Source: Lingula anatina (Eukaryota; Animalia; Brachiopoda). Taken from it: DNA of 64,000 bases. Below are positions 1 to 64,000 of this stretch, piece by piece. The first letter of the stretch is position 1. Each line of letters starts with the position of its first letter. The stretch covers positions 18,118,567 through 18,182,566 of the forward strand of contig CM120649.1 in NCBI GenBank assembly GCA_051362555.1. Direction: 5' to 3'. Both the position numbers and the translations under genes were made by a program. The notes beneath the pieces were generated by a model, which did no database searches, was not told the DNA's origin, and saw nothing but the letters and a program-made list of their open reading frames with translations.

Positions 1-1687
1 CACAATCTTCTTGTTTTAACTCTAAAATAGTACCGACTTCTTCAAGATTAAAGGCAGCGGGGAATATGTGCAGTGAAAGAAACACCTTCCTTGCTTCCTC
101 GTTCAGTGTTTCATAAGAAATATCAAAGCAAGTTGTGATTTCATTTGGCATGCTGGGAATGGAAAGAGTTGGTAATGTATTTTGAGTGTGTATCTTTTCT
201 AATACTGTTTTTGTTGTTTTGGTGTTGAGTAACGCAGCTAGCAGTTTCATTGCAAGGGGGTTATGGCCACATTTTTGTGCCATTTCATCTAAATCCGCCG
301 ACTCACAGTCCGTGGGATTCGTGGATTTTCTTTCCCAAAGGACTTGACGTGATGCGGTTTTATCAAGTGGAGGAATGTCTAACAGAACTATGTCATGTGT
401 TGTGAAATCAAACCTTTCACGACTGGTGCATAACAAAGTGATATGATTGGTTGAATCCATTACATCCCTCACAAATTCACAAAACTCGTGTCTGTTTAAA
501 CTGAGAACAGAGTCGTTATTGTCGAGAATGAGGAGTGTGTCTGAACTTAAACGAGACAAAGTATGTGTGAAAATATTTTGATAATCAGAATATAAATCTT
601 TCAAATCACGTGTTGGATGATAATGCTGGACAAGTGATAACTTGACAGAATTAAGATCTGTTACTTGTCTCATATCAACGTACAGCACATTAAGCATGTT
701 TTGCCCGACCTTAACCGCTATACTAGTCTTACCGATACCCCCCATGCCGGTCAGGAGAATGAGTGGAGCTTTTTCACTGATATGTTGCTGTATCGTGGAA
801 ATGATGTCATCACGTCCCTTAAGATCCGTGTTTCTTCTTGGTAACTTCGTGAGGAGCAGCTGGCAAGGGGTTTCTGAAAAGAATTAAGTTTAATGAGACG
901 AGCTTAATAAAAAATTGAAGTCATCATTCAATCAGCTGTACTTCTATAACTCCATGATTCTATCTTCATTAATTAGTTCCAGACGAATGGATGACTGTAT
1001 GTGAAAGTTTATAAGCTCGTTGTGTGACAGCGCACATGTTTATGTGTGTTTATTTAGATGCATGTTTATTCATTTAAGGTTTTATAGATGTGAATTATTA
1101 TTCAAGTGTTGCGAAAATCTACCTGAGGCATCCAATGGCTGAATCACTAACTTGTCGTAGTCATCACTAGAGTACAATGTAGACAGAGACAGAAGGGTAG
1201 TTTTCAGACCATTGAACTGCTTCTGGAAATCTGCGTCTGAGAGACCCTCTGTTGCATGAGCGTTCTTATTGCGGTACCTCTTCACCCTAGCGATGTTGGC
1301 TTCAGTCGATTTGTCCGTTGCTCGAGGATTGACCCAACTTGCATTAGAATTCAGGTTTGTGATATTTCTTAATAAAACTACGGTCAGGGTAATATCCAAG
1401 CTCTGCAGTGTCACAGGAGGTGCAGGGCTCTCAGGAGGGTAGAGAATGTTCTTTTGACTAGGGTTCAAAATGTTCCTTCTTTTAAGTTTGAGTAAGGAAT
1501 GTTTCACTGTTTGGTCATTTAGGACACCAGATATGTTCCCATTACTTGATGGTCCAAAGAGACCCGGGTATTTTAACTGTAACTGGTTACTGAGAACATC
1601 TCGAAGTACTAGTATCCCACGATCCAGTAGCAGTTGCATGCGGAAATGGTTTTCTTTCTCCTTACGAGGAATCTCTTCACTGGCCAT
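1..1687 (-). CDS. STAND NTPase with N-terminal DZIP3-like HEPN domain and NB-ARC/AP-ATPase-type domain (5' part; coding exons 1687-1123 and 873-<1)
   Basis: First coding exon (acceptor TTTTTGCAG before 1696, ATG at 1687, GT donor after 1123, phase 1) encodes LDITLTVVLLRN...ANIARVKRYRNKNAH, the HEPN_DZIP3 pattern with R-x4-H at 1273-1256. The next exon (acceptor TTTTCAG before 873) stays open to the window edge: LPRRNTDLKGRDD, Walker A LTGMGGIGKTS (~755-723), Walker B LLILDN (~535-518), CTSR (~430-419), CGHNPLAM (GxP motif, ~273-250), FDISYETL...VFLSLHIFP. Confidence 0.88.
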
Positions 1688-3684
1688 TTCTGAGATCTGC
1701 AAAAAGGCCATAGAGACGTTTGAGGGTTAATCAATACATTTTAAATTTATCGTTATTATATTTAAGGTAAGATAAATACTTTATGAAACAACTACTGACA
1801 GTATTGCAAAGACGTATTTTTAAAAATAAAACTAAGTATTACATCTATGTTGTACTTTTAAATAACTTTTACTTCATACCTGTATGCATGGTGCACGGTA
1901 TTATTATGAAGTGTTTAAGGTTGAAAGTGTGTGCTTTGGGATATAAATGTGTATGTTCTTCTGGTATGAATTGGTTTTATACTCTTTAATAATAAAAATG
2001 GGTATTATAGCATAGTTGATTGTACCTGTACGCATGATGTGATTTCCACACATTTGTTCCAAATCACATATACCACTTCTGTCTTTTCATACTTATGGAA
2101 CAAACAACATTTACTGGCTACAGGAGGGTAATTTATCCTACCCAAAGGGAAAAAATAATGCAAGATATACAGCACAGGGATAAAAAATGAGTAGAAAGCA
2201 CCGAAAAAATATTTGATAATAAAGATTGCGTATCCAGTCATAAGGGCGCGAGCCAAAGACAATTAACATAACCCTATACTACGATAAACATTGTCCCACT
2301 ATTTACTAAGTTAGTAATAACTTTTTAAATTGGTGCATTCTGCTATTACAAGCCACATATATTTTTCCTACTATACGGCATTGCATGGTACAGTACTAGT
2401 ACTAATCTGTGACATTGTTCCTTTTAAAACTAATAGACCTTAAATTTGATCCCGTGCATCCATAAATTGGCTTTGTTTAATCAGAAATGTATAGGCTTAT
2501 GCCGGTAATTTTTGTTCATGTTCGTGCATGTTTCTCAGATGTAAACATTTCAGAAATAAGTCACAAATTAAACTGATGATTTTGCATGTATAGGACTAAT
2601 TTCCTTCTTTGCTTTGACATTTCGTCTAAAGCACAGAGTACGGATGTTTGGAAAAAAAAACCTTATCATTTTTATCATTATTATTTGGCATGCTTCATAC
2701 ACATGTATGTGTGGCAGATTGAAGCATTGCTGAATGCACCAGTTGTATGTCCAGCTTTTTTTATTTGTCTGTTAAAATGTACAGACGGAATCATTACCAA
2801 ATGCGTGAGAGGAACGTAGAGTTCAGTTTTGATTGCTTCAGTAGAACTTTGCCGTGGGTGTGCCATGCTTATGGTAGTATTGGTTTTCACTCGCTGATGT
2901 CTTAAATAACATGTGTTGTATTTTACAGAAAAAATAACTACTGTACTTTCGTCAATCCACAAAATGGTGCCATTTGTTTTTCTATAAATGATAGCCATGC
3001 ACTGTGACATGTATACTATTTTATAGCAGTTTTCACGTCTAAGATTATGGACTGGGGTCGCAATCTGTGACTTTTGTGGTATTTTGATATTAATTAAACA
3101 GATTAAACACCGTCCCTGCGAGAGTTAATTTTTGCTGCCTTAACCCCGTGCTGTAAATAGCGCGTCGTTACACAAACAGGAGAATACCAATACCTGAATT
3201 ACTGACCTATAGTACAATGAACGCTTACAATGCACATAGCAACATGGCGCAATGTTTATTAAGTTAAAGTGAAAGAAGGACGTACGGTACTATTTCCCCA
3301 AAGAATAAGTTTATAAATCTAGGAGAAAAAACAACCCACACCATAGCACATCTATAAGCGTATGGAAACCAAGTGTTATGATGATAGCTAGACTGTGTCA
3401 TGAACATATACTTTGGTAGCATTATTGAACTTACCGTGAGTTGACTTTAATCGAAATACACTTGTGTCGAGCCGCTTGCTTCTTCCTTTTAACGGCGTAT
3501 TACTGGATAAGAGCTCAACTTTGTCAGTGTACTTCTACAGTATAATTATATGATAATGTTAAGACGATGATATACACCGTCTTTGGCATAAATGAACATC
3601 TAGCCCTGGCAACCAGTCAGTGTACGTGTAAACCCTGCCTCTGATTCAGACCCAGTGTGTGGAGGGGACCACAAAATATAAAGG

Positions 3685-3723
3685 GTCACATGACTCATCT
3701 GGGTTTTTTTGAAGGGAAACTTT
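3685..3723. promoter_or_regulatory. Possible promoter motif cluster of the HEPN-NTPase gene (E-box overlapping AP-1 site, partial kappaB-like site)
   Basis: GTCACATGAC (3685-3694) overlaps TGACTCA (3691-3697); GGGAAACTTT at 3714-3723. Lies ~250 bp upstream of a candidate minus-strand donor (CG|GTAAGT at 3435) that could end a non-coding first exon. Motif matches only. Confidence 0.25.
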
Positions 3724-5864
3724 TTTAGTCACTTAAAAGAAAAATGCTTTCTGGTGAAACAAATTTTTTCCATTTGATAAATATTGATTTAGATATCTCA
3801 ATAATAATTATTTTAGCGGACTCAGTGACCTCCTTTCTCAATAAAAAAAGAAAAATATGCGTGTTTTGTAATACACAATAGCCTATATATGGCTTGACCT
3901 CAATAAGGTCAGCGTGCGTTCAAGGTCATCATATCCACATTAACAAAATGACATCTCTACTCAGCATGTCAGGGGCGCACCCATCCATGTACTTTTGAAT
4001 CACTGACATAGGATTCATTTCGGACCTGACATGATATAGGATACTATTAATAATTTTAAGTTTGGGATTTATTTTTACAAAAAAAAGAAAGTTTAATGAA
4101 GCATGGGCGCGGGGAGGGTGTGGAAGGTGAAATGGTGCAGTGTTAAGTAGTTTACATGTACTCACTGACAACAGGGTGCGCTAGTGGTTTGGTACAAATG
4201 GTATATTACGTTTAATTTTCTTTTCGGCAAAAAAAAAAAAAAAAAAAAAAACAGTCTGAATGTTGCTCCGTTTTTGCATTCATTCCATCTGTCAGAAAAT
4301 ATGTCGAATAAAACTGGAAAAGTGATCTTAAATGTAATATCTTTCTGCTTGATTTTCCACAAAATCTTGAATTTGCTCAAATAAGCAAATACAAGTGAGA
4401 ATATGTATCGAGTTGACATTTTTCAGACACCGTTCATTTGAACACAGCTTGTGGACACTCGTGGAGCGTATCAGTAGCTACTTCATCATTCCCTTAAGTG
4501 GTGAATTAACTGTTCACATTATAATCAATACCGTGATAGTAAACAGCACTAGTAGACGGAGCTGCCTCCCCTCACCCACGGTCTTAATTCTACGGATGCA
4601 GCACTAATGGGTCATGGCACAGGTGCGGGGGTACATGTACGTATCTGTCTTCGTCTCTATTTACACATTTGTTCTTACTTGTTCATCCTGGAATACCTGT
4701 CAACCAATATTTGCACCCTCCTCTTCTGGAGCACAACCGTGGATCGCCAAGCACCACTAACACAATCCGAGACCAGACGCTGAGGTCGGGAGACAAAGGT
4801 TTTTTCTAAAAAATCTATTCGTTTCATAGCTGTATCTCGTAACAGCGTGCGTGGTTTCAGAACTGTTTTTATGGGAGGTGTATAGAGGACACGTGTTGCA
4901 CTAAAAAAGGACTTTGGAGCTTAAAATTGGCATCAATTTGTTCACAATAAAGGCTTTTTCCTTTTTCTGTTTCATTGTTCCAAGCCTAATTAACCGTTTG
5001 CAGCAATTGATTTTGCCACACACCTGAAGACATTTTGGAATGCAAACCGAATATAAAAAAAATAATATGTAATATGTATTTAAGAAATAAAATGATTTAT
5101 AAGAGGACTTGGGGGATGCGAAATGTTTTATTCTAAATGGTTCCATTAGCAGAAAGGGATAGTGTTCCGAAGGAATTAAAAAACTACTTCAAAGATGAAT
5201 ATTTGTATCATTCAACTGACCCAGATCGTTCTCCCACGACGTGAACTTAGATCACGATCAATAAAACTCCCTTTGTCATGTGAAGGTGAGATTTACATCT
5301 ATCGGAAAAGATTGGCTCCTCGTCTTTTTTTGCCCATTAATTGTCAGCGAATGTTTAGCAGCGTGTGGTGTACGTAACGATGATCTGCAAGTATGTGTGT
5401 TGAATTTTGCGTTGAATGTTTTACATGTAGGCTCGCGTATCGGCGATGTAACGGTTCAATTAATCTTAAAATCGTTCGTCTCCAACCATGAAATTTTTAC
5501 TGTTTTTTTTTTTTTTTTTTTTTTTTTTGTAATTTAAAATGCAGTAATCACATAGGGTTGGACTCCAAGGTATAAAAAAGAACTACTTGATTTTGCAAAA
5601 AAACATTAGAATGAATAATGGCATCGGTAAACCGTAAATTACCAATACATACAAAACACTTAAATCGCCTCCATAATGGAAATTGTACTGATTGTATAGC
5701 ATTAATAAACCATCCAAAACGGGCTGGCTGTCTAAGGTTTGTAGACAGCACATCTATTTATGAAACGTGTGCACTCAACAGAAATCCGTTTCTACCAAGC
5801 GTAGGAGAACTGATTCAGTGCTGGATCAGACAAAGTCTAACCTAGCTTAAAATAAAAATAGAAA

Positions 5865-5901
<37 letters not shown>

Positions 5902-5980
5902 AACAATATCCATACGGTTACATTTGGAAGAGAATTAAGCGCAGTGAGAGCTTTGGCACTTTGAAAGAAAATGTTAAAGA

Positions 5981-5981
<1 letters not shown>

Positions 5982-6053
<72 letters not shown>
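5982..6053. repeat. (AT)n microsatellite
   Basis: Pure AT dinucleotide run. Similar runs at ~31542-31585, 43651-43716, 49878-49918, 60274-60334, 63629-63683. Confidence 0.95.
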
Positions 6054-6057
<4 letters not shown>

Positions 6058-6263
6058 ACAGTCACTAATATCCCTGGTGATAAAACGAGCGAAATAAGGT
6101 AAATATTTTTCTATATATAAATACATAGAGAATCATAAGTAAGACTATAGTTAATTCGTAAAATGTATTTTGAGAAAAGTACCATCATACTGGAATGTAC
6201 CATTTATTACTAAAGCAATATTAACAAAGTCATGCCGTGTGTAAAATTACCGACACAATATCA

Positions 6264-6556
6264 TGCCCGCACGAAAACGCAGTAGATGCTCCAGCGCAGT
6301 AGACTACTGTACTGCAATCATACTGCAAATATGCCTCAAATCTGCTTCGCATTGGGAGCTAATTAGCATATTTGAAACATGCTTCTATCATGCTGCTAAT
6401 CTACTGCATTAATGCTCCTCCTCTGTACAACCCTATGTAATTTTTGAAGTAGAATTGCAGTAGGGTATACTGCATTTCTACTGCAAATATGCTCCACACC
6501 ACTACTGCGTTAATGCTTCTTTGCTACTTCGATACTACTGCATTTTCGTGCGGGCA
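6264..6556. mobile_element. MITE (~290 bp) with 22-bp terminal inverted repeats
   Basis: TGCCCGCACGAAAACGCAGTAG ... CTACTGCATTTTCGTGCGGGCA (1 mismatch), internal CTACTGC/GCAGTAG repeats. Paralogous spacers at ~17411 (ACACAATATCACCTACAGG) and ~22392 lack it. Confidence 0.85.
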
Positions 6557-8435
6557 CCCACAGGAGAGTTTTTGTTGAAATTGAGAAGCTTCGAATGATT
6601 TGCTCTCTTTACACCAGGCCCCTTGCAACACTTTAAAATATACTTGTTATAACAAGAACATTTTAGAAGGAAACAAGAGTCTATGAGTAAAAAACCCATA
6701 ACATCAGAAAAACATCTTGGGCTTAACAAAGTGAAACCATGGCGTTTTAAACTTCATGTATATCGCTATGATACTAAAATAGATACTTAAATCAAAATTG
6801 TGCTATTGCAATATACGAGCTCCGGAAGAAGTAAAGTATTAGATGCATAAAACGTGAGAGATACATATCAAGATATTTCAATCAGAAGGGTATGTATGCA
6901 TGAAAACGAAAATTGTCTTCATTTCGTCAAATATCAATATATTTTTCCTTCTCCGTTTATATAATAGATTTGCATTAAAATATATCAAGATGAATTTGCT
7001 AACTAGATATCATGCAGCAGTGTTTAGGGGGCAAAAAACTATAATATCGTTTTCCAAAATATCTCCCTAACCTAAACAGCTAACAACGCCATTTTAACGC
7101 CCGTCTCATTTATCACAACGAAAAGTTCTCCAGTGTACTAGAAACTCGTCTTACACTGTCTCCAAGCAGTTGTCCTCATAATAGTCATATCCAGTGTCTG
7201 CCTGCAAGTCGCCAGACTGGGCAGTACTGGGCAGAAGTTCACAGACACATTGGTCGTTTCCAGCACAGAGAACGTTTATGGCCACACACTTCCAGTTTTG
7301 CAAACAGGAGATGCTGCATTCGGTTCGGCTACCGACATTCAGCGTGGACATGGGCACGAGGGTAGCGCGCGCACCTGCTGCTACCCGTTTGAATGTAGTT
7401 GATGTCGTAACACCTATACAAAAAAAACATTAATTAACTACAAGACTTAAAAACTTATAACAAAGACGTGCTAGAACCTGATTGACCGGTCATTTCAACG
7501 CTGAATTAATCAGCAAAGATGTAAGAATTGTAGATATTTTTATTCACGCCCTTCAAAACTAATAGTAATATTTTCATGTACGAAATGTGGTATATCGCAG
7601 CTTGAGGTCCGCCTGTGAATGCGATTTTGAGAAACTATAAACTCACCATGAACTTCCACTTCACAAAGTTGCAATGGATCATCGTCACTCATTTAATGAT
7701 CAAGACATATCGTCCTCTCAGTGGTGACCCACAGGACAGAGACATGTTCCCCACAGGTGCCACCCCCGGGTAACTGGCGCAGAGTTTGTACTGGGTGAAT
7801 GATGAATTATCCACATAAGTGGTTCCGACCCTCACTTCGAAATTATTCAAACGGTCAGCTGAAAATAAAAGTAGTAAATGGTAAAATATGAGATTACACT
7901 TATACAGGGGGTATCATACTTTTCTTGGATGTCATGTACGGTGAAGTAGGCACGTGGATGAATAAATTGTCACAATTATTTGAAGAAATACATGTATATA
8001 GTTACACAATATCATCTTCGTTGCAGATATATCATTTTTTAGCAGATCGAACTTAACATTCCTATACTTACGACAATAAAAACAGCAGCGACATATCTTT
8101 AATAAATTAGGATCACTGTAAATGCAAAATATATGAAGCACCAAAAATCTTACAACAGCAGTCGCCACGGTTTGTTATAATTACACCAGCCACCCTCTCC
8201 GTGCGTAGTAAGTCTACCAGCCACCATTGACCCTGACCCAAATCAGTATGGGTACAACTCAAATGGTACATGGAGTCGTCATAGTTACCATCCACAGCAA
8301 GACTGGCAGCTAGGCGCACCAACTCTAGGATAATCGTAGAACTTTGGTAGGCGGGTTTGCCTTTGGCCAAATTCTGCGTGCAACCTCTGCATAGTGCCCC
8401 ATCTGCCGGGGAGAGATAACAACAAAACCAATTAC

Positions 8436-8583
8436 TGTTGCATATTATAATGTAATTAACATATCTCCCATAATGCATTGTTCTTTCTCTACCAGTTAGC
8501 CAGCATGGCTGGATGTGTTATGTAATAAATGAGTTATTAAAAAATGTTAACTTGAGTTACATAACAACAGAAAAACTACGACA
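8436..8583 (+). repeat. 5' LTR
   Basis: Identical by eye to 12922-13069. Confidence 0.95.
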
Positions 8584-8695
8584 TGGTGTCAGAATCGGGA
8601 TCTACATTGGATGTAGCATAATTTGGAGATTGGATGACCCACAAACTACAAGATAAAAACGGATTTAGAATCACTAAAAAAAAAAGGAAAAAAAA

Positions 8696-11600
8696 ATGGA
8701 GCACATGTATGGGATACAGCCGCCTCACATGGACTGGGAATCCATGGACTTACCGCGTACGTTCAAACTTTTCAAGGAAAAGTGTGAATTGATATTCCAA
8801 GGACCTTTAGATGCTGTGTCAGAGGAAAGACAAGTGAAATTTCTTCTCCTTTGGATCGGAGAAAAAGGCCGCGAAATTGTGAAAACTTTTAACATTGATG
8901 ATCTAGATGTGTTGACCTCGTATTGGCAAAAATTGGAAGAATACACAAAGCCCAAGAGTAACTTTCGAATTCAGAGATTTAAACTTAGAGCATGCAGACA
9001 AGAAGCAGGTGAGAGCATTGATTCTTTTGTCAGACGAATCAGACTCGTGGCAAATGAATGCAAATATACAGATGTTGATCAACACATAATTGACACACTG
9101 ATTTTTGGCACTAACTCGGAGCGAATTCAGGCGAAATTATTACAAAGAGAGGACGATTTGACTCTAGATCAGGCTCTTGTCATTGCACGAACAGAGGAAG
9201 CAACTAAGAAACAGATTGAGGATCTTCACAGTACATCGGCAAAGGAAATTCATGCACTACGGCCAAGTGGAAACAGTCAAAGAGGGAGACCGCGTTACAG
9301 ACAGCCACAACCTCGCACTCCTCGCCAGCAAACTCAATCAAAGGTACCAAACAAGCAACGCTCACGACAGCCACTGCAAGAATGTGGTAAGTGTGGAACT
9401 GAACATGTTTTTCAACAGTGCCCAGCTAAAGGTACAATTTGTCTCAGATGTGGCAAGCCAGATCACTGGAAAAGGGTATGTAGAACAAAAACAGTAACTG
9501 CATCGACCCATAGTAAAACTGTGCATTCAGTAGCAAATGAAAGTGACATTAGCAGTGTAAACCTTGACTCTATATATGTAGATAGTATTCAGTCAAAACA
9601 GTCCTCAGTTAAGCCATTTGCTGACATTGAAGTTAAAGTTGGGAACTCTACTTCAACATTACGTTGCAAAATAGACACTGGTGCTGAAGGAAATGTAATA
9701 CCACTGTCTTCTTTCAAAAAACTTGCAATTAAGCAACCACTAAAGCCTACGAATGACACGATTACTGCATATGGTGGCAGTAAGTTACCAGTATGTGGAA
9801 TAGCAACATTGACATTCACAAATGACAAGGTCATGGTGACCTCAGACAGCTATATTGTGGACTGTGAAGGACCAGTTATACTAGGAATGGAAACCAGTCA
9901 GAAACTGGGACTTGTTACTCTGAACATAAATACAGTGACAAGACAGTCCATACTATCAGAGTATAAGGATATCTTTGAAGGTATCGGGAAATTGGATGGG
10001 GAATATCACATAAATATTGACCCCACTGTTTCTCCTGTTGTTCACCCACCACGGCGTGTACCTATTGCATTGCAGCCAGCACTCAAGGAGGAGTTGGACT
10101 CTCTCGTTGAGCAAGGGATCCTGTCACCAGTCACACAACCAACGAAATGGGTAAACTCGTGTGTATGTGTTACCAAACCCAATGGAAAAATACGTCTCTG
10201 CCTGGATCCAAAAGACTTAAATACGGCAATTAGACGTCCACACCACTACACACCAACACTGGATGACATCCTACCTCAACTGAGTGGCGCACGTTATTTC
10301 AGTATACTTGACCTTCGGAGTGGGTATTGGAATATCACGTTAGATGAAGAAAGTTCTCTTCTGACTACCTTCAATACGCCCTTCGGAAGATTTAGATACA
10401 ACAGACTACCCTTTGGCCTCTCGCTATCTCAAGACGTCTTCCAGGCCAAGATTGAAGAAGTATTCAAAGACATTCCAGGGTGTACTGGAATCGCCGACGA
10501 CCTCATCATAGCAGGTTGGCAGAAAGACGGATCTGACCACGATGCGACTCTGCGCGTTGTATTAGATACAGCCAGAAGAAAGGGGATACGCTTTAATGAG
10601 GACAAGATGATTCTTAGAAAGGAGGAAATTCCATTCTTCGGTCACATTATAGGAAAAGACGGGCTAAAACCAGACCCAGCAAAGGTAGAAGCCATTAATG
10701 TAATGAATGAGCCGAGAAATGTATCCGAGCTACAAACATTCCTTGGGATGACAAATTATCTAAGCAGATACATTCCCCATATGTCTCAACTTACAGCCAG
10801 TCTCAGAGACCTGTGCAAGAAGGATAGTGTTTTTCAGTGGAATGCTGAACACAGTATTGCATTCAACGAGATAAAAAGAGAAATAGCAAACGCAACCAAC
10901 CTACAATTCTACGACAGTAGCAAGTCACTTACACTCCAAGTTGACGCTTCATCTTATGGATTAGGAGCTGCCTTAATCCAGGATAAAGGCCCAGTTGCAT
11001 ATGCTAGCAAAGCACTCACAGAAACAGAGTCACGTTACTCAAACATTGAACGCGAGATGTTAGCAGTAGTGTTTGGTCTTGAAAAGTTTCACCATTATGT
11101 CTATGGTAGACATGTTAAAGTAGAGACTGACCATAAGCCTCTAGAAGCCATTTTCAAGAAGCACCTACACAACGCACCACCGCGTCTGACTCGCATGTTG
11201 CTGAGAACGCAGTGTTATGACACAGAGATTGTGTATGTCCCAGGCAAAAATATAGGACTAGCTGATGCCCTCTCTCGCATGAAACCTTGTGATGGTGACG
11301 ACATCAAAGGACTTGACATTACAGTACATGAATTACACTCGTACATGAACGCAAGTCCAACACGCATTGAGCAAATTCGCGAGGAAACTAGTAAAGAACC
11401 ACAGCTAGCAGCTCTTCGTGAAATGATTTCTGTAGGATGGCCAGCTACACGCAGCGAGTGTCCAGAAATTCTTCACCCATACTGGAACTACCGTGATGAG
11501 TTAGGCATCGCAGATGGAATCATAATAAAGGGGAATAGGATGATTATTCCTACAGTACTTCGCCCTGACCTACTTAAACAGCTACATTATGCCCACCAGG

Positions 11601-12622
11601 GAGTGGAGAAATGTAAGCTACGTGCAAAATCGTCTGTATTCTGGCCTGGCATGAATAATGATATTGAGCACACAGTCGGACTGTGTCCACCTTGCCAGAA
11701 ACACCAAGCTGCCAACAGTAAGGAACCCTTATTGCCAGCAGATGTACCTCCCCGCGCATGGCACACATTAGCAGCAGATTTGTTCTATTGGAGACAAACT
11801 GACTACTTATTAGTTGCTGACCAGTACAGCAAATATCCTTTAGTGAGGAAACTTCCAAGTACATCATCAGGCAGTGTAATTGCACACTTAAAGAGCATAT
11901 TCGAGGAACATGGCATCCCTGAGATTCTTAAAACTGACAATGGACCTCAGTTTTCATCAGAAGGATTCAAAAACTTCGCAAACACTTGGGGATTTACGCA
12001 CATTACATCCTCACCTATGTATCCGCAGTCAAATGGATTCATAGAACGAATGGTACAGACTGTTAAAAGTCTATTTCAGAAAGCATGGGAATCAAATTCA
12101 GATCCCCACCTATCCATGTTATGTCTTCGCACAACACCCATTGATCACAACCTACCAGCGCCTTGTGAGTTATTGAATAACCGGAAGTATAAAACAAATA
12201 TTCCCGCTGGACAGTCACAGTTGAACTCCGACTACAATGTAGCATTACAGAAGAGACAGAACGCAAGTAAAACTTACTATGATCAGCATGCCAAACCGCT
12301 TGAACCTTTACATGAAGGAGAATTTGTTCGCATGTATGACACTCAGAATAATACATGGCAACCTGCCAAAGTTAAAACTGTATCAGACAAACCCAGATCT
12401 TATTATGTGGAATCCAATGGTGGAAATTACCGACGCAACCGGAAACACATTCATAAGACAAAAGAACATTTTGATTTCAGAAACAATGAGATTGAGGAAA
12501 CTGATGAACCTCTTGTTGACATTACAAACACAGAGACTGTTACAAAATGTGAAACACCTCAATCTCAACCTTTACGCAGATCAAGCAGGAACATTAAACC
12601 TCCAGAGAGACTGAACTTATGA
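8696..12622 (+). CDS. Gag-Pol polyprotein, 1308 aa (gag, zinc knuckles, aspartic protease, RT, RNase H, integrase)
   Basis: CGKCGTEH..C and CLRCGKPDHWKRVC knuckles, protease KIDTGA, RT LPFG...IADD, RNase H VDASSYGLGA...ETDHKPL, integrase H-H-C-C plus ADLF / TDNGPQF / NGFIER. Order PR-RT-RH-IN; no stops. Confidence 0.97.
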   Translation: MEHMYGIQPPHMDWESMDLPRTFKLFKEKCELIFQGPLDAVSEERQVKFLLLWIGEKGREIVKTFNIDDLDVLTSYWQKLEEYTKPKSNFRIQRFKLRACRQEAGESIDSFVRRIRLVANECKYTDVDQHIIDTLIFGTNSERIQAKLLQREDDLTLDQALVIARTEEATKKQIEDLHSTSAKEIHALRPSGNSQRGRPRYRQPQPRTPRQQTQSKVPNKQRSRQPLQECGKCGTEHVFQQCPAKGTICLRCGKPDHWKRVCRTKTVTASTHSKTVHSVANESDISSVNLDSIYVDSIQSKQSSVKPFADIEVKVGNSTSTLRCKIDTGAEGNVIPLSSFKKLAIKQPLKPTNDTITAYGGSKLPVCGIATLTFTNDKVMVTSDSYIVDCEGPVILGMETSQKLGLVTLNINTVTRQSILSEYKDIFEGIGKLDGEYHINIDPTVSPVVHPPRRVPIALQPALKEELDSLVEQGILSPVTQPTKWVNSCVCVTKPNGKIRLCLDPKDLNTAIRRPHHYTPTLDDILPQLSGARYFSILDLRSGYWNITLDEESSLLTTFNTPFGRFRYNRLPFGLSLSQDVFQAKIEEVFKDIPGCTGIADDLIIAGWQKDGSDHDATLRVVLDTARRKGIRFNEDKMILRKEEIPFFGHIIGKDGLKPDPAKVEAINVMNEPRNVSELQTFLGMTNYLSRYIPHMSQLTASLRDLCKKDSVFQWNAEHSIAFNEIKREIANATNLQFYDSSKSLTLQVDASSYGLGAALIQDKGPVAYASKALTETESRYSNIEREMLAVVFGLEKFHHYVYGRHVKVETDHKPLEAIFKKHLHNAPPRLTRMLLRTQCYDTEIVYVPGKNIGLADALSRMKPCDGDDIKGLDITVHELHSYMNASPTRIEQIREETSKEPQLAALREMISVGWPATRSECPEILHPYWNYRDELGIADGIIIKGNRMIIPTVLRPDLLKQLHYAHQGVEKCKLRAKSSVFWPGMNNDIEHTVGLCPPCQKHQAANSKEPLLPADVPPRAWHTLAADLFYWRQTDYLLVADQYSKYPLVRKLPSTSSGSVIAHLKSIFEEHGIPEILKTDNGPQFSSEGFKNFANTWGFTHITSSPMYPQSNGFIERMVQTVKSLFQKAWESNSDPHLSMLCLRTTPIDHNLPAPCELLNNRKYKTNIPAGQSQLNSDYNVALQKRQNASKTYYDQHAKPLEPLHEGEFVRMYDTQNNTWQPAKVKTVSDKPRSYYVESNGGNYRRNRKHIHKTKEHFDFRNNEIEETDEPLVDITNTETVTKCETPQSQPLRRSSRNIKPPERLNL

Positions 12623-12921
12623 ATAAATTCAGTAATAGTGACTGTAACAAGTCAGTTGTGAAAGTGTCAAAAAAAAAAATTGACTGTAATTTGAATAAGC
12701 TAAATCATAATTGTTTCATTTATGAACTCTGGACTTGAGATTCTGTTGACTTTTGTGTTAAAACAAAAAAAAAAAAACATTTACATGTGCCTATGAACTG
12801 TTAACATTGAAATGTCTTGGAGACAAAGACAACACGGACAGTGAACTGATTATGTTTATTAGCAACTTTAAAAAAAAAAAAAAAGAATTCCAGGATTTAT
12901 TTTTATTAAAAAAAAGGGAGA

Positions 12922-13069
12922 TGTTGCATATTATAATGTAATTAACATATCTCCCATAATGCATTGTTCTTTCTCTACCAGTTAGCCAGCATGGCTGGAT
13001 GTGTTATGTAATAAATGAGTTATTAAAAAATGTTAACTTGAGTTACATAACAACAGAAAAACTACGACA
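12922..13069 (+). repeat. 3' LTR
   Basis: Identical by eye to 8436-8583; followed by TSD ATTAC and an (ATT)n tract. Confidence 0.95.
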
Positions 13070-13074
13070 ATTAC

Positions 13075-13110
<36 letters not shown>

Positions 13111-14989
13111 GTGCAAGTATAAAGTAAATATAACATTAAATATTAAATATACTTTTCATCCGTAATAGGGTTGAATTGGCATTTATACAACAATTTTGAA
13201 AATTAGAAAAACTATCTAACCACAAGGATGAATAAGTTTATGATATTGTTCGATGCTATATACCATATTATTGCCAAAATACATATTTTTCAGCTCTATG
13301 ACAAATCAGTAATAAAAATTACTTTTTGCTAATTGCCTATTCTTCTAAACTTACCCAAAAACATCACAGTTACTCCGACAAAAAGGAGCCTTAGGATCAC
13401 CATGCTATAGTCACACACCTAGTTATCTCAGCAACTGCCGATGGCAGACAAATCAAGAAAATATTCCGTTGTTGTCCCGGATGGTGAACTAATTAGTGTG
13501 GAGTGAATGCAGTAAAGGGGTAAAGTTCAACTGATGCTTGAATATTCAAAAGCGCACCAATATAAATAACATTTATTAGTTGCCTAATTGATGCATATTG
13601 AAATATAACCGGGTCTTTTCTAAGTGTAAGCTGCATGAATTCGAACCTTATCAAAATTTCATCTTATTAAATTAGTGTAACCTATTTTCGTCCTTTTGAT
13701 GCCAAATGAGAATTATTGTTTATGTGTTTAATTAGTTTTGACAACACACATTTTCATCATTCATGCAGCTTATTCGACTCTCTCTCTCTCTCTTTCTCTC
13801 TCTCTCAGGCGAGAAATCACAATCAATAAATATGGGTGATGTTATTTATAAACATGGTTCCTTGGGTCGTAGTTTTTGGTCTCAGGCTCATCTGTGTGTT
13901 TTTTTATATCAATAAAGTGAATTCCATAAATGAGTGATATTTTAACCATGCGTCTTTTCACGTTTGCATAATACGTCTGAAAATTGTAAGAATGATTTTG
14001 TGTAGTGTCACACCTACAAGTAATTCGTTAAAAAACATCGGCTGATGGATTTGATAAATCAACACGGTATTTTCATAGGAAACTACGTTGTAGTGTTGTA
14101 TACCTTAATAAATACCTGTAGTATTTAAATGGAAGGTGGTTGTCTTTGGACTACCTTTATGTCGCTATGTTTGTAAACCATCCTCACATATTATGTTTCT
14201 TTTTTTACTAGTGTCCTTGTTGCCTTCAAAACTTTAATTACCTTGCACTCACACTGTGTTTTGCTGCATATTCACCAAAGAGCTACAACAAGATGTATAT
14301 GAGCTAGTTCTTTTCAACTGTTGCAGAAAAAAAGGCATTGAGGTAGCATTTACATCTGAAATCAAAAACATTTTTCAGTGCGAACGCTATACCGGTACAA
14401 GACATATGAGGGAACTGAATATAGATGACTGACGGGAGCGAACAGGAATTACAGATCGAAAATGGATTGTAAACAGTTAGATGTATACATTTAGAGAAGA
14501 GAAAAATGCCTTCACAGTGTTGTTTGAACTCCTAAAATGTTTTGTGATTTAAAATCATAATTGCCGAGAAATACTTGGGTAGCATATAGTTATGATTGGA
14601 TAATCCATAACAATATACTACATGCAATTTGCTGCAATTGTAGGATTGAAGATTAACACCTCTTTTACCACCCACTATATCATAAAAAACTTTATCTTAA
14701 CAGCGTCTCTATGTGGATTATTTCAGATACGTCTGACTTAAACAGTATTTTGTCTTTTTAATGGCATATTTGACATATATTGGTAGTCCTATGGGTTTTA
14801 GTTAAAAAACATGGCTAAGAAGATTCATGATAAAATATTTGAAATGGAATATATTACAAATGTAAGGTGGACTGCTATTGGTGAAAAATGAAATAGAATT
14901 TATACGCTTCTGTCGCCTTATTTAGGTGAAAAGATACTGATGGTTAAAAAATTTGTACCACAGAACAACAACAAAGTTCCTCCAGTTCC

Positions 14990-15079
14990 TCCATGGTGGA
15001 GTAACGGCAAAGAAGTGCCAATGTTCCCATCCCGTTACTCTGTCTAAAGTACAATGTATATGTATGAATATTGCATTAC

Positions 15080-15110
<31 letters not shown>

Positions 15111-15560
15111 TTTTATAATTTTTTGGCTTCATTAAACTTATTCTGACCCAGCACTTAATAACCTATCTTGCCCTTTGTAGAAACGGATTTCTGTTGAGTA
15201 CACACGTTTCATAAATAGATGTTCTATCAACAAATTTCAGACAGCTAGCTCGTTTTGGTTGGATTATTAATGTTATGCAATCTATACGATTTCCATCATG
15301 TGGGCCATTTTAGTGTTACTAGTCTATACAGTGCATTGGTAATTTGCGGTGTACTGATGCCATTATTCATTCTATTGTTACCAGTACTTCTATTATATGG
15401 GTATCAGAGGTTCTTTAAATTTGCTGGGGCATGGTGCTAATACGTCTCGAGATCTTAAGGACGTTATGGATGGATGGGGTCATTTCTATTTCTTTGTATA
15501 TTTTCAAGGGAATCTCAATCAATTCTGAAACGCAGGTTCCAAATTTCAATTTATTTAGGA
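14990..15560 (-). repeat. Inverted copy of the recurring intergenic spacer segment
   Basis: Reverse complement of 15141-15220 (CATCTATTTATGAAACGTGTGTACTCAACAGAAATCCG...) matches + strand segments at ~5751, ~16265, ~21601 and more diverged ones at ~27460, ~34275, ~51640. Confidence 0.8.
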
Positions 15561-18500
15561 ATTCCCAAGTTCAGGTATGTGTTGAACTTTAGATTTGCAC
15601 TTTAGATTTGTATTGTTGAGTATGAAAACGACATGTTGTTCGGAAACAAAAAAAAGAAGTTCCTTCTGTTCAACCCTGCGATCTGTTTTGATTTCGTCAT
15701 GCATGCACTCTTTTTTTTTTTCATTTATGTGTGGTGTCAATGCATGTTTTGGGTCAATGTGGACCCCTGTTCTCAGGCACTGTAATATTACATTTTATTT
15801 TATTGTTATCTATCTGATAAATTTTGGAAGGTACCTATTATTATTATTATTATTGAATTTCAAAGGTGAGCATATAATTCCTAGGCGAATTGGCACCTTC
15901 ATTTATACTGTATCAATATCTAACCCTCTTGAGAAAAAAGATGTTTAAAAAAAACCTACCCATGGTCCATTTTTATACGGTGTAGATAGAGATGCAGACT
16001 GCAATCTCGCCGCTTTAAACTGACTTTGAAAGCAGTATGTCCCAGACAGGTGAAAACAATAACATGATGAATACCCTAGATATATACAGCTGGGCCTCTA
16101 AGTCCAGGTAGAAGACTACACCCAGTGAGAAATAAAATAAATAATGGCATAAGTAAACCACAAATTATCAATGCACTTATTTCCCCCTTAATGGAAATCG
16201 TTTTCATTGTATAGCATTAATAAATCAACCAAAACGTGCTGGCTGTCCAAAATTTGTAGATAGCACATCTATATATGAAGTGTGTGTATACAACCGTTTG
16301 TACCAAGGGCAGAAGAAATTAATCAGTGCTGGGTCAGACAAAGGCTGGCGAAGCCAAAAACAATATAATAAAATAAATAAATAAATAAACAATGCAATGT
16401 CCAATTTTTGTTGCTCCTCCACCATGGTACTACTGAACCAGATGCTTGCAACAAATGTCAAAATGTTCTCAATCATGCATCTATAAATGTTAGTAAAGAA
16501 GGTTTTATTGTCTTATTTCTAAGTGATCTTAAAATCGTTGCTTTACTTACTCTCTCCTTTCCGAGTAAGTTCACTGCTTATATGGATTTCCATAACAAAA
16601 AAAAATCTCACTCTCTTAACGACAGCTTTCTTTTCAATAAGCAGTGTTTTTACATTTTCTTTCTGCCTGAATTAAATCAATTGTCATCCCTTTGGTTTTA
16701 TAACATTGAGCATGAGATAATTACTCTTGTCCCACACGAAAACAGTTTCAACAGACTTTTACATGTGCGCTATCATTTCTAACCAGACAAGGGGCGGTAT
16801 CACGTGCGAAGTTCATTGAAAATGTCTATTACGATAGTGTAAACGTAGGAAATATAGACAGATTTTAAGAACACTTCCTTCAGGTACACCCGCATTCAAA
16901 ACCACCGCATGTGCGTGTGCCAATTTTAACTGTCAGCTTACTTTCTCAAAGGAAAGTAAAGCACGGTCAGTTATAAATCATCTTAAAGCTGTAAGTATTA
17001 TTTGTGGCACCAAAATGTGAAAAGCAGAACTATAGTCTATGAATAAAAACCTAGCATACTTCTTTTCAGTGTGCCATCAAAGTAATCGCGTTCTCGCAAT
17101 TCCTGTTTCGATATAAATATCAGCTTCAATTAAATTGAATTTAAATTGAATTTAAATTCAAATGTATATTTAGTTAAAAGAAAAAAATAGAGAGTGCCCA
17201 TTTCTAAAACCACGAATACTCCTGGTGATAAAGCGAGTGAAAAAAATATTTTGTCATATAAATACACAGAGAATAACAAATAGGTAAAACTATGGTCAAT
17301 TTGTAAAATGTATTTTGAGAAATTGTTAATGACAAATTACCAATATACTGGGATATTCCATTTATTACTAAAGCAATATTGACAAAGTCATGTCGTGTGT
17401 AAAATTACAGACACAATATCACCTACAGGAGAGTTTTTTGTTGAATTTGAAAAATTTCGAGTGATGGGCTCTCTTTGTAGACCAGACCCATTGCAACACT
17501 TTAAAAAATATACTTGTTATAACAAGATCATTACTGATGGAAACACGATCGAGTGTCTGAATAAACAATCCATTACATCACAAAAACATGTTGGGCTTAA
17601 CAAAGAGAAACCATGACTTTTTAAAATATATCGCTAAAATTGATAATTATATTAAAATTGTGCATATTGCAATAACATATCAGTTCCGGAAGCATTAAAG
17701 AATTAGATGCATAAAACGTGAGAGATACATACAAGGATATTTTAGCCAGATGCATGATGATGCATGAAAACGAAAATATTCCTCGTTTCGTCAATCATTT
17801 AAGGGAAATCTGTATTTTTTTTTATTATTTTTCCTTCTCCATTTATAGAATTGATTCACATAAAAAATGCATCAGGGTGAATTTGCTAACTAGATCTCAT
17901 GCGGCAGCGTTTTTTTGGGGGTTGAAAAACTATAATATCGTTTTCCAAAAGTTCTCCATCATCTGAAAAGCTAGCAACGCAAATTGTAACGCCTGTCTCA
18001 TTAATCACAACGGGAAATTTTCCAATAAGGTGCCAGGAAATTATTTTGAAATGCAATTGTCTTATATCAACAAAGAGGTAATGCATTTGCTTGAGGCATC
18101 ATCGCAAGTAGCTCGTATCTCCTCCCTAAAATCAATGCAAGAACCAGACTGTGTTTTGCTTCCTAGCCATGCCAATTTTTATGATAATGCAATCCTAAGT
18201 TATGCAGTTACGTAGGAAAATGGCCCCTTTCTTGCACCAATTTACGAAGAAGCGGAAGAATTATTGATGGTCGTTTGACTTAATTATCCCTCTTGCAATC
18301 ATGTCTACTTCACACTAGTTTAAGTCAGTAATGTGAGCTAATAGCATTTGCATATTTCTAAAACAACGTGAATGATGTTGAGTTGTTTACAACACTTCCC
18401 CCGCATAGCATATCATCAGACCATATATATTCAATTTAAAAACAACAATATCATTTCACTGACTCGCAATGGTAGAAAAAAAAAGATATGTGTTACGAAG

Positions 18501-18565
18501 CTATGAATGCTTCGCTGGAATGTTTTTTTAAAGTGATATATCCAAATTAATTAGACTGTCTCGTC

Positions 18566-19795
18566 CTACAATGTACCCAAGCATTTGCCTTCATAATATT
18601 GGTATCCAGTGTGTGCCTCCAAGTCTCTGGATTGGGCAGTGTTGGGCAGTAGTTCACAGACACATTGGCGGTTTCCGGTACAGAGAACGTTAATGGCCAC
18701 ACACTTCCAGTGTTTCATACAGGAGAGGCTACATTCGATGTGGCTGCGGACATTTAGCTTGGATATGGTTACAAGTGATGCGCGAGCACCTGCTGCTACC
18801 CGCTGGAACGTGGTTGATCTTGCAATACCTACATAAAAAAATAAACCACTGGACTAACAAAACTTGAAACAAAGACACGCCAGTAGGTGATTAACCGATT
18901 ATTTCAACGTTGAATTAATCATAAAATGTGTAAGGTTTATAGATACATGTATTTGTAAACACACCCCTTAAAACTCATATTTATATGCAAATGGAATACT
19001 GTAAACTCACCATGAACCTCCACCTCACAAAGCTGCAAGTAGCTATCGTCACTACCAACTTTAATGATCAAGACATATCGTCCTCTCAGTGGCGACCCAC
19101 ACGACAGACACGTGTTCCCCACAGGTGCCACCCCCGGGTAACTGGCGCAGAGTTTGTACTGGGTGAATGATGAATTATCCACATAAGTGGTTCCGACCCT
19201 CACTTCGAAATTATTCAAACGTTCAGCTGAAAATAAAAAGTGGCTAATGGTTAAATTAAATGATACACATGTAACGGGAATTTAAACAGTAGATTATCTA
19301 TAAAAAAACGCACCTGGTAGATACGGGGATACATGTAGATTACTCCATCATTAGAGAAATGTACACCATATCTCGTCTTATTTCCACATGCATAACCTTA
19401 ATACAAAAGGTACGATAGCAATTACTTAGTGACTGACCACAACTTATATCAACGGCATATATATATATATATATTTAGATTACCCCTGTTTATGTAAAAA
19501 AGAACTTACAAGATCCTTCGCCACGGTTTGTTATGATAACAGCTGTCACCCTCTCTGTGGTTTCTAAGTCTACCAGCCACCATTGACCCCGCCCAAGATC
19601 AGTATGGCTACAACTCGCGAAATACATGACGTCGTTATAGTTACCATCCACAGCATTACTGGCAGGGTACTTACTATACAAGGTGGAACTTTGGTAGGCG
19701 GGTTTTCCTTTGGCCAAACTCTGCGTGCAGGCTCTGCATAGTGTCCCATCTGCCGAGGAAAGATACCAACAACATCAATAATAATAATAATAATA

Positions 19796-19827
<32 letters not shown>

Positions 19828-20122
19828 GTGCAAGTGTATACTAAATATAACAATAAATGTTTAATATACTTTTCATCCTTAATCGGATTGAAAGGGGATT
19901 TATACAACAATTTTGAAAATTAGAAACAACTTTCTTACCACATTGATGAAAAATTTTATGATATTTTTTTATGCTATATACCGTATTATTGACAAAGTAC
20001 ATATTTTTAAGCTCTATGACAAATCAAAAATAAAACACTACTTTTCTCCAAGTGCGTTTTCTGCTAAACCTACCCAAAAATATCACAGTTACTCCGACAA
20101 AAAGGAGCCTTGGGACCAACAT
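18566..20122 (-). CDS. Secreted F-type lectin + PAN/apple protein, copy 2 (exons 20122-20074, 19749-19510, 19226-19011, 18828-18566)
   Basis: GT-AG phase-1 introns; exon lengths 49/240/216/263; no stop seen. Motifs AVDGN, CSHT, NRGEGSSERL, RGRYV, LQLCEVEV; PAN-like ECSLSCMKHWKCVAINV...CELL...GYQYYE. Confidence 0.85.
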
Positions 20123-23015
20123 GCTCTAGTCGCACAACTCGATATCCCAGCAGCTGCCGATGGCAGACAAATCAAGAAAACATTCCGTTGTTGTCTCGGA
20201 TGGTGATCTGATAAGAGCGGAGTGATTGCAAAGAAAAAGAAGTTCAACTGATGCTTGAATGTTCAAGAGCGCGCTAATATAAATGACATTCATTAGTTAC
20301 CTAAATGATGGATAGTCAAATATAACTGGGTGTTTTCTAAGTGTATGCTGCATGAAATTGAACCTTATCAAATTTTCATCTCATCATTTAATTGTAACGT
20401 CTTTTCGTCTTCTCGATGCTGAATGTCAATTATAATGAAATTGTTTATGTATTTTTGACTCCACACATTTACATCAGGTGAGCTATCACGATGGGTGATG
20501 TTGTTTATAAACGTGGTTCCTCGAGTATTGATTTTCGTCTCAGGTTCATGTGTTGTTTTTTTTTAATATCAATAAAGTGAATCCCAAAAATGAGTGGTAT
20601 TTCAATCGTGCGACCTTTCTCATAGTCTTTCAGGTTTTCATGACACGTTTTCAAATTGTACTGATGGTTTGTCTAGAGTCATAAATCGTTAAAAAAATTA
20701 TATACATCAACACGTTATTTTCATAGGAGACTACATATGTACAGGTAGTATATACCTTACTAAATACCTGTAGTAATTAAATGGAAAGTGCATGGCTTTA
20801 GATTATCTTAATATCGCTATGTTTGTAACCCGTCTTTAAGTCTTAAAGTGTTGTGTTATAAGCAGCTTCTTCTTTTTTCTAGTTTCCTTGTTGCTTTTAA
20901 TACTTAGAATTTAAGTCTCTTCGCACTCATATTGTGTTTTGCTGCCTTATTTAACTGAGCAGAAACTGACGGTTATAGAATCTGTACCATGGAACATTTA
21001 ATTATGATATTTAATTTTGTCTAATGATAAAATATTGACACATAAGAAAATAATTATCATATGAAGGTGGTGAGAACGAGGCATCAATTATATACAGGTA
21101 AAAGCGTTCCAGGGTGTACTAGCTCTTCTACCCGGACCTAGAGACCCATAAATGAAAAAAAAAAGTGTGACGAAGGTTTGATCAGACCGCAGGTTTGATC
21201 AGAAGGAGTCACTTTCATTCACAGAAACACGTTGTATAAACCCAAAGTTTAACACATACCTCAATTTTGAATTTTTAATAAATTGAAATTTGAAACCTTC
21301 GGCTAAGAATAGTTTGAGATTCACTTGAAAAGGGACAGAGAAGAAATAGAAATGACCCATCCAACGATAATGTCCTAAAGATCTCGAGAGGTATTAGCAC
21401 CATGCCCCTGCCAATTTCAGGAACCTCTGCTACTCATATAAGTGAAGTACTTGTAACGAAAGAATAAACAATGGCGTCAGTAAACCGCACATTACCAATG
21501 CACTGTAACACTTAATTGCCAACTTAATGGAAATCGCATTGATTGTATAACATTAATAAACCATTCAAAAAGTGCTAGCTGCCTAAAATTTGTAGACAGC
21601 ACATCCATTTATGAAACGTGTGTACTCAACAGAAATCCGCAACAAGGGCAGGATAGGTTATTCAGTGCTGGATCAGACAAAGTTTAGCCTAGCCCAAAAA
21701 GATATAATAATATTAAGAAATTGATAAAGAAGCAATACCCATACAAATACATTAGACAGATTAGCTAGATAAGACTATTTGGCACTTTTTTCCGTTCCAC
21801 TGTACCACATACTATATAGATGGTACTACTGTACCAGATACAAGTACTAGTACCAAATGCCCATTTGCTCGTTAGTTAAGAAGATTTTGTTGTTTTACTT
21901 TGAAGTGATCTTGAAAGCGCTGCTTTATTAGCGCTCTCTTCGTTGCTGCCTTTCCGCGTAAGTTCACTGCTTTTATGGATCGATTCCCATGAACAAAATC
22001 TCTTAATTGCGACTTTCTTCTTAATAAGCAGTGTTTACACATTTTGTTTCTTTCTGAACTAAACCAAATATCATCTCCTTGGTTTTTATAACATTGAGAA
22101 TGAGATCATTACTCTTGCCCCACCCGAAAACAGATTCAACAGACTTTAATATGCGCGCTCGTCGTAGTTATCATTTCTAACCAGACAAGGGTGGTATCAT
22201 TTGCTAAGTTCAATAAAAATGTTTTGTCTACTACGCCAGTGAAACCGCATGAAAAACAAATATAGACAGGTTTTAAGAACACTTCCTTCAGGTGCACCCG
22301 CATTTAAAACCAGAGCGTGAGAAAAAAGGCCAACTTTAACATTTATTACTAAAGCAATATTGACAAAGTCATGTCATGTGTAAATTTGCAGACACAATAT
22401 CACCCATAGTAGAGTTTTTAAAGAAATTGACAAGCTTTTAATGAATTGCTCTCTAGTAGACCACACCCACTGCAAAATTAAAAAAATACTTGGTATGACG
22501 AGGTCATTATTGACAGAAGCACGAGCCTAAAAATAAACAATAGATTTCATCAGAAAAACATGCTGGGCTTAACAAAGGGAAACAATTGCGTTTTAAACTA
22601 TATCGCTATGGTACTAAAATGAATAATTACATAAAAATTGTGCATATCAGTTCCGAAAGCAGTCAAGTATATGGTGTATAAAACGTAAGAGATACATGGA
22701 GAGATATTTTAGTCAGAAGCATATGGATGCATGAAAACGAAAATAGTCTTCATTTTGTCAAATATTTAAGGGAGGTCACTTCTCTTCGATTGTTTTTTTT
22801 TTCTTCTTCGTTTGTGTAATAGATTCGCATAAAAATATATATATAAGGGTGAATTTGCTAACTAAAGCTCATGCAGCAGCGTTTTGGGGGGTGAAAATTA
22901 TAATATCGTTTACTAAAATATCTCCCTCATCTAAACAGCTAAGAAGCTGAAGGCCGTTTTAACGCCTGTTTAATTAATCACAACGAAAAGTTCTCCAGTG
23001 TACTAGAAACTCGTC

Positions 23016-24386
23016 CTACACTGCCCCCAAGCAATTGTCCTCATAATAGTCATATCCAATGTCTGCCTGCAAGTCACCGGACTGGGCAGTACTGGGCAAA
23101 AGTTCACAGACACAGTGGTCATTTCCAGCACAGAGAACGTTTATGGCCTCACACTTCCAGTTTTGCAAACAGGAGATGCTGCATTCGGTGCGGCTACCGA
23201 CATTCAGCGTGGCTATGGGCACGAGGGTTGCGCGCGCACCTGCTGCTACCTGACGAAACCTGGTTGAACTTTTAATACCTACAAAAAAATTAACTACGGG
23301 ACTTGAAAAAAAAATTAAGACGTGCTAGCACCTGACTGATCGGTTAGTTCAAAGTTGAATTAATCATCAAATCTGTAATAATTATAGATATTTTTATTCA
23401 TGCACTTCAAAACTAATAGTAATATATACATGTACGCAATGTGGGAATATCGTAGCTTAAGGCCCACCTGTAATAGCGATTTTGAGAAACTATAAACTTA
23501 CCATGAAATTCCACTTCACAAAGCTGCAATGGATCATCGTCACTACCAACTTTAATAATCAAGACATATCGTCCTCTCAGTGGTGACCCACAGGACAGAG
23601 ACGTGTTCCCCACAGGTGCCACCCCAGGGTAACTGGCGCAGAGTTTGTACTGGGTGAATGATGAATTATCCACGAAAGAGGTTCCAACTCTCACTTCGAA
23701 ATTATTCAGACGGTCAGCTGGAAAAATTATCAGAATATTCAATTTGATATATTTTGCAAAAAAAAAACGTACGTGGCACAGTCCATAAAGTATCACTCTG
23801 CAAGAAAATTATCACACATTGCTTTGTATATTTTGCACATGTATAATCTGAAATGGATCATAGCTAACTGAAAATAAAAGTAGCAAATGGTAAAATATGA
23901 GATTACACTTATATCATACTTTTCTTGGATGTACGGAGTAGGTAGACACGTGGATGAATAAATTGTCACAATTATTTGAAGAAATTAATACTTGTATATA
24001 GTTACACAATAACCTCTTCGTTGCAGATATATCATTTTATCAGATCGAACTTAACATTTCAATACTTACAGCAATAAAAACGACAGCGACATATCTTTAA
24101 TAAATTAGGACTAAATACAAAATATATAAAGAACCAAAAATCTTACAACAGCAGTCGCCACGGTTTGTTATAATTACACCAGCCACCCTCTCCGTGCTTA
24201 GTAAGTCTACCAGCCACCATTGACCCTGACCCCATTGTGTATGGATACAACTCCCATGTATGTGGACGTCGTCATAGTTACCATCGACAGCAAGGCCGGC
24301 AGGGTACTGATGTAGGTGAATAGAACTTTGGTAGGCGGGTTTTCCTTTCGCCAAATTCTTCGTGCAACCTCTGCATGGTGTCCCAA
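23016..24386 (-). pseudogene. F-type lectin + PAN/apple gene, copy 3 (exons 24386-24147, 23717-23502, 23278-23016); leader exon deleted
   Basis: Exons 2-4 are open with normal lengths (240/216/263). At ~24650 a ~110-bp stretch that holds the ATG, signal-peptide codons and donor in other copies (e.g. 31150-31262) is missing. Confidence 0.75.
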
Positions 24387-24414
24387 CTGCCGGGGAAATA
24401 TAACAACAACATCA

Positions 24415-24464
<50 letters not shown>

Positions 24465-24929
24465 GTGCAAGTATGAATTAAATACAACAATAAATATTAC
24501 ATATCCTTTTCATCCTAAGTAGGATTGAAAGGGCATTACAGAACAATTTTAAATTCAGAAAGAAATATCCATAACCGCACGGATGAAAAATGTTCAAAAT
24601 ACATTTTTTTCAGCTCTATTAAAAATCAATGAGAAAACACCACGTTTGCCTAACGATTGCAGACAAATCAAGAAAATATCCCGTTGTTGCCCTGGATGGT
24701 GAACTAATACGTGTGGGGTGAATGCAAAGAAGAAGCGATCAACTGATGCTTGAATGTTCAAAAGCGCGCTAATATAAATGACACTCATTAGTTACCTAGG
24801 TGTTTTCTAAGTGTATGCTGCATGAAAGCGAACCTTATCAAAATTTGATCTCATACTATTATTGTAACATCTTTTCGTCCTTTTGATGCTGTATATTAAT
24901 AATAATATATGTGTTTGATTTTTGGACTT

Positions 24930-27825
24930 TACACATTTTCACCCTCCATGCATCTGTTCAGACTCGTTCTCACTCTCGTAAGCAATCACAATATTATTAT
25001 AAACTTGGTTCCTCGTGTATTGATTACTTCCTGGCGTATTTTTGTCTTCTGGTCATGTTTTATTTAATATTAGTGACGTGGACTTCCAAAATGAGTGATA
25101 TTTTAATCGTGCGTCTTTAAACATAGCCACTCGAGCGCTTATGACACGTTTGCAAATTGCACATTTTTTTTACCGGTAACTGTTTAACAATATAATAAAC
25201 TGGTTTTCCAGTTGGTAGTGTTGTTCGAGAGACCAAATGATCGGATGTCACAGCCACAGTAAACACGGTGGGGACGACAGACCCAAGAAATTTTACCATG
25301 TCGAGCTACTTTAGATAGACATATGAAAGGTTATCACAGTTATTTATGATGGTATCTGACTAGATCCATTCCCACATCCACATATGGCCGTCTCAAGCAG
25401 TATAGGTGTTCTGCTATTTACATTCCGTAGAAAGTTGCCTCGGCTTCAAATGTCCACCACCATGCCCAAATTGTTTACATTAATTTAACAATTTCATCAG
25501 CTCGTACACACCTTATACAAAAAAATCCCTGTTTAAATAAATAGTGAAATACGTTTATTTTTGCCCTCCAATATTTCAGTGGCCATCGCGTCGCTTTTAT
25601 TTGGGATTGCTCCGCTAATTCACACGTCAGGTAGAGGTGAAAATCAAGCCTATTTCCTTTGTACTCGGAATTTTTTTTAAGTATAACTGAAATTTCTTTG
25701 TAAATTACCTATCCTCACACCCCATAATTTTTTTTTCTAAATGAAAAAAAAAAAAAAAAACACAAAGTAGTCGTCTAAGAAAACCTTCAAGCCTTTCATA
25801 ATCCCAACCTAATAATCTAAATAATTTGATATACACATATATGTACTATCACGTCTCTTATTAATTGGATTAGATAGCGAGTTCGCTATTTAAATGTTAA
25901 CCGAGGAGGTCTGCCTGTAAAAGCTATTATGACAAGCAGTCCCCAGGTAGTTAACTCCACGGCGGCTTAAATGATCGCTTTTTCTGTTCATTTTTCCATC
26001 ACTACAAAGTGTTCGGGATAATACTCACACAAAGACCCGACGTGGTTTTATTCACTAGTATTTCCTCCTCAATGTTTACTGCAGTTGCTAACCTCAATTA
26101 ACGAAATTAAGGAAGCAATTATGTGATGGTATATTTTTATGAAAAGAGTCAACAGATACATTTCTCTAAGCGTTTAAAAGTGGGGATATAGCGTTCTAAA
26201 GACAGGGAAGAGAGGAAAGTCTGATAGATCGGGAGAGGGAGAGGGAGATATGTCTTCAAATCGGCAGACTTCCGACGTCTCTTTCCATAGCCTTTGAATT
26301 TTTAATAAATGTGCTATAATTTTTGTTAAAAAATCGTTTTTGAGTTATCCGTATCTTTTATTATCATACAATTATTGATGTTACGTTATATGAGGTAATG
26401 CTAAGGTTTCGGGCACAGTGTGTTTTCCGTCAACACAAGAATAGAAAAAAATCAATATCAAGAATCAATTACCAGACGAAAACATCGCATTTTAAGCGAA
26501 GCGCAAACCACGTCATTATGGAATAGATTCACAAAAAGCAATAACTGCGTGAATATTAAGTATGAAAAATAAATAAAAACCAAATTGTAGCAAATTCCAT
26601 GCAAAATTAGATAAACAGGGTGAAGAAAAGAGTGACTGACTGAAAAGTATTAATAGTACACATACATTTTACGTAATGTCCTGCCAACCTGTGCAATGGC
26701 TCCTTGTTCGTACCAAGAAATGCGTTTTAGAAATACGAGTTAAATATCCCAAAAAGTCAAGTTATTTTCGACGTGCACGATCCATTTTGGACAACAGTGT
26801 ATGTATGATGTATGAAAAAAATGATTTCAAATAGAAGATATGACAAAAATATTTTTAAATTATCGGACTAATTACCATTAAAAATCCTCGAAAATGAAGT
26901 TGGGTTTTACACTGACTTAAAACGTGCATTCACACAACACATAAACAACATAGTGCAACGAACATCTATCATATCGCGGAATTGATTGGAAGGGGGTTTC
27001 CTGCTCCTATAAACAAGCCCGCTTTTCACTCTCCAAAGCAATACATGGTACAAATGCAGAGTTCCACACATTGTTAAAGTTTGATATTTTTAGTTAATTG
27101 AAAAAACAATTTGGAACCCCGAGGTTCAGAAATGATAAGGATTTCCTTGTAAATGTACGGAGAAGAGATAGAAATGATAACATCCATCGATTAGTTCTTT
27201 TAAAAATGGAGGTACATGTATTAGTAAATAGCAGTATGCCTCCTCCGGTTTCAGGAACTTCTCAATCTCATACATGTGAAGTTATAGTAATGATAGAATG
27301 AGAATTGGTCTCAGTGAACTGTAAATAACCACATTACATCTTATATTACACATTTAACTTTAATTTACACCTTAATTGCCTCCATAAAAAAAGCGTATTA
27401 GTTTTTGTAGTTATGATAAACGATCCAAAACGTGCCGTCTGGATATACAATTTGTAGGTGGCATATCTCTTTATGAAAGTTCTGCACTCAACAAATCCTT
27501 TTGAACCATGTGTAATTGAAAAGGTTCAGACGAAATTTATCGTTGCCAAAAAAGCCAATACATAAAAATGATATGCTCACGTACAATAGTAATAGTCGAT
27601 TATCTGTCACGTTGTGGCAACATAATCATTTTGTACACAGTCAACAATAAAAAAGCACCAAAGCGTACACATTATACGGAATAAAGAGTTGATACATTGA
27701 TTTTTTTTTTCAGTTTCCCACTGCCATACCAGAAACGATGGCCCAAAGCATGAGATAATGCTGTCGAGTTAAATCTACATCAGGGTGAATATGCTAGCTG
27801 GAGCTTGTGATATAACAGAATCGTT
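24930..27825. repeat. ~2.9-kb segmental duplication (partner ~31605-34635; right part again at ~51525-52005)
   Basis: Collinear near-identical text from ACACATTTTCACCCTCCATGCATC through GGAGCTTGTGATATAACAGAATCG in both blocks. Confidence 0.9.
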
Positions 27826-28634
27826 TTTGGGGTGAAAAATGTTATCGCTTTCAAACAAATCACTTTCACCTAAACAGCTAACGACTTTGTTTTAAGGTGT
27901 ATTGTATCAAAACGATAAGTCCTCCTATTAGGTGCCAGGAAATTACTTTGAAAAGTGAACTTCTTATTTTCTCAGCTACATGTAACAACGCTGTTATAAC
28001 GCATATTGAACCACACCGATACATCCTTTAATTAAGTGCAATATTTTGAAAAGTGAACTTCCAAATTATCAGTAAAGATGCCAAACAAAAGTTTTGTTAA
28101 TTGCAACATCGTAATTAACGGGCTCTTAAAACTAAAAAAATGTTTAACCAAAGCAATGGTTACAGGCGCCAGACTATGATTAACACACTAGTCGTCAAGC
28201 ACGCGTCTTCATGATAATGTATTACTTAGTTACGGTGTTACACAGGAAAGTGATTGCTTTCTCGTGCCAATTTACGAAGCAGCGAAAATGGCTATTGACG
28301 TTTTGTTTTTTTTATTTTTTTTTTTATTTTTAAGTCAAATTAAAATGATCCCTCTTGAGACCATGTCGTCTTCACACTAGTTTAGGTCAGTCTTGGGAGC
28401 GATCACCACCTGCACATTTCTAATACAATATGAATGGTCAGTTTTTACAACACTACCCCAGCGTGGCATATCATCTAATAATATACATGTATATTCAGCT
28501 TAGCACATCAATATCATTTAATTGTTTCACAACGATAGGAGATACTTAAAAGGCATGTACGTTACGTAGTCATGAATACTTCTCTGGGGTATTTCTGAAG
28601 TGATTTAGCCACATTTATTAGTCTCGTCCTACAC

Positions 28635-31229
28635 TTAACCCAAGCAGATGTCCTCATAATATTCAGAACCAGTGTCTGCCTGCAAGTCGCTGGACTGGGC
28701 AGTACTGGGCAGAAGTTCACAGACACATTGGTCATTTCCTGCACAGAGAACGTTTATGGCCGCACACTTCCAGTGTTGCATACAAGAGATGCTGCATTCG
28801 GTGAGGCTGCGGACATTCAGCGTGGATATGGGCACAAGGCTTGCACGAGCATCTGCAGCTACCTGCTGGAACGTGGTTGCACTTGAAATACCTATACAAA
28901 AACATAAGTAAAATATGGGACCTACAAAACTCATAACAAGGACATGTCAGTAGGTGACTCACCGGTTATTTCAACGTTGAATTAATCAAAAAATGTTAAT
29001 AGATACACGTAATTTTAGGCACCTATTAAAACTCATATTAATGTACATATAAGTACGCAAAGTGAAATACTGTAAACTCACCATGAACCTCCACCTCACA
29101 AAGCTGCAAGTAACTATAGTCACTACCAACTTTAATGATCAAGACATATCGTCCTCTCAATGGTGACCCACAGGACAGAGACGTGGTCCCCACAGGTGCC
29201 ACCCCCGGGTAACTGGCGCAGAGTTTGTACTGGGTGAATGATGAATTATTCTCATAAGAGGTTCCGACTCTCACTTCGAAATTATTCAAACGGTCAGCTG
29301 AAAATAAAAAGTGGCTAATATTTAAATCTAATATTACACATGTAGCGGCAAAGTAAACAGTAGATCAGGGTCCTGTATCTCGAAAGCTTCGCTATGTTGC
29401 GCACGTGCGCGAGCATGGCGAGCGTGCGCTGCAATTGCAACCGCCTGCTATCTCGAAGCCTTATACCCCCTTTACACTGGACGGCGTCCTTTCTGCGTCC
29501 TTTCTGCGACCATGAAATTGGCATCGCTGTGGTCGTAATAAGGAGGCACGAGCATTTATTTGGTATCAGAATGAATGCTCAATGATCGGCCAGTTGTCTG
29601 CACGTTAAGTATTTTTATTTTTTTACTCTCAAACGGGGCCGTACTGCTGGACGCAGAAAGGACGCCGTCTAGTGTAAAGGGGGCTTTAGCAAACGCTACG
29701 CAATTATAACCTCAAACTCTACTAAAATTCGATTGCCGCAGAAATGTAATTTTTTTCACCATGACGCAAATTAAGAGGTTGTTTTTATTTATAGGAATAT
29801 CATAATTACAAATACTGATATTTGAAGTATTTGACACTGATAAAATGTCAAAAAACAATTAAATAAGCGAAGCTTGGACTGACACAATTACTGACACATT
29901 AGTGAGTAGTGTTCAGTCTCACAATAATAGACATTGAGGAAAGTCACGGTGCGACCGAATGCTTTGTTTCTGCTTTTTCATTTTGTGTAGAAAATGACAC
30001 TTTTAAATTTATTGTTATTATCAATAGACTATACACAGATAATTAAATTCACCAGAAAATATAAAATAATGTATGAAATGTTTAATTTTGAAATTTTTCT
30101 CCATAATAAAACATGACTTTAGCATTTTTCACGTGAATATTTACAGCAATTTTTTTCTATCAGAGGTACCAGTGATTCAATCAATTAAAAGCTTCCATGT
30201 TTTTGTTACATGTTTTATTATATGCTATTATGACTAGCAACCCAAACTTGCCACCATGTTTAATTACATGAAAGACACATTAAAATGACAAATTATGCAT
30301 ACGCAGAGGCCATTGCGACTAGTTTGTATCGCCGCAAATAATAGCCTCGAAACTAATGGTGATTTCGCCATTAGCGCACGGCCGGGATTTGCGAAGCTTT
30401 CGAGATATGGGATAGCGCACGCTCGCCATACTTGCGAACGCTCGCCACAAGCAAAGCTTTTGAGATACGGGGCCCTGATATAAAAACCGTACGAAGTAGG
30501 TAGATACGCGTATACATATAGATAAAATGTCACTATTATTAAAAATACATGTTGCTACACGATATCTCGTCTTATTTTCACATGCATAATCATAATAGGA
30601 TTGCACTAACCGCCCAAAACTTTGATCTACGGCAATAAAAGCGTGAATTGCGATAATGATACATCTTCAGTATATATAAATATAAACCAAAGGACTTACA
30701 GCAGCAGTCGCCACGGTTTGTTATGATAACACCGGCCACTCTCGCCGTGGTTTCTAAGTCCACCAGCCACCATTGACCTTGACCACCATTAGTATTGGAA
30801 CAACTCCCATGGGACAAGACGTCGTCATAGTTACCATCCACAGCGAGCCTGGCATCGCATGTGTGGTAGGTGGAACTTTGGTTGGCGGGTTTGCCTTTTG
30901 CCAAATTGCAACCTCTGCATAGTGACCCATCTGAAAGATACCAATGTCATCAGTTATTATTATCATGGTTATTATTATAAATATAACAATAAATATTAAA
31001 TATCTTTTTCATTCTAAATCGGATTGAAAGGACATTACAGAACAATTTTAATTTCAGAAACAAATATCTTACCACATGGATGAATAATGTCCCAAAAACA
31101 TATTTTCAGCTCTATGAAAAATCAATTATAAAACATCGCTTTTGTCTAGTGCATTTGTCTAGTGCCTCTGCAAAACTTACCCAAATATATGACAGTAACT
31201 CCGAGAAAAAGCAGTCTTAGGACCACCAT
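28635..31229 (-). CDS. Secreted F-type lectin + PAN/apple protein, copy 4 (exons 31229-31181, 30930-30700, 29297-29082, 28891-28635)
   Basis: Phase-1 GT-AG introns, open frame. CSNT replaces CxHT; NRGDCCSDRL; stop two codons earlier than copies 7 and 9 (CAA>TAA). Confidence 0.85.
29369..30474. mobile_element. PIF/Harbinger-like MITE in intron 2 of copy 4
   Basis: TIRs GGTCCTGTATCTCGAAAGCTT / AAGCTTTTGAGATACGGGGCC flanked by CAG/CTG; copy 6 shows the empty site TAGATCAGATATAAAA (~43446-43461). Superfamily inferred from the 3-bp CWG target. Confidence 0.8.
29464..29685. mobile_element. Nested 222-bp MITE, TTA target duplication (Harbinger-like)
   Basis: CCCCCTTTACACTGGACGGCGTCCTTTCTGCGTCC ... 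GGACGCAGAAAGGACGCCGTCTAGTGTAAAGGGGG, TTA on both sides; empty site CGAAGCCTTAGCAAAC at ~36290 and ~53097. A related fragment lies at ~41350-41430. Confidence 0.88.
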
Positions 31230-31535
31230 GCTATAGTCACACACCTCGTTATCCAGCAGCTGCAGATTGCAGACAAATCAAGAAAATGTCCCGTTGTTGT
31301 CTCGGATGGTGATCTGATAAGAGTGGAGTGATTGCAAAGAAGATGAAAAGTTCAATTGATGCTGTAATATTCAAAATAGCACTAATATAAATGTCATTCA
31401 TTAGTTACCTAAATGATGGATAGGAAATGTAATCGGGTGTTTTCTAATTGTATACTGCATAAAATCGAACCTTATCAAAATTTCATCTCATCCTATTATT
31501 GTAACATCTTTTCGTCCTTTTGATGCTGCATATCA

Positions 31536-31600
<65 letters not shown>

Positions 31601-32492
31601 ACTTCACACATTTTCACCCTCCATGCATCTGTTCAGACTCGTTCTCACTCTCGTAAGCAATCACAATATTATTATAAACTTGGTTCCTCATGTATTGATT
31701 ACTTCCTGGCGTATTTTTGTCTCCTGATCATGTTTTATATAATATTAGTGATGTGAACATCAAAATGAGTGATATTTTAATCGTGCGTCTTTAAACATAT
31801 CCACTCGAGCTCTCATGATCGATGACACGTTTGCAAATTGCACATTGTTTTACCGGTAACTGTTCATTTAACATTATAGTAAACTGGTTTTCCAGTTGGT
31901 AGTGTTGTTCGAGGGACCAAATGATCGGATGTCACAGCCACAGTAAACACGGTGGGGACGACAGACCCAAGAAATTTTACCATGTCGGGCTACTTTAGAT
32001 AGACATATTCAATGTTACACAGTTGTTTATGATGGTATATTACTAGATCCATTCCCACATCCACATATGGCTGTCTCAAGCAGTAAAGGTGTTTTCTATT
32101 TATATCTTAATTATTCTTCGATTTACATCCCATGCGGTGCTCCTTCATAATGGTTTGCTGGATGCTATAGCCAAAAAGGAAAGCCCGTAGAAAGTTGCCT
32201 CTGCTTCAAATGTTCACCACCATGCCTAAATTGTTTGCATTAATTTAACAATTTCATCAGCTCGTATACACCTTATACAAAGTACAAGCCTGTTTAAATA
32301 AATAGTGAAATACGTTTATTTTTGCCCTCCAATATTTCAGTGGCCATCGCGTCGCTTTTACTGGGGATTGTTCCGCTAATTCACACGTCAGGTAGAGGTG
32401 ACAATCAAGCCTATTTCCTTTGTACTCGGAATTTTTTCAAAGTATAACTGAAATTTCTTTGTAAATTACCTATCCTCACACCCCATTAAATT

Positions 32493-32555
<63 letters not shown>

Positions 32556-34780
32556 TTGTAAATGAAAAAAAATCAAAGTAGTATTCTAAGAAGACCTTCA
32601 AGCCTTTCATAATCCCAACCTAATAATCTAAATAATTTGATCTACACATATAGGTACTATCACGTCTCTTATTAATTGGATTAGATAGCGAGTTTGCTAT
32701 TTAAATGTTAACCAAGGAGGTCTGCCTGTAAAAGCTATTATGACAAGCAGTCCCCAGGTAGTTACTCCACGGCGGCTTAAATGATCGCTTTTTTTTTCTG
32801 TTCTTTTTCCATCACTACACAGACAAAGTGTTCAGGTTAATACTCACACAAAGACCCGACGTGGTTTTATTTTTAGTATTTCCTCCTCATTGTTTACTGC
32901 AGTTGCTAACCTCAATTAACAAAATTAGGGAAGCAATTATGTGACGGTATATTTTTATGAAAACAGTCAACAGATATATTTCTCTAAGCGTTTAAAAGTG
33001 GGGATAAAGCGTTCTAACGACAGGGAAGAGAGGAAAGTCTGATAGATCGGGAGCGGGAGATATGTCTTCAAATCGGCAGACTTCCGACGTCTCTTTCTAT
33101 AACCTTTGAATTTTTACTAAATGTGCTATAATTTTTGTTAAAAAATCGTTTTTGAGTTATCCGTATCTTTTATTATCATACAATAATTGATGTTACGTTA
33201 TATAAGGTTATGCTTTAAGGTTTTGGGCACAGTGTGTTTTCCGTCAACACAAGAAGAGAAAAAAATCAATATCAAGAATCAATTACCAGACGAAAACATC
33301 GCATTTTAAGCGAAGCGCAAACCACGTCATTATGGAGCAGATTCACAAAAAGTAATAACTGCGCGAATATGAAGTATGAAAAAAATAAATAAAAACCAAA
33401 ATGTAACAAATTCCATGCAAAATTAGATAAACAGGGTAAAGAAAAGAGTGACTGACTGAAAAGTATTAATAGTACACATACATTTTACGTATTGTCCTGC
33501 CAACCTGTGCAATGGCTCCTTGTTCGTACCAAGAGTTGCGTTTTAGAAATACGAGTTAAATATCCCAAAAAGTCAAGTTATTTTCGACGTGTACGATCCA
33601 TTTTGGACAACAGCGTATGTATGATGTATGAAAAAATGATTTCAAATAGAAGATATGTCAAAAAAAAATTTAAATTATCGGACTAATTACCATTAAAAAT
33701 CCTCGAAAATGAAGTTGGGTTTTACATTGACTTAAAACTTGCATTCACACAACACATAAACAACATAGTGCAACGAACATCTATCATATCGCGGAATTGA
33801 TTGGAAGGGGGTTTCCTGCTCCTATAAACGAGCTCACTTTTCACTCGCCAAAGCAATACATGGTACAAATGCAGAGTTCCACACATTGTTAAAGTTTGAT
33901 ATTTTTAGTTAATTGAAAAAACAATTTGGAACCCAAGGTTCAGAAATGATTAGGATTTCCTTGTAAATGTACGGAGAAGAGATAGAAACGATAACATCCA
34001 TCGATTAGTTCTTTTAAAAATGGAGGTACATGTTCTAGTAAATAGCAGTATGCCTCCTCCGGTTTCAGGAATTTCTCAATCTCATACATGTGAAGTTATA
34101 GTAATGATAGAATGAGAATTGGTCTCAGTGAACTGTAAATAACCACATTACATCTTATATTACACATTTAACTTTAATTTACACCTTAATTGCCTCCATA
34201 AAAAAAGCGTATTAGTTTTTGTAGTTATAATAAACGATCCAAAACGTGCCGTCTGGATATACAATTTGTAGGTGGCACATCTCTTTATGAAAGTTCTGCA
34301 CTCAATAAAACCTTTTGAACCATGTGTAATTGAAAAGGTTCAGACTAAATTTATCGTAGCCAAAAAAGCCAATACATAAAAATGATATGCTCACGTACAA
34401 TAGTAATAGTCGATTATCTGTCACGTTGTGGCAACATAATCATTTTGTACACAGTCAACAATACAAAGCACCAAAGCGCACATATTATACGGAATAAAGA
34501 GTTGATAAATTGATTTTTTTTTCAGTTTCCCACTGCCATATCAGAAACTATGGCCCAAAGCATGAGATAATGCTGTCGCGTTACATCTACATCAGGATGA
34601 ATATGCTAGCTGGAGCTTGTGATATAACAGAATCGGTGGTTTGACCCAATTATCCCTCTTGCAATCACGTCGACTAGTTTAGGTCCGTAATGTGAGCGAT
34701 CAGCACTAGCACATTCCTAATACAATATCAATGTTGAGTGGTTGACAACACTTCCCAGCGTGGCATACTGTCTAATAATA

Positions 34781-35353
34781 CCTTAAAGGCCCAGTGGGTC
34801 ACCCGTGACCCACAAGTTTGACACGTCCCCACTCACACTACACAAAATGAATCCACTTCATTTTACCATTTCCTATTCCTTATGTACTAGTTTATCCTTG
34901 TTGACCAATTAGAAACTAGGTCATTATCCTTCACTTCACTCAAATATGTCTGCCTCCATAAGAAGGCGCTAATGCTATTGTCTAGTGGGTTTTCATGTGT
35001 CTGTATTGTCATCTCAAGGTAAATAATAATTTCAATATTCTGGCTTTTCATTCTAAATACAATAGTCTTAAACCACACAGAAATGTTTTATACAGTTGTT
35101 AGCTACACTTCCAGGTTTAAATTTATTTTCTGATGTTGTTATTGTAATAAAAAGAGGTTTGTGATTTCTTGAAACTTGGTCATTTGTTTACCTCTAAAGC
35201 CCAGTGGGTCACCGGTGGAACATAACCAAAAACTAGGTCAATGTTGCCCAAAATATTTTTTTCAACATTTATTGATAAATGTGCTTATTACAACCCTATT
35301 ACCTAGGTATTTAACTTTTCATGCAAGAAAAACATGTCTTGGGCCTTTAAGGG
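34781..35353. mobile_element. piggyBac-like non-autonomous element
   Basis: CCTTAAAGGCCCA ... TGGGCCTTTAAGGG followed by TTAA; left end trimmed. Empty site ATACATATTAAGCTTTG at ~52149 in the paralogous block. Confidence 0.75.
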
Positions 35354-35468
35354 TTAAGCTTTGCACAACAAAATCATTTAATTATTTGGCAACAATAAAA
35401 AATACTTAAAAAAGACGTGTAACGAAGTCTCGAATGCTTCCCTGAAGTATTCATTTGACTGTCTCGTT

Positions 35469-37334
35469 TTACAATGTACTCAAGCAGTTGCCTTCATGAT
35501 ATTCATAGCCAGTGCTTGTCTGCAAGTCGCCGGACTGGGCAGTGTTGAGCAGTAGTTCACAGACACATTGGTCATTTCCAGCACAGAGAATGTTTATGGC
35601 CACACACTCCCAGTGTTGCACACAGGAGATGCTGCATTCGATGAGGCTGCGGACATTCAGCGTGGATATGGGCACAAGGGTTGCGCGCGCATCTGCTGCT
35701 ACCCGTTTGAACGTAGTTGTACTTGTAATACCTATACAAAAAATAACTACGGTACTTACGAAACCTGTAGCAAAGACGCGCGAGTAAGTAATTTACCTTT
35801 TTTTTCAACGTTGAATTAATCATAAATTGTGTTCATGTAAGATTAACAGATGCATGCAAACCCCTAAAAATTCATATTAATATACATATGTACGCAAAGT
35901 GAAATACTGTAAACTCACCATGAACCTCCACCTCACAAAGCTGCAAGTAACTATCGTCACTACCAACTTTAATGATCAAGACATATCGTCCTCTCAATGG
36001 TGACCCACAGGACAGAGACGTGTTCCCCACAGGTGCCACCCCCGGGTAACTGGCGCAGAGTTTGTACTGGGTGAATGATGAATTATTCTCATAAGAGGTT
36101 CCGACTCTCACTTCGAAATTATTCAAACGGTCAGCTGAAAATAAAAAGTGGCTAATATTTAAATCTAATATTACACATGTAGCGGCAAAGTAAACAGTAG
36201 ATCAGGGTCCTGTATCTCGAAAGCTTCGCTATGTTGCGCACGTGCGCGAGCATGACGAGCGTGCGCTGCGATGCAACCGCCTGCTAACTCGAAGCCTTAG
36301 CAAACGCTACGCAATTATAACCTCAAACTCTACTAAAATTCGATTGCCGCAAAAATGTAATTTTTTTCACCATGACGCAAATCAAGAGGTTGTTTTTATT
36401 TATAGGAATATCATAATTACAAATACTGATATTTGATGTATTTGACACCGATAAAATGTCAAAAAACAATTCAATAAGCGAAGCTTGGACTGACACGATT
36501 ACTGAAACATTGGTGAGTATTGTTCAGTCTCACAATGATAGACATTGAGGAAAGTCACGGTGCCATTGAATGCTTTGTTTCTGCTTTTTAATTTTGTGTA
36601 GAAAATGACACTTTTAAATTTATTATTATTATCAATAGACTACACAGATACGCAGAGGCCATTGTGACTAGTTTGTATCGCCGCAAATAATAGCCTCGAA
36701 ACTAATGCTGATTTCGCCATTAGCGCACGGCCGCAATTTGCGAAGCTTTCGAGATATGGGATAGCGCACGCTCGCCATGCTTGCGCACGCTCGCCACAAG
36801 CGAAGCTTTTGAGATACGGGGCCCTGATATAAAAACCGTACGAAGTAGGTAGATACGCGTATACATATAGATAAAATGTCGCTATTATTAAAAATACATG
36901 TTGCTACACGATATCTCGTCTTATTTTCACATGCATAATCATAATAGGATCGCACTAAGTTAGTAACCGCCCAAAACTTTGATCTACGGCAATAAAAGCG
37001 TGAATTGCGATAATGATACATCTTCAGTATATATAAATATTAAACCAAAGGACTTACAACAGCAGTCGCCACGGTTTGTTATGATAACACCGGCCACACT
37101 CGCCGTGGTTTCTAAGTCCACCAGCCACCATTGACCCTGACCAAGATCAGTATGGCTACATCTCCCATTGGACATGACGTTGTCATAGTTACCATCCACA
37201 GCACGACTGGCAGGGTGCACACCGTTCACATTTACGTAAGTGGTGCTTTGGTAGGCGGGTTTGCCTTTAGCCAAATTTTGCGTGCAGCCTCTGCATAGTG
37301 CCCCATCTGCCGGAGAGAGATACCAACCACATCA

Positions 37335-37379
<45 letters not shown>

Positions 37380-37488
37380 TGCAAGTATAAACTGAATACT
37401 ACAAAAAAATTTGCCAAGTGCTGTTTCTGCTTAACTTACCCAAAAATATCACAGTTACTCCGGCAAAAAGCACTCTTAAGGCCATCAT
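35469..37488 (-). CDS. Secreted F-type lectin + PAN/apple protein, copy 5 (exons 37488-37440, 37306-37058, 36134-35919, 35731-35469)
   Basis: Exon lengths 49/249/216/263, phase-1 introns, open frame; leader MMALRVLFAGVTVIFL; CSHT...NRGDCCSDRL. Confidence 0.87.
36206..36823. mobile_element. Internally deleted copy of the intron-2 MITE (copy 5)
   Basis: Same TIRs and insertion site as 29369-30474; deletion junction GACTACACAGATACGCAGAGG at ~36640-36658. Confidence 0.85.
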
Positions 37489-38615
37489 CCTGTATTTATT
37501 CCCTCGTTATTCCAGCAGCTGCCAATGGCAGAAATCATGAAACTATTTCGTTCATGCCCTGGATGATAATTTTGCTGTGAGTGGAGTGACTGCAGAGAAA
37601 CAGAGGGAAATGTTAGATTTATTGACGCTTGAACATTAAAAAGAGGATGTTTTTTATGTGTACGTCGCATGGAATCGACAAAAAGCACTCTTAATGTCAT
37701 CATTCTTTATTCTTAATGTTATCATCCCAGCAGCTGCCGATGGTAGAAATCAACACAATATTCCGTTCATGCCCTGGGTGATTTTGCCGAGAGTGGAGTG
37801 ACTGAAGAGAAACAGAGTAAAATGTTAGATCAATTTTTTTTTTTTTTTTTGCGTCGCATGGAATCGAACCTTATCAAAAAGCGACTCACTATTACCATTT
37901 CTACTATTCGCCCTAATAGTGCTTCTAAGGTCAGTCACATAATACATGTTCTCTTTTTTCTATGGCATTGTTATATTAGTAGTACATTTTTATTTATGTA
38001 ATACTATGTGAATCATAAGTTAAGATAAAAAACAAATATTAAATTTATTATATAGAATGAAACATCCAAACAAATATTAAATTTATTAAAAAGTTTGAAA
38101 TAACCATTTCCTACACAATCACACTGATCAGTCTATTTTGAAAAATACGTCAATTTTCATTTCACTTGTCAAATATTTCAAATTCTAAATGTAGAAATCT
38201 ATGATAAAATGGAAAATATTACTTACAAAAACTTGAATTGACAATACTTGAAAAATCGACAGTATACCATGTATTGGTAAAAGGAAATTAAAGTTCTTAA
38301 AAGTTTAGAATTTAAAAAATATTGTACAAATACATAAACGATATACCAAAGTACAATAGACATTATCTGTCACGGTGTGGAAACAATCAAATGTACACAG
38401 CAAACAACATAAAACATAAAGGCGTACACATTAGACGGAGTAAAGAGTTGATGGCATTGATTTTTCCTGTTTCCCACTGTCCCCCACAGGATATCACCCA
38501 GAGCATGAGATACTGCTGTCACGTTAAAAATAAGTCAGGTGAATTCACTTACAAGAGCTCATGATATAACAGAATCGTTTCTGGGATGAAAAACCGTGTT
38601 ATCGCTTTCAAACAG

Positions 38616-38762
38616 GGCCTCATGTCTCAAAAGCATCGCTCATTGCGATAGCGATATCACCTTTCGTTTCGAGGCTATTATATGGGGCAAGTAAAAGCCG
38701 AGTTATGGAATCTAAAAGCTTGCGCTCGGTCGCAGTGCACGATGCTTTCGAGTTACGGGACC
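38616..38762. mobile_element. 147-bp MITE related to the intron-2 family, CAG target duplication
   Basis: CAG-GGCCTCATGTCTCAAAAGC ... GCTTTCGAGTTACGGGACC-CAG; empty site TTCAAACAGATTTC at ~45022 and ~56472. Confidence 0.75.
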
Positions 38763-39039
38763 CAGATCCCTTTCACCTAAACAGCTAACAACGCTGTTTT
38801 AACACATATTGTATCACAATGTTAAGTCCTCCAAATAGGTGCCAGGAAATTATTTTGAGAAGTAAACTTCTTATTTTCTCAGTGCAGAGCAAAGCAACGG
38901 TTTTGTTAAATGTAGCATCGTGACTAAGGGGCTCCTATCACCTACACAAAACAAATGTTAACTTAACTTAAGTACCGGATTGTGTTCACAACCCTGGTTG
39001 TCAACCATACCAATTTTCGCAGTATAGCCCCGTTTGAAA

Positions 39040-41282
39040 ATAAAAAAATGTATAATTTCCAGAAAAAGAAGCCAATTAGACTGCTTTACCAACTCATTCT
39101 GCATTTTAGTCCTGTGTTTCTTTTTTAAAGGTTTGACAGTCATAAATAACACGGTTTTCCCATAATGGTCATCATGGCTGCAGTATCAAAAATTGTGTTT
39201 TCTTCTATGTTGATGCAACATTACATAATGCTTTACAGCATAATGACCATCAATTTGCAATAATAGAATATTAGTAACATGGACATTCAGAAAACGTGAC
39301 AAGCAAAGGTCTTCAGGATCATAGAACTTCAAAGTCACACCTTGAAAATGTCAATTTTCACAAAAAAAACTGTTTAACTGCCAGAAAAAATTACCAAACA
39401 GACTGCATTGCCTACTGAAGCTGTATTTTAGACCCATGTTTCTTTCCTGTAAGTTTGAGAACACTAATTAACATGATTTTTGTTAAATGGTCATCATGAG
39501 AGCAGTGCCCAAAATAGGGGTTTCTTCGAATTTTGATGCAATATTACATAATGTTTAACAACATAATGACCATCAATTTTTAATAATGGAATATAAGTCA
39601 CATGAACATTCAGAAAACGTGACTAGCAAAGGTCTGCAGGCTCATGGAACTTCAAAGTCACACCTTGAAAATGCCAATATGTGAAAAATTAAATTTTCAC
39701 AAAAAACTGTTTAACTGCCAGAAAAAATTACCAAACAGACTGCATTGCCTACTGAAGCTGTATTTTAGCCCTATGTTTCTTACCTGTAAGTTTGAAAACA
39801 GTAAGTGACATGGTTTTTCTTAAATGGTCATCATGGGAGAAGTGCCCAAAATAGGGGTTTCTTCAAATTTTGATGCAATATTACATAATGTTTAACAGCA
39901 TAATGACCATCAATTTTTAATCATAAAATATTAGTATCATGGATATTCAGAAAATGTGACTAGCAAAGGTCTGCAGGCTCATGGAACTTCAAAGTCACAT
40001 CTTAAAAATGCCAAAATGTAAACAAGACAGCACTGTTCTGAAATGGGTTTATTTCCATTTTTAACATTTTTTTAACATAAAACAAAATAAACAGTTTGTT
40101 GCCATTTTTATATGACCAACTAAGAAAATTGATGAGATGGGAAAAATATCAATAGAACAGTGTTAAATGTCCAATTTCCTCCATTCTGAGATTCTGAACA
40201 TAGTGGATGATTGAATCTGACAAACTGCAATGATATGAGTTTATTTCCATTTTTGACACTATATTACACAATATACGATAACAAGTTTACCATCATTTTT
40301 ACATAATCAATTAACAATGTTGTAAAGATGCAGGAAATATCAAACAAACACTTTTACGTATCTTATTAGTTAAATAATGAGACTGTTAACATGCCTAAGA
40401 ATTGTATCTGAGGAAATGTGAAAAAACAGCATAACTTCTAAAATAAAGGCCCGATTATGCTGATTTTCGAACTCAACCTGCGTTTAAGTTAGTTTGACTA
40501 CTCCTGTGAGTATAATGACAATTGGCCAATCTGTTTTTCTTATATTGTGTTATCAGTGTTGCATATATGTTGAAAAAAGTGAAAAAACAGCATAACTTCC
40601 CAAAAAATGGCCCGATCATGCTGATTTTCGAACTTGACCTGCGTATTATGAATATTCATCAGTTCTGTAAGTTTCAAGCCAAAAGGTAAAATGGTTTTCC
40701 ATTTATGGTGTTATCAGTGCTGCATATGACTGAAAAAAGAGAAAAAATAGCCTAAATTCACTCAAAATGACCCAATCACGCTGATTTTCGAACTTGACCT
40801 GCGTATTATAAATATTCATCAGTTCTGTAAGTTTCAAGCCAAAAGGTAAAATTGTTTTCCACTTATTGTGTTATCGGTGCTGCATATATGCTGAAAAAAG
40901 TGAAAAAAACAGCATAAATTCCCTATAAGTGACCCGATCATGCTGATTTTCGAACTTGACCTGCGTATTATGAATATTCATCAGTTCTGTAAGTTTCAAG
41001 CCAAAAGGTAAAATGGTTTTCCACTTATCGTGTTATCGGTGCTGAATATATGCTGAAAAAAGTGAAAAAACAGCATAAATTCCCTATTAGTGACCCGATC
41101 ATGCTGATTTTCGAACTTGACCTGCGTATTATGAATATTCATCAGTTCTGTAAGTTTCAAAAGAAAAAACAGTTTTCCACTTATCGTGTTATCGGTAAAA
41201 GTGCACGGCGACGGCGACGACGACGACGACAGACGCAGATGACGGCTATATGTACAGACACATCTGTGTCTGTACATAAAAA
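39040..41282. mobile_element. Helitron/Helentron-like non-autonomous element with internal tandem arrays
   Basis: ~320-337-bp tandem units (GGTCATCATG at 39167, 39489, 39826), then ~160-bp units (AACTTGACCT at 40631, 40791, 40953, 41114), a (CGA/CGG)n microsatellite, a 14-bp-arm hairpin (41249-41278) and an A-run. Left boundary approximate. Confidence 0.7.
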
Positions 41283-41803
41283 TACTTTACGTGCCATCAA
41301 CTGGCCGATCATGGAGCTTTCATTCTGCAACCAAAGCGATGTTTGTGCCTCCTTTGTACGACCACAGTGATGTCATTTTCATGGTTGCACAAGGGACGCA
41401 GAAGGGAAATCGTCCAGTGTAAAGGGGGGTACTAAGTTACGGAGTTACGTCGGAAAAAGGTCGCTTTCTTGCACCAATTTACGAATAGGCCTAAGAACTA
41501 CTGACGGTGGTTTAGCTCAATTATCCCTCTTGTGATCATGTCGACTAAGCACTAATTTCAGTCAGTAAGGTGAGCGATCTCTTCTAGCACATTCCTAATA
41601 CAATATCAATGTTAGGTTGTTAGCAACACTACCCCAGCGTGGCATTGTATCTAATAATATATATTCAGCTTAGCACATCAATATCATTTAATTGTTTCAC
41701 AGCGACAGGAAATGCTTAAAAGGGATGTGTAACGGCGTCATGAATGCTTCCCGGGGGTATTTCTAAAATGATTTAGTCACATATATTTACATGTAGTCTC
41801 GTC

Positions 41804-43649
41804 CTACACTTGTCCCAAGCAGATGTCCCCATAATATTCATATCCAGTGTCTGCCTGCAAGTTGCTGGACTGGGCAGTACTGGGCAGAAGTTCACAGACA
41901 CATTGGTCATTTCCGGCACAGAGAACGTTTATGGCCGCACACTTCCAGTGTTGCATATATATTTTTGGTGGACGCAAACACGACGCAAAGCACGCAGCCC
42001 GAAAACTGGCCGGCCAGTTTTTCGCTACGACCTGTCTGCGACAATTAGAACGCCTGGAGCACGCTCGTAGCACGCAAGACAAAAGTACTGAGTAAGTGCG
42101 CTAGGCGTGCGTGTAACGCAGGAAAAGCATGCAGAAATTCCGGGGTATTTTACCACGAAGTCGTTCTTACCACGCAAGAGACTCGTAAGTTTAACTTGCT
42201 TTCAATGTACGTGTTAACAAAAAGGGGGGTGAGCGCACTTCCTCCGTGCGTTTATCTTACTTCCAAAGTGCGTGGCGAGTACTACTACCATACCTGTGAA
42301 GTGCGTCACACTAAGACGACGCACGTGCCCAGCACGATAAAAGTGCAGGCGATCCCGAGCAACCACTGCCAGCATTGCGTCACGATCTTCGGCCTCCTCT
42401 AGCATTAGCAGCTGTAGAAGTCGATGGCGCATCCTTCTTGGAAGTGCCTTTTTGGAAGCCAAAACAGTGAATGATGAAAAGACTCGGTGCTCCCTTTTAT
42501 ATTATTTTGATTATCCGTGCGTTCCACTTCCGTGCTTATTACGTTTCTCTTACGTTTCTCTTACTTCGTAAGTACGGTTTCTGAAAACGTACGCTTCACT
42601 TGAAATACACGTATGATTATCTCACTCACTGTGTGCGACACGAGTACAGATCGTACGTGCTCCTTACTTCTTCCTACTTCCAAAAAAAAAGGCGTACAGA
42701 CCACTTGCGGGCCCCACGTTTAGAGCACGACACACCTACTCATAAAGTACTTACTACTTCGTCCGCTGCGATTTAATTTTCACCCTGCGACAACGCTACG
42801 TCTGACGAGAACTCCGAGGACGCACGATCTCTAAGCACGCACGACGGGTTGTAAGAGAGGCTATACAGGAGATGCTGCATTCGGTGAGGCTGCGGACACT
42901 CAGTGTGGATATGGGTACAAGGGTTGCGCGCGCATCTGCTGCTAGCCGTTTGAACGTAGTTGTACTTGTAATACCTATACAAAAAATAACTACGGTACTT
43001 ACGAAACCTGTAGCAAAGACGCGCGAGTAAGTAATTTACCGGTTATTTCAACGTTGAATTAATCATAAAATGTGTACATGTAAGATTAACAGATGCATGC
43101 AAACCCCCAAAAATTCATATTAATATACATATGTACGCAAAGTGAAATACTGTAAACTCACCATGAACCTCCACCTCACAAAGCTGCAAGTAACTATCGT
43201 CACTACCAACTTTAATGATCGAGACATATCGTCCTCTCAGTGGTGACCCACAGGACATAGACGTGTTCCCCACAGGTGGCACCCCCGGGTAACTGCCGCA
43301 GAGTTTGTACTGGATGAAAGATGAATTATTAACATAACCTCACCTCGACAGACCCTCACTTCGAAATTATTGAAACGGTCAGCTGAAAATAAAAAGTGGC
43401 TAATGGTTAAATTCAATATTACACATGTAGCGGCAAATTAAACAGTAGATCAGATATAAAAACCGTACGAAGTAGGTAGATACGCGTATACATGTAGATT
43501 AAATGTGACTATCATTAGAAAAAATACATGTTGCTACACGATATCTCGTTTTATTTCCACATGCATAATATTAATAGACACTTACTTAACTGTTCACAAC
43601 TTTGATTTACGACAATAAAAACGTAAATTACGACAATGATACATCTTCA

Positions 43650-43720
<71 letters not shown>

Positions 43721-44304
43721 AAATGACTTACAACAGCAGTCGCCTCGGTTTGTTATGATAACACCGGTCATCCTCTCCGTGGTTTCTAGGTCCACCAGCC
43801 ACCATTGCCGTTGACCAGAATCAGTATGAGCACAACTCCCATTGCGCATGATGTCGTCATAGTTACCATCTACAGCACGACTGGGAGGGTGCACACCGTT
43901 CACATTTAAGTAAGTGGTGCTTTGGTAGGCGGGTTTGCCTCTAGCCAAATTTTTCGTGCAGCCTCTGCATAGTGCCCCATCTTCTGGAGAGAGATAACAA
44001 CAGCATCACTTACTATAATTATTTGCCAGTATAAACTGAAGATTACAATAAACATCGAATATCCTTTTCATCCTTAGTGGGATTGAAATGGCTTTTAAAG
44101 AACAATTTTCAATTCAGAAACAAATATCTAACCACACGGATGAATAATGTTATGATATTGTGCCATCCTGGATATCATATTTTGCCTTTTTCGGCTCTAT
44201 GACAAAACTATAATAAAACACTTTTTGCCAAGTGCTGTTTCAGCTTAACTTATACCCAAAAATATCACAGTTATCCCCACAAAAAGCACTCTTAAGGCCA
44301 CCAT
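41804..44304 (-). pseudogene. F-type lectin + PAN/apple gene, copy 6 (exons 44304-44256, 43980-43732, 43382-43162, ~42974-41804 interrupted)
   Basis: Exon 3 is 221 nt (+5 frameshift at ~43338-43350); exon 4 is split by a ~905-bp insertion at 41958-42862. Confidence 0.87.
41958..42862 (-). mobile_element. Truncated DNA transposon (Harbinger-like) inserted in exon 4 of copy 6
   Basis: Flanked by ATA/ATA where other copies read TTGCATACAGG. The right end (revcomp AGCCTCTCTTACA) resembles the nested MITE TIR AGCCCCCTTTACA; no left TIR. GC-richer, with short ORF 42462-42214 (MASKKALPRRMRHRLLQLLMLEE...). Confidence 0.65.
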
Positions 44305-45686
44305 CCTTTATTCATACAACTCGTTATTCCAGCAGCTGCCAATGGCAGAAATCATGAAACTATTTCGTTCATGCCCTGGATGATGATTTTGCTGTGAGTG
44401 GAGTGACTGCAGAGAAACAGAGGGAAATGTTAGATTTATTGACGCTTGAACATTAAAAAGAGGATGTTTTTTATGTGTACGTCGCATGGAATCGACAAAA
44501 AGCACTCTTAATTGTCATCATTCCTTATTCTTAATGTTATCATCCTTTATTCACACACTAAGTTGTCCCAGCAGTTGCCGATGGTAGAAATCAACACAAT
44601 ATTCCGTTCATGCCCTGGGTGATTTTGCTGAGAGTGGAGTGACTGAAGAGAAACAGAGTAAAATGTTAGATCAATTTTTTTTTTTTCTTTTGCGTCGCAT
44701 GGAATCGAACCTTATGACGTAACATGGTCACTTTCATTATTCACGCAACTGTCTCACCTTGCTCTCTCTTAGCTGAGTAATCAATCAATAAAACGAGTAA
44801 TCAATCAATAAAACACCCGTTGCCACGTGAAAGAGATATAACTGATTAAACTGATTCCTGTTCATCGTATATAATTTTTATTTAATTTTTGTATTTTGAG
44901 GGTATCACCCAAAGCATGAGATACTGCTGTAGCGTTAAAAAATAGGTCAGGGTGAATTTGCTAACTAGAGCTCATATGATATAACAGAACCGTTTGTGGG
45001 ATGAAAAACTATGTTATCGCTTTCAAACAGATTTCTTTCACCTAAAGTGATACATGTAACAACGCTGTTATAGCGCATATTGAATCACACCGATACATCC
45101 TTCAATTAAGTGCAATATTTTGAAAAGTGAACTTCCAAATTATCAGTAAAGATGCCAAACAAATGTTTTGTTAATAGCAACATCGAAATTAAGGGGCTAT
45201 TAAAACTAAAAAATGTTTAACCAAAGCAGGCGCCAGGCTATGATTACCACCCTAGTCGCCAAGCACGCGTCTTCACGATAATGTATTACTTAGCTACGGA
45301 GTTACATACATAGGAAACTGATCGCTTTCTCGTGCCAATTTACGAAGCAGCCAAAATGGCTATTGAAGTTTTTTTAAAATTTTTTATTTTTAAGATAAAT
45401 TAAAATGATCCCTCTTGAGACCTTGTCGTCTTCACACTAGTTTAGGTCAGTCTTGGGAGCGATCACCACCTGCACATTTCTAATACAATGTGAATGGTCA
45501 GTTTTTACAACACTACCCCAGCGTGGCATATCATCTAATAATATACATGTATATTTAGCTTAGCACATCAATATCATTTAATTGTTTCACAACGATAGGA
45601 GATACTTAAAAGGCATGTGTTACGTAGTCATAAATGCTTTTCTGGGGTATTTCTGAAGTGATTTAGCCACATTTATTAGTCTCGTC

Positions 45687-47227
45687 CTACACTTGTCCCA
45701 AGCAGATGTCCTCATAATATTCAGAACCAGTGTCTGCCTGCAAGTCGCTGGACTGGGCAGTACTGGGCAGAAGTTCACAGACACATTGGTCATTTCCAGC
45801 ACAGAGAACGTTTATGGCCGCACACTTCCAGTGTTGCATACAGGAGATGCTGCATTCGGTGATGCTGCGGACATTCAGCGTAGATATGGGCACAAGGCTT
45901 GCACGAGCATCTGCAGCTACCCTCTGGAAGGTGGTTGCACTTGAAATACCTTACAAAAACATAAGTAAAATATGGGACCTACAAAACTCATAACAAGGAC
46001 GTGTCAGTGGGTGACTCACCAGTTATTTCAACGTTGAATTAATCAAAAAATGTGTAAGGTTACTATAAATATATGTAATTTTAGGCACATGAAAACTCAT
46101 ATTAATATACATATGTAGACACAATGAAATTCCATCAACTCACCATGAACCTCCACTTCACATAGCTGCAAGTGATGGCTGTCACTGCCAACTTTAATAA
46201 TCAAGACATATCGTCCTCTCAGTGGTGACCCACAGGACAGAGAGGTGTTCCCCACAGGTGCCGCCCCCGGGTAACTGGCGCAGAGTTTGTACTGGCTGAA
46301 TGATGAACTATCCTCGTAAGAGGTTCCAACTCTCACTTCGAAATTATTCAAACGGTAAGCTGAAAATAGAAAAGTACCAAATTGTTTTCAAAAATTTGAC
46401 AGTATACTTTTATCATACTTTAATGTGATATATAACGGTAAATTTAACATAGATCATTTATTAAGACCATGCAAGTACGTGGTAGGTTCATACAGAGATG
46501 GATAAAATATTTGTTATCATTGAAGGAAATAGTAACATGTAAATACACGTTTTGTCATCCCCTTTCACATGCATTATCTCAAGTGGATCATATACCGATC
46601 TGTTTTACACTAACAGAAACAAGAAATGCTGTTTACATGTACGAAAAAAAGTCATTGAATAAATTGATAATATATGTAATAGACAGAATCGACGTACTAT
46701 ATCCGTCTCCACGGTTTGTTATGACTACACCGGCCACCCTCGCCGTGGTTTCTAAGTCCACCAGCCACCATTGACCTTGACCACCATTAGTATGGGTACA
46801 ACTCCCATGGGACTTGTCGTCGTCATAGTTACCATCCACAGCGAGGCTGGCATCGCATGTCTGGTAGGTGGAACTTTGGTTGGCAGGTTTGCCTTTTGCC
46901 AAATTGCAACCTCTGCATAGTGTCCCATCTGAAAGATACCAATGTCATCAGTTATTATTATCATGGTTATTATTATGAATATAACAATAAATATTAAAAA
47001 TCCTTTTCATCCTAAATCGGATTGAAAGGACATTACAGAACAATTTTAATTTCAGAAACAAATATCTTACCACATGGATGAATAATATCCAAAAAACATA
47101 TTTTCAGCTCTATGAAAAATCAATTATAAAACATCGCTTTTGTCTAGTGCATTTGTCTAGTGCCTCTGCAAAACTTACCCAAATATATGACAGTTACTCC
47201 GAGAAAAAGCAGTCTTAGGACCACCAT
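45687..47227 (-). CDS. Secreted F-type lectin + PAN/apple protein, copy 7 (exons 47227-47179, 46928-46698, 46359-46144, 45949-45687)
   Basis: Exon lengths 49/231/216/263, open frame; CTHT...NRGDGYTYRL. Last acceptor is AAG (1-nt loss relative to TATAG in other copies) but AG is retained. Confidence 0.83.
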
Positions 47228-49171
47228 GCTATAGTCACACACCTCGTTATCCAGCAGCTGCAGATTGCAGACAAATCAAGAAAATGTCCCGTTGTTGTCT
47301 CGGATGGTGATCTGATAAGAGTGGGGTGAGTGCAGGAGAAAAGTTCAGCTGATGCTTGAATATTAAAAAGAGAGCCACTGTTAATTGCATTCAACAGTTA
47401 CGTAATTGATGGATAGTTAAATATATGTATCACCGAGTGTTTTCAACGTGTATGACGCATGGAATCGAACGTAATCAAATTGCCATTTCTATATCATAAT
47501 AACATCTTTCTGCACTTTCAGTGCCAATAATCAATTACAAAATGTGTCTTTATGAATTTTTGACTACACACATTTTCATCATTCGAGCAACTGATCGAGC
47601 CTGTTCCCTCCCAGGTGAGGCATCCCAATGAATAAAATTTCCATTATATATTCAAGTAATATTATTTATCAAATTGATTCCTCCTGTATTTCTGTCTCAG
47701 GTCCATGTTTTATTTAACATCGCTAATATAGATCTCAAAAATGAATGATACCTTTGTCTTCAGCCATTTCACACAGCCACTGGAGCCTTCGTGATACGTT
47801 TGCAAATTGAACAGATGATTTTGTCCCGTGTCATCAGTCAATGAAAAAATTGGGCTGATGGATTGGATACATCAACACGTTATGTTCAAAGGAACCTACA
47901 TCTATACTACCACTTTATTAATACCTGTGAAATTCGATGCTAGGTGTGGTTATGTCTAGATTAATAGGTAAATGTTGTTGATGTTTGTAGTTCGCCCTTA
48001 AACATACTGAGTTTTGATGTTTTTTGTTTGTTTATTTTTATTTATTTATTTTTTGCTTTTTAAAATTACTTTAAACCCCCTAGCACTCACATATTGTTTT
48101 GCTGCATCTTCAGAAGAGAACAGGCCCACGTATATAATATATGTACTATAATTTGGGAGGAAACAGGAGTTCACCGCCACGTGGATACCTCTGTAGCAAA
48201 AGCAGTTTGCTTTAATTGAATTAGTTTTAAGTATCATGTAGTAAGGATTTCGATTGAAGAAGTTCATCAAGCAAAAATTAAAATAATCACAACGGGAAGA
48301 GGGAAATAAAAAAAATCCATTTTACCTGCTGACGAGTGAAATTATTATTCGTATCATGAACTCGAGGGCTTTGTAAAATTAAGTTCCTCCTTGTTCTATG
48401 ACACTGTCAAACCGAACACTGAGATCCCCATTGAGTTTCAAATGTCATTTTCAAAAACTTCCCTGTCTTGGTCATTGCATACTTGTAAGGGCAATTCATT
48501 GAATTATGAATAATCACTTGCCAAAATATTTACATTCGTTTGACAATAAAACAAAAAATGCTTCGTCAGCATTCATGACAAAGTGCTGCTTGTTCCTTCT
48601 TAAACGTTCTGCAAGCGCACAATCGATTGTGCTTCTCCAGTTTACTGGCGCAGTTGAACAGAATGTCATTCTGTTGAAAGAAACAATCCCTTCTTGCACC
48701 TTGCCTAACAAAAGACTGGTAAACCAACCCAGCCTCTGATACAACTGTACTGCAAGTCACATTTCTTGCCCGTAAAAAGTCCATGTTGTTGACGCTGTTG
48801 AACCTCGTGTTTTCGCAAATACGGCCTGCAGTGAAATGAAAAGGGGATGAAATGTGAAATGACGCTGATATGGCTTTTCAAGATCTCTCTCTCTCTCACA
48901 CGGTGGGCATAAACATCGGAATTTTAAAATATCATTAAGGTGTGGCTTATGATATTTTACCATTATTATAAAATTCATGCATATTCGAAAACATTTTCTA
49001 TTTGCTTTCACAACATTTCACGATGTCCCTGCCTTTCGATGTTTAAGGGATAACAACTGTTTGTTTTGGCCAAAAATTGGATTTCCCTCGGGTAAACGAC
49101 GGTTCTCCCATGCTTACCAATGGTTAAAGAATCCATTACAGTCAAAGTTACTGTATTTTTTCTACAATTTC

Positions 49172-49216
<45 letters not shown>

Positions 49217-49269
49217 ACTATATCACCAAACAAAAGTGTAGGTAAATGGCACGACAATAATCCTTAAGT

Positions 49270-49500
49270 AATGATGCTTGGCAAGTAATATTTAGATCCC
49301 CTTTCCAAGAAACAGGTGACACGAAACTGCAGACGCTTCAATTTGAATGAATCACAGAATATTCGTTACCAACATTTATCTTATGAATTTAAAAAAAAAA
49401 AAGAATCAGAACAGTGTGAATTTTGCAATGCTGCTAGGGAAACTATTCTTCACGTTTTCTGGGATTGCCCACATGAATAGAATGTTTGGACTTGTGTCAT
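49270..49500 (+). mobile_element. Degenerate L1/Tx1-type non-LTR retrotransposon fragment (zf-RVT-like zinc knuckle)
   Basis: Manual translation with frameshifts: WQVIFRSPFQETGDTKLQ...HRIFVTNIYL...CEFCNAARETILHVFWDCPH, the C-x2-C...H-x4-C motif at the end of ORF2. Confidence 0.7.
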
Positions 49501-49509
49501 TTGTTCCGT

Positions 49510-49869
49510 AAAAGATGATTTAGGTCTTTGCGAGATCTCCTGAGATTTTTGCACTTGGGCTTTTGCAAGCCTCTGATATACTGGTTGTGCCTATAATTCG
49601 CTCGACAATCCGTATGCGTATACTCCATGTACGTATTAACTGTGTACTGACGCCCCCTGAGAGACAATGGGTTGTTTTGATAATATTTGTACAGAAATGC
49701 ATGGAGAAGAGAGTAAGTCTTTCTGCGCATGTCCAAACCAGATCATAGTACCAGACCCGTTATGCGCTGTCAGCAGAGACTGGGCGTGTAGATCAAACCT
49801 GGTAAATTGATTATGGAATGCGACATTCGTATACATGTGTATAGTCACTGATTTCAACAATTGCTAATC

Positions 49870-49922
<53 letters not shown>

Positions 49923-50030
49923 TTATCTATTTATTTGTCTGTTCTATGTTCTAGCCACTAGTATCGTATTGTAATTGATTATACCTTTATGTGAAGGTGT
50001 TTGTCAATAAAGAATCTGAATCTGAATCTG
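49510..50030. mobile_element. Possible second non-LTR (L2/Rex-like) remnant with (GAATCT)3 tail
   Basis: AATAAA followed by GAATCTGAATCTGAATCTG at ~50006-50030. Minus-strand frames at 49510-49810 (AQKRL..., IVERIIG...KDLNH) weakly recall C-termini of such RT ORFs. Confidence 0.35.
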
Positions 50031-52270
50031 ATAAACGACAAAAGCCTGTGCGGGTAGCAAACAATAGCGACGTGGACTCATACAGGGCCTAAGTGCACAG
50101 GGGGAGGAGCGCATATGTAAATTATTGTACGGGAGACCCTTGGAGACGGGAGTTCGTCCTCGCCAAGCGCGACGGGAAGTAAATTGATGCGCGCTATAAT
50201 CCGACTTAATTAACAGCTTTCAACTTGGCAGTATTGCACCTTGCTCTAGGCTGAATGTCGACCTGCCGTCTCGTTGTTTTGTTTGCTTCTTACAATCAGG
50301 GAAATGTTGAATTTGACCGAAAATTTCAAACTTTCTCTGGGAAGCTGTAATTTTGCGATGTGATATCTACACCATCACAGTTTATCATTTCATAAAAAGG
50401 GAAACAGCAGATGCCCTTTTTAGGGCACACAGGAGAGTTGAACAGCTATACCCACCAAATCCAAGACACGTTACCCTGGGTAATATATTTGGCACAAACT
50501 AATGAAAGTTTAATGGAATGTTTTCAGTTTTAGTTTAAATCATAAGGGGGTGTTGTCTCAATGCTTCAAAACTGGTTTTGAAGAATTCTATCCAAATTTC
50601 ATAACTAATAAAAATGGTGAATATTAGGTCACGGTTACGTTAGTGGCGCGGGTACAAAAACTTTTTATAATCATGTAAATAATAACAATATTTTTGCTAT
50701 TATCCATACACACTTCAATCATGAGGGGAACATCACTCTCACATGCTTTTAAAATGGAATTTACAAACACAAAGAAATAATGCATATATTTTGTTTACTG
50801 TAACTCTGTCACATGGGACACACACTGAACAAAGTTGATCTAAAGAATGTTCCAGATTGTAGTTTTTTTATCAGAATTATTATATATAATATAAACTTAT
50901 ATATGTCTTAATATAATTATATATGTCTTAATTATTGCAATGATTCCCAAAAATATTCTAGAACTTCCTTTGTAAGCATATCACGGGCCAGCTAAGAGAC
51001 ATAACTAATAAAAAGATCAATTTACCGCATGGTTAGTGCAGACCGCTTGGGTGCAATGTATTTCAAAAGGTTTCTAGCTCATGCGAGCCTTAACGCATTC
51101 CGTATACTCACAAACACCAGACGGGTGCGGGCGCACCAAACGCATTCGTCTGCGCATTTCTAGAACTTCACAAAAGGGGTCGAAACGTCCTCCTTTATGC
51201 TTCTTTGCTCGCTACACAATTATATTTATTCTTTAACAAAAAACCTTCTAGGTTTTATTGAATCGTCTTTGAAATTTGCTCGTTCCTCGTTTACACTAAA
51301 ATGATTGTCAGTAAAATTCGCTTGCAAAGCCTCCTTTCTGCTTCAGGGGTCACTAAGAAATTGCATTAAAAGTATACTGCCCCTTAAAAGGTTCAAGGTT
51401 CACTATAAAAAATTACATTGAAAGTATATAGCCCCTATCGAAAATGAAGGTCGAAAACGACTTACTTATACTACTTATGGCCCCCCTGCAGTGCACCACT
51501 AGCAAAGAATGACAGTCTTATATAACACATTTAACTTTAATTTACACCTTAATTGCCTCCATAAAAAAGCGTATTGGTTTTTATAGTTATGATAAACGAT
51601 CCAAAACGTGTCGTCTGGATATACAATTTGTAGGTGGCACATTTCTTTATGAAAGTTTTGCACTCAACAAATCCTTTTGAACCATGTGTAATTAAAAAGT
51701 TTCAGATGAAATTTATCGTAGCCAAAAAAGCCAATACATGTACATATAAATAAAATGATATGCTCACGTACAATAGTAATAGTCGATTATCTGTCACGTT
51801 GTGACAACATAATCATTTTGTACACAGTCAACAATAAAAAGCACCAAAGCGCACACATTATACGGAATAAAGAGTTGATACATTGATTTGTTTCAGTTTC
51901 CCACTGCCATACCAGAAACGATGGCCCAAAGCATGAGATAATGCTGTCGAGTTAAATCTACATCAGGGTGAATATGCTAGCTGGAGCTTGTGATATAACA
52001 GAATCGGTGGTTTGACCCAATTATCCCACTTGCAATCACGTCGACTAGTTTAGGTCCGTAATGTGAGCGATCAGCACTAGCACATTCCTAATACAATATC
52101 AATGTTGAGTGTTTGACAACACTTCCCAGCGTGGCATACTGTCTAATAATACATATTAAGCTTTGCACAACAAAATCATTTAATTATTTGGCAACAATAA
52201 AAAATACTTTAAAAAGACGTGTAACGAAGACACGAATGCTTCCCTGAAGTATTCATTTGACTGTCTCGTC

Positions 52271-55200
52271 TTACAATGTACTCAAGCAGTTGCCTTCATG
52301 ATATTCATAGCCAGTGCTTGTCTGCAAGTCCCCGGACTGGGCAGTGTTGAGCAGTAGTTCACAGACACATTGGTCATTTCCAGCACAGAGAATGTTTATG
52401 GCCACACACTCCCAGTGTTGCACACAGGAGATGCTGCATTCGATGAGGCTGCGGACATTCAGCGTGGATATGGGCACAAGGGTTGCGCGCGCATCTGCTG
52501 CTACCCGTTTGAACGTAGTTGTACTTGTAATACCTATACAAAAAATAACTACGGTACTTACGAAACCTGTAGCAAAGACGCGCGAGTAAGTAATTTACCT
52601 TTTTTTTCAACGTTGAATTAGTCATAAATTGTGTTCATGTAAGATTAACAGATGCATGCAAACCCCTAAAAATTCATATTAATATACATATGTACGCAAA
52701 GTGAAATACTGTAAACTCACCATGAACCTCCACCTCACAAAGCTGCAAGTAACTATCGTCACTACCAACTTTAATGATCAAGACATATCGTCCTCTCAGT
52801 GGTGACCCACAGGACAGAGACGTGTTCCCCACAGGTGCCACCCCCGGGTAACTGGCGCAGAGTTTGTACTGGGTGAATGATGAATTATTCTCATAAGAGG
52901 TTCCTACTCTCACTTCGAAATTATTCAAACGGTCAGCTGAAAATAAAAAGTGGCTAATATTTAAATCTAATATTACACATGTAGCGGCAAAGTAAACAGT
53001 AGATCAGGGTCCTGTATCTCGAAAGCTTCGATCCCTATGTTGCGCACGTGCGCGAGCATGGCGAGCGTGCGCTGCGATTGCAACCGCCTGCTATCTCGAA
53101 GCCTTAGCAAACACAACGCAATTATAACCTCAAACTCTACTAAAATTCGATTGCCGCAAAAATGTAATTTTTTCACCATGACGCAAATCAAGAGGTTGTT
53201 TTTATTTATAGGAATATCATAATTACAAATACTGATATTTGAAGTATTTGACACCGATAAAATGTCAAAAAACAATTCAATAAGCGAAGCTTGGACTGAC
53301 ACAATTACTGACACATTAGTGAGTAGTGTTCAGTCTCACAATAATAGACATTGAGGAAGGTCACGGTGCGACCGAATGCTTTGTTTCTGCTTTTTCATTT
53401 TGTGTAGAAAATAACCCTTTTAAATTTATTGTTATTATCAATAGACTATACACAGATAATTAAATTCACCAGAAAATATAAAATAATGTATGAAATGTTT
53501 AATTTTGAAATTTTTCTGCATAATAAAACATGACTTTAGCATTCTTCACGTGAATATTTACAGCAATTTTTTCTATCAGAGGTACCAGTGATTCAATCAT
53601 TAAAAGCTTCCATGTTTTTGTTACATGTTTTATTATATGCTATTATGACTAGCAATCCAACATTGCCACCATGTTTAATTACATGAAAGACACATTAAAA
53701 TGAGGAATTATGCATACGCCGAGGTCTTTGCGACTAATTTGTATCGCTGCAAATAATAGCCTCGAAACTAAGGGTGATTTCGCCATTAGCGCACGGCCGG
53801 TATTTGCGAAACTTTCGAGATATGGGATAGCGCACGTGCGCAACATAGCGAAGCTTTCGAGATACGGAGCTCGTAAGCTTCGCTATGTTGCGCACTTTCG
53901 CGAGCATGGCGATTCCGCGCTATTTGCGAGTGCGATTGCACCCACCCGCTATCTCGAAGCCTTAGCAAACGCAATGCAATTATAACCTCAAACTCTACTA
54001 AAATTCGATTGCGATTCAATTGTTAAGACGTCATAACACAATTACACAAAATTTTATTTTTTTTTCACCTTGACGCTCATCAAGAGGTTGTTTTTATTTG
54101 TAGGAAGATCATAATGACAAATACTGATATTTTAAGTGTTTGACACCAATAAAATATCAAAAAACAATTCAATAAGCGAAGCTTGGACTGACACAATTAC
54201 TGAAACATTGGTGAGTATTGTTCAGTCTCACAATAATAGACATTGAGGAAAGTCACGGTGCGACTGAATGCTTTATTTGTGCTTTTTCATTTTGTGTAGA
54301 AAATAACACTTTAAATTTATTGTTATTATCAATAGACTACACAGATAATTAAATTCACCAGAAACATAAAATGATGTATGAAATGTTTAATTTTGAATTT
54401 TTTATGCATAATAAAACATGACTTTAGCATTCTTCACGTGAATATTTAAAACCAGTTTTTCTATCAGAGGTACCGAGTGATTCAATCTATTATAACCTTC
54501 CATGTTTTTGTTATATGTTTTGTTATATGCTATTATGACTAGCAACCCAAACTTGCCGCCATGTTTAATTACATGAAAGACACATTAAAATGACAAATTA
54601 TGCATACGCAGAGGCCATTGTGACTAGTTTGTATCGCCGCAAATAATAGCCTCGAAACTATGACGCAAATCAAGAGGTTGTTTTTATTTATAGGAATATC
54701 ATAATTACAAATACTGATATTTGATGTATTTGACACCGATAAAATGTCAAAAAACAATTCAATAAGCGAAGCTTGGACTGACACGATTACTGAAACATTG
54801 GTGAGTATTGTTCAGTCTCACAATGATAGACATTGAGGAAAGTCACGGTGCCATTGAATGCTTTGTTTCTGCTTTTTAATTTTGTGTAGAAAATGACACT
54901 TTTAAATTTATTATTATTATCAATAGACTACACAGATACGCAGAGGCCATTGTGACTAGTTTGTATCGCCGCAAATAATAGCCTCGAAACTAATGCTGAT
55001 TTCGCCATTAGCGCACGGCCGCAATTTGCGAAGCTTTCGAGATATGGGATAGCGCACGCTCGCCATGCTTGCGCACGCTCGCCACAAGCGAAGCTTTTGA
55101 GATACGGGGCCCTGATATAAAAACCGTACGAAGTAGGTAGATACGCGTATACATATAGATAAAATGTCACTATTATTAAAAATACATGTTGCTACACGAT

Positions 55201-55732
55201 ATCTTGTCTTATTTTCACATGCATAATCATAACAGGATCGCACTAACTTAGTAACCGCCCAAAACTTTGATCTACGGCAATAAAAGCGTGAATTGCGATA
55301 ATGATACATCTTCAGTATATATAAATATTAAACCAAAGGACTTACAACAGCAGTCGCCACGGTTTGTTATGATAACACCGGCCACACTCGCCGTGGTTTC
55401 TAAGTCCACCAGCCACCATTGACCCTGACCAAGATCAGTATGGCTACATCTCCCATTGGACACGACTGGCAGGGTGCACACCGTTCACATTTACGTAAGT
55501 GGTGCTTTGGTAGGCGGGTTTGCCTTTAGCCAAATTTTGCGTGCAGCCTCTGCATAGTGCCCCATCTGCCGGAGAGAGATACCAACCACATCAATTATTA
55601 TTATTATTTTTATTATTATTATTTGCAAGTATAAACTGAATACTACAAAAAAATTTGCCAAGTGCTGTTTCTGCTTAACTTACCCAAAAATATCACAGTT
55701 ACTGCGGCAAAAAGCACTCTTAAGGCCATCAT
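52271..55732 (-). pseudogene. F-type lectin + PAN/apple gene, copy 8 (exons 55732-55684, 55565-55346, 52936-52721, 52533-52271)
   Basis: Nearly identical to copy 5, but exon 2 is 220 nt: a 29-bp deletion at ~55461 removes AVDGNYDNVM and shifts the frame. Confidence 0.87.
53008..55111. mobile_element. Tandemly expanded intron-2 MITE (about three fused units) in copy 8
   Basis: Same outer TIRs and site as in copies 4 and 5; internal block AATAAGCGAAGCTTGGACTGACAC occurs at ~53280, ~54171 and ~54761. Confidence 0.85.
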
Positions 55733-56960
55733 CCTGTATTTATTCCCTCGTTATTCCAGCAGCTGCCAATGGCAGAAATCATGAAACTATTTCGTTCATG
55801 CCCTGGATGATGATTTTGCTGTGAGTGGAGTGACTGCAGAGAAACAGAGGGAAATGTTAGATTTATTGACGCTTGAACATTAAAAAGAGGATGTTTTTTA
55901 TGTGTACGTCGCATGGAATCGACAAAAAGCACTCTTAATGTCATCATTCTTTATTCTTAATGTTATCATCCTTTATTCACACACTTAGTTGTCCTAGCAG
56001 CTGCCGATGGTAGAAATCAACACAATATTCCGTTCATGCCCTGGGTGATTTTGCTGAGAGTGGAGTGACTGAAGAGAAACAGAGTAAAATGTTAGATCAA
56101 TTTTTCTTTTTTTTTTTTTTTTTGCGTCGCATGGAATCGAACCTTATGACGTAACATGATCACTTTCATCATTCACGTTACTGTCTCACCTTGCTCTCTC
56201 TTAGCTGAGTAATCAATCAATAAAACGAGTAATCAATCAATAAAACGAGTAATCAATCAATAAAACACCCGTTGCCACGTGAAGGAGATATAACTGATTA
56301 AACTGATTCCTGTTCATCGTATATAATTTTTATTTAATTTTTGTATTTTGAGGGTATCACCCAAAGCATGAGATACTGCTGTCGCGTTAAAAAATAGGTC
56401 AGGGTGAATTTGCTAACTAGAGCTCATGATATAACAGAACCGTTTGTGGGATGAAAAACTATGTTATCGCTTTCAAACAGATTTCTTTCACCTAAAGTGA
56501 TACATGTAACAACGCTGTTATAACGCATATTGAATCACACCGATACATCCTTCAATTAAGTGCAATATTTTGAAAAGTGAACTTCCAAACTATCAGTAAA
56601 GATGCCAAACAAAAGTTTTATTAATTGCAACATCGAAATTGAAGTTTTTTTATTTTTTATTTATAAGTCAAATTTAAATGATCCTTCTTGAGACCATGTC
56701 GTCTTCACACTAGTTTAGGTCAGTCTTGGGAGCGATCACCACCTGCACATTTCTAATACAATATGAATGGTCAGTTTTTACAACACTACCCCAGCGTGGC
56801 ATATCATCTAATAATATACATGTATATTTAGCTTAGCACATCAATATCATTTAATTGTTTCACAACGATAGGAGATACTTAAAAGGCATGTGTTACGTAG
56901 TCATGAATGCTTCCCTGGGGTATTTCTGAAAGTGATTTAGCCACATTTTTTAGTCTCGTC

Positions 56961-58516
56961 CTACACTTGTCCCAAGCAGATGTCCTCATAATATTCAGAA
57001 CCAGTGTCTGCCTGCAAGTCGCTGGACTGGGCAGTACTGGGCAGAAGTTCACAGACACACTGGTCATTTCCGGCACAAAGAACGTTTATGGCCGCACACT
57101 TCCAGTGTTGCATACAGGAGATGCTGCATTCGGTGAGGCTGCGGACATTCAGCGTGGATATGGGCACAAGGCTTGCACGAGCATCTGCAGCTACCCTCTG
57201 GAAGGTGGTTGCACTTGAAATACCTATACAAAAACATAAGTAAAATATGGGACCTACAAAACCCATAAAAAGGACGTGTCAGTAGGTGACTCACCAGTTA
57301 TTTCAACGTTGAATTAATAAAAAAAATGTGTAAGGTTACTATAGATACATGTAATTTTAGGCACATGAAAACTCATATTAATATACATATGTAGACACAA
57401 TGAAATTCCATCAACTCACCATGAACCTCCACTTCACATAGCTGCAATTGATGGTTGTCACTGCCAACTTTAATGATCAAGACATATCGTCCTCTCAGTG
57501 GTGACCCACAGGACAGAGACGTGTTCCCCACAGGTGCCACCCCCGGGTAACTGGCGCAGAGTTTGTACTGGCTGAATGATGAACTATCCTCGTAAGTGGT
57601 TCCAACTCTCACTTCGAAATTATTCAGACGGTAGGCTGAAAATGGAAAAGTAGCAAATTGTTTCATAAATTTGACAATGCACTTTTATCATACTTTGATG
57701 TGATATGTAACGGCAAATTTAACAAGAGATCATTTATTAAGACCGTGCTAGTACGTGGTAGGTAGATGCAGCAATGGATAAAATATTTGTTATCATTGAA
57801 GGAAATAGTAACATGTAAATACACGTTTTGCCGTCCCCTTTCACATGCATTATCTCAAGTAGATCATATACCTATCTGTTTTACACTAACAGCAACAAGA
57901 AATGTGGTTTACATGTACGATAAACTCATTGAATTTATATAATATACGGAATCAACGTACTATATCCGTCCCCACGGTTTGTTATGATTACACCGGCCAC
58001 CCTCGCCGTGGGTTCTAAGTCCACCAGCCACCATTGCCCCTGACCAGCATTAGTATGGGTACAACTCCCATGGGTCTTGTCGTCGTCATAGTTACCGTCT
58101 ACAGCGAGGCTGGCATCGCATGTCTGGTAGGTGGAACTTTGGTAGGCGGGTTTGCCTTTTGCCAAATTCTGCGTGCAACTTCTGCATAGTGTCCTATCTG
58201 AAAGACACCAATGTCATCAATTATTATTATTATTATTATGACTATTATTACGTGCAAGTATGAATTAAATACAACAATGAATATTACATATCCTTTTCAT
58301 CCTAAATAGGATTGAAAGGACATTACAGAACAATTTTACTTTCAGAAACAAATATCTAACCACGGATGAATAATGTCCAAAATACATATTTTTCAGCTCT
58401 ATTAAAAATCATTTATAAAACACCGCTTTTGTATAGTGCCTTTGTCTAGTGCCTCTGCAAAACTTACCCAAATATATAATAGTTACTCCGAGAAAAAGCA
58501 GCCTTAGGACCACCAT
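56961..58516 (-). CDS. Secreted F-type lectin + PAN/apple protein, copy 9 (exons 58516-58468, 58197-57961, 57635-57420, 57223-56961)
   Basis: Exon lengths 49/237/216/263, open frame; leader MVVLRLLFLGVTIIYL; CTHT...NRGDGYTYRL. Confidence 0.87.
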
Positions 58517-59399
58517 GCTATAGTCACACACCTCGTTATCTCAGCAGTTGCCAATGGCAGACAAATCAAGAAAATATCCCGTTGTTGTCCTGGATGGTGA
58601 TCTGATAAGAGTGGGGTGAGTGTAGAAAATCTCAGAAGAAAAGTTCAGCTGATGCTTGAATATTTAAAAAGAGAGCTATTGCTAATTGCATTCATCAGTT
58701 ACTTAATTGATGGACAGTAAAAGATATGTATAACTGGGTGTTTTTAACGTGTATGACGCATGGAATCGAACGTAATCAAATTTCCATTTCTACATCATCG
58801 CAACGTTTTCCGCACAACAGTGCCGATAATCAATTTCAAAATGTGTCTTCATGTATTTTTGATAACATTTTCATTATTCGAGCATTTTATCAAGCCTATT
58901 TCCTCTCAGGTGAGACATCAAAATAAAAAGATATTCCATTACATCGTCAAGTGATATTATTTATCAAAATGTTTACTCGTGTATTTCTGACTCAGGTCCA
59001 TATTTTATTTAATATCGCCAATATGGATCTCACAAATGAGTGATATCTTTGTCGTGAGCCATTTCACATAGCCAGTGGAGCTTTCATGATACGTTTGCAA
59101 ATTGAACCGAAGATTTTGTCCCGTGTCACATGTCGATGAAAAAAACATCCGCTGATGGATTGGCTATATCAACACTTTATGTTCAAAGGAAACTACATCC
59201 ATACTAGCAATTTATAAATACCTGTAGGAATTCGATGATTGTTGTGGTTGTCTCTAGAAAAAAGTAAATGTCGTGGATGTTTGTAGCCCGCCTTTACATA
59301 CTGAGTTATAAATTTATCGTTGTATCTTTTTCTTCTTGTTCCCCTTGTTGCCTTAATATAACTTTAAACCCCCCTCGCTCTCGCATAGCACTCACATAG

Positions 59400-60271
59400 C
59401 ATCAGAACCAGAAAACAAGGCAGCAAAGCTGTCAAATGTACAGACAAAAAACAGAAAATAAAGATGCAAAAAAGGTCATTTTGTCAATTTTGATGCAATA
59501 ATAAATAATGCTTATAATAGCACTGTCAGTCAACACTGAATTTTAATCTTGCACAACAGGTAACATGGTCAATAACAGGAGCGGACCCAGAGATATTTTC
59601 TGACAGTATTACAAAGTATCTATGTTGCTCCATCCTCCATTTTGATGGTCTTCCAACAGAAAAAATAGATACCAGTCAATATAAACTTAATAACCTGACT
59701 GTCTTCCGGAAGACCCAGAAGATGGTCTCAATCCACCCCTTCAATAAGATTACAGTTTCAGGACCATGAGAGTTCAAATTCACATTATGAAAGTCTCAAT
59801 ATTTGAAAAATGATGACAGTGCATAAAATGATAAAATAATATTACATAATGTTTAAAGACATAAAAAACAATACAACTGCTTATGTAGAAATACAGAAAA
59901 TGTGCAGAGCCCCAGGCAGATGAGAGCCTGCCTGGGGCTAAAAGTCACAAATGCAAGTGTTTGAGAAAAAATTATAAAGGAAAACAACAAAACTAGAAAA
60001 GCACTTTGAGAGTGCAGACCTCTGCCAAGGCAGCAATTGTTGATTATATTGATAATTGATTGATTATTGATCCGGACCACCACCAAAAATTAATCATTGT
60101 CCTCTTTGGCCCACTTCCGACAGTTCCTGAAAATTTCTGCAAAATCAGTCCATAACTTTTTGTGTTATGTGGATGACAGACAAACAGGGGTGAAAATATA
60201 ACCTCCTTGGCAGAGCTTGAGGTAAATATAATTCCAATGAAGCTGCTATTCAAACTTTTAATCTTCCAGTT

Positions 60272-60338
<67 letters not shown>

Positions 60339-63144
60339 AAACTTATTTGCAATATTAAACAAAATTTACCTGCATAATTATCACTGCTTCCTTATTATTT
60401 ATCTAGCAAAGAGCTTTACCTTTGGGAGTTTACAGGGAAATATCAACAAGTGTGCTTTACGTAATCTCATTTAATGGCCTATTAAAGCAAATGACTTTAT
60501 AACTCTGAAATTAATCTAGTGATACCCAAGGGTAATTTACAGACTGACCCACTCAAAGGTCTTCAGGCCCATAAGTCACACCTTAAGAAAAGCACAAAAC
60601 CATAATGCCCAAAATAGGAGACTACCAATCCGGATGCAATAATACATTATGTTTAACTGCACAGTCAACATCAACTTATGCACAACAGGTAACACAGACG
60701 AAAGTAAAAGCATAAGGCTTCAGGCCCATCAGAGTTCAAGTTTATACTTAGAAAGTGCCAGAATGAGAAAAATGAAAATTTCACAAAAAATGCATAAATA
60801 CAATAAACATGATAATCCGATAGAGCTGGTTTTCTCATGAGCTGAAGGCCAATCCTAAAAATCGTACTTGTAAGTTTAAAATTATAATAAGTAGCACAGT
60901 TTTCTTTTCATAATGTTTGCAGTAGCAGTGCAAAAAGATTGTCAATTTTGATGTAACATTACATAATAAATTAGAGAATAATTATCACCAATTTTTGTTT
61001 ATTGACTATAAATAGGATGGACATGTAGAAAATATGATTACCATTTGGCTTCATGTCCATGGGAGCTCTGAGTCCCATAATGAATATGCCAAAAAAGATA
61101 ATGAATATAACACTAAAATGTATAACTTCCAGAAAAAGAAGCCAATTAGACTGCTTTTCTAACTCAGGCTGCATTTTAGTCCTGTGTTTCTTTTTTGAAA
61201 GTTTGACAGTCATAAGTAACACGGTTTTTCCATAATGGTCATCAAGGCAGCAGCACCAAAAATTGTGTTTTCTGCTATTTTGATGCAACATTACATAATG
61301 CTTAACAGCATAATGACCATCGATTTTTAATAATAAAATATAAGTGTCATGGATTTTCACAAAATGTGACTAGCACGGGTCTTCAAGCCCGTGGAGGTTC
61401 TAAGTCGCACCTTGGAAATGCCAATATGTGAAAAATTAAATTTTCACAAAAAACTGTTTAATTGCCAGAAAAAATTACCAAACAGACTGCATTGCCAACT
61501 GAAGCTGTATTTTAGACCCATGTTTCTTTCCTGTAAGTTTGAAAACAGTAATTGACATGATTTTTGTTAAATGGTCATCATGGGAGCAGTGCCCAAAATA
61601 GGGGTTTCTTCAAATTTTGATGCAACATTACATAATGTTTAACAGCATAATGACCATCAATTTTTAATTATAAAATATTAGTATCACGGATATTCAGGAA
61701 ATGTGACAAGCAAAGGTCTTCAGGATCATGGAACTTCAAAGTCACACCTTGAAAATGCCAATAAGTGAAAAATTAAATTTTCACAAAAAACTGTTTAATT
61801 GCCAGAAAAATTTACCAAACAGACTGCATTGCCTACTGGAGCTGTATTTTAGTCCCATGTTTCTTTCCTGTAAGTTTGAGAACAGTAAGTGACATGATTT
61901 TCCTTAAATGGTCATCATGGGAGCAGTGCCCAAAATAGGGGTTTCTTCAAATTTTCATGCAATATTACATAATGTTTTACAGCATAATGACCATCAATTT
62001 TTAATTATAAAATATTAGTATCATGGTTATTCAGAAATGTGACTAGCAAAAGCCTTCAGGCCCATGGAACTTCAAAGTCACATATTGAAAATGCCAAAAT
62101 GTAAACAATACAGCACTGTTCTGAAATGGGTTTATTTCCATTTTTAACACTTTTTAAACATAAAACAAAATAAACAGTTTACTGCCATTTTTATATGACC
62201 AATGAAGAAAATTGATGAGATGGGAAAAGTATCAATAGAACAGTTTTAAATGCCCAACTTCCTCCATTCTGAGATTCTGAACATAGTGGATGAATGCATC
62301 TGACAAACTGCAATGATATGAGTTTATTTCCATTTTTGACACTTTATTACACAATACATGATAACAAGTTTACCATCATTTTTACAAAATCAACTAACAA
62401 TGTTGTAAAGATGCAGGAATTGCCAAACAAACACATTTACGTATCTTATTAGTTCAATAATGAGACTGTTAACATGCCTAAGAATTGAATGTGAGGAAAT
62501 GTGAAAAAACAGCATTACCTTTTAAAATAATGGACTGATTATGCTGATTTTCAAACTCAACCTGCGTTTTAGTAAGATTGGCCCCTCCTGTGAGTATAAT
62601 GACAATTGGCCAATCTGTTTTTCTTATATTGTGTTATCAGTGTTGCATATATACTGAAAAAAAGTGAAAAAAAAACAGCATAAATTCCCTATAAGTGACC
62701 CGATCGTGCTGATTTTCGAATTTGACCTGCGTATTATGAATATTTATCAGTTCTGTAAGTTTCAAGCCAAAGGGTAAAACAGCTCTTCATTTATTGTGTT
62801 ATCAGTGTTGCAAAAATGCTGAAAAAAAGTGAAAAAATAGCCTAAATTCACTAAAAATGACCCAATCATGCTGATTTTCGAACTTGACCTGCGTATTATG
62901 AATATTCATCAGTTCTGTAGGTTTCAAGCCAAAAGGTCAAATGGTTTTCCATTTATGGTGTTATCGGTGCTGCATATATGCTGAAAAAAGAGAATAAAAA
63001 ATAGCCTAAATTCACTAAGAGTGACCCGATCATGCTGACTTTCGAACTTGACCTGCGTATTATGAATATTCATCAGTTCTGCAAGTTTCAAATCAAAAGG
63101 CAAAATGGTTTTCCACTTATCGTGTTATCGGTAAAAGTGCACGG

Positions 63145-63175
<31 letters not shown>

Positions 63176-63250
63176 AGCGACGACGGCGACGGCGACGACA
63201 GACGCAGATGATGGCTATATGTACAGACACATCTGTGTCTGTACATAAAA
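59400..63250. mobile_element. Longer copy of the Helentron-like element with tandem arrays
   Basis: 61110-63250 is collinear with 39040-41282 (336-bp units at 61237/61573/61910; ~160-bp units at ~62554-63046; hairpin 63218-63247). Flanks ACTCACAT (~59391) and GACCCACTT (~63252) are only ~30 bp apart in the paralog at ~48085-48130. Confidence 0.7.
59990..60226. mobile_element. Small nested Helentron-like element
   Basis: ACTAG...CTCTGCCAAGG at left, GACAGACAAACA microsatellite, ACCTCCTTGGCAGAG (inverted match) at right. Confidence 0.5.
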
Positions 63251-63349
63251 AGACCCACTTAAATAATGCATGTATTATAATTTGGGAGAAGACAGGGACC
63301 CAGCGCCACGTGGATACCACTCTGTAGCACAAGGAGGCATTAGTTTTAA

Positions 63350-63562
63350 AGGGATAACAACTGTTCATTTTGGCCAAAAAATGAAATTTCCTGGGGTAAG
63401 CGACAATTTTACCATACTTACCAATGATTAATGAATCCATTTCTACATCCAAAGTCATTCCCTGTTTTTTTTTCGAAAATATATTATATATTATATTTTT
63501 ATGAGTAGTTTACAATGTATTCATTGTGAAATATAGATCTGATTCGAAAGGTTGTTATCCCT
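63350..63562. mobile_element. Kolobok-like MITE, TTAA target duplication
   Basis: TTAA-AGGGATAACAAC ... GTTGTTATCCCT-TTAA; empty site TTAGTTTTAAGTA at ~48221. A related left arm lies at ~49044-49170. Confidence 0.8.
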
Positions 63563-63623
63563 TTAAGTTAATCCGTGTAGAATAATTTAGTCAGAACTTC
63601 AACTGAAGTTCTTTAAGCAAAAA

Positions 63624-63686
<63 letters not shown>

Positions 63687-64000
63687 CACCACAACGGGAA
63701 GTGGGAAATAAGAAAATCCATCTTGTTCCATTTTACCTGCTCTTGACGAATGAACTATTTAATTATTCGTACCATGAACTTGAGGTCTTTGGAAAATTAA
63801 GTACCTTCTTGTTCTTTGGCATTGTCAAACGGAACACTGAGATCTCCTTTGCGCTTTAAATGTCATTTCCAAAAATGTCGTTGTTATGGTCCGCGCATAC
63901 TTATAAGGGCAATTTATTGAATTATAAATAATCACTTGTCATTTGACAAAAATACAAAAAAAATGCTTCGTCAGCATTTATGACAAACACCCCATTCTCA

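What the first reader, a model, noticed from the sequence alone, without database searches (positions are those of the whole stretch)
1..1687. Animal STAND receptor with an apparently catalytic HEPN RNase as N-terminal effector
Seen: the ORF track shows only a 209-aa piece, but splicing 1123 to 873 joins a HEPN_DZIP3-like domain (RNKNAH = R-x4-H) in frame to an NB-ARC-type NTPase with Walker A, Walker B and GxP motifs. Established: HEPN RNases (RNase L, Cas13, toxin HEPNs) form their active site by dimerisation, and STAND NTPases oligomerise on ligand binding, as in NLRs, APAF-1 and prokaryotic Avs defence proteins. HEPN-STAND fusions have been noted in invertebrate genomes, but I know of no biochemical characterisation. 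Inference: a ligand-triggered RNase (suicide or antiviral NLR-like protein) whose sensor domain lies left of the window.
Basis: partly seen in the sequence, partly recalled or inferred. Interest (0 to 1): 0.72.

Follow-up and report, generated by a model that had tools for sequence, protein, structure and literature searches.

The report
Lamp-shell immune receptor with RNase head
A spliced gene, most likely from a Lingula lamp shell, joins a predicted RNA-cutting domain to an immune-receptor-type ATPase switch and likely destroys RNA when a repeat tail (seen in its sister genes) detects an intruder; the same design is already catalogued in corals, so it is a new member of a known but untested kind.

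Summary
Observation confirmed. On the minus strand a GT-AG intron (1122-874) joins a HEPN_DZIP3 exon (Pfam E 5e-33; R139-N140-x3-H144) in frame to an NB-ARC exon (E 1e-8; fold matches plant NRC/ZAR1 and Apaf-1). The 479 codons are open and align without gaps, at 74% identity, to a Lingula anatina HEPN-NB-ARC-TPR protein. RNA reads span this joint (12 reads, 3 of 4 runs, lenient 80% setting, so paralogues may contribute) and reveal a non-coding first exon at about 3435-3565; an in-frame stop makes HEPN the true N-terminus. One correction: the 'GxP' motif reads H-N-P. Eleven Lingula paralogues carry C-terminal TPR hits; this gene's own tail lies off the window. The reading as a ligand-gated RNase is plausible but inferred, and is already in print: HEPN-NB-ARC-TPR genes are listed for corals and HEPN-NACHT with intact motifs for pearl oyster; I found no activity test. 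This scan noted the design before on other DNA. New details: the Lingula HEPN heads group with other Lingula HEPNs, not with coral ones (AU p 5e-5), and sit about 25 residues closer to the ATPase. Verdict: new member of a known kind; interest 0.32.

The parts
3435..3565 (-). first exon, non-coding (5' end approximate)
   Evidence: RNA depth at 3426-3699 and joint 1696/3435 in 7 reads of 3 of 4 runs; GT-AG intron and an in-frame stop 8 codons before ATG 1687 in the spliced form
1697..3434 (-). intron 1 (1738 nt, GT-AG)
1123..1696 (-). exon 2: ATG at 1687 and the whole HEPN_DZIP3 domain (residues 1-188)
   Evidence: Pfam PF18738 E 4.8e-33; model pLDDT 95.6, all helical
1256..1273 (-). predicted RNase motif R139-N140-x3-H144
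   Evidence: sequence; R 152, N 149, H 149 of 158 aligned HEPN segments; lies at the end of helix 128-143 and the following loop
874..1122 (-). intron 2 (249 nt, GT-AG, phase 1), exactly at the HEPN / NB-ARC boundary
   Evidence: joint 873/1123 in 12 reads of 3 of 4 runs
1..873 (-). exon 3 (open at the window edge): NB-ARC-type STAND ATPase
   Evidence: Pfam PF00931 E 1e-8; all 16 Foldseek matches at E<=0.001 are plant NLR or Apaf-1 entries
725..748 (-). Walker A (GMGGIGKT)
   Evidence: sequence; G, G, G, K, T invariant in 18 aligned rows
512..532 (-). Walker B, D-N-x-D type
   Evidence: sequence; D117 and N118 of the exon product invariant in 18 rows
257..265 (-). GxP-equivalent motif, here H-N-P
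   Evidence: proline invariant in 18 rows

Best explanation
This is the spliced 5' part of a gene, likely from a Lingula lamp shell, encoding a HEPN domain fused to an NB-ARC ATPase and, as inferred from its paralogues, a TPR tail; it is predicted to act as a one-chain sensor and executioner whose RNase is switched on by assembly. Shown: the exons, the open frame, both domains, the intact R-N-x3-H motif, transcription and splicing of the family, and TPR tails in paralogues. Inferred from NB-ARC proteins: the ADP-bound monomer is held shut by the TPR array; a pathogen or damage ligand binds the TPR groove, ATP replaces ADP and the ATPase forms a ring. Inferred from HEPN nucleases: the ring brings HEPN heads together in pairs, two R-x4-H motifs form one metal-independent active site, and viral or host RNA (perhaps tRNA or rRNA) is cut, stopping translation or killing the cell. 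The ligand and the RNA target are unknown.
For: Domains; HEPN model's best structural match is Csm6 (Z 7.0, rmsd 3.6, 111 aligned), with AbiF at Z 6.4 over 163 residues (modest scores). Motif kept in 11 of 12 Lingula HEPN-NB-ARC proteins, as R-x4-6-H in 145 of 158 HEPN segments and as R-x4-H in 107 of 120 coral-type HEPN-NB-ARC-TPR proteins; an acidic residue (D98) is kept in 155 of 158. TPR hits in 11 of 11 full paralogues, one under the curated cut-off. In 43 paralogue TPR units the most variable positions include 7, 10, 14, 17 and 18, a helical-face spacing, as expected of a diversifying binding surface (compare fungal NB-ARC-TPR proteins, PMC4986451 passages). HEPN domains form composite sites by dimerising and RAZR is activated by assembly on phage proteins (PMC13017515 and 10.1101/760058 passages).
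Against: No activity, ligand or oligomer was tested. The gene's own winged-helix end and TPR tail are outside the window and no genome is held. HEPN fold scores are under Z 8, the range where unrelated helical bundles also score, and Foldseek gave no match at E<=0.001. Only 2 of 1585 laid reads are 99% or more alike to this copy and 45 are 95-99% alike, so most expression evidence is for paralogues; three other runs gave 0-3 reads. One paralogue (P0005) has lost the histidine. The conservation counts come from hits selected by likeness to the query.
Confidence: 0.6

Rival explanations
1. The HEPN head is an RNA-binding or pairing module rather than an executioner: the activated receptor would recruit other HEPN-bearing proteins (HEPN-caspase, HEPN-CARD, HEPN-GTPase, solo HEPN) and signal through them.
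For: The same Lingula HEPN clade heads proteins with CARD, CARD-NACHT, IIGP GTPase and a caspase fragment, and occurs in short proteins with no other Pfam domain. Non-catalytic HEPN domains exist (PMC3710099 passages).
Against: R, N, H and the upstream D are among the most conserved columns of the family, which a mere adaptor would not need; the non-catalytic families described in PMC3710099 lack the motif.
Confidence: 0.18
2. This copy is a decaying or truncated member of a birth-and-death family; the family may be functional but this gene would not make a full receptor.
For: The 3' half is unseen. Few reads are near-identical to this copy. Paralogue models show lesions: P0005 lacks the histidine and ends after a partial repeat of the ATPase start; P0010 lacks most of the P-loop.
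Against: 479 open codons, two canonical introns, all motifs intact, no gap against the closest paralogue; reads join the non-coding first exon to the HEPN exon.
Confidence: 0.14
3. It is a gated RNase, but its trigger is internal (retroelement products, misfolded or damaged host proteins, allorecognition) and its target specific RNAs, not antiviral suicide.
For: Coral authors list antitransposon and unfolded-protein roles beside antiviral ones (10.1101/2022.05.17.492263 passage); fungal STAND proteins act in non-self recognition (PMC4986451).
Against: No data here point to any internal trigger; family expansion and variable TPR surfaces fit a pathogen arms race at least as well.
Confidence: 0.08

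Closest known systems
Coral DZIP3-like HEPN - NB-ARC - TPR proteins (PMC10236652 additional file 17, e.g. Acropora digitifera orthogroup OG0000193)
   Same: Same three-part layout (9 of the 28 gene rows shown). A stony-coral family found with P0155 (717 hits; the 7 named rows among the best 120 are all stony corals) is hit by the Lingula NB-ARC profile in 120 of 120 and keeps R-x4-H in 107 of 120.
   Different: About 25-30% identity to the Lingula family; Lingula HEPNs do not group with the two coral-type HEPNs tested; motif-to-Walker A distance 92-93 against a median of 117. I did not verify that the P0155 family is OG0000193.
Pearl-oyster and cnidarian DZIP3/hRUL138-like HEPN - NACHT proteins (PMC9646362; PMC8260672)
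   Same: N-terminal HEPN_DZIP3 on a STAND ATPase, lineage expansion, R-N-x3-H motif read as an RNase site (194 of 202 in the oyster paper).
   Different: NACHT rather than NB-ARC (NACHT under cut-off here).
Plant NB-ARC NLRs (NRC2/3/4, ZAR1) and Apaf-1
   Same: ATPase fold (all 16 Foldseek matches at E<=0.001) and N-effector / ATPase / repeat layout.
   Different: Effector is a predicted RNase, not a pore-forming coiled coil or CARD; repeats are TPR in paralogues, not LRR or WD40.
Bacterial Avs (antiviral STAND) receptors and the HEPN RNase RAZR (PMC13581612; PMC13017515)
   Same: Functional logic: a protein trigger drives assembly, which switches on an enzyme; in RAZR the enzyme is a HEPN RNase.
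   Different: RAZR has no STAND ATPase; no sequence relationship to Avs families was tested; this gene is an intron-containing animal gene.

Membership tests
HEPN_DZIP3 (PF18738) | profile score above the curated cut-off | tested here: met
   114.4 bits against 27, profile positions 2-138 of 144
HEPN RNases | R-x4-6-H motif with a polar residue after R, at the end of a helix and the following loop | tested here: met
   R139-N140-x3-H144; helix 128-143 in a pLDDT 95.6 model; criteria from PMC3710099 passages
HEPN RNases | HEPN helical fold | tested here: inconclusive
   best match Csm6 Z 7.0, AbiF 6.4, other HEPN entries 5.0-5.3, mixed with unrelated bundles; none at Z 8 or more; no Foldseek match at E<=0.001
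HEPN RNases | dimer-dependent, metal-independent RNA cleavage | not testable with these tools
   needs biochemistry
NB-ARC (AP-ATPase) STAND | profile score above cut-off and NB-ARC fold | tested here: met
   35.2 bits against 23.5; 16 of 16 Foldseek matches at E<=0.001 are plant NLRs or Apaf-1 (model pLDDT 73)
NB-ARC (AP-ATPase) STAND | Walker A, Walker B, sensor-1 Arg | tested here: met
   present and invariant in 18 rows; Walker B is of the D-N-x-D type
NB-ARC (AP-ATPase) STAND | GxP motif in helical domain 1 | tested here: inconclusive
   H-N-P-L-A here; proline invariant, glycine in 3 of 10 paralogues and both coral-type rows
NB-ARC (AP-ATPase) STAND | winged helix with MHD-type histidine and C-terminal repeats | not testable with these tools
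   outside the window; 10 of 10 aligned paralogues have a hydrophobic-H-P motif and TPR hits
NLR in the strict sense (with LRR) | C-terminal LRR | tested here: not met
   tested on paralogues only: TPR, no LRR listed; so 'NLR-like STAND', not NLR
HEPN-NACHT receptors of bivalves and cnidarians | NACHT ATPase | tested here: not met
   NACHT 10.8 bits against 26.7
Coral HEPN-NB-ARC-TPR family | same domain order and related ATPase | tested here: met
   (median E 1e-28 with the Lingula NB-ARC profile)
Coral HEPN-NB-ARC-TPR family | HEPN head of common descent with the coral heads | tested here: not met
Bacterial Avs / AVAST | membership of a prokaryotic Avs clade | not tested
   analogy only

The most novel reading that the evidence does not exclude
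Animals have an 'RNase resistosome': a single-chain receptor whose ATPase ring directly assembles HEPN active sites, and brachiopods built their version separately from corals by splicing a one-exon HEPN cassette, shared with their CARD-NACHT, GTPase and caspase genes, onto an NB-ARC-TPR chassis with a linker about 25 residues shorter.
Probability: 0.3. Interest if true: 0.7.

Novelty: new member of a known kind. Interest (0 to 1): 0.32.

Why it matters
HEPN-headed STAND proteins are among the commonest NLR-like genes of corals and bivalves, yet my searches found no test of their activity. If they are gated RNases, invertebrates have an RNase L-like defence wired straight to intracellular receptors, a eukaryotic parallel of bacterial Avs and RAZR systems. 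This compact, expressed Lingula family is a convenient test case and suggests the design was assembled or re-headed more than once. The gene itself adds one more member; it does not open the question.

Tried and rejected
Whole genome: none held, so the 3' part of the gene could not be read. The look-up of sequencing runs: no RNA holder listed; nine same-species raw-read runs offered; I laid 7 of the 9. First lay at 90% likeness: 3, 0, 56 and 1 reads, no joint listed. Homodimer prediction of the HEPN domain: no answer, score 0.00 in two runs, alignment not used; no evidence either way. Sequence search of the PDB with the HEPN exon: no hit under E 0.5; with the ATPase exon only weak hits, best E 0.0045. 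Foldseek of the HEPN model: nothing at E<=0.001. Rfam: 0 matches in the window. Phage tblastn with the ATPase: one weak unannotated match, E 6e-4, not pursued. No second HEPN or NB-ARC piece in the window by tblastn or family profiles. Rejected: an upstream coding exon (in-frame stop 8 codons before the ATG); NACHT identity; a literal GxP. Literature searches that found no biochemical test of a DZIP3-like HEPN on an animal STAND protein: (listings and abstract starts only; subscription papers are not covered; 5 of 17 supplement files of PMC10236652 were not searched, bioRxiv supplements are closed).

Full report
Observation. The minus strand holds two long open frames, 1082-1726 and 2-883. A donor follows base 1123 and an acceptor precedes base 873; the 249-nt intron is GT-AG and the joined frame runs 479 codons from ATG 1687 to the window edge without a stop. 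Pfam gives HEPN_DZIP3 for the first exon (E 4.8e-33, 114.4 bits, cut-off 27) and NB-ARC for the second (E 1e-8, 35.2 bits, cut-off 23.5); NACHT is under its cut-off. RNKNAH is residues 139-144.

Splicing and expression. Seven of nine offered RNA runs were laid. At 90% likeness four runs gave 3, 0, 56 and 1 reads and no joint. At 80% likeness four runs gave 1585 reads confined almost wholly to the exons; the joint 873/1123 appears in 12 reads of 3 of 4 runs, and a second joint 1696/3435 in 7 reads of 3 of 4 runs. In the stranded run all first mates lie on the plus strand, which fits a minus-strand RNA. Only 2 reads are 99% or more alike and 45 are 95-99% alike, so most reads come from paralogues or other alleles: the intron position is shown for the family, and expression of this very copy is likely but thinly supported. 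The upstream intron is GT-AG, 1738 nt, and the spliced leader has an in-frame stop 8 codons before the ATG, so HEPN is the N-terminus.

Relatives. All 8 hits of the HEPN exon among longer proteins and the 12 best of 16 hits of the ATPase exon are Lingula anatina proteins; none is identical, so the source is inferred to be Lingula or a close relative. The spliced protein matches LOC106178291 at 74% over 479 residues with no gap. Eleven full paralogues have HEPN, the ATPase and TPR hits (one TPR hit is under cut-off). The R-N-x3-H motif is kept in 11 of 12 family members counting this one. In 43 TPR units picked from paralogues by a motif pattern, which fixes some positions by construction, the most variable free positions include 7, 10, 14, 17 and 18 (2.6-3.1 bits; 36 and 39 are also high), a helical-face spacing. 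A wide HMMER search found 542 relatives of the HEPN at E<=0.001. Among 158 aligned segments (the best 150 plus family members) R, N and H are kept in 152, 149 and 149, D98 in 155. Pfam scans of 47 of these show HEPN heading NACHT, NPHP3-type, NB-ARC, Roc-COR, IIGP, ankyrin, NHL, CARD and caspase proteins.

Structure. The HEPN model (pLDDT 95.6) is all helical with R139 at the end of helix 128-143 and H144 in the next loop, the position described for HEPN RNases (PMC3710099, passages). Structural matches are modest: Csm6 first at Z 7.0 (rmsd 3.6, 111 aligned), AbiF 6.4 (163 aligned), among unrelated bundles; Foldseek gave none at E<=0.001. The ATPase model (pLDDT 73) matches only plant NLRs and Apaf-1 in its 16 hits at E<=0.001.

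Mechanism. Shown: gene structure, domains, motifs, family expression, TPR tails in paralogues. Inferred from NB-ARC proteins (general knowledge, and PMC13017515 passage on antiviral STAND tetramers): ligand binding to the repeats releases inhibition and the ATPase oligomerises. Inferred from HEPN nucleases (10.1101/760058 and PMC13017515 passages): two R-x4-H motifs must be juxtaposed, so oligomerisation would complete the active site, as assembly on phage rings does for RAZR. I put a gated RNase at 0.6; an adaptor role at 0.18; a decaying copy at 0.14; an internal trigger at 0.08.

Comparison with what is known. PMC3710099 (passages) defines the DZIP3/hRUL138 HEPN family as mostly motif-conserving and fused to TPR, NACHT, CARD, DEATH and LRR in animals. 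PMC9646362 (passages) reports over 50 HEPN-NACHT genes in pearl oyster and the motif in 194 of 202 HEPN proteins, read as RNase activity. PMC8260672 (passage) finds HEPN the commonest non-LRR NACHT partner in nine cnidarians. The coral genome paper notes many N-terminal DZIP3-like HEPN domains and TPR tails on NB-ARC proteins (preprint passages); its additional file 17 lists the exact HEPN / NB-ARC / TPR layout in 9 of the 28 gene rows shown to me. Bacterial NACHT proteins are also noted with HEPN effectors (10.1101/2022.07.19.500537 passage). Eight searches found no activity test of the animal proteins. Earlier notes of this scan describe the same design elsewhere in this genome and in other genomes; they are not independent evidence, but one pointed me to the coral supplement, which I checked.

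What is a little new. Two unnamed HEPN-NB-ARC proteins (P0155, P0161) share the ATPase type (E about 1e-36); P0155 belongs to a large family whose named members are stony corals, and the Lingula ATPase profile hits 120 of 120 of them. Yet in a tree of 59 of the 158 HEPN segments (all Lingula rows, the two coral-type rows, 11 chosen and 25 random others; short segments left out) the Lingula HEPNs form one clade with support 100/99, including those heading CARD-NACHT, IIGP and caspase proteins. An AU test on a 24-row subset, run after seeing that tree, rejects grouping Lingula NB-ARC heads with the coral-type heads (p 4.6e-5); the Lingula stem is long and the model simple, so this is suggestive. 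The intron falls exactly at the HEPN end, and the motif-to-Walker A distance is 92-93 residues in 11 of 11 Lingula proteins against a median of 117 in 109 coral-type ones. Separate assembly or re-heading by exon shuffling is the simplest reading; an old fusion with lineage-wide homogenisation is not excluded.

Verdict. Real, correctly read gene; interpretation plausible, untested and already anticipated in print. New member of a known kind, interest 0.32; novel case probability 0.3, interest 0.7 if true.

Noticed in passing
window 8436-13069 (+): LTR retrotransposon with one 1314-codon open frame (8678-12622; RT, RNase H, integrase by Pfam) and two 148-bp terminal repeats that are 100% identical: a very recent insertion about 4.9 kb upstream of the gene's first exon.
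   Followed up: partly
window 23413-23808 (-): 131-codon open stretch that looks by eye like an exon of a fucolectin-type (F5/8-like) domain; no Pfam hit at E<=0.001.
   Followed up: partly
window 3589-3698 (-): Short upstream ATG frames (1-32 codons) lie just beyond the apparent 5' end of the first exon; whether they are transcribed is unclear.
   Followed up: no
proteins P0006, P0020: Two Lingula models end just after the HEPN exon boundary and fall inside the NB-ARC-type HEPN clade; they may be split gene models or true HEPN-only or re-headed derivatives. P0006 has about 350 extra N-terminal residues.
   Followed up: no
proteins P0022, P0024, P0025, P0027: The sister Lingula HEPN clade heads CARD, CARD-NACHT, interferon-inducible GTPase and caspase-fragment proteins: HEPN behaves as a swappable cassette in this animal.
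   Followed up: partly
proteins P0028, P0030, P0119: Relatives with two or three tandem HEPN_DZIP3 domains in one chain, which could form an active site within one molecule.
   Followed up: no
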